64,000 bases of DNA, taken from Epithemia pelagica. Lineage: Eukaryota > Protista > Bacillariophyta. Where the stretch lies: the NCBI GenBank assembly GCA_946965045.2, contig OX337239.1, positions 2,232,001-2,296,000 on the forward strand, given 5' to 3'. Every line of letters begins with the position of its first letter. Within the stretch, counting starts at the first letter, position 1. A model generated the notes under the pieces. That model worked only from the letters and a program-made list of their open reading frames with translations, ran no database searches and was not told where the DNA came from. The position numbers were made by a program, and so were the translations under genes. This document shows, one piece after another, positions 1 to 64,000 of this stretch.

Positions 1-334
1 TTCGGGATGGAACGTCTGAGTTCAACGATCACCCAAACATAAAAGGGCTCATAACCTACCACGCCAACCTGACCCACCCATACCTCCCATGACGGCTGGG
101 GCTGGCGTCCGCAATAAATCACAACCACCTCACCACGTCGGTCCACGTCAAAACAAGACGTGGAAAGAGTAGATCAAAACAACCTGAAATCCACCCACTA
201 TGAGATGGGAGTCTAAAGTTCCATAACAATCATGACTAGGAGAATAAATTAAATTTCAAGCGTAACATTATGCCATCCAAACCATACAGCAACACTCAAG
301 ACCCCTGTCTACCCGCTCACATGACCAAATCAAT

Positions 335-868
335 TTAACGAAAGAAACACAACAATGGATGCCTTGCCACCAACTTGACCATCATTTCAACATCCAAGGA
401 CAACTGCAAAACCGCCGTCCAATTCTCTCCATAAATCTTTTGGATCACCGCTGCATCGTCATCTAATTCCGCACTCTATCCCGACTTTTTAAGAATCATA
501 AAAGTTGGATCGACCCCCAAAAACTTATACAACTCCGCTTTAACATGGCAAACCTTCCAATAATAGTTAATAATGACGGTGAACTCCCCTAATAATGCAT
601 TCGTAGCCACACGACAAGACAGCCAATTAACCACATTTTCATGGAACGTGACCGGCCATTCGCGACCAGACGGAATGGAACAATCATACCCACGCTCCCA
701 CTCATTCAACAGATCAACATACAAATATGGTGTTGAGACCATTGAGCTCACGTGTGTTCCGTGGACACACTCCCTTGAACCGCCAGCGATCCGACAGACC
801 AACCTGAGCCTGAAATTCCACTGACTTATCGCTTGTCTCAAAATCACAACTATCCATGGACAATTCAA
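335..868 (-). pseudogene. Ubiquitin-like-domain accessory gene with a premature TAG (476-478); paralogue of the C-terminal part of ORF 11548-12738
   Basis: IPSGREWPVTF...WLSCRVATNALLGEFTVIINYYWKVCHVKAELYKFLGVDPTFMILKKSG aligns with FPSGIQRPVTF...WLPCRVKTNNLMGELIVHVNRFWEIRDVMAELYKTYLPGVDPGFMILKKSG. Reading through the TAG gives SAELDDDAAVIQKIYGENWTAVLQLSLDVEMM..., which keeps matching TSDQLGINATVVETIFDDNAIVTLELEFNVGLM..., up to a TAA at 335-337. Confidence 0.8.
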
Positions 869-967
869 TATAATGGCACATGATCTTGACTATTTAACCA
901 ACAACCCAACAGAAATCTATCTCACAGAATTTATGAGACCAATGAAAGCCCGATTTGGCTGTCTGAT

Positions 968-1169
968 GACGGATGATAGAACCGGACTTCACGACTCAAA
1001 TTTCTGACGGAAATGGACTGTCAATCCAAAACCATCAATGCATGTTTGATTTGTACACAAACAATTGATTGGAACGGACAAGAAACGACGCAAGGCCGAC
1101 GGATGATAGAACTGGGCCTCACGAATCAAATTTTTGACGGAAATGTACTGGTGTCAATCCAAAAACATC
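968..1169. repeat. Two imperfect ~70-bp direct repeats just 3' of the Helitron ORF (968-1036, 1098-1169)
   Basis: GACGGATGATAGAAC...TGACGGAAATG...TGTCAATCCAAAA(C/A)CATC occurs twice. Confidence 0.85.
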
Positions 1170-1179
1170 GAAAGCGGTA

Positions 1180-4100
1180 CTATCCCCTTTCCTCCTCAAA
1201 CAGAACAACCTTTTCAGGTAGCTGTTTAGTCTCCCTGAACAACTCATAGAATCTCGCACACTCTTCCGAAATGCCTCTTGTTTTGTCCAAATTTAACGGC
1301 TGCCGCAAAAACAAACCATTCAAAGTAGCACAACGAGACAAACACACATACACCCAATTATCCGTATAGTCCCATGAACTAATCACCAAATGACGCAACG
1401 ACCTTCCCTGCAATTTATGTCCTGTTCGTGCATTTGATACATTAATCGGAAACTGCTTCAGCCTCATAGTCTTCTTTATCCTCACATTCCTACCAAATTC
1501 CGGCAGAAGAAACTGAACAGTCGCTGTAACTTTTGTAGCCTCCAAATTCACTACGAAACCTTCAACACCATCTTGCATTGTCACTCTCAAACTCTGAACT
1601 TGTGACACACTGACACACCAAACAAAGTAGCCATCAATACATATCTTCTCCATATCACCAACTGTAACTCCTGGCATCAACACAACTTCACGGAAAGTGC
1701 ACATTGCCCCATTAGCAACACACCTCTCAACATCGATATTGTCATTAATCATCAATGGACGACCATAGTAAAATTTCAACAATGGGTCGTAATGCTTATT
1801 ATCTTTACTCTTAACATGTCCTTCACCACAATACGCATATAACATGTCTTTACTGGCCGAATTAAAGTCCACATAGTCTCTTCTCGTCTTTGGCTTCTTC
1901 CAACGCAAGTCAGACGCACGAACGCAAATCGTATGCAAAGGGGGGTCCCTTTCCGGATCCTTTGAATGTGTTTCTGTTAAATGTTTGCAAAAGATGGCAT
2001 CGTTAATAGCCGCACGATCAATGTTGGACTTTGTGGCATAATCTGCCGTAGACGGTATGTCGCTCTCACGTGGCCCCCGTGGACTACCAACAACACGTGT
2101 ATTCAATGTATCCAGATCTATTGCATCAGGCCCAATATCTCTATACCTTGAAAGCAGTTCACCGTAATCTGGATCGTCGACGAATCTATGATTAGTTCGA
2201 AGCTCCATAAACGTATGTACCCATTCATACCAATGTTCAAGATCCTTATACACAAACAAGGGGTATCCTTTCACGGGTTTCAACTGCGTAAAATCCCCAG
2301 CAAATAACACAGGAATTCCTCCATATCGGGCAGTTGCATTTTCTTTGTTCTCACGCAGTTTATGATGCAGACTTATAAGCACATCTTTGGATGCAAACGA
2401 AATTTCATCCACAACCAACATATACGCATTTGTCCACTCCTCGACCTCTCCATCAACCTCTCGATTTATAGCACAGGCATTATGGGTTGTTTCACCATTT
2501 ATACCAACAGCAGCCGCACCAGTAAGCGCGGTCACAACAATAGTCCGCTTGTCGTACTTAACACTCAAATTGCGGCACATGCTTTTGGCATATCGGACAA
2601 CCGATTTTAAAACATGGCTTTTCCCCGTACCACCTGCACCAGAAAGGAACGCGATGTATTGATGACCTCTATTCACTTTTTCCAATTCTTTTTTGCGTAA
2701 ACTAAGAAACCTCGTATTCTGGTGGTTTGCCTCCAGTTCATCTTCGGAGTCGGCTGCTGCTTGTGTTCTATTTGCCTCCTTATATAATTCCAGCACAAAC
2801 GCAGCTACTATTGACTCAAAAGCTCTTTTTTGATCCACATCAGATCTAAAACACACATCCGCATACGCCCGAATATTCTCCAATGTCCCAGTTGCCTGCA
2901 GGTGACTGTTAGCATCTACACCCATCACACGCTCACGAAAACGGACAGACAGTTCATGCAAACTTCTATAAGTGATTCTTCTTGATTCAAATACCTTCTC
3001 ATCCACACTTGCATGCTGTACAAAGGTAGCACTGTCTGCCTGCTCATCAAAACTGACACGAAACACTGATGGCGACGAGTCAGGCAACTCCGGACAGACC
3101 ACCAAGTTTTCACCACATTTGTTTGTCCCACATGACCGAATAAACCTGCTATCAACTGCCAACAATCCATCAGCGTTTCTTAACAACGGCGGACTCACAT
3201 CCAGGCACGAAATCAATTCATCAAAAACTGCATCCATGCCAGGGTCGATTCCTGTTTCGCACTCTTCCTCAGAATCACTTGCATCACCAACAACAAGCGA
3301 TGGTTGCTGTGTCACTCTTTCTAGAGAATCGCTCGGTCTCCCGCAATTAAGACTATTACGACAGTCTTGTATGTTTGAAAGAACCGTCAAATGCTGTTTT
3401 AAAATGATACCACCTGCCAAACCCTGCTGGAATTTCCCCAGATATCTCCTGTTCCCTGATCTAAGATCCCCTGTCTGCCGAAAGGGGTAAAAAAGAAGGC
3501 AGGCCTTCTTTGCATAAGATTCCATGGCTGCCAAACCAGAATCAAGAACAACATCTCCCGATGCATCAACATTGTCAATTGACCGGTCCCCAAAAAATTT
3601 TGTATCAACAAAATCCAGAAAGGAAATAAGTGGAATTTTGTCTTTCTTATTTTTTTTCAACACCAAATTACCCCGCGACGGATGCTCTGCTACCCACTCC
3701 ATTCCACGGTTTTTAGAGGTCGCACGCCCAACAGAATAACTGCAGAGGAAGTCATAAAGACACACACCCTCTAAATCATGTGGCCTATATAAGTAATCAG
3801 CCACAGACGATTTCAGGAAAACCTCGCCGTCATAGGCATCACACGAAAACTTCTCAAGTTTGTCTGACTCAAAATCCCTGAGATCAACATATGCAAATTC
3901 ATGCGAAAACCCAAAACGAGACTCATTCCTCAACAAAAACGCTGCCATTGGTGCACTGCATACGTGTGCCCCCGTAGAAAGCAAAACAGCACCAATTAGC
4001 CCACGCATACCGTGCAGGACTCTGTCATTATCAGTATCGGCAGTGTTATTCTCCCGATTCTCATTGACCCCTAAATCGTTGCTTAAATACGTCTTCATTT

Positions 4101-6838
4101 TACGAACCATATGCTTCGCGGCAGAAGCAAAATGCTCATTGTCCTCATTCTGCGTATTCTTCGACACATAGCATGTCATATACATGACACTACCACCATC
4201 GACACCCGCAACCACATTGGTGTTACAAGCAAACAGATTACTTGCCGCACGATTATGGATATTCATCATAACATCTGCTCTGGAACGCTTATGACCTACA
4301 TGGAAAAGCTGTCGTGCACGGTTGTTCCCTTTCCAGTCGTACCAATTAGTGTAATGCTCATCAAAAACCAAAGTGGTTTTTTCAAAGGGAAGGTTGGGAA
4401 TCTTCATCCGGCATTCTCCCCCTTTTTTGAAACATGCTGTACAGTGATTCGAATTATGTAGGTTCCTCAAAGCTGCGACAAACCTTGCAGCTTGTTTATC
4501 GTCGAGGATCTTCGGAACAAACGGATGATTATGCCGCATCAATGCAAACTCCATAAGTAGCTGATATTTTGTGTGTTGTGAAGAAACATGTGGCCAAAAC
4601 GGTTCATCGTCCCCCCCCTGCAGAGAAAACATTGGGTCAAGTAGGATTTTTACCAGATCCTCACTTGAGTAGCCTTTGTCACAAGTCCCACACTTCATAA
4701 TTTGTTTCCCACCGAAAGCCGTCTTTCCAGCCCGTGTACGGAGATTTCGCAAGTCCTGCGCACTGCAGTGCTCTAAGACAGACCCAGAGCAGCCATCATT
4801 TGTGCACACCGGTTGACAATCGTTACCATGCAATTCTGCACTTGACACGGCTGACACATATTTCTCCATTTGCTTCTTGAACGTATCCCTGAGGCTTTCA
4901 TCCGATAGCCCATTTAGCAATTTTGCCCAATCTTTCACCCACAGCAGAAAATGTGCATGTAGGGTTTTTCGTCCCTGTTCCTCAACTGCGTAACACCACC
5001 CACTTATGTCTCCAAATATTCCAAAGCAGGGTTTGTTTTTCTGTTCAGTTTCGTCCCACCCTATCAAATGTGCGATTGTAATCCGGAGTACATTCTCAAA
5101 ATCAAATGCACACAGCCCTGGATTATCAACCCTAATTTCCTTACATTCCTTAGCATATTTTGCAAGTTCACTGAAATCACAAGTGAATGGATCGGGTGGT
5201 GGACGCTCGCCCGTCCCGTCCGTCGACATTACCCTGATTCTGTAGTTAATTGCATCCTCTGGTGTAATGGTAAACAACAAAGACGGCAAACCATGATGCG
5301 AAATCATCGAAAACATTCTCTGTCGGGCCCTTTTTGCCGCACCCGACGTATGGCCCATGGAAGAAGTAATCGCTCTCAACTTTTGAAGAAACATGTATCC
5401 CGGGGTGGAACATGACACGTTGTCCTGCATCATCCGCAAGGCCTCCTCAATTGCCTCTGTCGAAATATCTGGAAACGACTGTGCTTGTGAATCAGACACC
5501 CTAAGGAAAGTATTGGCAACCATTCTTTTTCTCTCAAACATATTATGAAGGACACATATAAAGGCTGCCCCATGAAAACGTGATGGGGCTAACATAGACA
5601 AATGTTTCAGATACCCAACCCCCTGCCGCGATTCACCCTCCGAATTACGACCGCCAATTCCGTAGGGAAACTGAAGGGGGAACGCACGAATCAAGTTGTC
5701 ACCCTCATAATCACGGAGTAGATGTGGGGTTGGCCGGGATATCAATGTTGCTTGCTTGTCAGACTCTGGTGTTACTAAATTTTCTACAGAAGCATTTCTG
5801 AACTCCTGCTGAGTCGCAAACCCACCATTACCTGTTTTGGGTTCATCAGAGTCCGGGAAAACCGCATTGATTTCAAAAACCAGCTCGACATTTGACGACG
5901 ATTCAGGAACAATCTCTGCTTTGTCAAGGAAAATTGGTTTCAGCATTGCATCTGTTGGGAGATCATATTCTGCATATAGTGGGTTATTTGCTTTTAACCA
6001 TAACAGTGCATTTTGCATTTTTTCCCATCTCACTTCGGTTTTCTCCCTCACTTTTGCACGCTGGGATGACGTAAACGGGCCGCATAATACCACCGCGATT
6101 GTAGGAATGTATAACTTCTTTTCTGCGTTTTCTTCCCCACCCAAGCTATCATTGCTTTCTCCTTGCTGGTGTCGTCGTGTGGTTGCCTCATTACACCAAT
6201 TAACAACGCCATTGACGGCATCAAGGTCATTATAGTACAGCGAATGCCATCCCCTTATTGATTTATGGCTACCAGCGGTAAATGAAAAAATGTGTTTGTT
6301 TGTCCTAGCGGGCGCTATCATAGCCAATTCAACCTCATTAAGGTCTGTCAAACACACAGGAGGCTTTCCAATCGATAGGCCGTTAACAATGGCATAGCGT
6401 GGTGGGTGCAGTCACCTTTCTTGTTTTTCATGTTCTGAAGGTGCGAGTGACATGCCCTACAGCATCCAAGGCCTTCTTTTGTGCCCTTTTTGGCGGGGTA
6501 TGATTTGGGGGACAAAACCAAATTGTTCAGAAACTTATACTCCTTTCGCCTAGTCGTATAACAGTGCTGTGTATAGTGCTTCTGGATAGCAACCTGCCCT
6601 TCCTGTTTAATCCCATACTCCAACAAACCCAAGTTCTTCTTCGACAACACAGAACACAAACGTTTGTGACGGATGTCCTGTATGGTCAAGCATTTCTCAT
6701 CACCGTATGGAATCAATGTGTCACAAACACAGCATATTTTTGCGTTGGAGTTGCCCTGTGCGTCTGTGTACAACAACCCTTGCGCGCAGATTCTGCATTT
6801 CTAATGCCCTGTGATCTTGCCCTAAAATCTGCATTCAT
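1180..6838 (-). CDS. Helitron Rep/helicase (HUH endonuclease + Pif1-family SF1B helicase); two single-base frameshifts near the N-terminus (~6778, ~6405)
   Basis: HUH motif VEEQGRKTLHAHFLLW, Tyr motif YMTCYVSK, Walker A GAGGTGKS, Walker B LVVDEIS, AGDFTQLKPV, and QFP...ARTGHKLQGRSL...YVCLSR. Adding one C/G at each run joins MNADFRAR...ARKG-LLYTD...CCVCD...GDCT-PPRYAIVNGLSIGKPPVCLTDL into the 1725-aa ORF. Confidence 0.93.
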
Positions 6839-6884
6839 GACTAAAATGAAGCTAAAAATTTAATAAACAAAATGCATGTCGCTG

Positions 6885-7395
<511 letters not shown>

Positions 7396-7695
7396 TATGT
7401 TACTCAGTGTAAGTCGCTGTAAGCACGAAAGCTGTGGCGGGAATTCCTTTGTTGTCAGAAACAACTATTGAGGAAGCCTCTTTTCCAACAGCCGCGTTGC
7501 CGTAGTACCCGACTAATTACGAAACGCGGGCCCCTCACACCGTAGTAATCCAGGTTGTCAGTATATCACAGACAATAATGTCACGTGACTGGCAGCTTCA
7601 CCTGTTAGGGATCCACGCACTGAGCCTGTCCTTGTAGTCTTGATACTTGAGTCTTGCCCAATCACTGTGGGATCGCCAGTCCCTTGCCCGTACTC

Positions 7696-7846
7696 CACAC
7701 GGCCGACGACAGACGGCGTCCTCGGTCAACCAAGATTCAGATTTCCGTTCAGATCGCGAATCAGTCGCCCTCTTCACACGGCCGACGACAGACGATGTCG
7801 TAAGACAACCGAGATTCAGTTTCGGTCCCGCGGAATCAGTCGCCCT
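7696..7846. repeat. Two ~79-bp-period direct repeats, each containing a GATTC...GAATC inverted pair
   Basis: CACACGGCCGACGACAGACG at 7696 and 7775; GAATCAGTCGCCCT closes both units. Confidence 0.8.
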
Positions 7847-8688
7847 GTCCGTGATGCAGAAAAGAGTACCGACTATGTGGCGAGCACAGCCGCGACAGAT
7901 GTTTCGTTAGTGCGCAATGATGTGCCGTAGCACGCGGAGTTGTACCTGTCGAGTACTTTAAACTCCGCCCCCCTGACGGTATCCAGCCGGTCTGGCAAGG
8001 ATCGCCCTCTTGTCAACCTTTCGGTCTACTTGTACTCAAGGTACGGGATGGGGGTGTACAACAATCTCTAGGGATTGGAAATCCAGTTGCCGGTTGGATT
8101 GGTTACCACCGATGGTTCCCCGGATTTTGTTAGCAAAGACACAGAACTCACACACGGAATCAAGCGACACACTTCCTTCCTCAGATCGTTTCGCACAAAC
8201 ACACGTGGTTACACGTGGTAACTCAGCCGCCACAAGAACACGCGGTTACACAACAATACGTGTGATAAACTTCGTACCAAGTACCAACAACCAACCGACA
8301 AATTATGCTGTGAGCTGTGAACTGTGAACCAGCACCGGAAAACAAAATAATGAAAGCAAGAAATAATGAGACAAGATGGATGGAGTGGATGCTGATCAGT
8401 TCCAATCCGTAATGTACTAGAAAAACGTGGACGGCACACAACTAACACGCCGGACTACTACGTTAATCACCACGCTAGAATAGTACCACAGACTGTACTA
8501 GTGTTGTGTTTCACGCTGCGGTCGTGTTTGATTGTTGAATATGTGTGGTGCTTGAAAGATCGTGGAAATAGACTGCACGCCGTGGGCTGGTGGGAACGGA
8601 CTAGGTAATTTGATTGCTGTGCATCGCGTTGTTGTGTCTCTGTCAGCATTGGCATCTCCCCCGGTACGGCGTGGTGTTTCACGCTCTT

Positions 8689-8985
8689 GTGTTCCACGGT
8701 CCTCTTGCGGTCGTGGTTGATTGTTGAATCTGTTGTTGTTTGTGGTGTCTCCGATTGCATTGGCACTTCGTCGGGTGGTTCACGCTGCTGCATTCGTGGT
8801 TGATTGTTGGGTATGTGTGAAAATTGTTGTCGGTTGTGTTCCACGGTCCTCTTGCGGTCGTGGTTGATTGTTGAATCTGTGTGCTGTTTGTGATGTCTCC
8901 GAATGCATTGGCACTTCGCCCGGTGATTCACGCTGCTGCATTTGTGGTTGATTGTTGGGTATGTGTGTAAATTGTTGTGTGTCCT
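8689..8985. repeat. ~147-bp tandem repeat (two copies plus a partial copy near 8504); possibly a frameshifted Q/T/P-rich coding repeat on the minus strand
   Basis: GTGTTCCACGGTCCTCTTGCGGTCGTGGTTGATTGTTGAATCTGT at 8689 and 8836. The peptide QQF(S/T)HIPNNQP.MQQRE.P.EVPM.SET.QT appears in two different minus-strand frames. Confidence 0.75.
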
Positions 8986-9229
8986 GATGATGACATAAAT
9001 GGACCGTTGCAGTCCACGGTACGACTCGACCTGGATTCGACGTTAATGGACTGATGGAGATGGCACGACAATCAACCATAACAGCATTCATTTCCTGTTG
9101 ATCTCATAAATCCAGCTGAGAACAATTGGTGTCTTATCTGGAGAAAGTTGAGTAAGACAGCATGGTGAGTTCCGTTCGTCGTGCAATAACCATGGTGCTT
9201 GGCCCGGCGCTTACTTACCGTCCCCATTT

Positions 9230-10042
9230 TTGCAGACCAACGCAACAGAAACATCCGATGTGTCTCAGGGTGCACACAGAGTGGTTACTCCCGTTAAGCT
9301 CAAGAGGAGTCCATTTGCTTCGAAAGGGAAGAAGAAAGTGAAGGACGTCCGTGCATCTGCGGCTGGGCCACAGGTGACGGAAGTTCACCTCGAACAGTGT
9401 GGTCCGAAGGGAGCGTTTATTGTTGGGTATCTTAAGCTTCAGAAGGCGGGTGTTGAAGAATCGGGATATCTGAAGCCAGTCACTGACGAAATTCTCAATA
9501 GTGCGCAAGGCGAGCTCGAATCGTATGACATGCGCATCACGACCCTACACCGTCGTGTGTCGCGCGAAAAGAACCTTCCGTTGGTGAAGGGCCCCCCCAA
9601 GCCGAACCAAGGTGTTTTTTTCTGGCCATGTGTTGTCGCGTGCCCGCCTACCGAGCACGATCCGTTGGTTGATAACACTGCGCACGCGCAGCTCAAGAAA
9701 GAATTCGCGGAGAAGCTAATCGAGATTCTTGAGCGCGCGGACAATGAGAACCCCAATGTTACTTGGGAAAAGGACTATATTTACAAGGCGGAGTTCGACC
9801 ACACTCAGAGCCCGCCTCGCGCGCTTGATCATCTATTTACAGATGAGCACGTGGCGGAAATAATCGATAGCTACTTGGCCGAGGAAAGGAGTCCCACGAC
9901 GGATTTTTATTCCCAGTTTTTTGACGGTGGTGAAGGTGGTGAACACGTGGAACATGACTCGGTTTTCAGCGTCGACCGTAACGGTCGTTATTCGAATGTC
10001 GCGCGCTTCAAGTTCGGATATCCCGGCATGACTCAAGGCTGA
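9230..10042 (+). CDS. Hypothetical 270-aa protein in the Helitron-associated block
   Basis: Long ORF with globular, non-repetitive composition and a basic N-terminal patch (KGKKKVK); no family recognised. Confidence 0.6.
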   Translation: MQTNATETSDVSQGAHRVVTPVKLKRSPFASKGKKKVKDVRASAAGPQVTEVHLEQCGPKGAFIVGYLKLQKAGVEESGYLKPVTDEILNSAQGELESYDMRITTLHRRVSREKNLPLVKGPPKPNQGVFFWPCVVACPPTEHDPLVDNTAHAQLKKEFAEKLIEILERADNENPNVTWEKDYIYKAEFDHTQSPPRALDHLFTDEHVAEIIDSYLAEERSPTTDFYSQFFDGGEGGEHVEHDSVFSVDRNGRYSNVARFKFGYPGMTQG

Positions 10043-10652
10043 GGTCTTGTATGAAGAGCACGGAGAGATTGGCCTTTGATTAGTTGTTGTAGTAATCTAA
10101 TCTAGAAGTCTTAAGGCCGGCGCCGCAAGTGTTTTGTGCTTATAGGGTTGCATACAGATACAGGTGGTTGTCCTTCACTGCGATTCGCGGTGATTCTCCT
10201 ACTTTCATTTTCCTCTCGCTCTGCACATGACAGCACTGTTGGGCGGAACAACAAGAGCGGTCGAAGTCGATCGTTTCGAGGTAGCTTTAAGAGAAGAAGC
10301 CAAGCCACATCGTCTACCGCTGGTGTTTCAACCTCATTTGCAATCACCACAGTCAAACCAGCACCAGTGGCATTGCAAGGATTGGTTCCCAAAACTAATT
10401 GTTGGACGATTGTGCTACTTTCTCAAGTTCCGTTGTCCATTTGGCTCTCACTCCCTATGGAAATGAACAAGAAGATCCCAACAAGAAGATCCCTATAGAA
10501 AAGAACAAGAAGATGAATGCAAAAGAAACTACTGTCACCTAAATTGAGACGTGGTAAAGACGCAGACGGCGGAAAGGTACTCAATTTTTCACGTCAAAAA
10601 ACAATGGTGTTTGGTTTCTTGATCCGCCGCAACTGGAGACGAGCCGCAACAA

Positions 10653-11447
10653 TCAGACATACGCCTCTTCAACCAAACGCGACGATCGGCACGAGTCTCG
10701 CTTGCCTCCATTGCTCTCCATTTGTTCGTTCGTGTCAACCAACACAACGGAATCATCATCTTCTTCTGAATCATCGTCCTCATGGTCTTGCCCGTCTTGT
10801 TTCTCTTCTTCTGAATCATCATCCTCATGGTCTTGCCCATCTAGCTCCTCTTCGGAATCGTCTTCCTCTTCCTCGTCGTCTTGCTCATTGTCGCTCTCCT
10901 GTTTGCATTCTGGTGTTGACGAAAGCGAAAAATTCTCGGGAAGGTAAGTCTCGCCGAAATCACGATGACTTCCCATCACCATAGCTAGTGTAATAGCACC
11001 GTTAGAAAGATCGCTGTCGTTTTCGTACACATATGCCTTCATAGCAATCCGTTTTCCGTTTTGCTTGGTTAGGCGAATGTCACATAGAGGAATCCGCATC
11101 TTTTTTGCAATGGTGCGTAAAACGTGAATTGCCGTGGAGTACTTTTTGACTACGCAGGTACGGAAGTCGACCGTATCACTCACACGCACGTAACAATCCA
11201 CGGGTTGAAAGGAACAGCCGCCGTCGATCGTTGTGCGTGCACGATAACCAGGTGTGCCTGGATGACGCAAAAAGCCGGCACGGTTACGGTAGATGGCACG
11301 ACGAGGATACATGTGACGATACAATGGAACAACCAACGTAGCATATAGCCATGGCACGGTCCGTCGTCGAAATGTGTTTGATTGTTGGGTGGGTTTTCGG
11401 TTGGTTGTCGTGTCGGTCGGTTTCTGTCCACCGTGACGAGTTTCCAC
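10653..11447 (-). CDS. Ubiquitin-like-domain protein with acidic tail (ATG start probably 11312)
   Basis: CYVRVSDTVDFRTCVVKKYSTAIHVLRTIAKKMRIPLCDIRLTKQNGKRI follows the ubiquitin pattern (beta-beta-helix-IPxxxxRL-GKxI). It is followed by D/E-rich repeats (DGQDHEDDDSEE x2). Confidence 0.6.
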   Translation of the reverse strand: METRHGGQKPTDTTTNRKPTQQSNTFRRRTVPWLYATLVVPLYRHMYPRRAIYRNRAGFLRHPGTPGYRARTTIDGGCSFQPVDCYVRVSDTVDFRTCVVKKYSTAIHVLRTIAKKMRIPLCDIRLTKQNGKRIAMKAYVYENDSDLSNGAITLAMVMGSHRDFGETYLPENFSLSSTPECKQESDNEQDDEEEEDDSEEELDGQDHEDDDSEEEKQDGQDHEDDDSEEDDDSVVLVDTNEQMESNGGKRDSCRSSRLVEEAYV

Positions 11448-11547
11448 GGCACGACCTCCGTGGAGGTGTGGTTACGGTTTGCGGGTGGGTTTTTTAGGTA
11501 ACAGAATAGAAGAAAAGGTTAGAGACGAAGTTGTCTTATAAATTTTC

Positions 11548-12738
11548 GTGTCCACCACAGTCTGCTTTTGTGCACTTACCTCAGTTGTCAAGACTATGGT
11601 TCAGTTGGTTGTTTTGCCGTCGCGGCACTTCGTTGTTGGGGCCGACGACGAGATGGCGCAGTTTATTGTTAAAGTTTCGCCGACGTGGGGATTCGGTGCA
11701 ATGTGCATGCAAGACACTCCACTCGACGTCATTCGGCTTCGCGTTTCCGAAGCGTTGGAGGTTCCGGAAACTTTGATTGGCTTGGCAGATGAACAGACAA
11801 ACCAGGTGATCGATGGTGGTGAGTCTCTTGGTCATGACGGACGAATCATGCGAGTTCGGTGGTCAGTGGATTCGAGTGAGGGACACAGCTGGGGATTGCC
11901 TACGGTTGAGCAAGATTTGGTATTGAAGGGTAGCTACAGGATCTATTTTCGTCCGCCTACTACGTCCAGGCCCTTTCCGATTGACAAGTTGTCGACGATT
12001 GAGGGAGGATTTCGTATTTGCTTTCCGTTTTCGCCGACGTGGGGATTCGGTGCAATGTGCATGCAAGACACTCCACTCGACGTCATTCGGCTTCGCGTTT
12101 CCGAAGCGTTGGAGGTTCCGGAAACTTTGATTGGCTTGGCAGATGAACAGACAAACCAGGTGATCGATGGTGGTGAGTCTCTTGGTCATGACGGACGAAT
12201 CATGCGAGTTCGGTGGTCAGTGGATTCGAGTGAGGGACACAGCTGGGGATTGCCTACGGTTGAGCAAGATTTGGTATTGAAGGGTAGCTACAGGATCTAT
12301 TTTCGTCCGCCTACTACGTCCAGGCCCTTTCCGATTGACAAGTTGTCGACGATTGAGGGAGGATTTCGTATTCGCTTTCCGTCTGGTATTCAACGCCCTG
12401 TCACGTTTGGTAGTCCATCTCACGACTGGCTCCCTTGCCGTGTCAAGACCAACAATTTGATGGGTGAGTTGATTGTTCATGTTAATCGTTTCTGGGAGAT
12501 TCGTGATGTGATGGCTGAGTTGTACAAGACCTACCTACCGGGGGTTGACCCTGGTTTCATGATTCTCAAAAAATCGGGGACGAGCGACCAATTGGGCATT
12601 AATGCGACTGTGGTTGAAACGATTTTCGACGACAATGCTATCGTGACATTGGAGCTTGAATTTAACGTGGGATTGATGGATGCCGTTGTACAGGAACATC
12701 AGTACTTGAACTATTTTCCGCGTGTGGATCTCGTCTAA
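11548..12738 (+). CDS. Multi-ubiquitin-like-domain protein (ATG probably 11596) with an internal 118-aa duplication
   Basis: QFIVKV...QDTPLDVIRLRVSEALEVPETLIGL...VIDGGESLG...IMRVRW and LPCRVKT...GELIVHV...EIRDVMAELYK...GVDPGFMILKKSG...IVTLEL both align by eye to ubiquitin [46 protein letters not shown]. There is no C-terminal GG. Confidence 0.7.
   Translation: MSTTVCFCALTSVVKTMVQLVVLPSRHFVVGADDEMAQFIVKVSPTWGFGAMCMQDTPLDVIRLRVSEALEVPETLIGLADEQTNQVIDGGESLGHDGRIMRVRWSVDSSEGHSWGLPTVEQDLVLKGSYRIYFRPPTTSRPFPIDKLSTIEGGFRICFPFSPTWGFGAMCMQDTPLDVIRLRVSEALEVPETLIGLADEQTNQVIDGGESLGHDGRIMRVRWSVDSSEGHSWGLPTVEQDLVLKGSYRIYFRPPTTSRPFPIDKLSTIEGGFRIRFPSGIQRPVTFGSPSHDWLPCRVKTNNLMGELIVHVNRFWEIRDVMAELYKTYLPGVDPGFMILKKSGTSDQLGINATVVETIFDDNAIVTLELEFNVGLMDAVVQEHQYLNYFPRVDLV
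11675..12382 (+). repeat. Near-perfect 354-bp in-frame tandem duplication
   Basis: 11675-12028 matches 12029-12382; the only mismatch I saw is T12019/C12373 (FRICFP vs FRIRFP). Confidence 0.95.
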
Positions 12739-13034
12739 TCGGAAAGTACGAGGAACGGAGAGAGTGAATGGGTACGATCGGTTGTAGAAACGTAATCCCG
12801 CCTATATTCTAAAAAAACTTTAGTATGCTAATACTGTACGATTTTTCGTCGGCACGCCAAATTCTTACTAAGAATGCCTATGTCTGGGGGGATCTTACTC
12901 CAATTTGTGTTGCCTTCGGATGCATTTCTACAAGTCTAGGTCTTCAGCTTCTATGTTTGGCTAGGTGTTAGTGACAAAGTTGCTAAAATCCTTATGGCGT
13001 GGGGGGATGTTTCGTGGGTTGGTTCGTTGGGCGT

Positions 13035-13154
13035 GATTCTGACGTGGAACAGCGTGGTGAAAAAATGATTTTATTAATGGATTGATAAAACAGACGAGAT
13101 TCTGACGTGGAACAGCGTGGTGAAATGGTTTCTATTTAATGGATTGATAAAACA
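13035..13154. repeat. 63-bp-period direct repeat carrying TGACGTGGAACAGCGTGGTGA; an inverted homologue lies at 130-150
   Basis: Motif at 13040-13060 and 13103-13123. The reverse complement of 130-150 is TGACGTGGACCGACGTGGTGA. Confidence 0.85.
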
Positions 13155-14570
13155 ATGGATGACCGTTCTTCGATCATTGTTTTTCTTCGGGGCTGAATGG
13201 TTTTGAATAGGGGTTGGCCCGGCGTTTTCTGCCTAACGTGGGAAGCTTTTGGTGAAAAGTACTGAATTTCGACTCTTGAGCTAAAAAAATTTTATCTAGT
13301 CTTTGTTGTTTTCCCACCCCCAGACCCCCTTAGCCTGCCGGCTTACCCGACACGTTCATTCTGAACTCAGTCGAACAAAGACACATTACCTCGGTTTTGT
13401 TGGCCAAGTCGCGGTAAAATCGCACCTTCTGATGGCCATTTGACCGACAATTTTGCGATGACTAGAAATAGTCGACCTGGGTAGCTCCGTAGTAATTGGC
13501 AATGATCAGCGTCTTGAAAGTTATGTTGGCCGAATGGCCATCAGAATTTCTGGTTGGTTGGCTACGTACAGACCAGATGCGGCAATGGAATCATGGTAGT
13601 CAGGAGTAGCTACGACAGATCATACATAGTCTCTAGGAGAACCTACTTGAGTGTAGCAATTTGCAATAGAAGTGGATACGACCATGAATAATAGGGATCT
13701 CTCTTCGGATTAATACTACAGTGTGTACAACAAAAAAGAGGACAAACGATGAGGAGCAGAGCTTTTATCATGTATGGAGTTGGAGTCGAGGATGCAAGCG
13801 AAAAAGGGACATCCGGCAAGCCCAATGATACCTTTTCAGCACCACCCATGCACCAGTGCAAGAACAACCATCCATGGAGTTGGTGCAGGTGAGTATCCAA
13901 TAATGCAATGGTGCAGTCCAATTTGAAACTGTTCTACGGATAGCCCGACTATATGCTTCCAAGTTGGGTGTAAACTAGCCATGTTGATTGATCAAGATTT
14001 GTCCACTGCCAAGCAACGGAAATAGCAATACGTGAACAAGACTTATACTATAGCTATACATGACACTGGGAGTAGGCAGAGAAGGTTTACTCCTCTCATG
14101 CTTTCAGCTACCACAAACACTCTTGTTTCTCGTCTGGTTCAAGGATCTCCCGGAACTCAAAGAATTTCGATTGCCGCCACTGAATGGCAAAGTGGGTGGC
14201 AAAATTGATGAATACTATGCTTCTACCTAGTGTTATAGAGACTAAGAGAGTTGTTCATGCAAAAAACACATAAAGATCATCCCACGATTCCACCACTGGG
14301 TCACCAGAAGGTGAACAGTAGCCACTGTAGACATTTTGGTTCGAAAATACAGAACCCAGAGTGGTGTAAGGGCCGTGATCCACAGAAGACCTTCCAATGC
14401 ATCCACAACCTTTGCCATGTTGATTTTATAGCCAACATCGGTTAAGATACGCAAACCAAGCCCAAAAGCCAGAGGAGCTTTGCTTCACTCAAAAACTTGA
14501 AATCTCCTTTGTGACGACGGGTAGTTTTCACGCAACTAAGCCATAGTCTCCCTATTTCAGAAATCCTCAG

Positions 14571-17221
14571 GAACACGCGAAACTATGTCGGCTATGACCT
14601 CACGCGCCCTATGCTAGCAGACAAGGCAGCATTTTAGCTTAGTACTAGCTAAACAGCTCTAGTCCTTGTCGTTTTGGCGATTGTCTCTTGTTCAAAAGAC
14701 CGGGGCAATAAAAACGGTGCACCCGGTATTAAGCCTCATGACTAGAGCTGTGTCAAGCAACAGCTTTTTTCTGCTGGAGAACTCAAGCGCTTGAGCGCTT
14801 GAGCTAGGACCAAATTCAAGCGCTCAAGCGCTCAAGCGGCAGCTAACAGGGCTAACACGGGAAACTATGTCAATAGACTCATCGTAGCATCCCTAGTGAA
14901 ATGGTAACTTGTCATACTACTCCTACATGATAGGTGATGGAAAATCTATTTCGAAGTTACTCTCATTCCGTTGTCTTTGTGCGATCTCGTGGTGTAGCTT
15001 CTTCTTGCAAGAATAATGCCTTCTGATTGCGTGAGCTTAGTTCGTTGCTGGGCACAGACGAAGAGCTCGTAGTGGGAAGTTGTGGAGAGATTCTTGTCTA
15101 ATGATGAGTCGTTCCTCTTTTCAATTGTTAGAGTCTAGCTAGCGGCGGTTGTGTAGTAGGCTTGTCAGAGACTTCGTCCATTTTTTCTCACTCCAACATG
15201 GTACAAATGCCAATGAACATTTTTCCTGTCCAATAATGGGACGCAAACTCCATCAGCAGCATCTTGAGGTATCTTTGTAACACATATTTCCTTGCCTTTG
15301 TGAATGGCAATAGTAGGAGGCCTTACGTATTCTTTTTCCATGGATGACAATTTATTCTTCTCACTATCATCATTGTCATCTGTTGGGCCCTCTTCAGCCA
15401 TTTGCTCATAATTTTCATCATCTGGAAGGTATGATGACTCATTGTGATCATCACTGGATGTCTCAGGCATTGTAGAAAGGCTGTTTGGGGCAGACGAATG
15501 ATGGTTTGCTGCGTTTTGGCACTTTCCCCTAGTCTAGGTGCTTGAGCGCTTGAGCTCTCAAGCAACACCCTTTCTGTGCTGGAGCTCCTCAAGCGCTTGA
15601 GAAGTCAAGCGCTTGAGCGCTTGAGCGCTTGACGCTTGACCCAGCTCTACTCATGACACAAACAAGATGAAATTGTTGTCTTGTAATGTCCTACTTATCA
15701 CTCATTAGCTAAGCCCGACGAGTAATGTTGTGTACACTACATAACTTCTCAGTCTTGTGACTTGTGAGCCATCGGTAATCGGTAAATAAGCTCAACGGCA
15801 AGGACTACGTGTAGCTGCTCGCCACAATAGGCTATAATATTCTTGAGCAGGCCAATTCCCATTATTTGGTCTATTTAACAGTACATCCAGTACCTCTCTA
15901 GTACAACATTACTGCAGAAGTACGAGTCGTGCTTCTATTTTGTCACGGTGCTCCCACGGGATGGTTCTCGCAAACCTCACAAAATGAAGCGGACAAGACG
16001 ACAAGCGGACAAGATGAAGCGGACAAGACGACAAGCGGACAAGCGGACAAGAAGACAAAACGACAAGCCGACAAGACGACAAGCGGACAAAACGACAAGC
16101 GGACAAAACGACAAGCGGACAAAACGACAAGACGACAAGCGGACAAAACGACAAGCGGACAAAACGACAATCAAACCAAACGCAACAAGTACGGCGGTAT
16201 TCTCGTTCGCAATCTACCAAGTAGTTCAGCCCATGTCCATTATAAATGGACGTCAACGATCGCTTATTGGTAACACCGCACATACGTGCTGGAGGAGAGC
16301 TTCTCTATGGTTTGACGCATAACTGGTGCATGCTGGAAACCACACCAGCCAAGGGAACTCTGAAACTGTCCACGTCATGTCCCAAAGTTTGTGTTGTTAC
16401 CGGCAAACATACTCTGTTGGATACTGTCTCAGATGTTAGTCAACAAGCGTTTGAAAGGCAAGATGGAATGGAGACACTCATCTCCTGAGCAGAGAAGGAA
16501 ATCAAGGAAATCAAGGTTTGATTGTCGTTTGTCCGCTTGTCGTCTTGTCCGCTTGTCGTCTTGTCGTTTTGTCCGCTTGTCGTTTTGTCCGCTTGTCGTT
16601 TTGTCCGCTTGTCGTCTTGTCCGCTTGTCGTCTTGTCGGCTTGTCGTTTTGTCTTCTTGTCCGCTTGTCCGCTTGTCGTCTTGTCCGCTTCATCTTGTCC
16701 GCTTGTCGTCTTGTCCGCTTCATTTTGTGAGGTTTGCGAGAACCATCCCGTGGGAGCACCGTGACAAAATAGAAGCACGACTCGTACTTCTGCAGTAATG
16801 TTGTACTAGAGAGGTACTGGATGTACTGTTAAATAGACCAAATAATGGGAATTGGGCTGCTCAAGAATATTATAGCCTATTGTGGCGAGCAGCTACACGT
16901 AGTCCTTGCCGTTGAGCTTATTTACCGATTACCGATGGCTCACAAGTCACAAGACTGAGAAGTTATGTAGTGTACACAACATTACTCGTCGGGCTTAGCT
17001 AATGAGTGATAAGTAGGACATTACAAGACAACAATTTCATCTTGTGTGTGTCATGAGGCTTAATACCGGGTGCACCGTTTTTATTGCCCCGGTCTTTTGA
17101 ACAAGAGACAATCGCCAAAACGACAAGGACTAGAGCTGTTTAGCTAGTACTAAGCTAAAATGCTGCCTTGTCTGCTAGCATAGGGCGCGTGAGGTCATAG
17201 CCGACATAGTTTCGCGTGTTC
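14571..17221. mobile_element. Non-autonomous foldback element: ~700-bp inverted arms, inner 14-16-bp tandem arrays, 337-bp spacer, probable 3-bp TSD CAG
   Basis: 14571-14742 plus 15658-16177 is the reverse complement of 16515-17221. Ends read CAG|GAACACGCG...CGCGTGTTC|CAG. GCGGACAA(A/G)ACGACAA arrays lie at ~15987-16170 and ~16522-16724. Confidence 0.85.
14743..15649. mobile_element. hAT-type non-autonomous element (907 bp) inserted in the left foldback arm
   Basis: 16-bp TIR TAGAGCTG(T/G)GTCAAGC (15/16 match). 8-bp TSD CTCATGAC at 14735-14742 and 15650-15657. Subterminal TCAAGCGCTTGA arrays. The empty site with a single GTCATGAG is at 17050-17057 in the right arm. Confidence 0.92.
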
Positions 17222-17304
17222 CAGATGAGCAAGATTCCAAATTCCATGCCCTACATACTTGTCCGGTACATTTCCCTACATACGTATATCTACGTAGAAA
17301 TTCT

Positions 17305-17488
17305 ACATCCGCTCCGCGGAGTGGGGAGGCACGAGGAGGGGCTATTGACTCCGAGAAGGGCAATAGCTCCGAGAAGTGGACCGCCTTCTAAATCCGCGTC
17401 AGCGGATTTGGCGGTCCACGACGAGGAGCTATTGCCCGCCGAGGAGTCAATAGCCCCGACAAGTGCCCCCACGACCAGGAGTGGATGT
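17305..17488 (+). other. 184-nt strand-asymmetric hairpin with perfect stems and G...A-bounded internal loops
   Basis: Stems AAATCCGC/GCGGATTT (loop GTCA), GTGGACCGCC/GGCGGTCCAC, GGGCAATAGCTCC/GGAGCTATTGCCC, GGGCTATTGACTCC/GGAGTCAATAGCCC, GGCAC/GTGCC and ACATCC/GGATGT. Loops GAGAA/GACGA, GAGAA/GCCGA and GAGGA/CGACAA. Confidence 0.85.
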
Positions 17489-18726
17489 CGCTTGCTTCTA
17501 TAACCTCCGAGTCCCCCCCTAATTAACTGTCACACTTTTTTCCCAGGACTGTTTTTTTTGCTCCGCACTATCTTTTTTAGCTCCGCACTTGCTCGCGTAT
17601 GAGAGCGCGGCCGTCGTGGGCAATATAAGGCTATATAAGACGAAAATCCTACTTCCATTCCGAGGAGCTATAGTAGACTAGTACTGGATGGTCAGAGCGG
17701 CCATCAATTCTTCTACAAGACACATCATCTCTTCGTCCCATCGAGGAGAACAAATCAGCCACAATCATAGTCTCCATTGGTACAGATCAAAGCACAAGGA
17801 ATCGCCACCACCAAGAGACGAGGCAGTTTTTGTTTGTTCAGGGCTATAGGACACTATCATGGTGTTTAGATTAACGACTGCGGGTCTGTCGTATGATTTG
17901 TTGCAGGAAATGTGACGTTGGCAAAGGTGGTTTCCTGGATGGCCAACCTTGGTGTATTTTTGTTCTTGGTGGATGAACCAGTGTCTCAATTGTTATTTCC
18001 ACTCGTCCAGCTAGTTAGTTTTTGCCAAACAACAAAACATAACCAGTGGGACGACTTGGTTGTAGCAAAAGGATCCAGACTGTGCTGCTTCCATAAAAAC
18101 TAGCTACGTACGGCAGGGGGGACGGATGGAGTGCTCTGGATTCCTCTCGTCATTCTTTGCACACGTGTGTGTTGCTTCCTCTTCCAATCGACAAGATGTG
18201 CACCATTCTGAACAGTGAATCGTTCTAGGTAGGTAGGGATATAGTTTTGCGCAGTCCCACGTCTGGAACAAGAGTCTTTTTCGAAACTTTGAACCTCTTG
18301 TCCCGGCGTGCAACCACAAAGGGCCCCTCTCCAATGACTTCAGGACACTGTAATCCTCACACGGTTCCAACATCATTGTTTAGTATAGGATGCTGGTAGT
18401 TTTTGCAGTCGTCTCATCGGAACCAAGGTGTACCAATGGGAGGATGGATGGAACATCAAGGAACCGGTGTCTTTGTTCCACTCTTTTATCTTATTTGTAG
18501 CCTCGTGTGTTTTGGTGGATTCCCATTCGCACATTGCACAGTTGCATCACGAAACACTTCATTGGGGATCCCATCGCAGGGCTTGGGACCTCGTTTGGTG
18601 GCAATTCGTCTGGCTGCAAGAAGCTCCTGTCCTACCGCATGCCTTCCACGGTGTGTGAGCCGGATTCGAAAGGAACGTGTGGATGGGTTGATCCAACCGT
18701 TGGTTGTTTGGATGTGTGGTTCCTAG

Positions 18727-20136
18727 CTAGGTTCTTGGTTTGGTCGTTTTGGGTTTGGTGGTGGTTGCTCGTTTCCGTTTTTTGGTAACGGATCGTCCCG
18801 AGTTGTTTCCAGCTTGGCGTTTGTGGGGTCGTTTCGAGTTGGAGGTGGTACTTGTCTTGCTGTCCTTGGTACTAGCAGTAGTAGTTGCAGACGGTTTGCG
18901 GGTCGTCGTTTTGGGCCCTGTGGTTCTTTTCTTGGTGGCTTTCTTGGGATTCTTGGTGCGACGTTGATGTTCCTCACTCTCATCTGGATTGGATGCTTCC
19001 GTTTCGTCATCATCATCATCCTCGGAATGTGAAACACTGTCGTCCTGGTGGTCTTCATCGTCGTCGCCGTCATCTTTCTTCTTCTTCTTTTTCGGTATGT
19101 TCTTGTTGTGCTGGTGTGGCGTTGGCCCTGGTCCTTTTCCCCACAAGGACGACGACGACGACGCATGAGTTTCACCTTCCATACCTTGCAAAGCGGACCC
19201 CGCTGGATTCAGACGGGCAAATTCCGTCATGTGAGATTCCACTTGAACCACAGCGGCCTGGTGGGGTGTTTTGTGGTTGGATCCCACCAACACCCATGCC
19301 GACGGTCCTGGTACTAAATGCCCCTTGTACAATTGACCCTTGAGATCCAACAGGACTATAACATGACAATATAAAGAATAAGAAGCAGAGTCGTCCATCC
19401 AAAATGTACCCAGTCGAGTCCAAACGATTATAACATGAACGAGTGAGTGTGGTGAGAAATAACCAGAAAGTTGTCTTTTTTCTACACACTGGTGCATGCG
19501 CCACACACCATACGTACGTTTGGGAGTTTTGTTGCTATTGGGTGGTTGCTGTAAGACTTCTAATCGTCCAATGGCACCAGTACTTCCTTCAAAGTCCAAC
19601 AAGGCATCGGTATCCGCCGCATCCAAAGTCTGTGAGTTGCTCGAGGTTTTTTTGGTAGATGACTTTTTCTTCTTGTTCTTCTTGTTGCTATTGGACGAGT
19701 CATTTCCTCCTTCTCGAGAGGATGTAGGAGGATCGAGTTGGAGCAAGACGGTCCGTTCACTCATGGCCGAAGCATGGCACGAATTGTGCATCCACAAGGA
19801 CGACGAGGCCCAAATCAATTCCAGACTATTCGTAGTAGTCGTCGTCGTCGTCTTGCAATCGTCGTCCTGTGGATGGGGCTTGTCGGTACTAGCAGTCGTC
19901 GAGGCAGTACTCGTGGTCCTCTGGCGAGCCGTTCCTCCTGGAGTTGTGGTGGTGGTGGCGGCGTCCATGGCCGAGTCATCCATCCACGGTTCCTCCTCCT
20001 TGTCTTGGGTTGCATCCAATTCCTCCTCAGCGTCTGGCACCTCTTGCTTGTCCTTTTCGTCGTTTGTCAAATCCTCCTCCTCCCCTCTGGTCTTGTTGGT
20101 TGATCTTGTCGCAAGGGTTGTTGTTGGGTTCGGCAT
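18727..20136 (-). CDS. BIN4: BIN4-like DNA-binding protein (topoisomerase VI accessory subunit); in-frame intron 19356-19517
   Basis: LLDFEGSTGAIGRLEV and LLDLKGQLYKGHLVPGPSAWVLV...VQVESHMTEFARL resemble plant BIN4 DLSGDMGAVGR...LDLKGTIYK.TI.P..T..V...AKIEAIMNDFIQL. A GTACGT...TTATAG intron of 162 nt is removable in frame. Basic/acidic tail. Confidence 0.72.
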   Translation of the reverse strand: MPNPTTTLATRSTNKTRGEEEDLTNDEKDKQEVPDAEEELDATQDKEEEPWMDDSAMDAATTTTTPGGTARQRTTSTASTTASTDKPHPQDDDCKTTTTTTTNSLELIWASSSLWMHNSCHASAMSERTVLLQLDPPTSSREGGNDSSNSNKKNKKKKSSTKKTSSNSQTLDAADTDALLDFEGSTGAIGRLEVLQQPPNSNKTPKRTYGVWRMHQCVEKRQLSGYFSPHSLVHVIIVWTRLGTFWMDDSASYSLYCHVIVLLDLKGQLYKGHLVPGPSAWVLVGSNHKTPHQAAVVQVESHMTEFARLNPAGSALQGMEGETHASSSSSLWGKGPGPTPHQHNKNIPKKKKKKDDGDDDEDHQDDSVSHSEDDDDDETEASNPDESEEHQRRTKNPKKATKKRTTGPKTTTRKPSATTTASTKDSKTSTTSNSKRPHKRQAGNNSGRSVTKKRKRATTTKPKTTKPRT

Positions 20137-21092
20137 GATGAGGAACGAGAGAGTCAAAAAGTGCACTGTCTGTAGTCTACCGATGATGATGATGATATCT
20201 CTTTTCCTTCCTAGAACCGAGTGCGACAAAGGTTGGATCTTGTTGAGAGTTGGGTATACAAGAGAGAGAGAGGCGAGACGAGACGAAAGACACAATCACC
20301 ACCGCTTCTTTGGACACCATGGTCGTCTCCCAACACAACAAAAATGACAGACCATCCCTCCCCGACTCCAAAAAAGTCGCTTTCGGGTCGCGAATCATCA
20401 GGGGCGCGGCTCGCAAAACGATCTTTCGCGCGCGTGCAGTACCACATTGATCGGAGGACGGACAAACGACCAACCGCGCGCAGACTTTTCCCGTTTTCGC
20501 CCGTTGGTGCGGTGCGACGAACGGGACGCGACGACCATGCGGCTGGTGCGCACTGCGCACAACCAAAATCGCGCACAGATCAACAAGAAGAGGAAAGATC
20601 AAGTGCAAGAAGAGAAAGAACAAGGTACGACAGAGCGTCTTTTTCTTGGTGATGGATTTGTGTGTGTGTGTGTAGTTGGCAGACCGCGGTGTGGTTGAGG
20701 AGGATGGATGCTTGTCCCGAAGAAATGCTCGTTTTGTCCCTTTTTCAAAAGGAGGATGGTATCTCCCTTCTGTTGGCAGAGTTTGGAAGATGCAATCTAG
20801 TATTCTAGTTTGGTGAGGATGATGAAGATTCTGTAATGTGGAGTGTGGAGAGTCCACAAGTGGATTCGTGGTCGGGGTTGGTTGGGAGTGGGCTGCTTGT
20901 GATTGTGCGAGGATGCACGTACCTGAGTTCTGAGTTGGATACATAATATGGTTGCTCCTTCTTTTGGATGATTATTACTCACAACACACCTTTTCCCTCC
21001 TCCTTCATTTTAGTTGCAACCTTGTGTGGTGGAATATCCTCCATTGTTTGTCGCTTTCGGTTCCCTGTTTTGATAACCTGTACTTTTGATTC

Positions 21093-22739
21093 ATGTCCTC
21101 CACAGACACGTTGATCCTTCCGTCTCCTCCTCCTCCACCGTCTTCGGAGGGATTGGCTGTCTTGCCACCCTCCGAAGAAGAAGAGCTCGTCCATGATGCC
21201 GTGCAAGAGGAGTCATCCACCATGGATCCTCTCCCACCTTCTGCCGATGTGGTGGCTGCAGCTTCCACCATGCTCCTAGCACCGTCCACCACCCACCACG
21301 CCTTATCCGAAGGTGATCCTCTGTCCACAGCAACGACGACAACAACAACAACAACCGCTCACACCAACACAACTACGGCTCCCTTGATTTCCTCTTCTTC
21401 CCTGGGTGGTGTTCTGACGACAAACGAACCAGAAACTTGGCCGACCACCAGCACCACCACGCCCTTGTTGTCGGTACCACCCCCACAACCATCCGCTCCC
21501 ACCGGCAACAACAACTCGCTGTCGGATTTTTTGCACGATGCCCAACACGTTTTGGGTCGTGCCAATGGCAACTTGCATCGTCGCATTCCACCGGTCCCCG
21601 GTGTACACGATGGACAAGTCATGGTCCGGTTGAAGAAAAAGCGGTTTGTCGTTTTGGATTATACAATGGGCAAAACGCAGTGCACGGTACCCTCCTGTAC
21701 CAAGGTCGGTGTCCCCCAGTGCTTGTACGACAGTCATGCCGTAACGGGGGAACCCACCTCCCTCTATCAACGATCCGGCTTGTGCTTTGACTGTCAACGC
21801 AATTTGAATGAAAAACGACGAGCCGATCGACGCAAATCCGGTACGGCCAAAGCGAGTGCGACGACGACAACGAATCGTCGACCGACCCAGGACATGGACG
21901 AAACGCAGCAAGGACGGTCCTGGAATCCGGCCGCAACCACGACGACGACGATTCGTCACTTGCAACAGTCACGAACGTTGCCACCTTCGGCCAAACGTCC
22001 CAAATGGAATCACTCGCAGGGAACCTCATCCACGACGACACTCATGCCTTCTTCGGGTACGACGGTGCAACAAGTCGGCGACGATGTCTTGTTTTGGACC
22101 CGTCAAGGATTGGATCACGTGACACAATTGATTCAATCGTCGGGAGGTAGTACGACGCAAGATTCGACCGTGGTCCCCGAGGGAACCACCAACACGTCAT
22201 TGTCATCCTCGTTGGGAGACGGTGGTCCTTTGACAAGCCTTCCTCCCTCCGACGACACAATTGTGTCGTCGTTGTACGAACAAGCATCACGATCGTTGAA
22301 TCAAGCCTTGTTGGTGCTGGATCAATGGAAAACAGTGTGGGATGCAAGTGCAACCTCCAGAATTCCATCGGATCATCACAGTGACATGTTGCAAGGGGCA
22401 ACAGCCTTGTTGGAAACCGCCGCTGGAATTCGCAGTCCGGATGGTTTGTCCTTGCTGTATCATCCCACGAATAACACCACCAATCCGACGACGACGACAT
22501 CCAATCATGCGGGGAATTTTCCCAGCATGGCCTCCTTGCTCTTGGCCGCCACTCAAGATAAGGAACATCATGACAATGACGAAGCTCGTTCCGCAATGGG
22601 AGGAGAACCACTGATAGAACAACATGAAGATGGCGGTGTTATGGGTTGGTCGGCAACCACCAACTCCTCCGAGGAGCACGCTTCGCATCCCATGACCTCT
22701 CGCTCCAGTCCATCGATTCACACCAGTGTCGAAGTCTAG
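21093..22739 (+). CDS. Hypothetical protein with a central Cys-rich (putative Zn-binding) and basic motif; possible transcription factor
   Basis: KKRFVVLDYTMGKTQCTVPSCTKVGVPQCLYD...YQRSGLCFDCQRNLNEKRRADRRK inside a low-complexity 548-aa ORF. Confidence 0.7.
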   Translation: MSSTDTLILPSPPPPPSSEGLAVLPPSEEEELVHDAVQEESSTMDPLPPSADVVAAASTMLLAPSTTHHALSEGDPLSTATTTTTTTTAHTNTTTAPLISSSSLGGVLTTNEPETWPTTSTTTPLLSVPPPQPSAPTGNNNSLSDFLHDAQHVLGRANGNLHRRIPPVPGVHDGQVMVRLKKKRFVVLDYTMGKTQCTVPSCTKVGVPQCLYDSHAVTGEPTSLYQRSGLCFDCQRNLNEKRRADRRKSGTAKASATTTTNRRPTQDMDETQQGRSWNPAATTTTTIRHLQQSRTLPPSAKRPKWNHSQGTSSTTTLMPSSGTTVQQVGDDVLFWTRQGLDHVTQLIQSSGGSTTQDSTVVPEGTTNTSLSSSLGDGGPLTSLPPSDDTIVSSLYEQASRSLNQALLVLDQWKTVWDASATSRIPSDHHSDMLQGATALLETAAGIRSPDGLSLLYHPTNNTTNPTTTTSNHAGNFPSMASLLLAATQDKEHHDNDEARSAMGGEPLIEQHEDGGVMGWSATTNSSEEHASHPMTSRSSPSIHTSVEV

Positions 22740-23159
22740 CACAAATACACACCGGGATTGCTCTGTGAAACACAGAAGCTGTGAAAATGGATGGGAACCG
22801 AGGATCCACTACTGATTGTGGCCTTCATTTTGACTTTTGCTACAAATGGTAATAATGGGACATTGCTCGTACCTACTAGTGTTAGCTTAGAAGAAAGTTG
22901 TTGGAAGTTATTGGCTGAGGGATTGCGTTGTTTCATTCCGAGAGGAATCCCACAGAATATTCGGTTTCGTAGGAGCAAGCAAAAGGCAATAATCATGTAC
23001 GTCTGTGGCTGCTTGTCCTTAAGGGGGCGGATGGTTCATCGATGGTAGTATTAATGGTGCCTTAACATGCCTTGATGTTGAATGAATGTGTTGTCATGAA
23101 GAAACGGCAAAACAATAAAGTGTGCTGTCGGTAGTCCTGAAGCTTGTCGGTGACCGTAG

Positions 23160-23510
23160 TTACAAATTCATTTCGGCCGTTTCGGAAAAGAAGCCCACCC
23201 ACACCAAGTACAACATGGGAATGGAAATCACCAGAGAAAAAAGGGTCATACCCCACAATTCTCCTTGCATGATATCTTCACTTCGCTTGTTAAACAGCTC
23301 CATTTCCTCACGAGTCATGTCGCGTGTTTCAATAAAACTCAAATCTTCTTCATCTTCCTTGTTTTTGTTGAACAAAAACAATGTATTGGTGGTCGTAGTA
23401 GGAGTCCTTGTGGATTGCACACTTGTAGGATGCACCACCACAAAGGCCGACGATAACATGATTGTCACGGCTAGAACAAGAGCAGCGAAAGCGACAGTAA
23501 AACGGGACAT
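23160..23510 (-). CDS. Small plastid-targeted membrane protein (bipartite presequence, C-terminal TM helix)
   Basis: MSRFTVAFAALVLAVTIMLSSA|FVV is a signal peptide plus an ASAFAP-like cleavage site. It is followed by a Thr/Ser-rich transit peptide and hydrophobic LWGMTLFSLVISIPMLYLVWVGFF. Confidence 0.78.
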   Translation of the reverse strand: MSRFTVAFAALVLAVTIMLSSAFVVVHPTSVQSTRTPTTTTNTLFLFNKNKEDEEDLSFIETRDMTREEMELFNKRSEDIMQGELWGMTLFSLVISIPMLYLVWVGFFSETAEMNL

Positions 23511-23947
23511 GATGGCACAGAGAAAGTTGGAGAAGGACTTGCTGATTGTGTTACACAATGGTTCAGAAGAAAGGTCGAACTCCCTTGTCAAGATTGAGTT
23601 GTATCGCAACAAGCGGTGTGATCTTGTTCTGACGCGGTGGAGACATGGTCGGAGTCAGCATGTCACTCTTGTCACCACGAGCACGACATGCGGCATGGAT
23701 ATTTTCCGCGACTGTAAATGATGCTACCTGCTTCAGTCTGAGAGCTAGATCTAGCGAATCTGAACAGTGTAATGAAGCGACACCACGAAGAGTCCTCTAT
23801 AGACGCTCACCATTCACATGATTACAATACAATAGGAGTACTATGGTATCTTTTATTTTTCTAGGCTGTCCAGAACTGCGATTTTGTGGATTCCTGGAGG
23901 GGGACTGTGGAGGTCAATCAAGGTTTTAGCTATAATCCCTTTTCGCT

Positions 23948-26614
23948 TTACTCCCATCCATATCCAAAATGATGAGGGGTCCTCATCGAAGGTGGTGAAT
24001 AATAATGGTTTGTAGTGTCTTGTCCGTCGTTTAGTCCAGGGGACCCAAATGGTGGTGCTTGGTACAAGGCTCCGTCTGGATATGGAACCGTCGGATAGTA
24101 TCCATAGTGTCCTGACGGCGCAATTCCATAACCATTGGCAACCGGATTGCTCTCCTGGTTATATGAATAATCTTGGCCTGGCCATGCATGGGAATACGAC
24201 GTGTTGGGGTGATCCAACGCCGGTGCACTACCGCCCTCCATGGCAGCGTCATGTCTAGATGGTTCTTGCGCCGTGCTTGAAAGTGGTGGTTCGTCAAGAA
24301 CTCTACTTGTATCCAGATCCTTCTGTTCATCTTGTTCCACCAAATCTTTTTTCTCTCCATTTAGTGCTGCTTCGCCAGTTCCCTTTGGCGACTTCCTGTC
24401 GACCACTTCACTGTCGTCTACTAGAGGTTGACTCGTTGTCTCTTGTACATGTGTTGGTGACGACGACAATGCCTCATTGTTATTGTCATGCTTTGTCGAA
24501 CAACGGTTGGGATCCTCGGTTTTCGTCGGCTTTTCCAGGTTACTGGCGGACGGTTCCGTGTTGCTGGACTGTTGGACAGTGTTTGGCTCCCATGGAACTG
24601 CCACGCCACGCAATGGAATTGTTCCAGAAGAACTCGTTGTTGAAGCCGTTGGCGATGAAGCATGTGGAGTCCAGACAGGCGCCGAGGTCGACAGTTTTGT
24701 CGTTTGGTGTTGTTGCTCCGCATCATGATTCTTTGTTTGCTTCCCAGCCAAGGCCGATTTGAGTGGGGCACCAGAATCTACAATACCACCATGGTTTGTC
24801 TTGACGGTTGCATCAGTTTCCCCATTCACAGGACTTGCCGGTTCCAGTTTCGTTGGGTGCTCGTCGTCATGGTCATGACTCGGCTGTTGTTGCGGTTGGA
24901 CCGTGACCGCCAAGTCTTTCTTGTTTGGCTCATCCTTCTCGTGCATTGTGCTACGGGTTTCTGTCGAGTCGTCGAAACAGTTTGGTTCCGAGAGACTGCT
25001 GTTGCTGCTGGCCGCAGAAATCTCGAGTGGTTGGACTGGATCGTGTGCCTTGTCCCCTTCTGCTTCTTCTTGAGAGTCTACGCTTGTCTCTGCCTCCACC
25101 ACTGGTAGCGTGTCTCCTTCTTCCTCATTGTGGGTTTGTCGTGGTTCCTTGTCATTGTTGTGATTGACCACAGAAGATGATGGTGTTTCCGAGGGTTCCT
25201 TGGACGACATTTCCTTCCAGGACAAGTGCGTTGAATCCAAGACTTGACCATGTTTGTTTTGAATAATCAAGGGTTTTCGTTCTCGTCGTGGAGTTGGACT
25301 GTTGTTGTTGCTGCTATTGGAACGACCACGACTCGCGGGAGGAGAGTCGTCCTGGTGCTGGTTCGGATGACTTGATGTTGTTAGTGTTGGTGTTGGTGGT
25401 GTTGTTGTTTCGTTGGTTGGTTGCCGATAGGGTGCTGGTTGTTTTGAGGGGACTGAAGAGGGTGTAACAATCCTTCGTCGTGTGTTCGTAGTAGTAGTAT
25501 TGTTACTCCATCTTGGCAGTGACCAACCACCCTCCCATCCTCCAGTATTCCAAGAATCCTCCACAAAGCCGTCGTCGTGGTGGTTGGAAGGAGGACCACC
25601 CAACGACGAATGGTGGTAGCTGTTGTAGTAGTCATTGTCGTGATAGGAGGAGGATTTGGACCAACCCCACCTCCAAGGAGGGGGTCGTCGTCGGTCCATT
25701 TCAAAGGAGGAGGAGGACATGGCTGAATGTGCCTTGTCTTGTGATAGTTCGTGTGGTTCCGAAGCGTCCATGCCCGAATGAGTCGTTTGGTTGGTTGTCC
25801 TCGTTTTGGGGGTCGTCTTGTCATCGTGGTTGGGAGGAGGAGAAGGAAGGATCCAAACGAGTTTGAGACTCTTCTTGTTGTTGTGGTTGTTGCTACTGGC
25901 CGCCACCAAAGCTTGGTCCAAGTCGTGCGAATCACGAATCCAGATCCAATCTCCCTCCTCGTCTTGATACACGAGTTGAGGAACAGTCGTAGTCGCCGTC
26001 GTGCAAGGGTTTTGAGGGTTGTGGTCGTCCTTGTTCTGGACCACCAATGGGTGATGGTCATGATTCTTCGTGTCCTGTTTGTTCTTGTCGTGAAGGAGGA
26101 GTGTGGTGTGGGAGGATGGTGTTGTGAGGTTCTGCGTGGATTCTTGGTTCGGAAAGACTCCACAGAAGTGCATCAAGCGTGACAAGGAGGCCCTTGGCCG
26201 TCGGCCCGGACGACGACAACAATCAGGACTATCCGATGCATGGTGCTGGTTGTTTCTGTCGTCGCTGTCATTTGTCGTGTTCTTGTCGTCGTCATCGACG
26301 TTGTTGTTGTGAGGAGATTTGTGCGACAAAATCTCTCGTGTGGGTACCCGTTGAAAGACAACTTGCTGGTTGTAGTTCAACAGCGACCAAGAATTGTTCA
26401 ACAGCGGTTCCCCTGAAGAAGAAGAAGAACGAGGAGGAGGACCTGACGATACCAACACTTGCACCTTGAACCAGGGAGGATACGAATTCTCGGGGACAAT
26501 GGAGGACGAACTCGCACCAGGATCATTGTCGTTGTCGTCGTTCTTGGTGATGTTGTTGTTGTCAGTCGGTTGTTGACGTTGTTGGTCGTTGGAAATGGGC
26601 CGTGATGATGTCAT
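23948..26614 (-). CDS. PB1-domain protein with a PAM2-like motif, largely disordered
   Basis: OPCA motif LVYQDEEGDWIWIRDSHDLDQAL; KLSTSAPVWTP fits the PAM2 pattern xLxxxAxxF/WxP; Tyr/Pro-rich C-terminus. Confidence 0.72.
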   Translation of the reverse strand: MTSSRPISNDQQRQQPTDNNNITKNDDNDNDPGASSSSIVPENSYPPWFKVQVLVSSGPPPRSSSSSGEPLLNNSWSLLNYNQQVVFQRVPTREILSHKSPHNNNVDDDDKNTTNDSDDRNNQHHASDSPDCCRRPGRRPRASLSRLMHFCGVFPNQESTQNLTTPSSHTTLLLHDKNKQDTKNHDHHPLVVQNKDDHNPQNPCTTATTTVPQLVYQDEEGDWIWIRDSHDLDQALVAASSNNHNNKKSLKLVWILPSPPPNHDDKTTPKTRTTNQTTHSGMDASEPHELSQDKAHSAMSSSSFEMDRRRPPPWRWGWSKSSSYHDNDYYNSYHHSSLGGPPSNHHDDGFVEDSWNTGGWEGGWSLPRWSNNTTTTNTRRRIVTPSSVPSKQPAPYRQPTNETTTPPTPTLTTSSHPNQHQDDSPPASRGRSNSSNNNSPTPRRERKPLIIQNKHGQVLDSTHLSWKEMSSKEPSETPSSSVVNHNNDKEPRQTHNEEEGDTLPVVEAETSVDSQEEAEGDKAHDPVQPLEISAASSNSSLSEPNCFDDSTETRSTMHEKDEPNKKDLAVTVQPQQQPSHDHDDEHPTKLEPASPVNGETDATVKTNHGGIVDSGAPLKSALAGKQTKNHDAEQQHQTTKLSTSAPVWTPHASSPTASTTSSSGTIPLRGVAVPWEPNTVQQSSNTEPSASNLEKPTKTEDPNRCSTKHDNNNEALSSSPTHVQETTSQPLVDDSEVVDRKSPKGTGEAALNGEKKDLVEQDEQKDLDTSRVLDEPPLSSTAQEPSRHDAAMEGGSAPALDHPNTSYSHAWPGQDYSYNQESNPVANGYGIAPSGHYGYYPTVPYPDGALYQAPPFGSPGLNDGQDTTNHYYSPPSMRTPHHFGYGWE

Positions 26615-27110
26615 GATCCAAACGAATCACCCGCTCAGTGGATATGCACCAAAGGATCGGCAGAGTGACCTTGCTCGTTCTTGGTTGGTTTGAACACTTG
26701 TTGTGTATTCCATGGGTGTAGATCGCGATTGGAGACGCAGGATTTTGTGTGAAAAAAAAACAAAACCCACAAAACCGAAATCTGCATCCATCCGATTCGA
26801 TTCGTCACAGAAATCATCCGCGATCTACATAAAAGCGACCCATAGGCGGCATAGACACGAATTTGTATATGCGACCGAATCTGTGACGTGGAAAGGCGAA
26901 GAGCCGAATCGGACGGCCACGATGGGGTACGAGATTCGCTGTTGTCGTTGTGTCGTGTTGTCGTCGTTGGTTCTCCAATCTCCAACACAACAAAGAGGAA
27001 TCTTAGAGAGAAACAACATTGCAGCAACTAGCACCTCTTTGGACAGAACCAAGGATCAGCCACAAAACAACGGCAGAGTCACATCCAGTACAATCCATAC
27101 GGGTCTCAAC

Positions 27111-29723
27111 ATGACAGATTTGTTGACATTGGCAGGACAACGAGGACAATGCCATCGGCCATGTGTCTATCACTCTGGTCTACAAAAGAACCGCTTTCGT
27201 CTGGGGGTGGCGGCAACTCGGTTGCTAGTTTGGATCTTCCTCCTCCTTCTTCTCCTTGTTCCGTCAAGGGCCCAGGCCGTCCAATCGTCCAGGACCAAGG
27301 ATCAAGACAAGGACGTCACTCCATCGGTCTCCCACGTTACCAAGAATCGTACGACATTGGTCCTAACCGGCAACACTACCACGACAACATCTTCGGTCAC
27401 GTTACGAATTGTGCATATTACCGATGTCTATCATTTGGACAATTTTGCCTCCTTGGCCACCCTATTGGACACTCACAGGGCACATGCCCAAACCGTGACG
27501 CAACAGCAACAACAGTCCTCCTCCAACCATTCGAGGAGCATGCATGTGATTTCCGTCTTGACGGGTGATTTTCTCATGCCTCATTTATTGAGTATGGTGG
27601 ATGGTGGACGGGGCATGATGCGATTGATCAATGCCGTACACTTGGACTATTTGACGTGGGGCAATCACGAAAATGACTTGCCGCACCACTTGGTCTTGGA
27701 ACGTGCGGCCGAATTTCAAGGCCGAGCGTGGATCAATACCAACATGCTCGATCATGAGGCATGGCAATCGGCCAACAGCAAACAAGTGCCCTACGAAATT
27801 ATCACACTCGAGCATCCCCACACGGTTCACGATACTAATACAACGACAACAACAACAACAAGTCGTCGACACCGTCGGATTGCCTTGTTGGGTATTTTGA
27901 CCAACGATCCATCCGTGGTACCACCAGGTGCCTTTGGAGGAGCCACCGTCTTGGACCCCTGGGATACCATGCGATCATATCAACAACCACAGCACAATCC
28001 TGACAAGACTGCATCTTCCTGGAAGCAACAACACGACGTGGATTTCATCTTGCCCCTCTGTCACTTGTATCAAGCCCGGGAGGACGAATGGACCGCAGCC
28101 GAATTGGACTTTGATCTCGTCTTGGGGGGACACGATCATGATGTGGTCAATCGTACCATGAATGGAACCTTGTTTTTGAAACCCGGTGCCGATGCCGACT
28201 TTGCCACCATTGTTGATTTGACGTGGACCACCACCACCACCACCACCACGGATCCTGGGAAAACCAGCACCCATACAACAACAACGCCTCGGTTTGAGAT
28301 TGACTCGGAATTGGTCCGTGTCGCAGAGTATGCTCCCAATGCCACCATTCAAGACTTGGTGGAGCAAGCCTATTCTGTCTTGAAAACATTGCAAGAAACG
28401 CAATTGGATCGACTGCAGCTGCTGGAGCATGAGGACGACCATGCCATCAATGCCGAAACGACACGAAGCACCCACCATCATCTCCTTCCCCTGTCCTCCA
28501 AAGGAGCCCGATCGCAACCCATTACCGTGGCCAACTATATAGGCAATCTTATCCAACTTGCCCTCTTGTCGTCGTCGTCCACTGGGAGTGAATCGACCGA
28601 TTCGTCAATGACGCCAATATTGGAAACAACAGCAGCCTGTCATGCCTTTGTCGCCAAGGGTGGGAATTTTCATTGTGGTCGAACCTATTTCGAAGCCCCG
28701 AATGGCTTGACCTTGCAAGTATTGTTGGGCGAAATGAATCCTCAGGCATGGCTCTATGTCACGGCAGTCCCTGGATCCATTCTCCAACAAGCCTTGGCCG
28801 AATCGGAATCGGGGACGGGATTCTGGCAATACAATGATGCCTTGACGACGACCACAACGACGAATGCGACCACCACTACGACACGGCTCACACATGTCTT
28901 GGGAAAGCCTCTCGATCCCCATCAACTCTATTCCATTGCTACCCTGCACGACTTTTTTCGGGCACGCGATGGACCAGCCATTGGCGAGTATTTTCTCGAG
29001 CAACAACAACATCAAGAATTGGACTCGACGACCCTTGATCCGGTCCTCTTGTATCCCGATTCGACACGCCGGTATCCATTGTACGAGGTCCTCTTGACGT
29101 ATTTGGCCCACAAGTGGTGGAATGTCTTGTGGGACCATGCCGATGTCAATGGCAATGGACAATTGGAACAGGAAACCGAATTTAGCAAATATCTCGATGT
29201 CAATGACAATGGTTACTTGGACCAAGACGATTTGAAAAACGTCTTGTTGCCCTCCGTTTTGGGCTTGTCGACCCATGAAGAGGAACCAATGTTGGTCGAG
29301 TACATGTTGCAAGTGGCCGGCACGGGCAAGTTGATTGCAATTGACTCCATTGTGAACAATCACAACAACAACGGCAAGCCGCCCACGGTGGTGCGTGACA
29401 CGGTGACCAGTCCACCCGTATCCTTGGCTCAATTGAATCGGGTTCGACAAACGACGCCGCAATGGCAAACCATTGTCACGGAATTACCCATGTCCGTACC
29501 AGCCGACAACAGGAGAGTTTCGCACAGTCCCAACAGTCAAAACCACGACGAGGGAGAATCCTATTCCGCAGTGTTTCCCAATGGTGGTAATAGCTGTACT
29601 AGTACCAGGACGCATCCGGCTTGTGGTCCATCCAACTGCGATTCCAAGCAAGACAACGATGGCGAAACGAGCAACAACAACAACAACAACAATCACACCA
29701 AGGATCCCCCCCTTTTGCACTAA
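27111..29723 (+). CDS. Secreted 5'-nucleotidase-like calcineurin-type metallophosphoesterase with a C-terminal EF-hand pair
   Basis: HITDVYH, GDFL, GNHEND, CHL and GGHDHD motifs; EF loops DVNGNGQLEQE and DVNDNGYLDQDD; hydrophobic leader ending ...LLLLLVPSRAQA. The track ORF starts upstream at 26703. Confidence 0.85.
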   Translation: MTDLLTLAGQRGQCHRPCVYHSGLQKNRFRLGVAATRLLVWIFLLLLLLVPSRAQAVQSSRTKDQDKDVTPSVSHVTKNRTTLVLTGNTTTTTSSVTLRIVHITDVYHLDNFASLATLLDTHRAHAQTVTQQQQQSSSNHSRSMHVISVLTGDFLMPHLLSMVDGGRGMMRLINAVHLDYLTWGNHENDLPHHLVLERAAEFQGRAWINTNMLDHEAWQSANSKQVPYEIITLEHPHTVHDTNTTTTTTTSRRHRRIALLGILTNDPSVVPPGAFGGATVLDPWDTMRSYQQPQHNPDKTASSWKQQHDVDFILPLCHLYQAREDEWTAAELDFDLVLGGHDHDVVNRTMNGTLFLKPGADADFATIVDLTWTTTTTTTTDPGKTSTHTTTTPRFEIDSELVRVAEYAPNATIQDLVEQAYSVLKTLQETQLDRLQLLEHEDDHAINAETTRSTHHHLLPLSSKGARSQPITVANYIGNLIQLALLSSSSTGSESTDSSMTPILETTAACHAFVAKGGNFHCGRTYFEAPNGLTLQVLLGEMNPQAWLYVTAVPGSILQQALAESESGTGFWQYNDALTTTTTTNATTTTTRLTHVLGKPLDPHQLYSIATLHDFFRARDGPAIGEYFLEQQQHQELDSTTLDPVLLYPDSTRRYPLYEVLLTYLAHKWWNVLWDHADVNGNGQLEQETEFSKYLDVNDNGYLDQDDLKNVLLPSVLGLSTHEEEPMLVEYMLQVAGTGKLIAIDSIVNNHNNNGKPPTVVRDTVTSPPVSLAQLNRVRQTTPQWQTIVTELPMSVPADNRRVSHSPNSQNHDEGESYSAVFPNGGNSCTSTRTHPACGPSNCDSKQDNDGETSNNNNNNNHTKDPPLLH

Positions 29724-30474
29724 ACTACAGGGAGATGGTCGGCCCAGTGCTGGTTTTCTAGTGCATATTACCACCTCATATCCAACTGTCTTTTTCTGTA
29801 TTGTTTGGAGAGGGTCCATAGTCGCCGGCAATGGTGGTATGGCCTTTTCGCGCAAGGGTCTCTGAGGCTCGTACTAGAGATATCGAAACTGGATATCGTT
29901 GGACTCGTCCAGACTTTTTGTGCATGTGTGTGGTTACGCTCTTTTGTGACAAGGATAGATTGATTCAATAAACCAAAGTTTGGTTTCATTCATCGAGTCT
30001 ATGGTCATCCAGAGAGTGATGACGCCCTCGACATCTTCTTGTAGTGCGGCTTTGTGGTCCATGCAAGGATCATGCAGCCAGTATCCTCCACGCCAGATGA
30101 GTTGTGTCTCATAGCAACACGACGGTATCATGCCGTTCCCATTGTGCAACACACCTCCTCCTGGGCAAAACGACGGGACAAGAAAAGCGCGCGGGACATG
30201 TCCATCCGTTATATACGCGACCTAAACACGACTCATACCAAAGAGTTTTCCCCGCCCGGATTTCTCGTCGTGTTGTTGGTGTGAATTGCCATGACACGGT
30301 CTTGTCTGGTGTGTTGTTGTGGGACGAAAGAAGAAACATTCCAAACGACGACCGTGTCTTCTTCTTCTTCTTGGTTGTGTTAGGGCTGGGAGGGTGATTG
30401 GTGTGTCTTGTAGAGCGAGAGCGAGAGCGAGAAGCAATCGCAAAAATACAACTAGAAAAGGACCCAAAGACAAC

Positions 30475-33400
30475 ATGAGTACGAAAATGGAGGAGAATGT
30501 CATGGTACCACCACCACCATCGCCACCATCGCCACCATCGCCACCGCTGGTTCGTGGTACGGTTCCACAAGCATTGCGACGTGTATTGCATGAAATGGCC
30601 AGTCAGTCATGGTGGAGACGTCAAGAAAGACAACAACTAATAGAACCACCAGAACCAGCCAGCGATTCGAAACAACGCAACCAGAATAACAACAACAACA
30701 ACAAGACACCACATCCCAATCAACACCAACACCAACACCAACAAGATGAGGAGGAGGAAACCAAGAATGACAATCTGAACAGTAATGACTACGAGACCTT
30801 GTCTCTGGCAGATCCAGCCCTCTTGGTGGGTCGTGTCTTGGCCCAAAATGTCGTCATGCCGGAACCTGGATATCCACCCTATCCGGTCAGTCTCATGGAT
30901 GGATATTGTTATTCTTGTCCGTTTTCGGATGAGGACAATAGCCGCAACGACAACACCACCAATGATTTGTCGTCCAAGAGGGGTTCCAGTGCCACAACTC
31001 CCACACAGACGGACGCCGCCACCACAACCAGCAGTCCTCATTGTACCCATGGAATCACTCATGCTGTCATCGGACACGCACGTGTCGTGAATGCCACCAC
31101 GTCGAGTTCTTCTTCTTCCTCCTCTTCTTATCCAACAACGACGACAATTGCACCAGTCGTCGAGTACTGGGACGATGCCGTCTACGGTCGGCTGCCCACC
31201 GCCTTGTCGATTGTGACGGGGGCACCGCTGGTGCCACCCTACAATGCCGTGATTCCTTTGGAAGACTGTGTCTTTGTGACCCCGTCCCTCACTCCACCAC
31301 AACCAGTGGTGGAGAAGAACGAGAACGAGGAGAGACCTACCAACAAGACGGACGCAACAACAAGGACCACGACAAGGACCACTCCTTCCATCCTTTTGGG
31401 ATACCTGTCCATTCCCCACAAGTCGCAGGATTCTTGCAAACCCAATCATTTCAACCGGTGGATCCGTCCCGTGGGGAGTGATATTGCGGCACACACTCAG
31501 GTTTTGCGTCAGGGTCACATTCTCACACCTCTTTCGTTGGGCTTGTTGGCCCAATGTCGTTGGACATTCTCCATTCCAGTCCAACCACAACAACCATCCC
31601 AATCCAAGGACAAGACGGGACGAGGAGGAGGAGGACCACCACCACGGCAATCATCATCATCATCATCATCATTGCCCAGTACTCGTCGTAGGAGAACGGT
31701 GCTGCACATTGGTCTTGTTTCGACCGGCAATGAATTGGTCAATGTACAGTCGTCCCAGTGGAATGCCACGGCTTCAAACAAGGACAATGCCTCCATGAGG
31801 ATGATGACGATTCCCGATGTCAATCGCCTCGTTTTGCAAGCCTTGTTGCAGCAGCACTTTGCAGACCAGATTCAAATTCATGATTTGGGCATTGTTCGGG
31901 AAGAAGAAGACGAAGTAGAAGGTTCGAAAGAGACTGCCATGGCCAAGTGTTTGGAACAAGCCTCGACCTATTGTGACGTGATTGTGACATCGGGTGGGAT
32001 TTCCAAGGGTCGTACTGATTGTATCGCTCACTTGCTGCAACACAATGCCCAATGGAGACACAAGCACAATGTGCACATTGTACTTCAAACGCTGCACATG
32101 AAACCGGGCAAACCCACGACCGTGTTTACCTTGCCGCGGGGTGGTGGAGACAACAATAGCAACAGTCATCGTCGGTGCCTCGTCTTTGCCTTGCCGGGCA
32201 ATCCCGTGAGTGCCTGGGTGTGTGCTCAATTGTTGGTCTTGCCCAGTCTCCAACTCGTGTTCGACTTGGAGGAGGAGGACGACGACGACGACACGATCCA
32301 CAACAAGCATAATGATATCATTCAGTGGAAAGCTAGGGTGCTTCCTCAGGCTCGTGTCCACTCGGAATTGGAGGCTGTTTGGACCCATGATGTACCAATG
32401 GATCCCGAGCGACCTGAATATCATCGCGTGCGTATTTCGTGGGGCCCTCAACAACAAGTGTACCAGGCCACATCGACAGGGTTGCAACGATCGAGTCGAC
32501 TCATCAGTGTGTTGGATTCAGATGGTGTCGCCTTGGTTCCACAAGCAACAACAACCACCGTGCAACAACAAGCTGCACCACCACAAGTTATTGCTGCCGG
32601 AACCGTCTGTACTGTCTTGTTGTGGTGGAACCATTCCCTACCGACAAGGCCATGCGAAACCAGCTCTTTCACGGTTGCCACAACTGCGACGACAGTAGAA
32701 ACCTCGCGTCATTTGTCTCCATCATCCTTGGTCTACCCAAAGGAACCATCATCAAGCCATCATACAAGGCCATCTTCTTTGTCTGTGACAGTGGTGGAAC
32801 TCGTAGCAACCACCCATTCCACAGCTGCGACCCCCAATCTCGTGCAACAAGTGTCCAACTCCTTGAATCCTTCCAAGTCTGACATTTCCTCCAAACCATT
32901 TCACGTTGCGTCGCACCATGTCCTTGATCTAAATGACCTACAACCACGACAAGAAGAAGAAGAAGACACACTGAATTCTTGGCCGGCCATTGTGGACTCG
33001 ACACAAGGTTCCATGGGACACACGGATTTGCTCCTTGTGGTAACAAACGTGGAATCCTTTGGCCAGCCGCCGCCGCAGCAGCAAACCACAGACAACAACA
33101 GCAACAAGAACTCGGACAATGCCTTTTCCTTGCATTCACGATTGGCACACGAATTGGTCACTCGGGCCAGAACGACAACGACGGCCCAACACGACAAGAA
33201 GAGCAACTCGGAATCCCCTTGTAGTAGCAACCCACGGACAACCACCACCACCCGGATGGTCGTGGATCATTGGGCACCAGCCTTGGCCGACCAACTACGA
33301 CGGGGAGCTGCTACGGCGACGCACGGAACAGCCGCACTATGGGAAGTGGTCGTGGCGTCACTGCAGATAGAGGTGTCGGATGCCGACTCGTCGTTTCAGA

Positions 33401-33576
33401 AGAGGTGTTGTGTGGTGGTGTTCTTGTCCAATCAAGGATTGGAAGAGGCCTTGCGCCAGAATCATGTCCCCTTGCGACATGCCTGTGCTGTGGGACAATC
33501 ACCACATCTCGTCGAGTCGATGACACAGGTTAGAGAAGATGACGACAAAAGTGGTATCAAACAAATGAAAAAATGA
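30475..33576 (+). CDS. CNX1: Molybdopterin molybdotransferase (CNX1/gephyrin; MoeA-like E domain plus a degenerate MogA-like G domain)
   Basis: GRVLAQNV, SLMDGY, IVTGAP, IRPVGSDI, STGNELV, DVIVTSGGISKG, MKPGKPT, LPGNPVSA, RPEYHR and STGLQRSSRL motifs. Confidence 0.9.
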   Translation: MSTKMEENVMVPPPPSPPSPPSPPLVRGTVPQALRRVLHEMASQSWWRRQERQQLIEPPEPASDSKQRNQNNNNNNKTPHPNQHQHQHQQDEEEETKNDNLNSNDYETLSLADPALLVGRVLAQNVVMPEPGYPPYPVSLMDGYCYSCPFSDEDNSRNDNTTNDLSSKRGSSATTPTQTDAATTTSSPHCTHGITHAVIGHARVVNATTSSSSSSSSSYPTTTTIAPVVEYWDDAVYGRLPTALSIVTGAPLVPPYNAVIPLEDCVFVTPSLTPPQPVVEKNENEERPTNKTDATTRTTTRTTPSILLGYLSIPHKSQDSCKPNHFNRWIRPVGSDIAAHTQVLRQGHILTPLSLGLLAQCRWTFSIPVQPQQPSQSKDKTGRGGGGPPPRQSSSSSSSLPSTRRRRTVLHIGLVSTGNELVNVQSSQWNATASNKDNASMRMMTIPDVNRLVLQALLQQHFADQIQIHDLGIVREEEDEVEGSKETAMAKCLEQASTYCDVIVTSGGISKGRTDCIAHLLQHNAQWRHKHNVHIVLQTLHMKPGKPTTVFTLPRGGGDNNSNSHRRCLVFALPGNPVSAWVCAQLLVLPSLQLVFDLEEEDDDDDTIHNKHNDIIQWKARVLPQARVHSELEAVWTHDVPMDPERPEYHRVRISWGPQQQVYQATSTGLQRSSRLISVLDSDGVALVPQATTTTVQQQAAPPQVIAAGTVCTVLLWWNHSLPTRPCETSSFTVATTATTVETSRHLSPSSLVYPKEPSSSHHTRPSSLSVTVVELVATTHSTAATPNLVQQVSNSLNPSKSDISSKPFHVASHHVLDLNDLQPRQEEEEDTLNSWPAIVDSTQGSMGHTDLLLVVTNVESFGQPPPQQQTTDNNSNKNSDNAFSLHSRLAHELVTRARTTTTAQHDKKSNSESPCSSNPRTTTTTRMVVDHWAPALADQLRRGAATATHGTAALWEVVVASLQIEVSDADSSFQKRCCVVVFLSNQGLEEALRQNHVPLRHACAVGQSPHLVESMTQVREDDDKSGIKQMKK

Positions 33577-34081
33577 ATTGCTCTGGACTCGATTGGTCGT
33601 TTCAAGGACGGAGACTGCATGGAGAACGAGCCTGTCGCTTTCTCACGAACGCAAGATCAGATTTGGAGAGGACAAGAAGACGATATGCTTTGGATCCTAT
33701 TCGTCGTTACAAGAATGGATTCAAGGAGGTCCACAATGTATTCTTGGCATAGGTGGGTGACTAGGTGCTGCTGCAGTCGTATAACTACCGGAAGATCGAG
33801 AAAAGCAAATCTACGTTTGCAATATTTGCATACGATGGACACGGACCTCTGTAACTTATGATGATAGAGACGACACAAGGTAGGAGAAGTAGATAAAATC
33901 AGGTCTTCCCTAGAGAGCTATATTAGTGGACAAGAGAGAGCCACTTCGAATCCCTCTGTAGCACCTGTTGGATTTCATAGAGCACAGTTCCGTGATCCAT
34001 TCATAGAGTTTCGTTAGGGGGTTCAAATTGTTGTGTATTCTATGTAGTAGGGTTCCTCACACCACCACACAGATTACCCAT

Positions 34082-34664
34082 TTAGTCTCGATGTGTTTGT
34101 CCTACGGCCACACCCATCAGATTGCCAAAACCCAAATCTTCCAACAAATCTCGTGTATCCGCATCAATGGTAATAACATCCTGTTCCAAGGCCGATACTT
34201 CGGGCACAAAGTCCAATCGTCGCTCTCGTTCTTCTTCTTGCAATTTCAAAGAAATACCGCGGACCGGACCCTTGGCAATTCGACGCATCAAATGCGTGGT
34301 GTAACCGGCAATTTTGTTACGAATTCGCTTGGAAGGCAAAATCGCCACATCGTCCACAATTCGCTTGTTGGTGTGGAAATCCAATGTCAAACGAGTATAA
34401 TACTTTTCCACGATGGAACGTGCCGATTTCTTTACTGTTTTCGTACGGACACCCTGTTTTGCGAGGAGTTATGTTGTCGAATTATGTAGAAGACGACAGA
34501 TGGTTTTGTTTTCAATACATGATCCATTTCGTATGACAAGACGTCGAAAAGAGAGAAAGCAACGACAAAAAGAAGAATTGAAATGGCTGTGAGCCGCAAT
34601 TCTAAACAACGAAAGTCATTTTCCAACATCGCAGGGAATTAGTGAACTCATTCAAACGCACCAT
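34082..34664 (-). CDS. RPS17: 40S ribosomal protein S17 (eS17); probable ATG-only exon 34662-34664, intron 34454-34661, exon 2 34082-34453
   Basis: [31 protein letters not shown]...[12 protein letters not shown]...[18 protein letters not shown]; junctions ATG|GTGCGT...AACAG|GGT. Confidence 0.95.
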
Positions 34665-35863
34665 GTTTCTCCTACAACCTCAATGCAGACAACAATACAA
34701 CAACCGTAGAGACTTGAACGATACACAGCTACATAGCGTAGTAAAAGGGTAAGCGGTAAAAACCACAAATGAGTCCCCTCAATTCGATGAGAAATGAGAG
34801 AACTACCCCCGGATAATATTAAGGGGGTGTTATGCCCCTTCATAGAAATTAGCCGGCCGTTCACAAAACCTGACCATGAGAACCATGAAAGACGAAAAAA
34901 CTACTCCAAGGACATGAGTACAATGCTGCTTGTGGGTGTTATGCGAATCGAAAGCGGGAAACTACGGGACAGGACTGATTTCTTTTATTGTTCTTCATAG
35001 TTTCTGGAAGGACAAACAGCTTTTGATGGTGCGGCGGGACTACGTTCGAGCAAGTTCGGTGCCGGGGCCCGGATGCACTGCATCGGAGCACTTTGTTGAA
35101 TAAACTGGTAAGTTGCAATTTGCAAACTCAGAAGCCATCTGTGCCAAACAGTCTGTGCAGGATATGCCATGGTCATCGAGTCGTTTCGAGCGACGATGCA
35201 GTGCCAAACACAAATTTATGGAAAAGCATTGTGTTGCTGATTTAGGAGAGATTGCTTTTTAATTCTTTAACGTTAAGAGCATGTGGGTCGATTGTTGACA
35301 GAAAAGCTTACTTTCGCAGCCTTTGTGCTGCACCCATACGCAATGCCCATTGGTCACCACAGAACAAGGAGTTCGGCGAGGTTAACGTGACTACCAAAGT
35401 AGAATAATGTGGCTCAGGCAATGCGTTCTAGATTCGATTACCTATGAGAAAGGGAGAGAAAGACTTCCGCCTTCGGAAGGCGATGAAGTGCAAGTACCAC
35501 TCTTGAACCCGAGATGAATATGTTTGGTTATTCCCTTTCTTCAAGCGTTCGGCGTTTTTTCCGATCCCGACAGGAACCTGTACAAAGATTCTGAGGGCAG
35601 AAAATAGTGTCGAAGGGTAATGCCGAGTACGACTGACCATTACGGTCGGGGAAATGCCGAGGGATCCTTTGTTCTTCTTCCTTCCTAAAGGGCTTCAACT
35701 GATGCGAATTCCACCTGTGAAGATTCAGCAGCAAAACACCAACCCCTTGTTGAGAATTGGGTGCAGCAGAGTCCGGCAATGACCGGACAACGGTGCGTCA
35801 GCCGTCTTCCAGTCTCTTCAATTGAGCTGTTTCTCCGTTTCTTGGTGGACATGATCGAACAAT

Positions 35864-37900
35864 CTATTGCGAACTTCCACTTGCTTCAAGAACTGCCATG
35901 GATGAAGTCGAACGACTTGTCCATGATGGATCCGTTGATGACGGAGAGGAAGAAGAGGCCACCAGCGGAATGTGCGTTTCGGAAATCCCTGTCAGGTCAC
36001 TCGACAAGGCCCACAATCGTTTCCGTCCTTCAACGGTGATTTGCGTCTCAGAGACGGGTGATGGTCCGAATTCGTTTCCATAGACGGCGCCCGGACCCTT
36101 AGCGGAATCCTTGTCATGCCAATACAGGGCTTGTCCTGGAAGTTGTGTTTGCACGCGACGTGAGGTTGCCATAAAGACCAGTGCCCCGGCACCCCATAGT
36201 AATGTCTTTTCGTTTAGCATCAAGTCGCGGGTCCTCTTAAAGGGCAACATGTCTCGATGATGACGAAAGAGGCCCGTTTGTGTAATGAGACCAGGAGAAA
36301 AACACGCTACCGAAACACCTCTGTGTTGTAACCGTTCATGCAATTCAACGGCCATGGCAACATTACATAGTTTGGAAAAGGCATAGCTGCTTTTGCATTG
36401 ATAATCCACTCCATTTGCTGTTTCAAATCGTTCATTCAGTCGGACACGTCCTGTTGCATCATCAACAGGGATTCCCTCCAACTCCAAAGTTTGCATGAGG
36501 TACAGACCACTGGTGGTTACAACGACACGTCCACCAGGATTCAGAAGATGGTATATTAAGTTGACCAACAAGAAGGGAGACAGATGATTTGTTTGAAAGG
36601 TTATCTCCAAGTCGTTGCCGGTGAACTCAGCAGGCGCAGTTTTGGGTTGCAATGTTGCGGCATTCAGACAGAGAACGTCAATCCCGTTGTTCTCTCCAAA
36701 GGTTTCACGATCGTATGATTCTTTCAACTTGCGTTGCAAGTCAACCGCAAATTTTCGTACCGAATCAAAGCTGGAGTGATCACATACAATGGGGATGATG
36801 TTATCGTTGATGTTGTGGTTGATGACAGTTTGTTGCCATGAATGGGGACGTGCTGTGTTGTTGTCCACGGAGGAGGTGGTTGAGGAACTCGAAGAAGTTG
36901 CTGATGCATGCCATGGAAGAACCGATGCTACTTGTTGCGCAGCCCATATGGCTTTTTCCTCGTTCCGACCAACCAAGAACAAACGATTCCTGGGATTCAG
37001 CAGAGCCAACATTTTGGCGGCCTCCAGTCCAATGCCACTGAAGCACAGTAACGGTAGAAAGGTTCATGGAAACAAAGGTGAACAGACAAATGTACAGTTG
37101 AGAACAGATGTGCCAACAGAACCAAACTTGATTTCAAAAGACCAACAGAGACGTGTCTACAAGATGAAAGACAAATGGGTCTCCCGTAATTGCTCGTACC
37201 TTGTTGCACCTGTTATCAGATAGGTTTTGGGTGCTAGGCTATCATCGCTATCTTGTTCATCGTCACTATTATTGTTGGTCTCCTTGTCGGAGGAGTAGGA
37301 TCCTTGATGTTGCAGTAGCATGGTCATGATATGTTCAATTTCTTCCAAGTCGGCACTCTCCCGAGCAAGCGCGTTAAAGTTTTTAATGTCATGTTGCTGT
37401 CGACTGCAATGGACTGTATAAAGTAACATCACCGCAAGAATGAGTAATTGCGGCATGAGTGAGTGAGTGGTGTTGTTGAGCGAGTAATCGGTAGAGAAAC
37501 AGATCTGATTAGAACATGGTGGTGTTGATGTGTTGGTGTTGTTGGTGGTTCGTTCGTGTATGACTCTGACGAGTGAGTTCCCGTTGCTGTTGTTGTAATT
37601 CCCTACTGTGCTGTTGCTTCTCTTCTTTGTTGTCGTCCTCCTGAGCCTTCTTTCTGTCTCATTGGAGCAGCAGGCCATGCAACACCACCTGGAAATGGTA
37701 GACAGGAGAGGGCCCCCGCGATGATGTTGTGACGAAATCGTGGTGTTGAATGCTGCGTCAGGGTGCTTCCGCAAAGCAGGATTTTGTGAGCAAGCAAGAG
37801 CCAAGCTGGCGGCGAAGACAGAGCCTTTAAGAAATTCATTAACGCAATCAGCATCAAGATTCCTTCTGGTGTCTTTCCCGTGTCTCTTTTTCTCAGACAT
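35864..37900 (-). CDS. Short-chain dehydrogenase/reductase (POR/retinol dehydrogenase-like); intron 37038-37199; start uncertain
   Basis: Splicing AG|GTACG...TTCAG|T gives ITGATSGIGLEAAK (TGxxxGIG). Also CDHSS, LNAA, TFQTNHL and the catalytic YAFSK. Confidence 0.88.
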
Positions 37901-38639
37901 GTGGAACGCGATCTATGCCCCCGTGTGTTATGCCAATATTGATCGATGAGTCAGCTCGTTAAAATTGATGTCCTGTACACGTCGTAGCGACTTCAACCGT
38001 TACTGAATGAAGTTAACTAACAGATATTCAGTTCACGTACGCCAACGCCACCGATGCAGTACACTACGTAAATTCCTCACTGTTGATTGACGTGGATCTC
38101 GCTTCTCAACTGTCCTTGCCTATTAGCTAGCTAGAGTAGTTGAAATAACAATATAACAGAGGCTTTTCTCACCAGGATGAGACTTTGCGATCGAAGAGCT
38201 TGACATGCAATCTGATCTGGGAGTTTGTGAGCAGCCGAGAAATGGAGAAGTAAATGTCTCTCTTACAGCAGACTTGATTCTTTTCGTCAATCGTTGTTCC
38301 TGTCTTGTAATCTTTCATGTCTCGTGCGCAGCAGTGATGGTGTTTCTGATCTTCTCTGGGGGAATTCTTGTGGTGGCTCTCGTTTGTTTCCACCCAGAGT
38401 CTATTACAATCGATCTAAGAGAACCGACCACATAAATCTTGAGCCATTTGGCCTTTCGTACCCCCCAGGGGAGGGCTGGTCCTTCTCAAGAAGAACACTG
38501 GCAAAATCACTAACTAGACACAATGATAGGATAATAATAATGGAATACGCACCACCGTAGAAAATGCGTGAATGCACAATAGGTTCTATTCCCTGGATAT
38601 TCTGGTAAAAAGAGTCTTTTAGGTTCCGTTCCACACAAG

Positions 38640-40301
38640 TTAGTTGCTGCGGATCGGACGTTTGGTCAAGCTAAAGTGCGAATCCTTGGGAAAGCAGGTG
38701 GGAAAAAAGATAAAGTCATCGGGTCCGGGACGCGGTCCGGGACGTTGAATTTCGTAGTCTTGGGCCAAGACACTGACAAAGACGCGCAAGAGGGATTCGG
38801 CATATTTGCGTCCGGGACACTTGTGTTGACCGGCACCAAAGACGACGGTCGAGACAAATTGCGGATCGGCATCGGGACGGTCCGGCAAAAATTCCAATCC
38901 ATGACCACTGACGCGGGCCGAATAGGTAATGGAGGGAATCACCACCGTGCCCTTTTTGATCAAGACATTGTCGTCCAAGACGGTATCACGGCGGGTCAAA
39001 TGAGGGACCATGGGGACCGGTGGTTTGTAATGCAACAATTGATTGGCCGTCTTGGTGGTATAGGCCAGTCGCTGACTTTGATTGGCAATGGATCCATGGC
39101 GTCCAACGTGTTGCACAATTTCCTTGTGACAGGCCTCCAACACATGCGCATGGTTGTGCAAGACATCGAGACTAAAGACCAAACCAGAATTGGTGGCATC
39201 TTGGGCGGCAAACAAAAAGTCGAGCAAACACCGGGCCATGTCGTCGTCCGTACAACCGTGCACTTCGTTAATATCGCAATTCCGTTCGACGGCCGCTTGT
39301 TGAATGGATTGACACCAATGTTCCAACAAACAACGGGGTTCTTGTTTATCCTCAATGATATGCTTGCGTGCAAGGGGAACCATGTCCAGAATCTTGTCTT
39401 GAATCCGATACTTGGCTTGAAGGGCGCGACGCAATCCACCCACGTAGGGGCAGGGGAAGGAGAGGAATCCCATGGTAAAGGTCAAAATATCTTGTTCCAA
39501 GGACAATCGCATTGCATCCGTCAAGTACGGGCCCAAAAAGGCTTCTTGCGAGGACTGGGCTCCCAAGGTACGAAAGGCCACCATGGCATCAAAGGGCTTG
39601 CCCGTGCGAGCACACTCGGCCGCATGTCGTTCCAAGGCACGACGACACACCTTTTCTTGCGCCACGGCATATTGCTGCAAGGCCGCATCGGAAAAGAGGG
39701 CTGGTGTCAAGACGGCCCGCACCTTTTTGTGCACGTCGCCTTGCAAGTAAATCAAATTCTTGGGGTCAAACAACCAAATGGCATTGGGATGCGCATACAA
39801 GCCAAAGTCGTCTTCGCGGGTCATGACTTGTCGACACAGCGTGGGGTTGGTGCAGAAAATGACTTGATTGCCCACCATGGTATTGGCACACAATCCATTG
39901 GAGGAGGCCATGGCCACTGTGCCCAATTCGGCCCAAAAGCGTTCGGGATTGATAATCATGGCCACCAAATTCACAAAGGGGACCGTATACGGAACACCCG
40001 CCAAACTTCCTCGACGAATGTAATAACGTGCCGCATCCATGGCCAACAAGGCAAAGAGACCATGCCACACCAGGCGATTGGCTTCAGGCGTCAACGTGTA
40101 CAAGAGACCCACCGCCACGGCCGTGTACAAATTCAATTCCCAATGAAAGGTATTGGATACTTGTTTGGCCAGGGATGGTTGCATCATGTGTTTGGCATCG
40201 GGGTTGTTGTACGTGGGCGTTGTGGCACCATCATCCTCATTGTCATTTGCCGCAGCATTGGCCTCGGGCCACGAACTTGTGGTCGAATCACGAGGAGGCA
40301 T
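38640..40301 (-). CDS. CYP710: Cytochrome P450, CYP710/CYP61-like sterol C-22 desaturase
   Basis: I-helix LLDFLFAAQDATNS (the CYP710/ERG5-type DFLFAxQDA), KPPVPMVPH, haem ligand FGAGQHKCPG, and an N-terminal membrane anchor. The start is taken at MPPRDS. Confidence 0.85.
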   Translation of the reverse strand: MPPRDSTTSSWPEANAAANDNEDDGATTPTYNNPDAKHMMQPSLAKQVSNTFHWELNLYTAVAVGLLYTLTPEANRLVWHGLFALLAMDAARYYIRRGSLAGVPYTVPFVNLVAMIINPERFWAELGTVAMASSNGLCANTMVGNQVIFCTNPTLCRQVMTREDDFGLYAHPNAIWLFDPKNLIYLQGDVHKKVRAVLTPALFSDAALQQYAVAQEKVCRRALERHAAECARTGKPFDAMVAFRTLGAQSSQEAFLGPYLTDAMRLSLEQDILTFTMGFLSFPCPYVGGLRRALQAKYRIQDKILDMVPLARKHIIEDKQEPRCLLEHWCQSIQQAAVERNCDINEVHGCTDDDMARCLLDFLFAAQDATNSGLVFSLDVLHNHAHVLEACHKEIVQHVGRHGSIANQSQRLAYTTKTANQLLHYKPPVPMVPHLTRRDTVLDDNVLIKKGTVVIPSITYSARVSGHGLEFLPDRPDADPQFVSTVVFGAGQHKCPGRKYAESLLRVFVSVLAQDYEIQRPGPRPGPDDFIFFPTCFPKDSHFSLTKRPIRSN

Positions 40302-40871
40302 GGTGGGTGGGTTGGAAGGGAAGGAGTTTGTGCGATCGATTGATTGGATGAATGTACTTCCCAAAGTCGTTGTGTGTGTGTGTGCGTAGTCTTGGATGGA
40401 ACAACAACAGCAACAACGACCAAGATTGTGGTCAACAGCCGAAAAAATAAGGTGGTGCGGCGTGTAGTGTTGTTTGTGTTGGAACTCTTGGAAAGATTCT
40501 CTTGCGCGTATTGTACGGTTGGTGTTCGGGTTGCGGTGTGCTGGCGACGGGCTGGCACTACTGATCTGTTGTCTCATAATTTCTTTAAGAATAAGCAAAA
40601 AGTTTGAATGATGACAAACGATGAGCATTGCTTTGCCGGCGTGCAAAGCCTTCCGACTATACGGTCCAAGTGTACAGCCGAAATTCAAGCCAGAACCAAG
40701 CGAAGCTCTTGGAACGAGAGGTTCGCGTTGCCCCTCTCAACACAGAGAGGGAGTGGGTAGCTCAAAGGACTTAGGAGTAGTTTTTAGTTAGAGGGGATTG
40801 TGCTCCTCGAACGTCACCATACCATGAACATGCACAATCCATGAAGTGCCAAGGATACATAGGAATATATC

Positions 40872-41007
40872 TAATAGCAAGACAAGGACAACAAGAGAAC
40901 GACCACCAGTTCTATGTAGCAATCTCTACTACCAACGACTGGCCACGGGGCATGATACAATCCCTCGAGGCCGTTTCCCAGGGTTTGCAACACCATGGAG
41001 CCGTCGT
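40872..41007 (+). pseudogene. Chimeric fragment copy of the GMC locus (upstream 60760-60808 joined to coding 61656-61736)
   Basis: TAAT(A/G)GCAAGACAA...AGAACGACCACCAGTTCTATGTA is shared. STTNDWPRGMIQSLEAVSQGLQHHGAVV matches STTNDWPRGMLQSLEAITQGLHHHGAIV. Confidence 0.82.
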
Positions 41008-41164
41008 GTGTCGCACAGGTGGGGGATTCCGATATCCACCCATCACGGCAATGTCATTGGCCGCCGTCAGCAGACTGCTGCCCCAACGTGCGTTGTTCCA
41101 GAGTGGGAGGGTTGCGCGGCGGATCCAAGACTGACTGCTCGGGGCTGGAGTACGCGATTGAACA

Positions 41165-41282
41165 ACACTTGTCTTGGCCACCGGTGACGAGATATAGGCT
41201 TCGGGAGGTTTGAAGACGCCTTTACTCACGTCTTCAAACCTCCCAAAGCCTATATCTCGACACTGGTGGCCAAGACAAGTGT
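41165..41282. repeat. 118-bp near-perfect palindrome (MITE-like hairpin), 10-nt loop
   Basis: ACACTTGTCTTGGCCACC...GGGAGGTTTGAAGACG-cctttactca-CGTCTTCAAACCTCCC...GGTGGCCAAGACAAGTGT, with three mismatches seen. Confidence 0.88.
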
Positions 41283-41397
41283 CAATAACATTACTGTATC
41301 TTGATCATTATCTTGTACACCACAGCAAGATTTAGAGTAGTTTTTCGTTGCTCCTTGAAAGTCACCAAGTATACCAATTACCAATCGCCTCTAGTAG

Positions 41398-42066
41398 TTA
41401 GAGGGGAATGTGCTCCTCGAAAGTCACTGTTCTCTCGTTGGCAATGTCCCAATACTCGACCGAATCCAGTTCGTGGTGTTCGGTTTCGCCTCCCACGACA
41501 AGGATGCGGTGGCCCACGACCGCACTGGCACAAAAGGATCGTGCCACAGTCATGCTGGGTCCAGCCGTGACAACAATGTGGTTCCTGGTGGTATCCAGAA
41601 TATCCACGGACGACAACCGTTGACCACCGTCATGGCCACCCATGACAACAATGTAACGATTGTGAACCGCCACCGCACAACATCCATATCGTTTCGTGGA
41701 TAACCGAATCGTCAAGGTCGTCCAGTTGTGGCTCTTTTTCTTGTTGTTGTGGTTGTTGGAAGGGATGGTTGCCAAAGATGATTGGAGCAACTCCTGGACA
41801 TGGATTCGTTCGATACAATCCAACGTTGCTCCATGGTTTCCTCCCATGACGTAGACGGCTCCGTTGCACACCACAGCGGCGTGTCCCGCACGTTTCTGGT
41901 TCATGGGTGGCCCTGGTCGCCACTGCTTGGTGGGTTGTGCCAAGTGGAGTACCAAAACGGAATTGACATCGCCTTGACGTTGTTCATGTCCACCCAACAC
42001 GACGACCGTCTGCCCCATGTGGTTGTTGTTGTCGTTGTTGTTGTGGTTGAAAGTGTCGACTAACAA
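41398..42066 (-). CDS. Kelch-repeat protein, 5'-incomplete here (upstream exon missing or unrecognised)
   Basis: Repeated GG-containing blades VVVLGG, RAGHAAVVCNGAVYVMGG, YIVVMGG and ILVVGG. There is no ATG; an acceptor-like TTTTTGTTAG lies at the 5' edge. Confidence 0.8.
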   Translation of the reverse strand: MLVDTFNHNNNDNNNHMGQTVVVLGGHEQRQGDVNSVLVLHLAQPTKQWRPGPPMNQKRAGHAAVVCNGAVYVMGGNHGATLDCIERIHVQELLQSSLATIPSNNHNNKKKSHNWTTLTIRLSTKRYGCCAVAVHNRYIVVMGGHDGGQRLSSVDILDTTRNHIVVTAGPSMTVARSFCASAVVGHRILVVGGETEHHELDSVEYWDIANERTVTFEEHIPL

Positions 42067-42072
42067 AAAAGT

Positions 42073-42152
42073 ATTTTCATTCTTCGAGCAAGGTCAGGCA
42101 TAGATGCACGTGGAGTATAAATATAGATATTATTATTATTATTTTCATTCTT
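42073..42152 (+). mobile_element. 56-bp insertion with a (TAT)n tail flanked by a 12-bp TSD; probable 5'-truncated non-LTR/SINE insertion
   Basis: ATTTTCATTCTT at 42073-42084 and 42141-42152; the insert ends ...ATATTATTATTATT. Confidence 0.6.
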
Positions 42153-42336
42153 TGACGTTTGCCCATCATCAGTATCACTCGTCAATTCACTACGCGTCAC
42201 GGCCCATTGGCCCTGACAAGAATGCGATCACCGACGAGCACATGGTGTCATCCAGCTTTCCAATGGGTTTGAGTGGTCTGCAGACGAGTTTTTACCTAAA
42301 TAAGCCTTTTTGTACATTATTGAACTACACGTAGCT

Positions 42337-43992
42337 TTATTGTTGTTTGGCATTGTGCAGCTCGACCAACCTGTCGGTGAGGGGTAATCGGGTTCCAAAC
42401 TTGCGGTGATTTTCCATAAGGAAAAATGTTTGCCATTCGAGACGTTGCCTGTCCTCTTCTTCCGCTTCCTCATCATCTTCAAAAGAAACTGCTGGAAGAT
42501 CCATTTCAGAGAATGCCTGGCCCGATACTTCACGGCGGCCAGACCTACGTTCGTTCGTGTCTTCATGGTGACAATCGTCGGTCTCACCGCTCTCGTCGAC
42601 ACTGTCTAGCAGAGATGATTGTTCCTCTCCTTGCGCTCCGTCACCATCATCTTCGTCGATCCATTCCCAATCGGCAATATTGTTGACCGACACCACCCGA
42701 ATGGAAGAGAGATACAACCAGCAAATGCTAACCAGTATCTCTTCTGCGGTGTTCTCAGGGCGGGATATCCAATAGGTGTTTCCTGGGACATCATGGTAGA
42801 CGCCGTACAATACCATACAATCGGTCAAGAGGGAGAACAGACCGTCTGGGCATCTTTCCTTTAGCTTCAGGCGTCGCGCCATTGATTCCGCTGCAACTTG
42901 TGTTATCGGAGACTTGTTCAGGCGATTGGAAAGAAGCCCCCATTTCTTCATCTCGACGTTCACTCTACAATCAAGAAAATGTTTCTGTTGTTGACTAGCC
43001 GCAGTTTCCTCTTCGTGTTCGCTGGGGTATCCTTCATAGATGACGACATCCGACATAATCTTCAAGACGGTCTTTTTTGCTCCTCCTTGGTACGTCTTCA
43101 CTCCCCTTTTCTTCGCGTTCAAACGCATATAAGATGCACTGACGCTTACTTGGAGCTCAATCGGAGTCATGCCGGCAACAACCTGCGCGTATGCATTGGA
43201 TGACTCGAACGCTGCATTCAGCTTGGTCAATAGGTCCGTGAGGAAGGCATAAAAAACAGACTGTGTCAGCGGCTCGAGAGGTGCACCGAATCGCATCAAA
43301 AATGATCTGGCATTTTTGAGATTGGTCAACGCCTCCGGAAAGAATTCCATGAGACTTTGTCCTTGCTCTTGAAGACCAAAGGCAGTGATTAGGCTGCCCA
43401 AGTCATCAGTGCGGGCTCTCTCAACCCCGCCCATCGCAAACCGCTTGAATCTCTGGAAGGATAACTCGTTGTTTTCGTCCCTAAACATGTTATGGTGGAT
43501 TTGATCTGCTTTGAGGGTGCTACCGACGACGGATGAGCTACAGTCGTTGCGATCACTGACCGCTGCTTCGGACTGACGTGATGATCTTGGAATACTGACA
43601 TCATAAAAGGTTCCATAAAAACGAAGAAGATCCATGGTGCGTGGGTCCTCGCCTGTTTCCGTCGCCTTTTTGATGTGTTCCCCCAATGACTCAAGGACAT
43701 CTCTGCAATAAAGGTGGAGTTTGCTTGCAATTTTGTTAAGGACAAGGCTAATCGACTCCGTGTCTATTGTCGCAATCCTCGTCTTCAGTTTTGGATCTGC
43801 CAAGTTCCAAAGTTTCTTGTTATCAAAATTGTCCAAAGTGAACGGGTCGTCGTCTGTTGAGTAATAGTCCTCGTCGTAGACATAGCCTTCCACCGCCATT
43901 TTGCGGTTATTCGGCAAGCTCACCCACTCGACATCGTTCGCCACGTCTCCATCAAGAAGATCAATGGCACGCAAAACTCGTTCCAGCTTCAT
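42337..43992 (-). CDS. Intronless 551-aa protein with a putative PD-(D/E)xK (REase-fold) nuclease domain and acidic tail
   Basis: MSDVVIYE...NVEMKK...TQVAAE...SLLTD shows the D, ExK, QxxxE and LTD spacing typical of Crinkler/CR-type REase domains. Confidence 0.55.
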   Translation of the reverse strand: MKLERVLRAIDLLDGDVANDVEWVSLPNNRKMAVEGYVYDEDYYSTDDDPFTLDNFDNKKLWNLADPKLKTRIATIDTESISLVLNKIASKLHLYCRDVLESLGEHIKKATETGEDPRTMDLLRFYGTFYDVSIPRSSRQSEAAVSDRNDCSSSVVGSTLKADQIHHNMFRDENNELSFQRFKRFAMGGVERARTDDLGSLITAFGLQEQGQSLMEFFPEALTNLKNARSFLMRFGAPLEPLTQSVFYAFLTDLLTKLNAAFESSNAYAQVVAGMTPIELQVSVSASYMRLNAKKRGVKTYQGGAKKTVLKIMSDVVIYEGYPSEHEEETAASQQQKHFLDCRVNVEMKKWGLLSNRLNKSPITQVAAESMARRLKLKERCPDGLFSLLTDCMVLYGVYHDVPGNTYWISRPENTAEEILVSICWLYLSSIRVVSVNNIADWEWIDEDDGDGAQGEEQSSLLDSVDESGETDDCHHEDTNERRSGRREVSGQAFSEMDLPAVSFEDDEEAEEEDRQRLEWQTFFLMENHRKFGTRLPLTDRLVELHNAKQQ

Positions 43993-44089
43993 GGCCTAAC
44001 AACAGAGTAGGCGTCTCAACAGTCGGTTACCACATGCTTATTTTTTCATTCTGCAGTCGCGGAATTGGATTACTCTCCAATTTTGTCTG

Positions 44090-44400
44090 CGCGTAGTTTC
44101 CACCGAAGTTTCCCACACCCTAGCATCTTTCGAGCTGCTGCCGGAGGCAGTGGCTCGGTAGCAAGCTTATCCCCTTCCTTGCTTGCTAAAGCCATTGCCT
44201 CATCTTTGGCAGGGTTTTTCATCGAGGAAGAGCCAGAATTACTGAAGCCAAAGCTGGCAGCATGGCACTTCAGCTTTGGCAATTCCAATGCCCCTCCCGC
44301 AGCTTCCAGCAGCTCACTCCAGAGTTGCGCGCCAGCTTCTGCTAGCCTGAGCAAAGGCTCAATACTCTGGGGCTCAGGCTCAAGCTCACTGGCAGCACCA
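44090..44400 (-). pseudogene. Degenerate non-LTR (LINE) reverse-transcriptase C-terminal fragment
   Basis: AQLWSELLEAAGGALELPK...ARKMLGC resembles the Q.W..LL..TGGAL.L.K...KTLG pattern of algal/diatom non-LTR RTs. Confidence 0.6.
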
Positions 44401-44499
44401 TAGGTGCCACCCACAAAGCCAGCCGCATGAGCTCTAGCTGTGGCTTCTCCGCCAGGAGAAGTAAATGATGCACCATGGGCACTGCCTGAGTGAGCCTCA

Positions 44500-44894
44500 A
44501 GTAGCCTGCAGCTCCCTCCAGCCCTCCTAGCTCTCCTGGAGCAGCAGCGCTTCCTTCTAGCCTAGCTTCGCCCTGCCTGAGCCAAATGCCATGGGATGCA
44601 GCCCCTCTCAAATACTTAAGAGCATGCTTGGCTGCTTCCCAGTGCCCCTGGGTGGGCTTGCTGCTGCATTGGCTCAGTAGGCTGGAGGCTGTGCTGGTGC
44701 CTGGCCTGGTGCTGGCCGCTAGCCAGCTGAGGCACCCAGCAGCGGGCTGGTACCTCTGAGTAAGCTTGGGGCCTCCGGCAGGGCTCTCTTCAGCTCTACC
44801 GGCCTTCAACCCAGGCCTATAAGGAGCCTTGGCTTAGCATGCATGCTGAAGGCTGAGCTTGCGCAGCATTGCTCCAATAAAAGCCTGCTGCGAG
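44500..44894 (-). pseudogene. Ancient Ty1/copia RT relic (downstream part; continues at 59845-59935)
   Basis: YQPAAGCLSWLAASTRPGTSTASSLLSQ...GHWEAAKHALKYLRG matches copia RT YQS.VG.L.WL...TRPDI..A.SLLSQ...H..AAK.VL.YL.G. Confidence 0.8.
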
Positions 44895-45071
44895 TGTCTT
44901 ATTCTACTTGATAGAATCCGTTCCAAAGAAAGACTAAGTAGGATTAACCATAACATCCAACGCATAAAACCAGTAAGTAGGTAACCGATAATGACCGTTC
45001 CATTCCCTTTTGGTCATTAGTCCCTTACACGTCATGATGACGTACCAATCCGTAGCGACCCGAATGAGACA
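44895..45071 (-). repeat. 3' LTR of the outer copia
   Basis: TGTCTTATTC...AATGAGACA; matches 59668-59844. Confidence 0.95.
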
Positions 45072-45117
45072 GTCCCCGCCAGTGGATCAACCAATGAGAG
45101 TTGAGTTACTGGCCCCA

Positions 45118-45540
45118 TTAGAGGTGTGCGGGATTGGTCCCATTGGTAGATAAGGACGGAGGACCGCCTGCCCCGAAAGCGGCCGAATACGTAAACTGCG
45201 AAATGAGAGTATTCCGACGTTCTCGTGGTAAGATCTTGGTGAAAAGATCAGCGATGTTGGATTCAGTATCTTCCTTGCCCACACGGATAATAGATGCCGC
45301 TGCTGCCTCGCGTACCGAGTGGTAGTTGATAGCATTGTGCCTCTTGCTCAAGACCGAAGACGGAAGACTCGTGTTTTTCACGACACCCCGGTTGTCACAG
45401 AGAACACTCGCCGGACCAACCAAAGGAACCCCAAACATCCAAAGTTTGTACCGTAATGCGACGATCATTTCCTTGGCGATACGAAGCGCGACAAATTCGC
45501 TGCCAAAACTTGAAGTTTCAACGGTATTTTGCCTCTTGGA
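45118..45540 (-). CDS. RNase H C-terminus of the outer copia Pol
   Basis: SKRQNTVETSSFGSEFVALR...LCDN...HSVREA...NIADLFTK continues ...ILWYS from 53925 across the TTGGA TSD. Confidence 0.9.
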   Translation of the reverse strand, partial: SKRQNTVETSSFGSEFVALRIAKEMIVALRYKLWMFGVPLVGPASVLCDNRGVVKNTSLPSSVLSKRHNAINYHSVREAAAASIIRVGKEDTESNIADLFTKILPRERRNTLISQFTYSAAFGAGGPPSLSTNGTNPAHL

Positions 45541-46323
45541 TGTTAGAATTCTCACCGTCTATGGTGGTTAGATTCTACATCTCATCGATTCCCCATGTCA
45601 CATAGCCTCGTGCTATCGCATCATGCCATCTAGCTTCGAGCTATGTTCCCTAGCTTCGCGCTATATCGACCTATATTTCTTCGCAAATCATGAAAAGTGA
45701 GAATAGATTGATGAACTCACTCTCAAGACTAAACTGGGTCGTGCGGTATTACAACGGACATAAATTTGGCCGTTGCTCGGACATTATACTAACGCCCTAA
45801 GCGTACGCGCCCGAAATCATCGAGCGCGCCCAAGCGACATCCGAGCGCTGTCGGCATCTATCCGATCCAACGGTCTAAGTATCCCAAGCACGACACACGA
45901 TCACGCGAGACCATATTTCCATTCCCACAATCTCCAAATTGTCAACAAGCTGCGCGCCATGAAAACAACTATGCCAACCCAAAGCAAGAGCTGTTGACCC
46001 TGTATATGTTATCCGTCCACATATACATGTCATATACATCACATGAATCAACTCCAACTATTCCAAACCTGTTGCCGCCAAGAACCTATGACACATGACC
46101 CTTGGCAGGACCGATCATTTCACGTAGACCTATCGTAGTAATCAACACACAATCTAACAATATCACCATTTATCACATCTTCTTTTGTGTCCCGACTATC
46201 CTTCTGATAGACTTCGACTTGCTTGCTTCTCTGACCCTGAGAAGCTTGTATCGGTTGGTGACCTACCTGATTGTCTGCTCTACCGAGCATCAATGTCCCT
46301 ACGATTCAGAAAGAATTGTAACA
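45541..46323 (+). repeat. 5' LTR of the inner copia
   Basis: TGTTAGAATT...TTGTAACA; duplicated at 53142-53924. Confidence 0.96.
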
Positions 46324-46334
46324 GATTAACAGTC
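46324..46334 (+). promoter_or_regulatory. Putative half-tRNA primer-binding site (tRNA-Asn GUU)
   Basis: GATTAACAGTC directly follows the LTR; its reverse complement GA-CT-GTT-AA-TC is an anticodon stem-loop. Confidence 0.6.
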
Positions 46335-46359
46335 TCAAAGCTTATTTCCTTGTGGTTTC

Positions 46360-47139
46360 ATGGATACTAACAAGCTTATCACTCCTGTACGACAGATCTA
46401 TCGAGCCAAGCTGCATCCCGGGCAGCCCGATACCCTGGTGCAGCAGGAACTGGTGCCGACGCCGAAGGCAGCCAACACATCGGTCAACATCTCCGTCGAC
46501 AGTTCCAACAGCAACCCATTCGAGACTCCAACCCAGCCTCACGCTCCGATTCCTGCGCCGTTGCTTCGGCCCCCGAGTCCGCCTTGTCGGCTCGTCCCTT
46601 CTCGATCCCGTCGTACCACCCGGTTGATTGCTGATCATATCAAGTACTTCCGTCAACCAACTTGTTCGACCTTCGATCCCGAGATCATCCGTGGGGAGAC
46701 CCAGATCGAACGCCAGTTCCAATCGGTGACCCACATCGTTGACCAAGAAGACATTGACCGTCTGAACGACCAACTTCATCGTTCTCCGAGGCGTCGCCTC
46801 ATCTTGGCCGCCCTCTCGGGCAACCCCATCCGTACTGTCCACCTCCGCTTCCTAACCTTCGAGCGCCCAACTGGATACTACAATACCATCTACGTCGTGA
46901 ACGCGACGACTTGCCCTCTGCCTCCTAACGTTGTACGCCTAGATAACTACGTTGCCTACATCCACGAGGTCCATACCATCGAGGACCATCGTGCAACTAT
47001 CTACCCTTTGCGTACCGAGGTCGAGAACCACCTGGCTGAAGGTGATACCCCTTCTTCTGTTGCTTGTGCTGCCCCATCTGAGCCTGGAAACGACTCTGAT
47101 TATTCGGAAGAGAGTGGGGATTCGGAGACCGAAGCTTAA
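46360..47139 (+). CDS. Extra 259-aa ORF upstream of gag in the inner copia
   Basis: Uninterrupted ATG-to-TAA ORF between PBS and gag, with a Pro/Ser-rich N-terminus, globular core and acidic tail; no family recognised. Confidence 0.65.
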   Translation: MDTNKLITPVRQIYRAKLHPGQPDTLVQQELVPTPKAANTSVNISVDSSNSNPFETPTQPHAPIPAPLLRPPSPPCRLVPSRSRRTTRLIADHIKYFRQPTCSTFDPEIIRGETQIERQFQSVTHIVDQEDIDRLNDQLHRSPRRRLILAALSGNPIRTVHLRFLTFERPTGYYNTIYVVNATTCPLPPNVVRLDNYVAYIHEVHTIEDHRATIYPLRTEVENHLAEGDTPSSVACAAPSEPGNDSDYSEESGDSETEA

Positions 47140-47459
47140 TTACTCATAGTTAACTCCCGTTCTCTCAAAACCTTTCCAAGACTTAAACTCAACGCACATC
47201 CGGGTACCCTTGGTCGCACAACACGCCACACATTCCCGTCAAATCGCGAAAATTCGGCGAAAATTTGTTGAAACTCGGCGAAAATTTGTCGGAATCAACG
47301 GAAATTTCCAGGAGTCGCACATCACAACACACATCCGGGTATCACATACGTGGTACATACGTGGCACACGTGGTACATCCGGGTTCACATCACATCACAC
47401 ATTAAATAAACCACATCACACCGCACATTAAATAAACATCGAACCAACCAAATAACATC

Positions 47460-50400
47460 ATGGATCCTCAATCACCCAAGACACCTACGACTCCTAAGGG
47501 AGAAGATAACCAAGACAATATCTCGGACACAGACCTATTCGACCACATCATATTTACTGTCTGCCAATTCTTTACCAAAGAAAGGGCCGACTACTTAATG
47601 AAGTGGATGAAATACCATGGTTTTGAGAACATTACCCATGTTATCTCGTATATGCAAACTAATACCGAGGAATCCATGAAGGAACTGACACAATACAAGG
47701 TCAACAAACAGACACATGATCTACAAGGCCCCACAAGACAGCAGATCAAGCTCTTGGCTTATTGGGCCATATACAAGACCAATGAAATTCAAGACGAGCT
47801 ATCCAATAGCGACTGGATGAACCTAACGAGGAAAGAGTTCAACACTTGGAGGATCAACACAGATTTCTCTAAGGGACCACCTAGCCAAGTCCCAGTCTCG
47901 CCAATGAAGTCACCGTCATCTGTGAAATCTGTCAGCACAGTTACTGCCGCATCCCAATCTCAACAAGACCTTACCGCATTCAGAAAGGGAACTAAGCGCG
48001 ACGCAACTGCATATGAGGTATTCAAGGATGAACGATACTATGATTCATTCTGGCGTGTATTCAAGACTACAGCTAAGGCTCAAGGCCTATCCAACGTTCT
48101 GAATTTCAAATACACACCACCCCATGATGATGAGTATGCCGAAGAACTTTTTCAAGAGCAACAAGTATTTCTTTACTCCGTTCTTGTCCGTATCATTCAG
48201 ACTGACCAAGGTCGAGCCTATGTACGTGAACATGAACATGATGAAGATGCGCGTGCCGTATTGAAGAAGTTACACTCTTTGCATACCAAATCCGACCTAG
48301 CAAAGCGAGAAGTCCTCCGTTTAACCAACTACATTTCCAATCTACGTCTTGACGACACATGGCGCGGAACAACACGTCAATTTCTTCTACACTTTCAAGA
48401 GCAGCTACGTTTGCTAGACAATCTAGTGACATTGTCTGATCGTATCCCTGATCATACCAGGATGACCTTCCTCATGCAAGCTGTAGAAAAGGTACCTGAT
48501 CTCCGCCGAGTCAAGATCTTGGATAATGTGGTGAACACCAAATCCGGTGCAAAATCCCTTTGCTATCAATCATACTTCCGTCTCCTTCTAGACGCAGCTT
48601 ATGACCATGATCAAGCAACCCAGTCATCTGTTCATAGTCGCCGTCGACATGTCAAACAACATGAATCACTATATGGCCAAGATACAGATGCTGACATAAC
48701 CTCACAAGATGATATGGAGTATCATGTCCACAACACCACAGCGACATCTGAATCTCCACCCTCTTCGTCCAAGGTTAGTCTACCGCGTGACCTATGGTTC
48801 AAACTTTCTGAAGAAGACCGCAAGTTGATCATTGAGTATAACAAAATGATTCAAGCACCTTCATCAACAACACCGAGGAAAGTGCAAACACATGCCCTCG
48901 ACATTGATCCGGAACCTGATCCTGACCCCAACCAAGTTGCATCTGATGAAGACTCACCTGGCGTAGTCCCTGAGCATCCAGATGATTCAGATCCGGTTAC
49001 ACAATTTATCAACCAAGCCATGACGACTGATATCAATCACCCGGCAACTGACCTGACTAGTGTTCTTTCTAACGCCAAGTCCAAGACGAGCAAGAAGGTT
49101 ACTTTCAAAGCCAACATGCATAAACAAGCAGGACATGTTCCACGCTATTTGTTTTCCAGGAAATCTACTTTACCAGGAAATCAATTGATTGACCGTGGTG
49201 CTAATGGAGGACTTGCTGGTTCTGACATGCGCATCCTTTCTAAGACTGGCCGCCATATCACTATTGTGGGTATTGATAACCATGAACTTACTGGACTTCC
49301 TGTCGTCACATGTGCCGCAAAGTTTGAGACCAATGATGGACCTATTGTCGGCATCTTCAATGAATATGCTTATTATGGAAAGGGCTTATCTATCCATGCT
49401 CCTGGTCAATTCGAGCATTTCGGACTTGCTGTTGATGAACGATCTGTTAAAGTTGATGGTAAACAACGCATCACTACACTTGATGGTCGTGCTATACCCC
49501 TTCACATCAAGGATGGGTTAGCCTACATCCACTCCTTGGGTATTCCCAGCGACGATGACATGGATACCTTACCTCAGATCATCTTCACGTCACCTGACAC
49601 ATGGGATCCTGGTGTTCTGGACCATTCGTATTCTCCCACACCCTCTGACAATGATCCTGATTGGAAACACGTCAAGACTGATGGTAGTATGTCAAACCAT
49701 CCATATGACAACTATGGGGAGTACACTGATCGTGTTGTTTGTAACCTCAATCTCCTTTTGGATCTCCCATACGATCATGGACCTGACGACGCACCCTTCT
49801 TTTCTATCTATGCTGACGCAGAAGGTAATGATCCTACACTTCATGCCTCTGTCCACCGTCGTTACCAGGAAGCGTATGACTGGAAGAAGTTCCGTCCATT
49901 CTTTGGTTGGCAATCTGAAGATGTTATTGCCGATACGTTCAAGCACACTACGCGTAATGGTAGTATTACTTTTGACCACGACACCCTCAAGAAACATTTC
50001 AAGGCTTGCAATCCGGTCCTTAATATACCTCGACGTCATGAACCCGTTGCTACTGACTCGGTTTTCTCCGACACCCCCGCTGTTGACCATGGCGGTAAAG
50101 TTGCACAAATCTTTGTTGGTCGAGATACTCTGGTTACTGATATCTATGGGATCAAGTCAACCAAACAGTTTGTCAATACTCTTCAGGACAACATCCGTTT
50201 TCGTGGTGCCATGGAGACTCTTATCAGTGATGGTGGTTCATCTCTCATCTCTCAAAAGGTCAAAGACATTCTTCGCACTTTGCTTATTGGGGAGTATCGA
50301 TCCGAACCTTATCATCAACACCAGAATAAGGCTGAAAACCGTTACCAGACCGTTAAACGTATGACCAACGCTCTCATGAATGCCACTGGTTGCCCTGCCA

Positions 50401-53147
50401 ACACCTGGCTTCTTTGCCTTGAGTATGTCTGTGACTTATTGAACCATACGTCATCACCCACCCATTCCGGTCGCACTCCTCTTGAGGCTCTCTCCGGACG
50501 CCCACCCGACATTACTCATCTCTTGTTCTTTCCTTTCTGGGATGAGGTTTACTACCGTGTCGACCCCGCTGAACCCAATTCTGGTTCATATCCATCTTCT
50601 TCTGATGAGAAACTTGGCCACTGGGTTGGTTTTGCTCACAACGTTGGTGATTCTTTTACTTGGAAGATTCTCACCCAGGATAACCAGATAATCTACCGTT
50701 CTGCCGTTCGCCGTGTTGAATCCACTACACCTAACCTACGTGTGGATCGACCTTCAGGGCAGGATTCGTCTGAGAAGGATGACAATGATAAGCAAGCTGA
50801 CACTGTCTTCATTCGCAGTGATAGTGAAGATCCATCCAAACCAATGCCCACGATCGATTTTGACGACATGATAGGACGCACATTCCTATGCGACACAGAA
50901 GAAAATGGGGAGCGACACCGTGCACGTGTCATCAAACGAGTCATTGATCTTAATGAAGAAGCAACGAAACAGAAAGAACGTGTCAAGTACATCTACTGAA
51001 AGACAAATTCTGATGTTGATGAGATGATATCCTATAATCAACTCATGGAGTATATTGAACGAGATAACCAAGCTCAAACCTCTGGAGATAATCTTTTCAG
51101 GTTCAGGGACGTCATTGCTCATCAAGGCCCACTGAACACAACTGATCCAGATTACAAGGGGAGCAAATATAATTTGCTTGTTGATTGGGAAACTGGAGAG
51201 ACTACCTATGAACCTTTATCACTCATCGCCAATGATGATCCGATCACTGTAGCAATTTATGGAAAGAAACATGGTTTACTCAACGAACCTGGATGGAAGC
51301 ATTTGAAACGTTATGTCAAAACAAGCAAACGTCTCATTCAAGCAGCCAAACAGTCAAGGATTAAACAAGTTCACCATTCCGTCAAGTATAAGTTTGGATT
51401 CCAAGTACCACGCAATTATGAGGAAGCTGTCGCTCTTGATAAACAACATGGCAACACAAAGTGGCAGGATGCAACAGAATTAGAATTGTCACAGATCCAG
51501 TCCTACAAGACATTCAAGGATTTTGGGAAAGCCATCTTCATTAAAGGGAAAGTATCCAATGCACCTGAAGGATATCATAAGATACGTGTACATCTTGTCT
51601 TTGACGTAAAACATGATGGACGACATAAAGCAAGACTTGTCGCAGATGGACATCTCACAAAAGAACCTGTTGAGACAATCTATTCAGGTGTTGTTTCCAT
51701 TCGCAACCTCCGCATTGCCTTATTCCTGGGTACTTTGAATGACTCGGAAATATGGGGAGCAGATATTGGAAACGCATATCTGGAAGCCTTGACAGGGGAG
51801 AAAATTTTCATTGTTGCAGGACCTGAATTCAAGGAATTAGAAGGTCATATCCTGATTATATACAAGGCACTTTATGGATTGAAGTCATCAGGCGCACGCT
51901 GGCATGATGTCTTATTTGATGTTTTGACAGACATGGGATTTTCACCAAGCAAAGCAGATCCGGATATCTGGATGAGGAAAGCACCTGGAGAAGACTGTTA
52001 CGAATACATTGCCGTATACGTTGATGACTTAGCCATTATTTCTACTGATCCTGGGAATATCTGCAAGATCCTGAAGGAGAAATACAACTTCAAACTCAAA
52101 GGAGATGGACCTATTGATTTCCACTTGGGATGTTGTTACACCAAGGATTCTGATGGAACATTAGTAGCAGATCCAAGACGCTACATTGGTAAGATGATGG
52201 ACACTTTCGAACGAATCTTCAAGGAGAAACCCAAGAAAGCCAAAACACCTCTTATTGGTGGAGACCATCCTGAATTGGATGATTCTGAGCTCCTTGATGA
52301 AGAAGGTACTAGCCATTTCCAAACTCTGATTGGACAACTCCAATGGGTGATCACTATTGGTCGTTTCGACGTCTTCACCGCTACAATGACGCTATCACGC
52401 TTTCGTGCTGCTCCGAGGAAAGGACATCTTGATAGAGCCAAGCGTATCTATGGATACCTTGCACATCTCCCAGAAGGCGCAATCAGATTTAGGATTGGAG
52501 AGCCTGATTATTCAAGTCTTCCTACCCAAGAATTTGATTGGACCCGCACTGTCTATTCGAATGCAAGTGAACGTATTCCTGAAGACTGCCCAACACCTCT
52601 TGGCCGCTATGTTACCACAACTCATTATGTTGATGCCAATCTCATGCATGACATAGTCACTGGTAAATCCGTCACTGCTGTTCTACATTTGTTGAACGGA
52701 ACACCTATTGACTGGTACAGCAAGAGACAGAGCACGGTGGAAACTGCTACCTATGGATCCGAGTTTGTGGCTGCAAGGACAGCAATAGATCAGATTACAG
52801 AATTACGACATTCTCTCCGCTACCTTGGAGTACCTATCCGAGAGCGAAGTTACATGTACGGAGATAACAGATCTGTTGTGCTCAATGCAACCGTTCCTCA
52901 TTCCATACTATCCAAGAGACACCATCTTCTGTCATACCACCGAGTTCGTGAAGCCATCGCAGCAAAGTATGTTGCATTCTACTGGAAAGATGGAAAGACC
53001 AACCCTGCCGATATCCTTAGCAAACATTGGGATTTCGTATCTATTTGGCCCATGCTCAAGCCATTGTTGTTTTGGAAAGGAGAAGTTCAAGACCTCAACA
53101 AATCCAATGATGACAAGGCTGAAACGACGAGTTGTGGGGAGTGTTAG
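47460..53147 (+). CDS. Gag-Pol of the inner copia (gag, PR, IN, RT, RNase H); single in-frame TGA at 50997-50999
   Basis: PR LIDRGANGG; IN TDSVFSD/ISDGG/QNKAENR; RT KARLVADG and YIAVYVDDL; RH YVDANL/SEFVAAR/GDN/NPADILSK. The two track ORFs share one frame. Confidence 0.93.
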
Positions 53148-53924
53148 AATTCTCACCGTCTATGGTGGTTAGATTCTACATCTCATCGATTCCCCATGTC
53201 ACATAGCCTCGTGCTATCGCATCATGCCATCTAGCTTTGAGCTATGTTCCCTAGCTTCGCGCTATATCGACCTATATTTCTTCGCAAATCATGAAAAGTG
53301 AGAATAGATTGACGAACTCACTCTCAAGACTAAACTGGGTCGTGCGGTATTACAACGGACATAAATTTGGCCGTTGCTCGGACATTATACTAACGCCCTA
53401 AGCGTACGCGCCCGAAATCATCGAGCGCGCCCAAGCGACATCCGAGCGCTGTCGGCATCTATCCGATCCAACGGTCTAAGTATCCCAAGCACGACACACG
53501 ATCACGCGAGACCATATTTCCATTCCCACAATCTCCAAATTGTCAACAAGCTGCGCGCCATGAAAACAACTATGCCAACCCAAAGCAAGAGCTGTTGACC
53601 CTGTATATGTTATCCGTCCACATATACATGTCATATACATCACATGAATCAACTCCAACTATTCCAAACCTGTTGCCGCCAAGAACCTATGACACATGAC
53701 CCTTGGCAGGACCGATCATTTCACGTAGACCTATCGTAGTAATCAACACACAATCTAACAATATCACCATTTATCACATTTTCTTTTGTGTCCCGACTAT
53801 CCTTCTGATAGACTTCGACTTGCTTGCTTCTCTGACCCTGAGAAGCTTGTATCGGTTGGTGACCTACCTGATTGTCTGCTCTACCGAGCATCAATGTCCC
53901 TACGATTCAGAAAGAATTGTAACA
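53142..53924 (+). repeat. 3' LTR of the inner copia
   Basis: Copy of 45541-46323. Confidence 0.96.
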
Positions 53925-56900
53925 TTGGAGTACCACAAGATGGGAGCATTTTGCACAAAGATGAGTATACCGGTGTGAGATCGACGAGTGACGACGTTTC
54001 CAGCATGGTCAGCATCCACGAAACATGTGATACTGACAGGACGCCCCAATGGTGGAGGCATTTTACTTGGAATCTCCTCGGCAACTTCGCCGTAAAATTC
54101 TTTCCAATCGTCAATTGGCACTTGGGGAAAACATGACTCATCCAGCACCACGTCCTTTGGATCAAAGACCAGCTTCAGCTTCGAGTGCGACTTGAGGAAA
54201 GCAAATATGTGATAGACTGCCTCCAAGTGACCGACCCTCGGGTTTGCCAAGAATTGTGAAAGAATGGACACTTCCAAGTAGATGTCCACTCGCCCAATCT
54301 CCACGGCCCAACGCAACACACCAATCAACTGTTGATACCGCGACGTTAATGCTGGGTTGAGTTCCGGTGTTGTGTCCAACTCCGGCTTGTAAGAAGAGAC
54401 AACCGGTACCTTGGCCGTCGTTTTAAGGTGTTTCCCGTCCCCGTCTTCCTTGAGAAGATCTTCCACGATTCGAATCGCGTTGGCGACATATTTTTCACTG
54501 GACATGCCCCATGCCCATGACCCGCTTGGCAAGTTGTGTTTATATATCTGAGCGCCGAGATACACTGTTGGCTCACCCACGCTCCCTGCTTTGATCTTGT
54601 AATGTTTATCAATCTCGTCAAGTACCGGATGCGGATCTTCGCTTACCAGTAGTATGTCATCCACATAGACTAATATGATCTCATAATATTCCTCTCCTGA
54701 GCTTCTCCTCGCTTCCTCCGTAGGACACATGGATCCGCTTGGGTGTCAATGAAACCCATATCATAAAGGGTCACCATGAGCGTGGCCCGCCAACTTGCAC
54801 CGGAGGATTTCAGCCCGTATAGGGCCCTTACCATGACACAGACCTTTCCCTGAAACTCGTTCCCCACTTCCGGACCCCCATGAAACCATATCTTCTCTCG
54901 ACATGGCGCATTCAAGTAGGCATTACCTATATCGCACGCGAGTACCTTTAGCCCATTGAGTGCGGCAATGAGAAAAGCAATCCTGATTGAGTCTCGGCTG
55001 ACGACGCTCGAGTAGGTCAGGCTTGACGGTGCGTCAGTCATATGCCCCCCTGCCACGAGCCGTGCCTTCCTGGTAAGATCCATTTTTATGTCAAAAACCA
55101 TATGACATTTAATTTCCGTATGCCCGATGAGCTGCCGCCCTGCTCGTACCTCTTCTAGATCCAGATCGTCCCTCGCTTCCCATGCTACCTTCACTACCCT
55201 GAGCTCCTTGTCTATCGCATCCCTCCAGAACGTAGTTCCAGTTACCTCGTCAATCTTTAGTGCCTCTTCAACCGAATGGGGTAGCTTTATCCCATATTTC
55301 TCCGTGGTCTTCCAATATTTCTTCTTTACTTTCTTCACCATCCGACGCATATGGTTTAGCGTCTGTGGCACCCACCACTTGAATGCTGGTTCTTCCACTA
55401 GCCCTTGTGCGACCGCGTACTCTGCCAACTCGACTGCATACCCATTTTTCGCGTCCCTAAGAGGTATCCACATTTGCGTCCCGTCTCGACATTCGACAGC
55501 TATTTCCCGTCCTTTCGTCGTTTTCTTCGGGTGCCGATTCCCATTCTGTCCCACATGGTATCCGTCCTCGATGGCCACAGCGTCCCCGTTTTTCCTGTGA
55601 CCGACGATCTCCTGTATAACGACGTATCTCTTTCCCTCTGTGTCCAGCTGTGAATAGAGATTTTCCGCCACCAAGTTGGCAGTGTATTCCTGTATCACGC
55701 CACCAGGGAAGCTTACCTGGTACGTTCTTGTGTCGAATTTCGGGTTTCGATTGAACTTTCCTACTGGCTTGCCATCTAACCCTTTTTGCCGTTTTTCCAC
55801 TGTGCCAAACATCTGCTCGCCTCCCATCTCGACTTGTATCTGTGCTCCGACGTACTCGTCGTATCCTTCCCCGTGCAAATCGGCCTCATCTGTCTCCTCG
55901 ACGATCATGTCACCATATTCGTCGTCCGTTGGGACGATCCCGACACGTCCCCGTCTTTCCTCTTCCGGTTCTACATCCTCGAGATAACCCGGCCCATTTC
56001 CTTCTTCATCGGTGAAATTCCGATCGTCTAACCTCTCCTCAACAATCAACTTGAATTGTTTGACCCTTTCGGCAATGTCTGGCTTTCCCATATCTTCTTC
56101 CGTGACATGTTGCACCGTTGTCCGAGCAATCACCTTTCCCCCCTTTGTCAAGATCCAGTAGCAAAGGTCACTCCCGATTCGATGCGCAATCCCTAACCAG
56201 TATCCCAACTGCACGAGATCGTCCGCTGCATCTGTTTTGGCATTGTTGTGAAACCACACGAGGTCATAGAAGGAAAAATCAATCCACTCCGAGATGTCCG
56301 GTGTATCTCCTGAGAGTCGTTCTAAGCCGGAACGGCCGTCATGTCCCCGGGCGACTCGACTGAGTACACCGGCCTCGTAAACAAGACCATAGTCCCAAAG
56401 CCGTCTTGGGACGTGAAGATCCATGGCACGTCTGTGCCACCTCTGTTTGAGCAACCCGATCTCGCGTTCGGCACGGTGATTTTGTTTCCCCGTATTGCGC
56501 TCTGTCCAGTGCATGTCGATACGATGCATGCGGACCAATTTCTGGAACATGGTGGATTCACCAACCTGCTCTCCGGCCATGTCTGCCGTCATCTTGTCGG
56601 GTATGCCGACTTCATCAATGAACCTTGCAAGCGCTTGCCCGACATGTGCCTTGCTGACCATGGGATAAACCGAGGTGAACTGCCCGTCGGTGAAGACTTG
56701 GGCACACTTGTTCCCTGACAGCGAAGTCGTTTTCGAAAATAGAGTGTCCGTATAGATACGCGTTTGCAATCTGTTACGATGTAGGGCTAAGTTATCCACG
56801 CGGTATCGTCGTGTGATAGGCGAGATAGCCGTCCGGATCCCCTGTTGGGTGGTTACTCGGAGGGAAGCCCAAGCCGAATCGAGTCCAATGCGCCACTTGC

Positions 56901-59629
56901 GACTGAGTGATTCCGGTGTGACTGCCCCATGTCGCGTGCTCTCCACCTGCTTGACACGCGGACGAGCGGCCAGCTCGCGGTTGATTCCTTGAGGTACCAG
57001 AGCAGCCGAGATCGCTCCGACCCCGGCCATGCCCATGTCATGCGTCTCGAGGTACGGACTGTCCCCTTTTTGCAACAAGTCTACCGTATGGGGATCCCAT
57101 GTTTCCTGCCGAGTAAGGACGACCGACGGCAAACTCTCGATGTCTTGAGGACTGGGTGCCCGGGACTCAAAATACACCGTCGTTCCGCGTAGCTGAAACG
57201 GAATGTGGAACCCATCGATCCATATCCCAAACCCTTCCTTGTCCTGCCGCGTCGGGTCATCTCGGACGTCATGCCCCGCGTGGCGCACCTGATTTTGATT
57301 CAATAAGGATTTGTCTAATTTGTTACCGAACCACAGCATCTGATGACCAATAATCACAATTTCCATCCCAGACTTCCGATCCCTCACCACCGTTGCACAT
57401 GTCGCGACTGGAACGGATGTTGCCCCCACTTGATTGCCAGCAAAATCATTCACTGTGCATTCCATGCCAGTTGTCTCCACCAAGGTCCAGTTGCGTCCAG
57501 CGCAACACGTATCTGCCATGGTATCCATTTCGTTTCTGCCAGTCTCTCCCCCGGATCCTTGCTTCAACAACCAACCTTTCTCCACCTTCCCGACCCGTCT
57601 CTGCGGACCACAATTCACTACCGATACACCATGGCGGCTGCTCCCCGAATCGTCCCCATAAGCCCCGTTTCCGAATCTTCTCCCATTGGTGCTTCCGCGC
57701 TCTCCCTGAGTATTGCCGTCACTTCCCCTATGGCCGTCACTTCCCCCATTGCCCCCGCTGGTGGTGTGATTCCCCTCGTTGGTGATATCCGTGATGACGG
57801 ATTGGGACTCCATTTGAATTTCGGCTACCCCACGGCCTCCACCATGTCGTCCACCACCATGTCCTCGTCCACCGCGACCACGTCCCCGGCCACCGAAAGT
57901 ACGGCCGCCACTTGTGCTCGAACACGTTCCCGTTCCTGATGGATGTAAGCTTGGCCACTGGGACCTAACAAGTTCATTTCTTGGCTTGAGAATCGGCGGG
58001 TGACATCGGTCACGTCCACGCCAAAGAAGGTGTAAACGCCATTGTTTTGCTCAAGGCCGGTAAAATTGCGCGGCCGATTACTTGATGTGGCTTCCGAAAC
58101 AAAGCGGTGACGTCCTTGGTTGCGACGGTTTCCGACAGCGACATCCGGGTAGATGTCAGATATCTCTCGAGAGATATACGCAATAGCCCCTTGAAGATCG
58201 GTCCTGTGGTTGCTTCGAACGTACGACTTAATCACAGCGAACTCCGCTGTCGCCACCTTCATATTGTCGATGAGAATCTTGACCTGGTTCGCCGTAGACC
58301 GGCGATTTGGGGTGCTATCCAACGTCCGAAAAGCACGCAATAGTTGTGCCGAGTACGAGTCAAAACTAAATACACGTTCGTTTTGATAGACCACCGTTTC
58401 TAAAATAGCTTCAGCCTTGGAGATGCGACGTTCCTTCTGTCCCCCCCCCCCCCATCAAAATGATCGACCAATGCCATCCATGCGCGTCGACCATCTTGTG
58501 AAGCCTGGAAAGGCTGAATCCACGTCGCAGGTTGATCCTTGACAAGGTCACTCAATAGGCGAAACACTTCCTTGTTGTCCTCTTTGAAGTACGGCCCACC
58601 TAGAGGGTAGCTATAGAGCTCTTGTTCCCTAGTGCTTGCAAAGACATGGGTAGGCGCTAAATTGGGACGAATCACGTAGTCCAATGGTGCCTTCTGTTTT
58701 CCATAGATATGCGACAGGTACGTTGGGAACTCTTGACTCCAATCCTCCCATTCTTCTTCCTTGAGGGCAGAGGGCTTAATATCAGGTGCAGAGGATTTCT
58801 CCGACTGGATCTTCATCGCGTCCAGGGATTCGGCTAGGACAGCGGTTGTGAAGTCTTCGTAGTTAAGCGGACGGCCTTGACGACACGCTCTGGCTGACCA
58901 GAAGCACATTCCTTGAATGTTCTTTACGACGCTTGAAGGAATTGCCACGTTGTGCGGGTACGGGCGCTTTTCCAGCCTCGACACCACTTGGGTCACGTCA
59001 TCCGATGTCATTCTTCCATATGACTCTAGGGTGTTAAGGCGTTCGGTATGTTCTAGGGCGTATATTTCGAAAGGATTCGCGCCACATACACTAAGTGCCA
59101 TTCCCACAGCAGAGAGGGGTGGTGGTGGTGCTGGAACGCCTGGAGGTATTCCACCTCCTCCTCCTCCTCCAGCGCCACCACCGCCTGCTCCTCCTCCTCC
59201 GCCTCCAGCGCCGCCGCCTGCACCTCCTCCTGCACCTCCTCCTGCAGCACCGCCGCCGCCTCTGCCTCCTGCGTCACCGCCACCTCCTGCACCGGCGCCA
59301 CCGCCGGCACCTCCCGTTCCGGCGCTTCCTGCGCCAGTCCCAGGCGCACCACCTGGTGCCGCCACTCCCGGGGCCGTTCCTGCAGCTGTCCCTGCTGCGG
59401 TTCCTCCTGTAGTTCCAGGTACACCTCCTGGCGGGTCACTCCCTCCCGCTCCCATTCCCATACTTGCGCCATGGCGTGAAGTACGATCTCCTCCCCCATT
59501 CCCCGTGGCCCCGGGGTTCCCATTTCCGCTTCCGCCTCCACTTCCGCTTCCGCTTCCGCTTCCGCTTCCGCTTCCGCTCCTTCCACTTGCAGTTGCAGTT
59601 TTCGTATTCGATCGTGTCGATGTAGCCAT
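53925..59629 (-). CDS. Gag-Pol of the outer copia; three apparent single-base frameshifts (~58447, ~57918, ~54712)
   Basis: Gag LDYVIR/DHFDG; RGG-rich linker; PR EMDTMADTCCAG; IN YTDTLFS/TADMA/RAEREI; RT KARLVAGG and ILVYVDDIL; RH FVDADHAG. Confidence 0.92.
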
Positions 59630-59652
59630 TCTTCGTTCTCCTTTACCAGACA

Positions 59653-59667
59653 GTGGGTCTGATAAAC
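59653..59667 (-). promoter_or_regulatory. Putative half-tRNA primer-binding site (tRNA-Ile, GAU/IAU)
   Basis: The plus strand G-TGGGT-CT-GAT-AA-AC abuts the 5' LTR and forms an anticodon stem-loop. Confidence 0.6.
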
Positions 59668-59844
59668 TGTCTTATTCTACTTGATAGAATCCGTTCCAAA
59701 GAAAGACTAAGTAGGATTAACCATAACATCCAACGCATAAAACCAGTAAGTAGGTAACCGATAATGACCGTTCCATTCCCTTTTGGTCATTAGTCCCTTA
59801 CACGTCATGATGACGTACCAATCCGTAGCGACCCCAATGAGACA
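59668..59844 (-). repeat. 5' LTR of the outer copia
   Basis: Copy of 44895-45071. Confidence 0.95.
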
Positions 59845-59935
59845 CGAGATGTGGCAAGGCACCCTGCTGCCACCACCGGTGAGCCAGGCATGCCGCTGCC
59901 CTAGGAGCCAGCTAGCATCTCCCATGAAGCCAGCC
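59845..59935 (-). pseudogene. Ancient copia RT relic (upstream part)
   Basis: GFMGDASWLLGQRHAW...CHIS joins in frame to QQAFIG at 44890 once the outer element and 4 bp are removed. Confidence 0.78.
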
Positions 59936-59938
59936 TTA

Positions 59939-60738
59939 GGCTATCTCCACCAGAGCGCCGCTATGCTGACGTATTGGGGCTTTCTGATTGGCCTCGCTAT
60001 CCGGATAGCGGATTAGCGGAGCCAAAGGGAAATAAACTCCACGATCTCCGTTAAAAGAACGCCGCTATCTCGCGTTGCGCGTACGCATTGCGCATATGCC
60101 CTCTCTTGTTTCGGTTAAAAAGGGGTGCGACCGCGGAAGTTGCGGAATTCAAACAAGACAATCAACGAGAGCACAAAGCATAAACCAAAGATGGAGGACC
60201 CGTTGTTCTCCCTCTTCATTGTTGACTGTCATGGTGAATCATGTTGTTGTTCATGGCCAATGTAGATGTAGGTTGTAGGTTGCAGTCCAATCTTCCTATT
60301 CCCTGTCCGATTTCCGACTGATTGTCTGATAATTGATAATCGAACTCATCAATAGTTTGAATGATGCATTTGTTTGATTGTTGCATTCCTTCCAATCCGT
60401 GATCCTCGAATCATCTTGCTGTGCATGGTTCTTGTCCCATTGTAGGAAGTAGGGAACACAACAATGGAAAAAGAGATGGTAAGCGATCGTCACAATCAAT
60501 ACGTGCCATTGCCATGTTTTCGACACGAGAGATTCAAAGTTTCACTGTTGTCAGCAGACGTTAATTTATTTATGCCGACGGTTATATTTTGCTCCGCTAT
60601 CCGCTATTTTCCCCGCTATTCGGGGCCCTAAAAAATAGCGGCAAAAATAGCGGATGGCGGAGCTGTTTAGCGGTTAGAGGAGATGGTGGAGTTCGATAGC
60701 GGTTTTGGGGCCTTTAGCGGGCCCGGGTGGAGATAGCC
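59939..60738. mobile_element. PIF/Harbinger-type (Tourist-like) MITE, 800 bp
   Basis: 13-bp perfect TIR GGCTATCTCCACC; TTA TSD at 59936-59938 and 60739-60741; subterminal TAGCGG/CCGCTA arrays. Confidence 0.9.
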
Positions 60739-60885
60739 TTAGCATGTGGAAGATACCTGTAATGGCAAGACAACGAGAAACCAAAAGAACGACCACCAGT
60801 TCTATGTATCTACGGAACAAAGAGGTCGCTGCTCTCTAGATGCGCGCTTTGGAATAGGAGAGAGTAGTGTTGGCTGTCTCGTCGT

Positions 60886-63582
60886 GTGACAACAACCACA
60901 ATACCAGTGAAACCGCGAGACTCGGGCGTCCTCCATCACACACACACACGTTCGTTCCGTCCTGACGTCTCCTCCTCATCATCCTCATCTTCTGGCATGA
61001 CGGGTTCGTCGTCATCGTTGTCGTCGTCGTCCTGGAGCCATGCCACGGCACGGTCCAAAACAACCAGTTGGCCAGAGGAGTCGTCCTACGATTACATTGT
61101 GGTGGGTGGTGGAACCGCCGCCATGGGCTTTTTGTATGGATTGTTGTTGGTGGTGTCGTCGTCGCGGGGGAATCCTGCCGAGGATGCGCCGCTCAAAGTC
61201 CTTGTCCTGGAACGAGGAGGAGGAGGAACCATCACAACCACTCCTCCAATGCCAAACAAGAAGAAACACCACCACAAGAACAAGGAGGATACAACTCCCA
61301 ACCAAGGTGACAATGTCGACTCTGCCAAGAACGACAAAAGCTGTAAGAAAAAAGAAGGGGAGGAACCACCACCTCAATACTTGCGCCATTGGTATCGACA
61401 TGCCACACGGCCCGAATGGGGATGGACCACGTTGGTGCCGGCTCGGTGGTGGTGGACAGGCACGGCAACAGACTCTCGGTTGGACGACCAAACGACGACA
61501 CGAAGAGCAAGGAGCAACAACTCCAGGCATTTACTTGCGACGGATTCCAATGATTCGTATTCGTGGTACGCCATGCCCACGGGCCGTAACTGGGGTGGAA
61601 CCACCACGATCAATGCCGGATTGTGTTGTGCACCTCCCGCATCCGATTTTACCAGTACCACCAACGACTGGCCACGGGGCATGCTCCAATCCCTCGAGGC
61701 CATTACCCAGGGATTGCACCACCATGGAGCCATCGTAGGCGGTAGATCGCACTCCAACCACAACCACGACAATCCCAACAAGTTTTTGGAGTTGGAATTT
61801 CCCTCCCATGCCACGGCTCGTCACATTGCCAAGGTGGCATCGCCTTGGACAGGTCATCGCCTCAATTATTATCAAGCCTTGGTACAGCCCCTCTTAGGGA
61901 AACAACAACAACAACAACCACGAGACAGCAAACAAGAAGGATCAATCACAACCAAAACACGGTGTTCCATCTCGATTGAATTTTGCCAAACTGTTTTGGT
62001 CGAACGCATCTTGCTCGAGGATACGAATGACCAGGACGATACGCCAAAGTCTGGTTCTTCTCCATCTTGGTTGCCCCAAGAACAACCTCGCCGAACGGCG
62101 TGTGGTGTCGTGATTCGACCACAACGACCGGGGAATGCGTCGTGGCACCCTTCCACCAACCGCCACAAGACGCACTGCGTCATGGCGACCCGTCACGTGA
62201 TTTTGGCCGCCGGTGTCTTGGAATCGCCCGCCTTGTTGGTCGCATCGGGCATTGTCCCCGTCTCGTGTCGGTTTGGTCTCTGCGATCATGTCGTTGTACC
62301 CATGGTACGACTCCATCATCCCTGGGACCACCACCACCAGTGCAACAACCACAACAACTCACCACCACACGACCAGAGCCTGAATGGTGTGGCCGAATGG
62401 TTTCAATGGGAACAACAACAACAACAAGAAGAACCGCCATCCTCTTGGACGTCTGATGCGAGACCTGCCTCCACGAGTTCGGCTGCACCACCACTGGCAC
62501 ACACGTGGACCTTTCAATTGACTCGAATGGATTCCAGTGTGTACGCCGACATTTTACCCGACATGGCCATGGAATTGGTGGTACGATGCTTGTCGTCGTT
62601 ATCGTCGTGGCGGAGTGCGTGGCCATTCTCCTCCTCCTCCTTCTTCGTTGGGGGGAAACTCTCGACACTGGTCACGTGGGTGGTGCGTCACTTGGGTTCC
62701 TGGTGCTTGCAACCCCACAGCCCGTTCCAGTGGCTCTTGGATACTACCGGTCTGACGGTGTGGACCGTCTTTCTCTTGTCGCCTCATGAACCCCGGGTGG
62801 GATCCTTTCAAGTCCAACAACACCAACAAGACGTAGCACGAGCAAACATCCACAAGAACCAACCACAACCACACCATGCGTCGTCGTCGTCAGACCACTA
62901 CACTGTGATTCGAAATCGATCGGAACTGGAATTGGACATTGACTTGCACTATTTGCAGTCCCTGGAAGATGTCCAAGCCTATCGACATGCCTGGCCCGTG
63001 GCAGAGCAACTCATTCAATCCCGATCGACTCCTAGTACGACGACTACTACTGCCGGTGGTACTCCAACAACAATGCCCCAGAAAACCACCAATCGCATTG
63101 GAATTGGCTGCTCGGAATCCAATGCTACAAACAAGAACAACAACACGGGACGATCGATTATGGGTGGATGGGAATGTTTCCCGGGTGCCTGGATTCGAAA
63201 GCGTCTGGTACGCTTTGCGGGATGGGCACGTTGGGTTTGTATGCCCTATTATCATTGGTGTGGGAGTTTGACACACACAACACTATCCATCCAGCAGGAG
63301 GATCCACAGCAGCAGCAGCAACAACAAGAGGACAAGTTTGGCACGGAAGCAGCCACAAAACAACACTACACGATGACGACGACAACGAGTCTGGTCTGTC
63401 CCCAGACCTTGCAAATTCAATCGGTGGCGCAATTGAGTGTGTGCGATGCATCCGCGTTCCCCGTCCTTCCACGAGCTCCGACAGCCTTGACGTGTGCTGC
63501 GTTGGGTCATTGGTTGGCCCGTCATTTGTGGCGGTCGTCGCTCGAAACTGGCTGCCACAGCAGCGTTTCGTCCAATGGCTGA
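60886..63582 (+). CDS. GMC (glucose-methanol-choline) oxidoreductase family flavoprotein (ATG probably 60997)
   Basis: YDYIVVGGGTAA, VLVLERG, PTGRNWGGTTTINAG, VILAAGVLESPALLVASGI, YYHWCGS and VCDASAFP motifs. Confidence 0.88.
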   Translation: MTTTTIPVKPRDSGVLHHTHTRSFRPDVSSSSSSSSGMTGSSSSLSSSSWSHATARSKTTSWPEESSYDYIVVGGGTAAMGFLYGLLLVVSSSRGNPAEDAPLKVLVLERGGGGTITTTPPMPNKKKHHHKNKEDTTPNQGDNVDSAKNDKSCKKKEGEEPPPQYLRHWYRHATRPEWGWTTLVPARWWWTGTATDSRLDDQTTTRRARSNNSRHLLATDSNDSYSWYAMPTGRNWGGTTTINAGLCCAPPASDFTSTTNDWPRGMLQSLEAITQGLHHHGAIVGGRSHSNHNHDNPNKFLELEFPSHATARHIAKVASPWTGHRLNYYQALVQPLLGKQQQQQPRDSKQEGSITTKTRCSISIEFCQTVLVERILLEDTNDQDDTPKSGSSPSWLPQEQPRRTACGVVIRPQRPGNASWHPSTNRHKTHCVMATRHVILAAGVLESPALLVASGIVPVSCRFGLCDHVVVPMVRLHHPWDHHHQCNNHNNSPPHDQSLNGVAEWFQWEQQQQQEEPPSSWTSDARPASTSSAAPPLAHTWTFQLTRMDSSVYADILPDMAMELVVRCLSSLSSWRSAWPFSSSSFFVGGKLSTLVTWVVRHLGSWCLQPHSPFQWLLDTTGLTVWTVFLLSPHEPRVGSFQVQQHQQDVARANIHKNQPQPHHASSSSDHYTVIRNRSELELDIDLHYLQSLEDVQAYRHAWPVAEQLIQSRSTPSTTTTTAGGTPTTMPQKTTNRIGIGCSESNATNKNNNTGRSIMGGWECFPGAWIRKRLVRFAGWARWVCMPYYHWCGSLTHTTLSIQQEDPQQQQQQQEDKFGTEAATKQHYTMTTTTSLVCPQTLQIQSVAQLSVCDASAFPVLPRAPTALTCAALGHWLARHLWRSSLETGCHSSVSSNG

Positions 63583-63649
63583 CCAAAGGACCATCCAAAC
63601 AATCATGGACACATATCAGTCTTCCTCATATCACACGCGTCTGGTGTGA

Positions 63650-64000
63650 AAAACGCAAGGCGTCATCTGGATATTTATGTGTGTCGGCGCATACTTGGAC
63701 GACCAGCAATATGGGCGCCGTCACCCACATCCACATCCATGAGAGACAGTGCCACAAGTTGTGGTGGATCTCATGCAAGATTCCATTGTTCCGGCCTTCT
63801 TTCAAGTATCGGGCTTGAAAGTACAGGGCGACGTGGACCTGGGTCCCTTTAAGCACAAGGTGGACGATGTCATTCCTCATCGCAAGGCCACTTTGAGCAT
63901 CTTTTCCACCTGTCTCGAAACCCTCCCCGGCAGTCTGGACATTGCCTCCTTTGTGCCGGTTTGGGCTCGAGCATTGGGAGATGCCAAAGACATTCAGTTG
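63650..64000 (+). pseudogene. CAND1: CAND1/TIP120 C-terminal fragment, disrupted at its 5' side, running off the window
   Basis: The frame from 63743 reads ...LKVQGDVDLGPFKHKVDDVIPHRKATLSIFSTCLE...SLDIASFVPVWARALGDAKDIQL (CAND1 VxxGPFKHxVDD..RK). There is an upstream TGA at 63740 and no room for a full-length gene before the GMC stop. Confidence 0.75.

Follow-up and report, generated by a model that had tools for sequence, protein, structure and literature searches.

A recently active Helitron2-type transposon of Epithemia pelagica with orphan accessory genes, one of them encoding a candidate ubiquitin-like domain

The window, which is the whole stretch of DNA analysed here, comprises 64,000 nucleotides of the Epithemia pelagica genome (contig OX337239.1, positions 2,232,001 to 2,296,000). 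Positions 1-13374 of this window contain nearly the whole of a 13,382-bp (approximately 13.4-kb) rolling-circle transposon of the Helitron2 type (HLE2), whose features are listed in Table 1. The region is best explained as one recently active element. We compared three copies located at three unrelated loci (the window, ctg1205l and ctg1271l). These are 98.5-99.5% identical and share an exact common block, both flanks of which are wholly unrelated. The copy number in the assembly is approximately 12, with variants of orfC and orfB each found on at least 12 contigs. Contigs derived from public runs show many different loose ends at positions 13376-13384. We also considered whether ctg1205l might be an allelic haplotype of the window carrying a large insertion. 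This was rejected because there is no return of homology within 18 kb on the right, the two left flanks are also dissimilar, and there is a third locus.

Table 1. Features of the element and their coordinates in the window
Feature	Position	Strand	Details
Helitron2-type (HLE2) element	1..13374	-	13,382 bp; 3' end 8 nt past the left edge of the window
Right (3' subterminal) terminal inverted repeat	13..24	-	11/12 bases complementary to the 5' terminus
orfA	323..868	-	Decayed paralogue of the C-terminal half of orfC; two in-frame stops
RepHel (DUF6570, Helitron_like_N, PIF1 helicase)	1180..6838	-	Pfam; main ORF 1180-6357
Internal microsatellites	6885..7392	.	(TGT)124, then (TTGTCC)24
orfD	9230..10042	+	Orphan accessory ORF, antisense to RepHel
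orfB	10653..11312	-	219 aa from first ATG; 264 aa from upstream GTG
orfC	11596..12738	+	Antisense to RepHel; 380 aa from ATG here, 262 aa in most copies
Candidate ubiquitin-like (beta-grasp) domain of orfC	11647..11883	+	AlphaFold2 model; second duplicated copy at about 12001-12237
Tandem duplication in orfC	11675..12382	+	In-frame, 2 x 354 nt, 99% identical
5' terminus	13362..13374	-	TC at 13374, 13373; left terminal inverted repeat; host flank T at 13375

A T is found immediately 5' of the terminal TC in all three copies, as well as in an element of a sister family at another locus (L004), and a T also lies immediately past the common 3' end in each of the three. Judged from these flanks, insertion has occurred between T and T (a T^T target). 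The terminal inverted repeats are 12 nt long, within the 12-16 nt required for HLE2, and the same motif bounds the L004 element. The right repeat is followed by a CCC-GAA-GGG mini-palindrome, the last three bases of which are cut off by the left edge of the window. As a 3' stem this is weak: it has only three CCC/GGG base pairs and a GAA loop, and minimum-energy prediction gives a different fold. A 5-bp GC hairpin occupies the equivalent position in the sister family.

A single 1725-aa RepHel ORF carries Pfam matches to PF14214 (E 8e-16), PF05970 (E 1e-17) and PF20209 (DUF6570, E 9e-9). It combines the HUH Rep and PIF1-type helicase by which HLE2 is recognised, and DUF6570 itself has been reported nearly exclusively in this group (PMC11417382). 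Neither RepHel nor any other ORF has a Pfam match to Exo_endo_phos (apurinic/apyrimidinic endonuclease), and the absence of this domain indicates a Helitron2 rather than a Helentron. Nor were RPA, OTU or EN domains detected by Pfam in the ORFs of the element. Assignment to HLE2 relies on the RepHel domains, the TC 5' end, the 12-nt terminal inverted repeat and the flanking Ts, all of which match the published definition (PMC11417382). Compared with the gene of ctg1271l, which encodes 1886 aa and is the sole intact RepHel encountered, the transposase gene of the window contains disrupting frameshifts near 6405 and 6776. The internal microsatellites differ in length among copies.

Three of the accessory genes (orfD, orfB and orfC) are located upstream of RepHel and one (orfA) downstream. 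The original prediction, which proposed a Helitron carrying a set of genes for ubiquitin-like (Ubl) domains, identified three ORFs in this neighbourhood (335-868, 10653-11447 and 11548-12738). These are present as described and correspond to orfA, orfB and orfC, respectively. Their proposed link to the Helitron holds, since all three lie between the termini of an element with approximately 99% identical copies at three loci. The first was correctly regarded as a pseudogene. Two of the three were also called clear paralogues. This is true of orfA and orfC (44% identity between orfA and residues 263-396 of the 11548-12738 ORF, E 1e-28) but not of orfB, which has no detectable sequence similarity to either. 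In the ctg1271l copy, block 436-1160 is lacking, so that orfA is altogether missing where RepHel is intact.

The individual genes vary from copy to copy. The product of orfB consists of a conserved N-terminal 130 aa followed by an acidic, variable tail, and truncated forms of 143-233 aa occur among the assembly variants. For orfC, the full 262-aa frame is kept in six of eight protein variants and the 380-aa form is found in one. The 354-nt duplication responsible for the longer form is present in the window copy alone among the three compared (it is absent from ctg1205l and ctg1271l). Public runs X2 and X3 include a contig joint that skips these 354 nt, that is, a form from which the duplication is absent.

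Some of these genes also occur in the sister family, whose DNA is approximately 25-35% divergent from that of the window family. The L004 element has the same termini and includes orfB-like (57% identity) and orfD-like (35% identity) genes. Its orfB is inverted and orfC is absent. orfD is also conserved in a relic (45-62% identity) and has no match in Pfam or in the PDB. To identify further relatives, about 15 billion proteins were examined using a word search with orfC, orfB and the sister-family orfB, together with a full HMMER search with orfC over 1.84 billion representatives. All the relatives found come from a single assembly, whose own ORF calls are among these proteins. Of the four loci, three are within Helitron copies; the remaining one, a relic, has no RepHel closer than 10 kb. 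The original prediction would have been contradicted by homologues that were single-copy host genes unlinked to Helitrons. No such host homologue was found among the roughly 15 billion proteins, nor was any host parent gene.

Fragments of host genes are common cargo in Helitrons, and the ORFs might simply be passively captured fragments of this kind, or might have arisen by chance, and do nothing for the element. The lack of any family or domain match, the decay of orfA, the truncated forms of orfB and the different arrangement in the sister family would all agree with this. Comparison of coding sequences gives a different picture. Over its N-terminal 130 aa, orfB has a dN of 0.29 and a dS of 1.44 relative to the sister family (dN/dS about 0.2). 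Together with the 35% identity of orfD over the same distance, this points to long-term constraint at the protein level within Helitrons. We therefore consider passive cargo unlikely, given this constraint across saturated dS, the missing host parent gene and the maintenance of the full orfC frame in most variants. Instead, these comparisons argue for orfB and orfD as old companions of the Helitron lineage, retained as proteins by selection. The dN/dS analysis suggested in the original prediction is less informative for orfC. Its C-domain has a dN of 0.48 and a saturated dS relative to orfA, and its N-domain a dN/dS of about 0.54 relative to the relic at locus L007. Among the approximately 99% identical copies, dN (0.010) and dS (0.011) are roughly equal, and these differences are too few to demonstrate current constraint.

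The central claim of the original prediction was that, across the three ORFs, about five domains can be aligned with ubiquitin by eye. No ubiquitin-like family (PF00240, PF11976 or others) is found in Pfam with whole ORFs or with single domains at E<=10, and no ubiquitin-like chain is found in the PDB using phmmer and small per-domain profiles. The PDB sequence matches that were obtained (GHL15, guanylate cyclase and a BTB domain) are at chance level, and ryanodine-receptor matches to orfB are caused by its acidic tail. What is left of the five domains is one domain type with a fold modelled at low confidence. Clusters of language-model features for Rad60-SLD/ubiquitin occur in both orfC and orfB at 0.87-0.89 but, being below the 0.9 level, these serve only as leads.

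The structural models are more specific for orfC. The AlphaFold2 model of the whole 262-aa form has a mean pLDDT of 36, and confidence in it is low, but its residues 17-97 (pLDDT 46-63) show the strand and helix order b-b-a-b-b-b. This segment superposes on SUMO1, ISG15, Ufm1, the Rad23 UBL and ubiquitin with an rmsd of 2.2-3.0 A over 71-79 residues (Z 7.0-7.6), and in a Foldseek-independent search of 48,161 chains the top 50 are all beta-grasp or Ubl proteins (Z 6.3 at rank 50), bearing in mind that common arrangements can produce structural Z scores below 8. The matches obtained with VIA-align, Foldseek and an Atlas shape search are likewise all ubiquitin-like. On the basis of these models, the N-terminal part of orfC is probably a ubiquitin-like beta-grasp domain that could not be conjugated. 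As predicted originally, none of the translations ends in GG, nor does a GG follow the final strand in the model of the domain. In the absence of a C-terminal GG, this would be an integral, non-conjugated domain. The candidate is doubled in the window solely as a result of the 354-nt tandem duplication.

The AlphaFold and Foldseek check proposed for the three proteins thus gives a beta-grasp for this segment of orfC and nothing comparable for the remainder. The model of orfB, with two relatives only as input, has a pLDDT of 38 and its Foldseek matches are meaningless. The C-domain of orfC (common to orfA), like orfB, is modelled at a pLDDT below 50 without a usable structural match. In these poor models, residues 38-94 of orfB and 175-237 of orfC are partly b-a-b-b. 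A deep alignment cannot be built because relatives were found in one assembly only, and the three domain types cannot be pooled into a deeper one since profile-profile comparison reveals no mutual relation. Overall, the ubiquitin claim is weakly supported by the models.

In its full form the original prediction envisages a dedicated system of decoys or adaptors, built from about five Ubl domains in all three ORFs and acting on ubiquitin/SUMO-dependent silencing or on turnover of RepHel. The modelled N-domain of orfC, the feature leads in orfC and orfB, the partial b-a-b-b order elsewhere and the presence of enzymes of the same pathway (OTU, UCH and Ulp1) on other Helitrons (PMC11417382) are in its favour. 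The genes are indeed borne by the element, but a Ubl family of this size is very unlikely: the domain types resemble neither ubiquitin nor each other in sequence or profile, the model of orfB has no structural match, two of the five domains are a private duplication, another is in a pseudogene deleted where the transposase is intact (ctg1271l), and the family is limited to one genome.

The modelled domain can be compared with those of type-2 Ubl proteins (for example, Rad23, Dsk2/ubiquilin, BAG6 and parkin), on which it superposes entirely (rmsd 2.3-3.0 A; Z 6.6-7.3, again below 8). It differs from these in having only 8-15% identity and no profile match, and orfC has no UBA, UIM or other ubiquitin-pathway domain detectable by Pfam. 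A second comparison is with the Crinkler (CRN/CR) proteins of Phytophthora, another stramenopile, whose headers are predicted to fold as Ubl domains and whose genes cluster with Helitrons (PMC5289972). With this precedent, orfC might be read as a Crinkler-like conflict protein, riding in Helitron-rich DNA, in which a Ubl header is followed by an effector domain, and its Ubl-like N-domain is indeed followed by a C-domain with no assigned fold. We regard this as extremely improbable. There is no Pfam match, Crinkler included, to the whole of orfC at E<=1 or to excised segments (P0001:15-100, 90-160 and 150-250) at E<=10, no recognisable effector domain, and the translation shows no LxLFLAK-like motif. 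Moreover, orfC is inside the element termini in every copy examined, whereas CRN genes lie beside Helitrons.

The reading that we favour, and consider reasonably probable, is that of a recently active Helitron2-type transposon with three lineage-specific accessory genes and a dead orfA, in which orfC probably starts with a Ubl domain and an adaptor role is proposed for the products. orfD, orfB and orfC would be copied along with the element, with orfA as a defunct copy of one half of orfC. The most likely role of the accessory proteins would be as small adaptors, binding proteins of the host or of the element while transposition takes place or is regulated. By analogy, this role would parallel that of the OTU, UCH and Ulp1 proteases on other Helitrons. 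A more specific version, to which we give a low probability, is that non-conjugatable Ubl adaptors (orfC and perhaps the acidic-tailed orfB) have evolved within the Helitron lineage itself, and that the element would use them to engage the ubiquitin/SUMO or proteasome machinery of its host. If true, these would be the protein-binding counterpart of such proteases.

The HELIANO survey (PMC11417382) found that HLE2 Helitrons stably carry RPA, OTU, UCH, Ulp1/Peptidase_C48, 2OG-Fe(II) oxygenase and other domains. Its text names 20 domains as stably carried, none of them ubiquitin-like. The present element resembles HLE2 Helitrons in its RepHel with DUF6570, its short terminal inverted repeats and its T^T target, as well as in having, upstream of RepHel, accessory ORFs with reading frames of their own that members of the family retain. 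Unlike the cargo described in the survey, its accessory genes lack any Pfam domain, and their relatives do not extend beyond one genome.

At present, what the locus mainly provides is a Helitron2 family that has clear limits and carries orphan genes. Helitrons often retain accessory genes, several of which are ubiquitin/SUMO enzymes, and to our knowledge nobody knows what these contribute to transposition. The family described here is a clean case: its termini are exact, it has about a dozen young copies and a sister family, and its accessory genes appear to be under purifying selection. It would be a tractable algal system in which to ask what accessory genes contribute to Helitrons. If the Ubl fold of orfC is correct, it would represent a new type of cargo and would point to protein-protein adaptors rather than enzymes.

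The element was delimited by comparing copies, the further ones being taken from one ENA assembly (ERZ21939226). From the left edge of the window to 13375-13378, copies on contigs ctg1205l (L001-L003) and ctg1271l (L005, L006) match it at 98.5-99.5%; past this point the three sequences are mutually unrelated over at least 18 kb. DNA to the left of window position 1 was supplied by contig ctg1328l (L008), the window's own locus. On this side the three copies are shared to 8 nt outside the window and all three then diverge. These divergence points on both sides set the limits of the element (see table). Contigs of three public sequencing runs also have many differing loose ends exactly at 13376-13384. 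The orfC and orfB protein clusters contain eight and ten sequence variants, respectively, each on at least 12 contigs and all from ERZ21939226. The Helitron family consists of about a dozen young copies. Host DNA outside the 5' end (13376-13546) has a k-mer depth 5-25 times that of the element in three runs and includes a 23-nt inverted repeat (13427-13449/13524-13546); the window copy was apparently inserted into a different repeat of higher abundance.

Features of the Helitron and its sister family (window positions except for L004)
Feature	Position	Strand	Remarks
Helitron element, 13,382 bp	-7 to 13374		RepHel on minus strand; shared block of three copies
orfA	323-868	minus	
RepHel, large ORF	1180-6357	minus	DUF6570, Helitron_like_N, PIF1 helicase
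Microsatellites (TGT)124 then (TTGTCC)24	6885-7392		Between RepHel and accessory genes
148-bp unit, two tandem repeats	8687-8978		93% identity; inside element
orfD	9230-10042	plus	
orfB	10653-11447	minus	
orfC	11548-12738	plus	
In-frame tandem duplication, 354 nt	11675-12382		99% identity; within orfC
Sister Helitron2 family	L004 3570-16122		Window's terminal motifs; clear GC hairpin after right repeat

Read on the minus strand, the element runs from a 5' TC to a 3' CTG, and in all copies a T stands directly before the TC and directly after the CTG. A 3' subterminal stretch is complementary, at 11 of 12 positions, to the bases that open the element. The hallmarks of the Helitron2/Helentron group (HLE2) are a T-T target and short terminal inverted repeats, and DUF6570 is nearly restricted to this group (PMC11417382). 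No endonuclease domain is present in the element, which indicates the Helitron2 variant. The element belongs to HLE2 on all hallmarks tested other than the 3' stem-loop, which is weak in the window's family and clear in the sister family.

With the intact 1886-aa transposase (RepHel) of ctg1271l as reference, the window RepHel is frameshifted near 6405 and 6776-6779; one of these frameshifts is a C-run one base shorter than in ctg1271l. RepHel of ctg1205l is broken too, in a different way. Of the three copies, a single one looks autonomous. There is further internal variation. The microsatellites create poly-Asn, poly-Leu or poly-Cys ORFs and vary in length among copies, and the 148-bp repeats lie in a 154-aa ORF (8467-8931, minus strand) of repetitive composition. 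Between orfD and orfB, some 190 bp (10230-10420) are replaced by unrelated sequence in ctg1205l and, as a comparison of L006 with L002 suggests, in part of ctg1271l; a joint that skips 200 in public-run contigs agrees with this variable spot.

All ORFs claimed by the original prediction are present in the sequence and, as it stated, none ends in GG. It also described two clear paralogues. This is correct for orfA, which aligns to orfC residues 263-396 (44% identity, E 1e-28), but orfB resembles neither of them by sequence or profile comparison. Given this alignment and its two in-frame stops, orfA is a decayed paralogue of orfC. A 725-bp block (436-1160) is missing from ctg1271l (between L005 20082 and 20083). 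This takes out most of orfA in the copy with the intact transposase, and orfA is therefore dispensable. The duplication within orfC is absent from the ctg1205l and ctg1271l copies, and contigs of two public runs (X2 and X3) carry the form that skips these 354 nt. Among the eight variants of orfC, a single one has the 380-aa form.

The accessory genes lie inside the element and are copied along with it. Linkage to Helitrons, as originally proposed, is favoured: three of the four loci examined are inside Helitron copies, and protein searches showed no host homologue unlinked to a Helitron. The remaining locus, a relic on ctg1298l (L007), adjoins a frameshifted orfD-like stretch, with RepHel absent within 10 kb. 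Beside its orfC-like sequence, a 1.5-kb segment occurs twice, 8.3 kb apart (L007 10522-12017 and 18823-20318, 99.7% identity). All relatives come from ERZ21939226, both in word-index searches (queries orfC, orfB and the sister orfB) and in a full HMMER search with orfC against 1.84 billion representatives. On ctg1205l (L003 13922-21236), a pair of genes encoding 185 aa (weak GCR1_C match) and 539 aa forms three tandem repeats, each period being about 2.7 kb. This array lies downstream of both the element and a gene for a piggyBac-like transposase.

The sister element (ctg1333l, L004) has termini identical in kind to those of the window element. Its RepHel (66-78% DNA identity to the window's) is split into four or more ORFs. 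It carries homologues of orfB (57% identity, inverted relative to RepHel) and orfD (35% identity, nearer the 5' end); orfC is not detectable in it. A neighbouring light-harvesting gene best matches fucoxanthin chlorophyll a/c proteins, which makes the host a chlorophyll-c alga. Between the families, orfB has a dN of 0.29 and a dS of 1.44 over its conserved N-terminal 130 aa, a ratio of about 0.2 that implies purifying selection on the protein. In the dN/dS comparison between copies that was proposed originally, those about 99% identical have too few differences to judge present constraint. For orfC, the C-domain compared with orfA gives a dN of 0.48 with dS saturated, and the N-domain compared with the relic gives a dN/dS of about 0.54. 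Both orfB and orfD have stayed with the Helitron lineage under protein-level constraint.

No Pfam ubiquitin-like (Ubl) family was matched by the whole proteins, nor by excised domains at E≤10, and PDB-sequence profile searches gave only unrelated chance-level matches. AlphaFold2 models are poor (mean pLDDT 38 for orfB and 36 for the 262-aa form of orfC) because there are few relatives. Residues 20-89 of the orfC model reach a pLDDT of 46-63 with the strand/helix order b-b-a-b-b-b. Foldseek places only ubiquitin-like structures at the top for this model (SUMO1, ISG15 and the BAG6 Ubl, with rmsd 2.7-3.0 Å, TM by target 0.70-0.73 and E about 0.01). VIA-align gave Z 7.0-7.6 and rmsd 2.2-2.8 Å over 71-75 residues, covering all of ubiquitin. 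In a Foldseek-independent search of 48,161 chains, the top 50 were exclusively beta-grasp/Ubl (Z 6.3 at rank 50). An Atlas shape search retrieved ubiquitin, UBX and YukD clusters, and language-model features pointed to Rad60-SLD and ubiquitin clusters with scores below threshold. The N-domain of orfC, as modelled, is clearly a beta-grasp. That the fold is real is somewhat probable, and no more than this because the model itself is uncertain. Foldseek found no structural match for the orfB model.

The proposed structural check favours a beta-grasp in the orfC N-domain, at low pLDDT, and yields no fold for orfB. Instead of the 'about five' Ubl domains predicted, one type is supported, doubled by a private duplication; the others, one orfC domain (with a pseudogene copy in orfA) and one in orfB, have no fold assignment. 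The long orfB tail (10653-10870) is Asp/Glu/Ser-rich and partly built from a 45-bp tandem repeat. It includes an acidic Ser-containing run followed by a hydrophobic VVLVD core, resembling a SUMO-interacting motif. The sister-family protein (P0003) does not share this core.

Integral ubiquitin-like domains without GG are usually docking modules (for example, in Rad23, ubiquilin and BAG6). Since its predicted domain is integral and without GG, orfC would be non-conjugatable. Accessory genes are typical of Helitrons. OTU, UCH and Ulp1 proteases are stable cargo of other Helitrons, and the HELIANO survey, which could see only Pfam-detectable domains, names 20 stably carried domains in its text, ubiquitin-like not among them (PMC11417382). 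Compared with such cargo, orfB, orfC and orfD are orphan genes. We consider it unlikely, if with a modest chance, that they represent a new cargo class of element-encoded Ubl adaptors, and the suggested decoy or anti-silencing role is speculation. Most economically, the genes may encode small adaptor proteins, which would bind proteins of the host or of the element while it transposes or in the control of this process.
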